A DNA stretch of 13,724 bases from a virus (taxonomy: Duplodnaviria > Heunggongvirae > Uroviricota > Caudoviricetes), in the IMG/VR virus record IMGVR_UViG_3300047317_000139; one strand, written 5' to 3'. How positions within the stretch are numbered: the first letter of the stretch is position 1; the number at the start of each line of letters is the position of its first letter. A model generated the notes under the pieces. That model was not told the origin of the DNA and did not search any database. It saw nothing but the letters and a program-made list of their open reading frames with translations. This document shows, one piece after another, positions 1 to 13,724 of the stretch. The translations under genes and the position numbers were made by a program.

Positions 1-181
1 CGGCGGTCTGTTCGGGTTTGACGGTCTGAGAACCGCCATGAGGCACGCCTGGTACGCCTCGGTAGGCCGCGCTGATGCCGTGCTCAGCCTCAGCGTGACC
101 GGCGTACCAGGCCTTACGAGCAGTAGAACCACCATCTGTGGTGGTCTCCTCCTCGTCCTCGTCGTCCTGGCGTTTGGTCAT
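1..181 (-). CDS. Hypothetical protein, 3' end beyond window (MTKRQDDEDEEETTTDGGSTARKAWYAGHAEAEHG...)
   Basis: ATG at 181 overlaps the TGA of 178..426 (ATGA coupling as elsewhere); frame open to the window edge. Not in the ORF track. Confidence 0.55.
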   Translation of the reverse strand, partial: MTKRQDDEDEEETTTDGGSTARKAWYAGHAEAEHGISAAYRGVPGVPHGGSQTVKPEQTA

Positions 182-426
182 CGCACCCTCACGGTCTCGG
201 CGTCGACGATCTCGATCCGGGTGTAGGAGCCGACGAGAAGCTCCTTAGCCGCCTTCATCACTCGCGGGTCCACCACAACGTGCTTGTGGACGGCGTGATT
301 GCGCTTCTCCGCCTTCTTCCGGGCCTTCCTGGGCCTCGGTGCCACCGCTCCCTTCGCGACCGCCTGAACGGCCTTCTCGTGGAGGCTGGCGGTGTCCTGC
401 ACTTGCTTGTCTCTCGTGTCGTTCAT
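178..426 (-). CDS. Hypothetical basic protein (82 aa, MNDTRDKQ...)
   Basis: SD GAAAGG 7 nt before ATG 426; K/R-rich stretch PRPRKARKKAEKR; stop coupled to the next gene. Confidence 0.7.
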   Translation of the reverse strand: MNDTRDKQVQDTASLHEKAVQAVAKGAVAPRPRKARKKAEKRNHAVHKHVVVDPRVMKAAKELLVGSYTRIEIVDAETVRVR

Positions 427-463
427 GGTCATACCTTTCATGGGTGGTGTATCTGATTGGATG

Positions 464-955
464 CTACATGTGCTTCCTGTCCCAGAACAGGAACAGGTTG
501 CGGATCCTGAGCCAGTTGCTGGCCCACCGATGGATCCGGTCTTGCTCGGCCATCGCTCGATCGAACGAGGCCTTGGCCACTGCGTCCTCCGCGGCCTTCT
601 TCTCGGCGTACACCAGTCGGTTGTGGGCACGACGTTCCTGGTGTGCCTGGACTTCCTCGGGCTTCCAGATCCAGGTGTCTGGCTCGCACTCGTGGAGCGT
701 GTAGTCGTTCTTCGCGTCCTCCTCGGAGTCGTACTCCTCCTCGTAGTCGCAGGTACGGCAGCCCACGACCCACTTCAGTTCGAGACCGAACGGGTCATGG
801 TTCTCCGAGTGCTCCGGGCACCAGGTCTTCTCCTCATCGTCGGAGATGGTCCAGCCGGCGAGCAGCGCATCGTCGAGCAGATGCCATCTGTCCACGTCTT
901 CCCGGTACTCGTTGAAGCAGCGTGGGGTGCTGCATCGGATGGTGTCGAGCAACAT
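464..955 (-). CDS. Cys/His-rich hypothetical protein (163 aa), probable metal-binding
   Basis: SD AAGGAGG before ATG 955, TGATG overlap with the upstream gene; CSTPRC, WCPEH, GCRTC and HEC motifs. Confidence 0.8.
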   Translation of the reverse strand: MLLDTIRCSTPRCFNEYREDVDRWHLLDDALLAGWTISDDEEKTWCPEHSENHDPFGLELKWVVGCRTCDYEEEYDSEEDAKNDYTLHECEPDTWIWKPEEVQAHQERRAHNRLVYAEKKAAEDAVAKASFDRAMAEQDRIHRWASNWLRIRNLFLFWDRKHM

Positions 956-1116
956 CACTTCCTCCTTCCCCCAGCTATTCCGATCCCGATCCCACCGGCG
1001 AGCGAGATCGGGAACACGTACCACCAGGGTTCGCCCATCACCCCACCGATCACCACTCCGCAGAGCAGTCCCATGAGGATGGAGAACGTGAACACAGCGA
1101 TCAGCCGAAGGCTCAC
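955..1116 (-). CDS. Small membrane protein (53 aa, two hydrophobic segments)
   Basis: GTG 1116 in a GTGA overlap; hydrophobic Gly-rich sequence with basic C-terminus RRK. Confidence 0.7.
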   Translation of the reverse strand: MSLRLIAVFTFSILMGLLCGVVIGGVMGEPWWYVFPISLAGGIGIGIAGGRRK

Positions 1117-1319
1117 TCCTTGACCGCCCGGAGATGAGTCCCCTTGTACTCCTTGGTGTGCCTGCCGGCGGGATGCCTGGACATGCACTTCTCGATGGCT
1201 GCATCGAGCTGGTTCTTCTCGGCCTGCGCTTTCCCGATCGCATGTCCGAAGTGATACATCAGGGCACCGACAATGACGGTGACGAAGAGCAACAGCTCCA
1301 GCCAGGACAGGGTGGTCAT
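1113..1319 (-). CDS. Small membrane protein (68 aa, N-terminal TM)
   Basis: ATG 1319 in an ATGA overlap; WLELLLFVTVIVGALMYHFG hydrophobic segment. Confidence 0.7.
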   Translation of the reverse strand: MTTLSWLELLLFVTVIVGALMYHFGHAIGKAQAEKNQLDAAIEKCMSRHPAGRHTKEYKGTHLRAVKE

Positions 1320-1591
1320 TCCGACTCCTTCACGATGTTCTGTAGTCCGATCTGGTTCTCGTCGTGGGGGTGCTCGTCGTCCTCGCAGGACTGACAGAAT
1401 GCCTGGTCGGGGTTGTCGACCATCGCGTGGCACTTGTCCTTGACCTCGCGGAAAGTGCTGACGACCTGACTCAGCCCGGCTTCCCCATCAGCGAGGTTCT
1501 TCAGGGCTTCGAGGGTCATCGGACCCGGGATCTTCCGGATCAGCAGGCACACGCACTGGTGCGGCTTGGGGATCTCGCGGACTGGGTCCAT
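1316..1591 (-). CDS. Hypothetical protein (91 aa) with Cys/His motifs
   Basis: TGATG overlap at the start, ATGA at the end; HQCVC, KCH and CQSC motifs. Confidence 0.7.
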   Translation of the reverse strand: MDPVREIPKPHQCVCLLIRKIPGPMTLEALKNLADGEAGLSQVVSTFREVKDKCHAMVDNPDQAFCQSCEDDEHPHDENQIGLQNIVKESE

Positions 1592-1824
1592 CAGCCCACC
1601 GCGTTCTTCACTCGCTTGACCAGGACTCCGAGCAGGAACCGGATCATGTCCGGGATGCTGTCCTGCTCCAGGGTCACCTTGTAGATGATCGAACCGCGAG
1701 CGTGCGGGACCTCGAAGTGGGCCATCCGAACGTCGCCAGTGGTTGAGAGCTCGACCGGGGCGGTGTGCAGCTGCTCGATTCCCGAGTCGGTCACACCTGC
1801 TTCTGCTGTGACTGTCAGTTTCAT
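1591..1824 (-). CDS. Hypothetical protein (77 aa, MKLTVTAEAG...)
   Basis: SD GAAGGG before ATG 1824; C-terminal part of the 1591..2394 track ORF; stop coupled to the next gene. Confidence 0.65.
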   Translation of the reverse strand: MKLTVTAEAGVTDSGIEQLHTAPVELSTTGDVRMAHFEVPHARGSIIYKVTLEQDSIPDMIRFLLGVLVKRVKNAVG

Positions 1825-1842
1825 GTTCTTCCCTTCATGTGG

Positions 1843-1928
1843 TGCCGGGCACCCCTGCTCTACCCCCGTGGAGACAGAGGTGCCCGGCAGCTGGATGGGG
1901 AGGCCACTCCCCTCGCGGTGGCCTCCCC
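1843..1928. other. Two tandem intergenic hairpins
   Basis: tgccgggcacc 1843-1853 / ggtgcccggca 1879-1889; ggggaggccac 1897-1907 / gtggcctcccc 1918-1928 (both perfect 11-bp inverted repeats). Confidence 0.75.
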
Positions 1929-1940
1929 AGTCTGGGTGGA

Positions 1941-2288
1941 TCAGGAGATCCAGAATGCGGACTTGCCGGTGACGACGACGTTGCCGTGACGCTTCCCGAA
2001 GTCCACCTCGACGTGCGACCAGGCGGTGTAGGGCTGGCAGGGCTTGTACTCCCGGTCGACCTCCCACACGTAGGAGCCGATGTAGGAGTACGAGACCTTG
2101 CCCTTGGTGCCGAAGATGCGGGCGACCTTGTCGACCGACATGCCCTTGGTGACCTCGCTGTACTCGTGCCGGGTGACACAGCCGAGCGAGCCGGCGTCCG
2201 CGTGCGCGGTGCCGGTGATGGCCATCGGCGAAACCACCGCGGCAGCGGTGACGGTGGCCAGAACGAGCTTCTTGATGTTGCTGTGCAT
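1941..2288 (-). CDS. Secreted protein with BLIP/SmpA/DUF3862-like domain (115 aa)
   Basis: Signal peptide (KK, hydrophobic core, A-H-A site); VTRHEYSEVTKGMSVDKVARIFG matches the recalled Y/F-xx-I/V-xx-GM-S/T-xxxV-xx-I-x-G motif; SD GAGGAAA before ATG 2288. Confidence 0.75.
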   Translation of the reverse strand: MHSNIKKLVLATVTAAAVVSPMAITGTAHADAGSLGCVTRHEYSEVTKGMSVDKVARIFGTKGKVSYSYIGSYVWEVDREYKPCQPYTAWSHVEVDFGKRHGNVVVTGKSAFWIS

Positions 2289-2329
2289 GATGTGTTTCCT
2301 CTTCATGGTGTGGTGCATCTATGTGTGAG

Positions 2330-2514
2330 CCGGATGACTCGAACACCTCCTCTTCGCCCCATGCGGAGAGGAAGCGATCACGCCATCCGGACATGCCAGA
2401 GGGGCCTCTCCTTTCCCCTTGGAGAGACCCCTCTGCGAGATGTCAGCTACGCTGGCAGCTCATTCCTTTCATGGTGAGCAGGGCCCCCAGAGATGCCGAC
2501 CTCTGGGGGTCCTG
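2330..2514. other. Structured intergenic region (branched element plus two long hairpins)
   Basis: ccggatg 2330-2336 / catccgg 2384-2390 enclosing hairpin 2349-2371; hairpin 2397-2411 / 2421-2435; hairpin 2479-2492 / 2501-2514. Confidence 0.7.
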
Positions 2515-2520
2515 GCCATG

Positions 2521-3267
2521 TCAGGCCGCGCGCTCCAGGATCGGAACGTCCGGTTGACGGCACTGCTGGACATTCGACCAGTTGGTCTTGACCAGCAGCT
2601 CCGCCTCGTTGTGCCTCAGCGCCAGAACCTGACCCACCCAGCCATCGGCTGTCGGCAGAGCCCCGTCGTCCCCGTACATCCCCGGTGCGACACAACCTCG
2701 CCGGAGCCGACACCCGTGGGCGTCGATCTCGACGATGTTGCCGTGCACAGATGCGCGGTGGGTCTCCACCTCGTACCGACGACCCGATGGAGCCTGGATC
2801 GTGATCCGCTGATGCTGCTTCCGCTCCTGACGCTGGTCGGGCGTCAGGATCATGTCCAGGAGCTCCAGAGCCCTGGATGCGGCCATCACCCGCTTCTCCA
2901 CGTATTCGGCCTCCTGTGCGGCCCTCAGAGCCGCCCTGGACGCCCTCTCCCGCTCCATCTGGGCTAGGTCCTCAACGGTGTACTGCGGAGGCCTCAGAAG
3001 GGCACCGAAGTTGATCGGCTCCATCTGGTTCCAGCGGACCCAGGCCTCGTCGTTGACGTAGAACCCAGTGGTGGTGCTCGCGGTGGTGTTCCACTGGTAC
3101 CAGGTTCGGTCGGCCTGGAGGTCGTACGTCACCGTCGTGCTGGCAGTGCCAGTCGTCCAGGTGTTCCAGACGATGTCGTTGATGTACGTGATCTCCTTGG
3201 TGGCGTGAAGTTCGCCAGTGGTGATGAGGCCCCCTGGCTGGTACTTCACGAAGCCCTTGCTAGCCAC
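2521..3267 (-). CDS. Hypothetical protein (248 aa), partner 1 of the GG-protein module; conserved Cys192; N-terminal Trp/Thr repeats
   Basis: GTG 3267 overlaps the TAG of 3260..3505; C-terminal half aligns by eye with 3938..4402 (RA..LL..I..P, GR..Y, NI..IDA.G, C..P, LP..D.W.GQ.LAL...E). Confidence 0.85.
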   Translation of the reverse strand: MASKGFVKYQPGGLITTGELHATKEITYINDIVWNTWTTGTASTTVTYDLQADRTWYQWNTTASTTTGFYVNDEAWVRWNQMEPINFGALLRPPQYTVEDLAQMERERASRAALRAAQEAEYVEKRVMAASRALELLDMILTPDQRQERKQHQRITIQAPSGRRYEVETHRASVHGNIVEIDAHGCRLRRGCVAPGMYGDDGALPTADGWVGQVLALRHNEAELLVKTNWSNVQQCRQPDVPILERAA

Positions 3268-3505
3268 CGACCAGCTGCTTGGTCATGATGATCTTCGACC
3301 TGGTCGGGTCGAACTCCCGGATCACCTCGCCGGTCTTCTCGCCGTCCGCGTTCACTGCGTAGGCGAGCATGCCCTTCTTCTTGGCCTCGTTGAAGGCCTT
3401 CCGGGCGATCGCCACCTCGTCGGCGTCGCGCGGGTCCCACATGATCCGGTTGTCGCCGGTGCTGTCCGGGATGGACAGCATGTGCTCTTCGGTGGATGTG
3501 CTCAC
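3260..3505 (-). CDS. Small protein ending in diglycine (QLVGG), putative ubiquitin-like beta-grasp protein, copy 1 (81 aa)
   Basis: SD GAAGGG, GTG 3505 in a GTGA overlap; 25/74 ungapped identity with 4404..4667. CDS is solid; the fold is inferred. Confidence 0.85.
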   Translation of the reverse strand: MSTSTEEHMLSIPDSTGDNRIMWDPRDADEVAIARKAFNEAKKKGMLAYAVNADGEKTGEVIREFDPTRSKIIMTKQLVGG

Positions 3506-3774
3506 TGTGTTCCCTTCGTGGTGTTCTCTCGGTGGCTGCAGTCATCGTTCATGACTCCAGAGTCGATGTGCCGGACGAGGACCTGCTTCTCGTCGTACTT
3601 CATGAACACGACCTCCCTGATGTGCCGGCGGTCGTGCTCGCTCTCGGTCGGCGCGAAGGCCTCCTGCAGAGCTCCTGCGTAGTCCTTGATCGCGTCCTCG
3701 ACTTCCAGGTAGTCGTGAACGAACACCTGGTCGTCGCAGTAGGTGATGGCGACTTGATACGGATCTCCTTGCAT
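3502..3774 (-). CDS. Hypothetical protein (90 aa, MQGDPYQV...)
   Basis: SD GAAGGG before ATG 3774; stop overlaps the start of 3260..3505. Confidence 0.7.
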   Translation of the reverse strand: MQGDPYQVAITYCDDQVFVHDYLEVEDAIKDYAGALQEAFAPTESEHDRRHIREVVFMKYDEKQVLVRHIDSGVMNDDCSHRENTTKGTQ

Positions 3775-3787
3775 GGATCTTCCCTTC

Positions 3788-3933
3788 TGTGTGGGGTGAG
3801 GGGGGTCACCCTCCACCACACATCTCTGCCCCCCTGGAGAGATGTGCGATGGGCTATGGCCCCCGGGCACAGCGGAGGTGGACGACGGGCCCATGTACCG
3901 GCCCTACGGGGGATGGGACCGCCCGTCGCCCAC
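3788..3933. other. Structured intergenic region, three hairpins (two overlapping)
   Basis: tgtgtgg 3788-3794 / ccacaca 3816-3822; cacatctct 3819-3827 / agagatgtg 3838-3846; gtggacgacgggc 3878-3890 / gcccgtcgcccac 3921-3933. Confidence 0.7.
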
Positions 3934-3937
3934 TGGT

Positions 3938-4402
3938 CTAGAAGATGTTCGCTTGCTCCAGGAACCTCTTCTCGTCGTACTTCAGGGCAAGGTACTGCCC
4001 CAGCCAGATGTCGCCTGCTGGCAGGCACAGAGGCTGAGTGCCCTGCTCTTGCGCTTCCCGACGAGCGTCCAGCCAGAGTGAGTTGCTCATCTCGACGTAG
4101 CGCCGGCGTTGGTAGGACTCCGGGGACACGTAGTCGTTGTAGGCGTACGGCCCACCACAGATCCCGTGGTCGTAGCCGTTGGCGTCGATCTGCCGGATGT
4201 TCTCCGACGTGCCGTCCAACCAGATCTGGTACGTGCATCGCCCAAGCTGACCCCGGAACTCGATGTGAGTGGGATCGCGACGCATGATCTGACCGAGGTT
4301 GTTGCGTCTGGGCTCGTACCTCCACTCACCGGGGAGGACGATGCTGCGGAGCAGCGCTTGTGCACGCTGCTCCGCTGCCGCCCGCTGTTGGGCGATCGTC
4401 AC
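3938..4402 (-). CDS. Hypothetical protein (154 aa), partner 2 of the GG-protein module; conserved Cys82
   Basis: GTG 4402 lies 1 nt after the TGA of 4404..4667; paralogous to the C-terminal half of 2521..3267. Confidence 0.85.
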   Translation of the reverse strand: MTIAQQRAAAEQRAQALLRSIVLPGEWRYEPRRNNLGQIMRRDPTHIEFRGQLGRCTYQIWLDGTSENIRQIDANGYDHGICGGPYAYNDYVSPESYQRRRYVEMSNSLWLDARREAQEQGTQPLCLPAGDIWLGQYLALKYDEKRFLEQANIF

Positions 4403-4403
4403 A

Positions 4404-4667
4404 TCAGCCGCCGACGTACTGCGGCTGAACCACCGTGTGGACCGCCGTGTCCTCCAGCTTGGACGTGACGTGAGCCTCACCGCCACCCTCCTCCGTGAGG
4501 ACGAAGGCGCGCATGCCCTTGGCCATCGACTCGTCGAACTTGGACATCGCGTCCGCGACCTCCGCGTCGACGTTCGGGTCGTACACGGTGACCGAGTCAC
4601 CGCTGTTGTCCAGGATCCTCAGGACGTGCTTGCCCTCGGGGATCTCGATGTGTGAGAGAACCGACAT
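4404..4667 (-). CDS. Small protein ending in diglycine (QYVGG), putative ubiquitin-like beta-grasp protein, copy 2 (87 aa)
   Basis: SD GAAAGG upstream of ATG 4667; paralog of 3260..3505. Confidence 0.85.
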   Translation of the reverse strand: MSVLSHIEIPEGKHVLRILDNSGDSVTVYDPNVDAEVADAMSKFDESMAKGMRAFVLTEEGGGEAHVTSKLEDTAVHTVVQPQYVGG

Positions 4668-4696
4668 GTGCTATCTGTTCCTTTCGAGGTGGACAT

Positions 4697-4728
4697 AACA
4701 AACCCCCGCCACACCGATGTGACGGGGG
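4697..4728 (-). terminator. Intrinsic terminator-like hairpin
   Basis: Minus strand CCCCCGTCACA-TCGG-TGTGGCGGGGG followed by TTTGTT. Confidence 0.7.
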
Positions 4729-4746
4729 CTAGACATCCCGAGATGT

Positions 4747-4890
4747 CTAGGACTGCGGGCTGAGCGCCATCATCACCATGGTGGAGATGCCGATCAGCAG
4801 GCCCAGGAAGACCACGAGCATGAGGAAGAGCTCGGGGCGACCTGGGGTCGTGCGGCGGACGTGCTGGGACTCGTCGAGCGATGTCGTCAC
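4747..4890 (-). CDS. Small membrane protein (47 aa, C-terminal TM)
   Basis: GTG 4890 in a GTGA overlap; LFLMLVVFLGLLIGISTMVMMAL hydrophobic segment. Confidence 0.6.
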   Translation of the reverse strand: MTTSLDESQHVRRTTPGRPELFLMLVVFLGLLIGISTMVMMALSPQS

Positions 4891-5147
4891 GACGCAGCCT
4901 CCGCAGCGTTGTCGCGGGCGTTCCTGTAGGCGACCGAATGGCCGACCGAATAGCCGTTGTGCCACAGAGCCCGAAGGTGCTCATTCCTCTTCACGTGGAC
5001 GCCGGGGAGGACCCTTTCCGGGTTCCCGATGACGTGGCAGGGCTGCTGGGGCTCGGCCCCGCACCACGGGCAGGTGATGTCCCGTGAGTGAGCGTCGACG
5101 AGCTTGTTGTAGATGCGCATCATGCGCGTCTGGTCGAAGTCGGTCAT
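4887..5147 (-). CDS. Zinc-finger-like hypothetical protein (86 aa)
   Basis: ATG 5147 in an ATGA overlap; CPWCGAEPQQPC...H motif typical of small actinophage Zn-binding proteins. Confidence 0.75.
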   Translation of the reverse strand: MTDFDQTRMMRIYNKLVDAHSRDITCPWCGAEPQQPCHVIGNPERVLPGVHVKRNEHLRALWHNGYSVGHSVAYRNARDNAAEAAS

Positions 5148-5470
5148 GCCGGCTCCTGGGTGTGCTCGCAGGTGTACTCCCGCTCCGCGAACGGACGGAC
5201 CTTGTCGGAGTGGTGGTTCATCTTGTTCACCTGCACTCGCATCAGGTGCGACCAGTCCGGGAACTCCGAGAACCAGTTCTCCATGTCGCCGGTCTGGTAC
5301 TGACCGAGCGTCTTGCCACCCATCCCGATCATGGACAGCGTGGCCAGCGCCTGGTTGGCCTCGGCCCGCGCCTCTCGGAACGAGGGCCTGTCGAACTGGA
5401 CCTTGCGGACATCGCCGGTGCAGGTCTCGATGACCACTTCGGCGTAGTCGAAGATGTTGCCGTTTCCCAT
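5144..5470 (-). CDS. Hypothetical protein (108 aa)
   Basis: SD GAAGGG before ATG 5470; stop coupled to the next gene. Confidence 0.75.
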   Translation of the reverse strand: MGNGNIFDYAEVVIETCTGDVRKVQFDRPSFREARAEANQALATLSMIGMGGKTLGQYQTGDMENWFSEFPDWSHLMRVQVNKMNHHSDKVRPFAEREYTCEHTQEPA

Positions 5471-5492
5471 GGTGCTTCCCTTCCATGTATGA

Positions 5493-5516
5493 GGTCCCCG
5501 CCGGACGACGGGGACC
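5493..5516. other. Intergenic hairpin
   Basis: ggtccccg 5493-5500 / cggggacc 5509-5516; no clear U-tract. Confidence 0.6.
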
Positions 5517-5527
5517 GATGAATCAGA

Positions 5528-5815
5528 TCAGTTGGTCGCGACGTAGAACGACACGACCGGGGTGGTGCGACGCAGCATGCCCTGGGGAGTCCAGAGCTCG
5601 ATCGAGACCGCATCGTGGTGGATGTGGTCCTGGTGGATCTTGATGGTCTGACCCCGCCAGGCCTGACCAGCGTTGTCCTTGATCAGGACAGCGATCTTGG
5701 GACGCACGACCAGGGTGTAGTGACCCCCGCTCGCGGTCTCGAAGGTGATCGTCACGTGGCTCTGGGTGAACCAGGTGGTGATCTCTTCGACGTTGGGGAT
5801 GGTGCTGGTGCTCAT
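5528..5815 (-). CDS. Hypothetical protein (95 aa)
   Basis: SD TAGGAG before ATG 5815; protein-like beta-rich composition. Confidence 0.75.
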   Translation of the reverse strand: MSTSTIPNVEEITTWFTQSHVTITFETASGGHYTLVVRPKIAVLIKDNAGQAWRGQTIKIHQDHIHHDAVSIELWTPQGMLRRTTPVVSFYVATN

Positions 5816-5850
5816 GGGGAGCTCCTATTCATGTATCTGTGGGTGGACAT

Positions 5851-5884
5851 GCAAAAAGGCCCCCAGCCGTAACTGGAGGCCTTT
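5851..5884 (-). terminator. Intrinsic terminator
   Basis: Minus strand GGCCTCCAG-TTACGG-CTGGGGGCC followed by TTTTTGC. Confidence 0.75.
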
Positions 5885-5921
5885 CGCACGTATCAGGGTA
5901 TGCAGTCGCCCTGACCCTCTT

Positions 5922-5957
5922 ATTATAGCCTATTTAGAGCACCAAAACCACTCTAAA
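5922..5957 (-). promoter_or_regulatory. Leftward sigmaA-like promoter with overlapping inverted repeat
   Basis: Perfect TATAAT (plus-strand attata 5922-5927) in an AT-rich island; tttagag 5933-5939 / ctctaaa 5951-5957; no clear -35. Confidence 0.65.
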
Positions 5958-5959
5958 CA

Positions 5960-6340
5960 CTACTTTTCGGGGTCTGTGGACGCTTCCGAGGGTGTTTCGT
6001 AGGGGTCTTCGACGTATGTAGCCCGGATCAGGGTCACCATGTCGCGATGTCCCACTCGGGCCTCATGTTCAGTGCTGTACCGGACACAGTCCAGATCCAG
6101 CAGTCCTTCGTGGTCTTCCTCACTCCGATCGGCGTTCCAGGCCGTAGTGGTGAAGACCATGGTCTCGAAGATGAGTGGCGGACCGCCTGGCATGAACTGG
6201 TGATCCAGGCCCAACCAGACCGTGGAGACCATGTACGGCCCCACCTGGTCCAGACCGACCCTGTGGTAGTCCTCATCCTCCTTCAACCGACCCCACTCCT
6301 CGGTGGAGATCGGCCTCCCCTCTTTGTCGAGCCAGTCCAT
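5960..6340 (-). CDS. Conserved phage hypothetical protein (VSTVWLGLDH...PPLIFETMVF...RYST motif), 126 aa
   Basis: Motif recognised from uncharacterised phage proteins; ATG 6340, or TTG 6346 overlapping the upstream stop. Confidence 0.8.
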   Translation of the reverse strand: MDWLDKEGRPISTEEWGRLKEDEDYHRVGLDQVGPYMVSTVWLGLDHQFMPGGPPLIFETMVFTTTAWNADRSEEDHEGLLDLDCVRYSTEHEARVGHRDMVTLIRATYVEDPYETPSEASTDPEK

Positions 6341-6342
6341 GG

Positions 6343-6597
6343 TCAACCAGGTACATCTCCTTCCTGAGCTAGCTGTTCGACCGCCAGGTTCACCAGCTGG
6401 ACCCCGAGGAGTAGCCGGATCGCCTGGTGGGTTCGGGACCACTCGTAGTGCAGAGCGGTCATCTCTTCATGCTCGTAGCGCCCCTCGCTCTCGTGGGGCA
6501 GCGGCGGTTCCTCTGCTTGATGCTCCCGGAGGTGCTGGAGCATCATCAGGGTCAGGTTGTTGAGCTCGATGATGTGAGTCCTGGTCACATCATTCAT
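6343..6597 (-). CDS. Hypothetical protein (84 aa)
   Basis: SD GGAGG before ATG 6597; overlaps the upstream stop. Confidence 0.7.
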   Translation of the reverse strand: MNDVTRTHIIELNNLTLMMLQHLREHQAEEPPLPHESEGRYEHEEMTALHYEWSRTHQAIRLLLGVQLVNLAVEQLAQEGDVPG

Positions 6598-6772
6598 CCT
6601 TCACCTCCCAGAACCCATCTCCGGGCTCTGCGCCGTCGACTCCGTGCACCGGGCAGGTCAGGTCTGCGATCCGTCGCTCTCCGATGTCGGTGAACTGGGG
6701 GCAGATGCAGCCTTCCGGGACGATGAAGCGCGGGTTCTCTTCGGTTTCTCCTGTGGTCGTTGCCACCACCAT
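6590..6772 (-). CDS. Cys-rich hypothetical protein (about 56-60 aa; start uncertain)
   Basis: CICP...CPVHG motif; possible starts ATG 6772, GTG 6769/6766, or the ACG at 6760. Confidence 0.6.
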   Translation of the reverse strand: MVVATTTGETEENPRFIVPEGCICPQFTDIGERRIADLTCPVHGVDGAEPGDGFWEVKDE

Positions 6773-6882
6773 CTCTCGCAGTTTGAGCACCAGTGGGAAC
6801 CATCGACGCCGTCGTGGTGTCCGGTGCATGTGTGGGTGTGCCCAGGCTGAGCCTGAGACTCCATGGTCTCCGTACATCTCAC
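6658..6882 (-). CDS. Small Cys/His-rich protein with low-complexity tail overlapping the next gene
   Basis: GTG 6882 in a GTGA overlap; HTHTC..HH....HWCSNC; the 33-aa tail after WWWQ looks like read-through. Confidence 0.55.
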   Translation of the reverse strand: MRCTETMESQAQPGHTHTCTGHHDGVDGSHWCSNCERWWWQRPQEKPKRTRASSSRKAASAPSSPTSESDGSQT

Positions 6883-7109
6883 GGCTTCCCTCTGGTCCAG
6901 TCATGGCAGTTTCCGCAGTAGCCCTCCCGGATGTCGTTCGGGTTGTAGGAGGTCATCCAGCACCGTGGACAGGTGATGGATCCCTTCTCTGCACGCTCGA
7001 TCGCTGCCTGCACACCAGGGTCTGGGTTGGCCCTGTTGATGTCGGCGTACGTGCCCTCGCCCAGCACCTCGTCAGTGACCTGACGAGCGATGTCGTAGAG
7101 GTCACCCAT
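6879..7109 (-). CDS. Zn-ribbon-like hypothetical protein (76 aa)
   Basis: ITCPRC..TSYNPNDIREGYCGNCHDW, two CxxC pairs, a pattern seen in actinophage small proteins. Confidence 0.8.
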   Translation of the reverse strand: MGDLYDIARQVTDEVLGEGTYADINRANPDPGVQAAIERAEKGSITCPRCWMTSYNPNDIREGYCGNCHDWTRGKP

Positions 7110-7350
7110 CTGGCTTCAACACCTCGATCTCCTCACGAACAGAGAAACGGAGCAGCCGCACTGGCTGCCCCGTCTCGTTGGCTACTCGTTGGGCCATGGG
7201 TCTCAGGTTCTCGACCCTGGTCATGTCAGCTCCGACCATCGGTATCCAGCCAGAATCAGCGAGGAACGCGATGACTCCTTCGGTGTTGTCCAAGGGATCG
7301 AGCTGGGTGAAGGCGTACATCTCGTCGATCCTGAGCTGTCCGCCGGCCAT
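7102..7350 (-). CDS. Conserved phage hypothetical protein (82 aa)
   Basis: TGATG overlap at the start; RI.E.YAF..D..EGV...W.P.V.AD..R...LRP.AQ pattern. Confidence 0.8.
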   Translation of the reverse strand: MAGGQLRIDEMYAFTQLDPLDNTEGVIAFLADSGWIPMVGADMTRVENLRPMAQRVANETGQPVRLLRFSVREEIEVLKPDG

Positions 7351-7622
7351 CAGATCACCATGAACCCTTGGTCGGTCATGACCCCGAACTCCTTGTCCTC
7401 GGAGTTGAAGATCGCCTTGATGTGCAGCAGCAGCTGCGCGATGGCTTCGGTGCTGTCCTCGAACCCGAACATCACGATGCCGCCCTGGTCCTCAGAGGAG
7501 AGACAGATGATCCCCTTCACATCGGCGTTCTCCGGGGTCTCAGTTACCTCCCGCATCTCGTTGGCCAGCTCGGTGAGCCGGTCGAACGGGATCGGGGCCT
7601 TGTGGAGGTCATGGATCGACAT
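7350..7622 (-). CDS. Hypothetical acidic protein (90 aa)
   Basis: TGATG overlaps at both ends. Confidence 0.75.
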   Translation of the reverse strand: MSIHDLHKAPIPFDRLTELANEMREVTETPENADVKGIICLSSEDQGGIVMFGFEDSTEAIAQLLLHIKAIFNSEDKEFGVMTDQGFMVI

Positions 7623-8104
7623 CAGAGGTCTCCCTTCCAGGGCCCGAGCAGCTCCTGGTGATCGAGGTAGTCCTTGTCGAACCCGACGTGCCAGGGGAAC
7701 CGATCGTTCATGTCTGGCCAGACCAACTGCAAGGCCTTGAAGTCACCCATCAGACGCCGGGTCATGGTCATCGGGTACTCGGTGTCCACCGGGTGAGCGA
7801 TCTCCACGAAGGCCACTCGGTGCTCTACCAGCACCTCGTTGAAGTACTCGCCGGCACGGAACCTCTCACCGTCCTCCATCCGTGCGAAGGCCGAGCTGAG
7901 TACTCCATGCATCTGTCGGTGGTCCATGCCCATGATCAGCAGCTCCGGCTGGTCGTGATGCGTGGAAAAGCCCACTGTGTAGTTGAACGGCAGACCGGGG
8001 TGTCCCTCGACCGGGAAGATGCTCATGTCCGACCAGCCGTGCTTCTCGATGTCCTCGATCACCTTCAGGTCCAGAGCGTCCATGCGCTCCTGGTACTGGC
8101 TCAC
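7622..8104 (-). CDS. DUF4262 domain-containing protein (160 aa)
   Basis: IEKHGW...P.F.YTVG...PEL...G....ALQLVWPD...FPW match the recalled DUF4262 signature; GTGA overlap and SD GAAAGG. Confidence 0.85.
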   Translation of the reverse strand: MSQYQERMDALDLKVIEDIEKHGWSDMSIFPVEGHPGLPFNYTVGFSTHHDQPELLIMGMDHRQMHGVLSSAFARMEDGERFRAGEYFNEVLVEHRVAFVEIAHPVDTEYPMTMTRRLMGDFKALQLVWPDMNDRFPWHVGFDKDYLDHQELLGPWKGDL

Positions 8105-8448
8105 TCGTCAGTTCCTTTCATGGTGTGGTCTTCCTTGCAGGTACCGCAGACGCCGAAGGCCAGCATGATCTGGACTCCCTCGACGGTGCGGGTGACATAT
8201 CCGCTGTAGAACTCGGTGTAGTTCGGCCTCTCAGCTTCGGGAGGGACGTACTTCCCGCAGTTGTCACAGGTCCGTTCCCAGCGCTCTATCTCTTCAGCCG
8301 GCATGTCCTCTTCGCCCTCGTCGAGCAGGCTCATGATGAAGTTCGTGCCTGCCTCCCGAGCGATGTCCAGAGCGCCTTTCTCAACCATGAACTCCACTCG
8401 CTGATCGACCTTGGCAGTGAGCCAGGGCATCTCTTCCTCGACGTTCAC
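8101..8448 (-). CDS. Hypothetical protein (115 aa) with two CxxC pairs
   Basis: GTG 8448 in a GTGA overlap with SD GAGG; CDNC and CGTC motifs. Confidence 0.75.
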   Translation of the reverse strand: MNVEEEMPWLTAKVDQRVEFMVEKGALDIAREAGTNFIMSLLDEGEEDMPAEEIERWERTCDNCGKYVPPEAERPNYTEFYSGYVTRTVEGVQIMLAFGVCGTCKEDHTMKGTDE

Positions 8449-8558
8449 TCGCCGGTTCCTCTCTGCTCGGAGCGGGTGATCTTCTCCATGACCTTGCCGC
8501 CGATGTGCCCCACCACCAGGAGAGTGGTGTGGACAGCGCGGTAGACCAGGGTCTTCAT
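8445..8558 (-). CDS. Microprotein (37 aa, MKTLVYRAVHTTLLVVGHIGGKVMEKITRSEQRGTGE)
   Basis: Exactly fills the gap with an ATGA overlap at the start and a GTGA overlap at the stop; below the ORF-track cutoff. Confidence 0.65.
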   Translation of the reverse strand: MKTLVYRAVHTTLLVVGHIGGKVMEKITRSEQRGTGE

Positions 8559-8905
8559 GACGACCCCTGGTAGGTCTGCAGCTTCGACAGCAGATCACCC
8601 GCGGTCGCTTCGGGCATCGAGTTCCGTTCCGCGCTCTCTACGGGCTGTAGAGCCAGCTGTAGAGCTTCGGTGACTGGCTGAGGTACCTCGAACTCGCTGA
8701 TGCCGAACTCCAGCTCGTCGACGTGGTACTCCAGTGCCGAGGCGATCTCCGAGATCGACATCCCCTCCTCGGGGTTGTGACCACAGTCCTCGTCGCAGTC
8801 CTCCAGCCAGTTGGCTTTCAGCTCGTCCCAGGCACGCTCCTCGCTGGGATGGAGGGACACGTAGATCTCGCAGTCGTAGTGCGTCCACAGCACCCAGGTC
8901 TTCAT
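8555..8905 (-). CDS. Strongly acidic hypothetical protein (116 aa)
   Basis: ATGA overlaps at both ends; 25 D/E vs 5 K/R by manual count. Confidence 0.75.
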   Translation of the reverse strand: MKTWVLWTHYDCEIYVSLHPSEERAWDELKANWLEDCDEDCGHNPEEGMSISEIASALEYHVDELEFGISEFEVPQPVTEALQLALQPVESAERNSMPEATAGDLLSKLQTYQGSS

Positions 8906-9231
8906 GACTTTCCCCGCTCGACTCGCTCATCCCAGTCCTTGCGGAACTCGATGTTCTCCTCCTTGGTGTTCGGGGTCGGTGGAGGACCCTCGTAGGTCAC
9001 GTAGGTGGTGAACCGCAGACCAGAGGCAGTGACGATGGTGAAGGACTGGATGGTCCCGTCCTCGTCGACGTTGTCCTCGATGTGGTCGATCTTGATCGGG
9101 AAGCTCTCGAACGCAGCAGCGCCTCGCCAACAGCCGAGGATCAGGTACTGCAGCGCGTAGTCCTCCATCGGGGTCTGTCCCTCTTCGGGTGGACCCATGT
9201 GAATGTGCTCGATCTCGTTCGTCGTTCTCAT
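8902..9231 (-). CDS. Hypothetical protein, first gene of the leftward array (start uncertain)
   Basis: In-frame ATGs at 9231, 9198 and 9168; the track start at 9294 lies inside a terminator hairpin. Confidence 0.65.
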   Translation of the reverse strand: MRTTNEIEHIHMGPPEEGQTPMEDYALQYLILGCWRGAAAFESFPIKIDHIEDNVDEDGTIQSFTIVTASGLRFTTYVTYEGPPPTPNTKEENIEFRKDWDERVERGKS

Positions 9232-9253
9232 CCCTTTCAGTGTCTGGACATGC

Positions 9254-9298
9254 AGAAACCCGGTGCCGGAGAGGGTATGAGCCTTCTCCGACACCGGG
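9254..9298 (-). terminator. Terminator-like hairpin in the leader of the leftward array
   Basis: cccggtgccggaga 9259-9272 / tctccgacaccggg 9285-9298; on the minus strand followed by TTTCTGC. Confidence 0.6.
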
Positions 9299-9374
9299 TC
9301 GTATCCCCTCCCCCGTACATGGGGTCCGGGAGAGGGTAGTGAGTCAGGGCACAGGTCCCTGAAGCACTACGTTC

Positions 9375-9404
9375 ATTGTATCACAGACACTACATAACGC
9401 ACAA
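9375..9404 (-). promoter_or_regulatory. Leftward sigmaA-like promoter with extended -10
   Basis: Minus strand TTGTGC-N18-TACAAT with TGn extension (TGATACAAT) in an AT-rich island. Confidence 0.7.
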
Positions 9405-9613
9405 GGGCCGGTCCTCGATCAGAGGAGCCGGCCTGCTCGGGAGTGTCGGTGCCTCTCAGTAGAGGACTTATCCGGGTGACTCCGGAAGATCGGGCTCCAC
9501 ACAGAAGGAGCTGGTCGATCTTCAGAGGTAACAACCTCATGTACATGATTATACGCTATACACGACATTCGCACAACCCTGTGACCTACCGTGAGACCAG
9601 GGGGTATGAGCCG

Positions 9614-9868
9614 ATGACCAGGATGAAAGACCGCAGCACTGGCGAGATCATGGTGATCATGATCGCCGGCACGGTGTGCGGGTCGGTAGTCGTAGGAATG
9701 CTCGGGATTCTCATCCTGGCCTGGAAGAACCCCAACTTCGACTTCGGTGGAGCTGCCAGAACGATCGCTGACCTACTCACCACCATGGTCGGTCTACTGG
9801 CCGGTTTCCTGGCTGGGAGAACAGACGTGGCGATGAAGAAGCAGCGGGACGAGAGCGATGGGACCTAG
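9614..9868 (+). CDS. Two-TM membrane protein (84 aa), holin-like candidate
   Basis: Two hydrophobic segments and a charged C-tail KKQRDESD; SD AGGGGG 9 nt before ATG 9614. Holin function is unproven. Confidence 0.7.
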
Positions 9869-10454
9869 AGGCTGGATCGGATACGGCTCCTCCGGAGCAC
9901 TGGCGGCATGTGCAGTAGCTCTGTCGGTGTTCGCTGGCTCTACCCCACCTGCACCAGCGAACTCACCGACTCCACCACCTCCTTCGTCATCTACATCCAG
10001 TACGGCACCGAGTAGTCCAGAACCGTCTCTGGTAGTGGGTCCTGTGGGTCCCAGAGGCCCTACTGGACCCCAGGGACCTGTGGGTCCCATAGGAGCCACT
10101 GGAGCCAACGGCACGGGCATCCCTGGTCTGACTGGACCAGCTGGTGCTCCTGGTACTACTGGCGGGGATGGTGCGCAAGGACCACCAGGAACAACAGGAG
10201 CACGAGGGCCCAGTGGACCGCCAGGTCCCGAGGGTGAGCGAGGTCGAAGAGGCCGGCGGGGTCCACAGGGTGATCCTGGTGTACCTGGTCTGGTAGGACC
10301 AACTGGCCCACCAGGAGAACCAGGTCCACCTGGACCGTCGACACCACCTGGTGCGTGTCCTCCTGGCTACACCTTCGAGACCGTGGCAGTACACCAGCGA
10401 CAGCCAGTCGATCGGGATCTGATCATCGACGTGTGCGTACAGGATGGTCAGTAG
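9858..10454 (+). CDS. Membrane-anchored collagen-like protein (198 aa)
   Basis: N-terminal hydrophobic anchor, Pro/Ser linker, 33 Gly-X-Y triplets, C-terminal CPPGY...C domain; start overlaps the upstream gene. Confidence 0.85.
10038..10340 (+). repeat. Collagen Gly-X-Y repeat
   Basis: 8 triplets, one Gly-Thr interruption, then 25 triplets (aa 61-161). Confidence 0.9.
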
Positions 10455-10623
10455 AGGTGTATCTGGCGATCTGAGCTCGGGCTAGGTCCAGTCCATCCAG
10501 ACGGTGGTCGATCTTCGGTCTGTCCCCTGGTCTGACGATGTAGACGGGACCTGATCGAGCAGCCCATCGCTTCTCTTGGGAGTCTCGCTTCTTCTTCCTG
10601 GCTCTGCGAGCACCTCTACTCAT
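10423..10623 (-). CDS. Possible small basic protein (66 aa, [27 protein letters not shown]...)
   Basis: AAGGAG 4 nt before ATG 10623; convergent 32-nt overlap with the collagen gene. Confidence 0.4.
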
Positions 10624-10915
10624 CGGGCTCCTTCGGAGCCATGGCGCTTCGCACTGTGTCTCTCCCCCCCTCCCCCCACGATGTTGGGGGGATGCTCTCG
10701 AACCGCCGGGGACCTTTCCGGCACAGGGTCGCAACCGCCTCTGACGCGGGTTGCTCCGGTTGACCTTCCGGGTCCTGATCGGCTTCACGCCGCCGCGGCG
10801 TTGCGTGATCGTGTCCAGTTGATGACTGGAGACGACAGGCGATGACAGATACCATCAACCTGCGATCTTCAGACAGTCGCACGCTAGACCCGCCCTGAGA
10901 CTCGGGTCAAGCGAC

Positions 10916-10962
10916 AGAGGCCCCCGCTTGCTGTGGTAGCTCCCGGGGGCCTCTTCATGCCC
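10916..10962 (+). terminator. Terminator-like hairpin with TCATGCCC tail
   Basis: agaggcccccg 10916-10926 / cgggggcctct 10944-10954 (perfect 11 bp), then TCATGCCC. Confidence 0.55.
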
Positions 10963-10971
10963 GGGGGAGAC

Positions 10972-11136
10972 ATGAAACGACCGCCATGGTGGTACTGGCT
11001 GCAGCTGCGTGACCTGCTCCCGGTGCTGCTCGCTCTGATCATCGTGATCGGGTTCGGGATGGCTGTGACGGTGTTCGGAGCCCACCTCCTGGTGGCTGTG
11101 ATGTCCCACATCCGAGACGCCTGGAACAAGCCGTGA
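10972..11136 (+). CDS. Small membrane protein (54 aa)
   Basis: SD GGGGGAG before ATG 10972; long hydrophobic segment. Confidence 0.7.
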   Translation: MKRPPWWYWLQLRDLLPVLLALIIVIGFGMAVTVFGAHLLVAVMSHIRDAWNKP

Positions 11137-11179
11137 CCCGGCCCTACCGTCACCTGTCGAACAGGAGTACGGTCGCCAG

Positions 11180-11506
11180 ATGCCAACGGTCTGGATGCGT
11201 CGTGATCCGAAGCACCGGACCAGGTTCCACCGGTCTCCTGACTGTCGTCAGCTGACCAAGGGACCGGCCCGGGGTGATGGTCACGAGCTGATTGCCGTGG
11301 ACCTGGAAGACGTGCTCGTGAGGCCCTGCCACTCGTGCTACCCCGATGCCCCTCAGATCAAGATGCGGCACCCGTACTGCTACTCCTGTCGGTCGCCGTA
11401 CCCCTGTGAGCACAACGGCGGGGTCAAGGTGACCAGCCGGCACGGACACACCCGATGGGTGTGGCCTGACACGAACCAGATGCCTCTCTACCGCAGATCA
11501 GCGTAG
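11180..11506 (+). CDS. Cys/His metal-binding hypothetical protein (108 aa)
   Basis: SD AGGAG; FHRSPDC...PCHSC and YCYSC...PCEH motifs. Confidence 0.75.
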   Translation: MPTVWMRRDPKHRTRFHRSPDCRQLTKGPARGDGHELIAVDLEDVLVRPCHSCYPDAPQIKMRHPYCYSCRSPYPCEHNGGVKVTSRHGHTRWVWPDTNQMPLYRRSA

Positions 11507-11514
11507 ACAGGTCA

Positions 11515-11546
11515 TTGCATCCATCACACACACTGCATAGTGTGTG
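11515..11546 (+). promoter_or_regulatory. Rightward promoter for the helicase-primase unit with overlapping palindrome
   Basis: TTGCAT 11515-11520, N17, TAGTGT 11538-11543; cacacact-gcat-agtgtgtg 11527-11546. Confidence 0.65.
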
Positions 11547-11573
11547 GCACACGCATCTGACAGGAGCTACCAC

Positions 11574-12869
11574 GTGCCACTCTCCGCCGAAGGTCTGCTG
11601 ATCTCCGCTCTGTTGAACACCGAGTCGGTCGGCGAGGAGGTGAAGTACGGGATCGGCGCTGGGCTCTTCGAGGGGTACTCGGACGAGTACAACTGGATCA
11701 CCAACTACGTGGAGACGTACGGGTGCCAGCCGACCCGGGACATCTTCAGTCACAAGTTCCCGGGGTTCGCGTTCTCCGACCACGCCGACGTCAGATCGGC
11801 CGCGGACATGGTGCACTCCCAGGCGAACAAGCGCCGGATCACCATCGCGATCACCGAGTCCATGGAGCTGATGCACCTAGGCGAGACCGAGCAGGCCCAC
11901 CAGCTCCTGGTGAACGCTGCTCCACGTCGGGCGGTGGTGAAGCCGAAGCCGCTGCTGGTCGATGAGACACACCTGGACAACTGGGATCACCGTCCGTACA
12001 CGGTGGAGGTGCCCTACGCGACGCTCCAGCGGCACACAGGAGGCCTGCGGGCCGGGAACCTGTGGTACCTGGCAGCCAGGCCGGGACAGGGGAAGAGCGC
12101 CCACCTGTCGTCCATCAGCAAGCACGCCGTACTGGCCGGAAACCGGGTCCTGTTCTACTCCTTGGAGATGTCCGAGGACGAGGTCAGGGCCCGTTTCCAT
12201 GCCTCCCTGGCGACTGAGATGGGCTACCCCTCGATCACGTTGAGCAACCTCCGCGCCTGGAACGTGGACCGTGCTGCGTACCGGAGGTTCCACGGTGAGC
12301 TCGCCGAGCGCCTGCAGGCCTGCGGCGGCTCTCTGGACATACACACGCCGGCGGACGGACCGGTGTCACCTGCAGTGGTGGCTGCTCGCTGCGGCGAGTA
12401 CCACCTGACCAACATCGACTACGTGGGGCTGATGTCCCAGGACGGGGGCGGGCGAGCGATCGACGACTGGCGAGTGATGGCCTCCATCAGCAACTCCCTG
12501 AAGTACACCGCTCTGTCCCAGAAGACGGCGATCCTGTGCGCCGCCCAGATCAACCGGGACGGGGAGACCGGGCACGCACCACCCAAGGTGAAGAACCTGG
12601 CCCAGTCCGACGCCCTCGGGCAGGACGGGGATGTGGTGCTCACGATGCGTGCGAAGCCGCACGACGTGGCCACCCACTTCTCCATCGAGAAGAACCGGCA
12701 CGGGCCCAGCGGCATCGGGTTCTACACCACCTTCGACCCGAACACCGGCACCTACACCGAGATCTCTGGCGACCACGCCGAGGACCTGGTGATCAACGCC
12801 GAGGCTCTGGCCGACACCTCCACACCGCCACCTGCGCTGCGGGTGATCAAGAGCAAGGACAAGTTGTGA
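11574..12869 (+). CDS. dnaB: DnaB-like replicative helicase (SF4), 431 aa
   Basis: Walker A AARPGQGKS, FYSLEM, Walker B IDYVGLM, AQINR, SDALGQDGDVV, EKNRHG; SD CAGGAG before GTG 11574. Confidence 0.95.
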   Translation: MPLSAEGLLISALLNTESVGEEVKYGIGAGLFEGYSDEYNWITNYVETYGCQPTRDIFSHKFPGFAFSDHADVRSAADMVHSQANKRRITIAITESMELMHLGETEQAHQLLVNAAPRRAVVKPKPLLVDETHLDNWDHRPYTVEVPYATLQRHTGGLRAGNLWYLAARPGQGKSAHLSSISKHAVLAGNRVLFYSLEMSEDEVRARFHASLATEMGYPSITLSNLRAWNVDRAAYRRFHGELAERLQACGGSLDIHTPADGPVSPAVVAARCGEYHLTNIDYVGLMSQDGGGRAIDDWRVMASISNSLKYTALSQKTAILCAAQINRDGETGHAPPKVKNLAQSDALGQDGDVVLTMRAKPHDVATHFSIEKNRHGPSGIGFYTTFDPNTGTYTEISGDHAEDLVINAEALADTSTPPPALRVIKSKDKL

Positions 12870-13003
12870 GCACTGCTGTAGCTGAGAAGCCCACCATCGG
12901 CATGCCGATCACGCACAAGATCTCCTGGGGGAGGTTCACCTGGGTGTGCGTCCACCCCTACTGCGATGGCTCGCACCACGTGTATGTGCGATGCGAGCAC
13001 TGA
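12866..13003 (+). CDS. Cys/His-rich microprotein (45 aa) containing PYCDGSH
   Basis: GTG 12866 in a GTGA overlap with the helicase stop; bridges to the primase start. Confidence 0.5.
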   Translation: MSTAVAEKPTIGMPITHKISWGRFTWVCVHPYCDGSHHVYVRCEH

Positions 13004-13724
13004 CTCTCGCTGAGGCCCTCCGGTACGGCCGGGGGGTCGAGAGGTCCTTCCTCTGCCCCGAGCACGGTGACAGCCGTCCCAGCGCCTCGGTGAACATCAT
13101 CAAGGGGAAGTGGTACTGCTACACCTGCCACGCCACCGGCGACCTGGGTGGTGAGGCCCGACTGGCCGAGCCGGATTACCAGCAGATGAAGCTCTGGGTC
13201 GACAACAAGCTGGCCGAGGGAGAGGTGTTCCCCGAGTCCTGGCTGTCCCGCTGGGATGCCGGCCCGGTTCACCCATATTGGGTAGAGCGGGTGGGCGAGG
13301 CGGCAGCCCGTGCCTTCCGGCTCGGGTACGACCCAGAGACACGAGCCGCCACCTACCCGCTTCGTGACCCAGCCGGGAGGGTACTGGGGGTTGTACGACG
13401 GTCCTTGGGGGGTGACGGACCGAAGTACAGGTACCCGCATGGGGTCGACGTGGGTCGTCTGCTCTTCCATTACACACCCGAGCACCGCGAGGCGGTGGTG
13501 TTGGTCGAGGGAGCGCTGGACGCGATCGCGCTCTGGAACGTCGGAGTGGATGCCTTCGCCATCTACGGCAGCCGACTGTCGGTGGATCAGGTCAGACTGA
13601 TCGACAGGATCGACCCCGAACGGGTCTACACCTGCTACGACATGGACGACGCCGGCTGGGAGGCACACCGGATGACCGAGTGGTCGTTCAAGCACCGGCT
13701 GGTGACCCGACTGACCTGGCCCAA
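12991..13724 (+). CDS. dnaG: DnaG-type DNA primase, 3' end beyond window
   Basis: Hand translation: Zn-binding CPEHGDSRPSASVN...WYCYTCHATG; TOPRIM LVEGALD and YDMDDAG (DxD). Frame open to the window end, so absent from the ORF track. Confidence 0.93.
   Translation, partial: MRALTLAEALRYGRGVERSFLCPEHGDSRPSASVNIIKGKWYCYTCHATGDLGGEARLAEPDYQQMKLWVDNKLAEGEVFPESWLSRWDAGPVHPYWVERVGEAAARAFRLGYDPETRAATYPLRDPAGRVLGVVRRSLGGDGPKYRYPHGVDVGRLLFHYTPEHREAVVLVEGALDAIALWNVGVDAFAIYGSRLSVDQVRLIDRIDPERVYTCYDMDDAGWEAHRMTEWSFKHRLVTRLTWP

Follow-up and report, generated by a model that had tools for sequence, protein, structure and literature searches.

A conserved, mainly phage-borne gene pair encoding a probable beta-grasp protein with a Gly-Gly end and a cysteine partner of predicted E2/RWD-like fold

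Background

The bacterial ubiquitin-like conjugation systems considered here (Bil, Bub, and CBASS) are encoded by the hosts, which use Bil and CBASS as anti-phage defences. Bil and Bub are bacterial operons that carry their own E1 together with a JAB and/or DUF6527 peptidase. In E2-CBASS (Serratia CdnG-E2), the substrate is a cGAS-like cyclase, the C-terminus of which is processed (10.1101/2022.05.25.493364, PMC12948482). The mycobacterial activating enzyme MoeZR serves three carriers (PMC3227635).

The phage gene pair described here, a small protein ending in Gly-Gly (GG protein) followed by a cysteine-bearing partner, is arranged as the Ubl-E2 half of Bil, Bub, and eukaryotic ubiquitination. 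In contrast to Bil and Bub, it consists of two genes, is mostly viral, lacks a linked E1 or JAB, and has no match in Pfam and none in PADLOC at E < 0.01. Given the lack of a linked E1/JAB, of an HPN motif, and of any family match, the pair falls outside Bil, Bub, and eukaryotic ubiquitination. It also differs from E2-CBASS in having a small putative beta-grasp protein that usually ends exactly at GG, and in lacking a cyclase or effector. The GG protein is like the ThiS/MoaD/CysO/SAMP/Urm1 carriers (PF02597 and relatives) in size, in its free GG end, and in the sequence of its final strand and P-x-x-x-G-G tail (hhalign, 21 columns, P 0.0014), whereas the remaining sequence does not align. Its connector between strands 4 and 5 is short and has 8 residues and an F-D-P motif. 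Family members also have a hairpin with invariant G-D...W, and they pair obligately with a Cys protein where the known carriers have MoaE, ThiG, or CysM. The partner recalls eukaryotic E2 (UBC)/RWD/UEV domains in its predicted helix, four-stranded meander, and helices, and by-eye motif comparison sets its N...C...P-x-x-D order beside the E2 HPN...C...W-x-P-x-x-T segment. However, it is smaller (~115 aa), has G-N for H-P-N, places Asn and Cys 13-15 residues apart rather than 8, and shows neither a Y-P-x-x-x-P motif nor profile similarity. What is new here is the E2/RWD-like fold of the partner and the tail-to-Cys complex model, both predicted.

Results

The source is a 41.9-kb IMG/VR virus record (52% complete, 63% GC), and the analysed stretch of 13,724 nucleotides, hereafter the window, is part of it. 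The pair occurs twice in a leftward block of small genes, and ordinary phage genes lie further along the window (Table 1). The closest cultured relatives of the window helicase are Gordonia phages (~29% identity), and we infer an actinobacterial host. The sequence was found in soil and rhizosphere metagenome runs, with no RNA dataset among them; contigs from four soil or rhizosphere runs span most of the stretch piecewise, which confirms the sequence and nothing beyond it. The product of the gene at 9858-10454 (+) has collagen-like Gly-X-Y repeats; it begins with a hydrophobic N-terminal segment and bears a Cys motif at the C-terminus. A small membrane protein gene (9586-9868) adjoins this gene.

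Table 1 Features of the window, with coordinates counted from its first nucleotide
Feature	Position	Strand	Remarks
Partner of copy 1, 248 aa	2521..3267	-	GTG start overlaps the copy-1 Gly-Gly codons (8-nt overlap); invariant Cys192, codon 2692-2694
GG protein copy 1, 81 aa	3260..3505	-	ORF ends GG-stop; GC3 0.95
Intervening 90-aa gene, no known family	3502..3774	-	Overlaps copy-1 start, translationally coupled to copy 1
Partner of copy 2, 154 aa	3938..4402	-	Short form without N-terminal low-complexity region; GTG start one base past copy-2 stop; invariant Cys82, codon 4157-4159
GG protein copy 2, 87 aa	4404..4667	-	Divergent, beta-grasp-like; ORF ends GG-stop; GC3 0.91; family profile E 9e-21
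Stand-alone zinc finger PF24623	4887..5147	-	Upstream of copy 2; possible accessory; E 5e-7
DUF4262 protein	7622-8104	-	Ordinary phage gene
DnaB-like helicase	11544-12869	+	Ordinary phage gene
CHC2/Toprim primase	12988-13724	+	Ordinary phage gene

A preliminary description of the window had reported two proteins ending in Gly-Gly, and both open reading frames exist at the coordinates given (Table 1). An AAGG(G)A-type ribosome site precedes each, and they are the only two of the 97 high-GC3 ORFs on the 41.9-kb contig that end in GG. The copies are paralogues (34% identity, E 3e-14), and their gapless alignment over 74 residues bears out the claim that copy 2 has the same spacing as copy 1. Across the family, GG is C-terminal in 218/230 homologues, the terminal Gly is invariant in the pair alignment (217/217), and the stop codon directly follows the terminal Gly in 242 of 257 distinct members; 221 of the 257 stop exactly at GG. 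A Shine-Dalgarno artefact was rejected as the origin of this end, with 15 of the 16 possible Gly-Gly codon pairs in use and GGAGG present in only 25/102 members. Since GG is conserved while codon choice is free, the tail is selected as protein.

Some members depart from this form. One to five residues follow GG in nine loci (L049, L104, L112, L273, L314, L325, L360, L379, L388), where trimming would be required, and a separate set ends in PG or KG (L086, L087, L133, L025, L054, L094, L122). Two proteins (P0156, P0223) consist of repeated GG-family units ending in GG or AG, an ISG15-like tandem; another (P0196) has two units and no GG, and a further one (P0190) extends ~140 residues beyond GG.

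Loci were gathered by DNA patterns, using one set for the GG protein and a separate set for the partner; two GTDB pattern matches (L137, L138) were discarded as false positives. A partner lies downstream of all 269 GG genes with sufficient flank, and a GG gene lies upstream in 70 of the 73 loci found partner-first (226 distinct pairs). Translational coupling was seen in most pairs, with intergenic offsets from -8 to +17 nt in all frames, and a conserved readthrough or frameshift joining the two genes was rejected on these offsets. No third gene recurred near the cassette in ~120 loci examined by clustering and reading, and the 90-aa gene between the window pairs has no recurrent counterpart beside the cassette in related loci. 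In one locus (L063:701-3112, -), GG protein and partner form one ORF with the junction GGT TTA ATG, a TAATG-type overlap plus one extra T, which may be a real fusion or an assembly error. Partner-domain genes without an upstream GG gene were found in L194, L213, L022:515-1309, and L153:6237-6974, the last two being second copies in genomes with a full pair.

Both window partners share a C-terminal domain, and each lies directly downstream of its GG gene. The partner of copy 1 has a Thr/Ser/Trp-rich low-complexity N-terminus (2914-3267, -; Thr 18%, Ser 10%, Trp 6%, Lys 1%), a charged helical segment, and then a 120-aa domain (residues 119-248). Within this domain, Cys (225/226) and Asp (225/225) are conserved and Pro and Asn are nearly invariant; there is no second invariant Cys, and a His stands two residues after the Cys in 168/226 partners. 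The GG/partner feature is real and conserved. Linkage between a GG gene and the gene that follows it is strict, and both the terminal Gly and one Cys of the partner are invariant. The N-terminal region is Thr/Ser/Trp-rich and lysine-poor in most partners, with W-x-x-W-like spacing repeated in 62/84 and a zinc finger in a few. PF24623, which stands alone in the window, occurs as an N-terminal fusion to the partner in two related phages (L002:8236-9234, L003:8556-9722; E 3e-4, below the cut-off), which hints at DNA, or something bound to DNA, as what the partner acts on.

The GG family comprises 1,118 representatives at 50% identity, and its Atlas clusters are nameless and mostly viral. Searches of Pfam, PHROGs, NCBIfam, PADLOC, and PDB sequences gave nothing significant for either protein; none of 144 GG members matches PF02597 in Pfam and no library names the family. 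Full-text searching, with most subscription papers outside its scope, found no paper on the family. Only two of 50,697 GenBank phage records match the pair, both without a named host. Loci with the cassette span 27-71% GC; further examples of the pair come from Bradyrhizobium plasmids, from genome assemblies of Ramlibacter, Nitrospiraceae, and Acidobacteriota, and from Virus Rctr197k. On the plasmids (L151, NZ_CP121651.1; L152, NZ_CP064691.1), the pair stands alone amid metabolic genes, with a short-form partner and, in one case, an adjoining recombinase. In Virus Rctr197k (L153:2312-2566), the cassette has an annotated CRISPR array and transposase-like genes no more than ~2 kb away.

No ThiF was found on the source contig (52% complete), and of 24 near-complete genomes of phages with the pair, 20 yielded none; a JAB was present in 3 of the 24. 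Of the complete genomes that carry the pair, most lack an E1. Among 50 genomes with the pair, 8 contained an E1 and 5 a JAB; where present, E1s were 6-100 kb from the cassette, and in two cases a ThiS-like protein adjoined the E1.

The fold of copy 1 was modelled with AlphaFold2 (pLDDT 83), and DSSP gave E8-14, E17-23, H28-43, E46-51, E57-62, and E71-76 followed by coil. The beta-beta-alpha-beta-beta-beta order proposed in the preliminary description is thereby present, except that strand 4 lies ~3 residues earlier than claimed. The QLVGG tail, said to be exposed, is indeed coil and unstructured in the monomer model (pLDDT 79 at residues 71-80, 41 at residue 81). Among the within-protein couplings, A48-M74, P13-K76, S11-D18, and L47/Y49-V61 would suit a sheet order of 2-1-5-3-4 with strands 1 and 5 parallel, whereas W23-I72 and P25-S70 are less clear. 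The suggestion of a ubiquitin/ThiS-type topology and a possible Ubl family is supported in part, by the strand/helix order and free GG tail. Superposition scores on known beta-grasps were weak, with protein L/G scoring as high as any Ubl. Alignment of the GG family to PF02597 with hhalign gave a probability of 17.7%, over the tail only. The GG protein is probably a compact beta-grasp.

Fold matches for the partner domain were weak and E2/RWD-like, and were to neither MoaE nor rhodanese. Foldseek and a second look with VIA returned nothing for the partner, and an absent match of this kind does not exclude a fold. No E2 sequence signal was detected in Pfam among 102 members, hhalign against bacterial UBC and Prok-E2_E gave at most 1.3%, and G-N stands where an HPN motif would be. 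The domain is predicted to be a reduced E2(UBC)/RWD-like fold.

Complex prediction for copy 1 with its own partner domain scored 0.77, compared with 0.01 for the best control; this mark was attained by 58/80 solved complexes and by 2/110 mismatched pairs. Contact agreement between runs was at least 92%, with partner pLDDT at least 81. In the model, tail residues 75-81 lie on partner residues 74-87 along the Cys strand, and the listed contact pairs suggest that Gly80/81 are placed opposite partner Cys74. The predicted partner-binding face consists of S11, P13, L47, Y49, I73, and T75 plus tail 75-81, the sheet face (11, 47, 49, 73, 75) being packed on helix 1 and on the helix after the Cys. We take this packing to resemble the closed E2-ubiquitin state, so the score may partly be memory of solved E2-Ub complexes. 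Inter-protein covariation over the 226 pairs was not significant (mean z 0.03 over 25 predicted contacts, with 38/200 shuffles as high), and a mean-field run, in which the interface took 8 of the 20 highest-ranking pairs versus 2-5 in 12 shuffles, was too weak to count. The partner is likely a dedicated Cys protein that binds the GG protein.

Discussion

A GG-ending chain needs activation before thioester formation. Since no nucleotide-binding domain was seen in the partner and ThiF is mostly absent, a host E1 would be the simplest source of that activation. The reading we favour, at about even odds, is that the phage pair is a minimal module of a Ubl and an E2-like protein, which a host ThiF/MoeB-type E1 charges and which acts by covalent transfer. 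A host enzyme of the ThiF/MoeB/MoeZ type would adenylate the MoaD/CysO-like tail, the partner Cys would accept the Ubl as a thioester, and the Ubl would then either be handed to a host or phage target, at a lysine or hydroxyl, or remain on the partner. Target choice could lie with the variable partner N-terminus (the Thr/Ser/Trp-rich region, sometimes a zinc finger), and the two divergent copies may serve different targets. The likely role would be host takeover or counter-defence.

An E1-independent reading, which we regard as unlikely, makes the partner a cysteine protease or transpeptidase that cuts after GG in precursors, fusions, or host-made conjugates, and that maybe ligates by transpeptidation like the single E2 of E2-CBASS. 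Because most members end exactly at GG, there is no peptide bond to fund transpeptidation, and because the gene gap occurs in all frames, there is no conserved readthrough precursor. It is less probable again that the GG protein is a sulfur carrier, thiocarboxylated by host MoeB/MoeZ/ThiF, with the partner Cys taking the sulfur, as a persulfide or an acyl-disulfide, to thio-modify RNA, DNA, or protein, or with host sulfur relays being drained. The tail does match ThiS/MoaD/CysO, thiocarboxylates are made by host E1s of this class, and a Cys beside the tail suits sulfur and acyl transfer equally. However, no PP-loop ATPase, rhodanese, MoaE, ThiG, or CysM was prominent among recurring neighbours in ~120 loci, a judgement based on clustering and reading and not on scans for families, and the partner fold matches point to E2/RWD rather than to MoaE or rhodanese.

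The pair might instead be a decoy or sink that mimics Ubl and E2 and jams host Bil, Bub, CBASS Cap2, or sulfur E1s without targets of its own. We rank this slightly below the sulfur carrier, as it is not obvious why such a decoy should always need an invariant-Cys partner of its own, and the GC span of the cassette loci indicates a wide host range, whereas bacterial ubiquitination-like operon families are sparsely distributed. Least probable of all is a non-covalent heterodimer, in which the beta-grasp and E2 likenesses arise by chance, the GG end acts as a binding motif that the partner buries, and the Cys has a structural or metal-binding role. The weak fold scores, protein L/G equalling any Ubl, and the missing sequence link between partner and E2s would fit. 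Against this, two independent weak matches indicate matching halves (Ubl and E2) of one pathway, the Cys is single with no second invariant Cys, and the stop follows the terminal Gly in nearly all members.

Returning to the host-charged Ubl and E2-like module, a broader and more tentative version, which we hold to be rather less than evenly balanced, is that of a widespread virus-encoded two-gene ubiquitination system in which a new Ubl family, with a highly reduced E2-like enzyme that the housekeeping sulfur-pathway E1 of the host charges, covalently tags host or phage proteins during infection. If so, phages would use Ubl conjugation offensively, with a cascade put together from a sulfur-carrier E1 and an added E2. 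If the pair conjugates, it would be a minimal Ubl-E2 system relying on a host E1, would bear on how E2s were joined to sulfur-carrier pathways, and would represent a new way for phages to take over the host or counter its defences. The module is mainly phage-borne, spans more than a thousand 50%-identity clusters, is nameless in five libraries, and consists of two small, easily expressed proteins.

Several large phages have the pair and an unlinked E1 (L141-L150); a JAB often adjoins the E1, and in two of them a ThiS-like GG protein is encoded (L143:2114-2320, L144:6-191). This unlinked set of E1 with JAB or ThiS-like protein is read as a second phage Ubl module.
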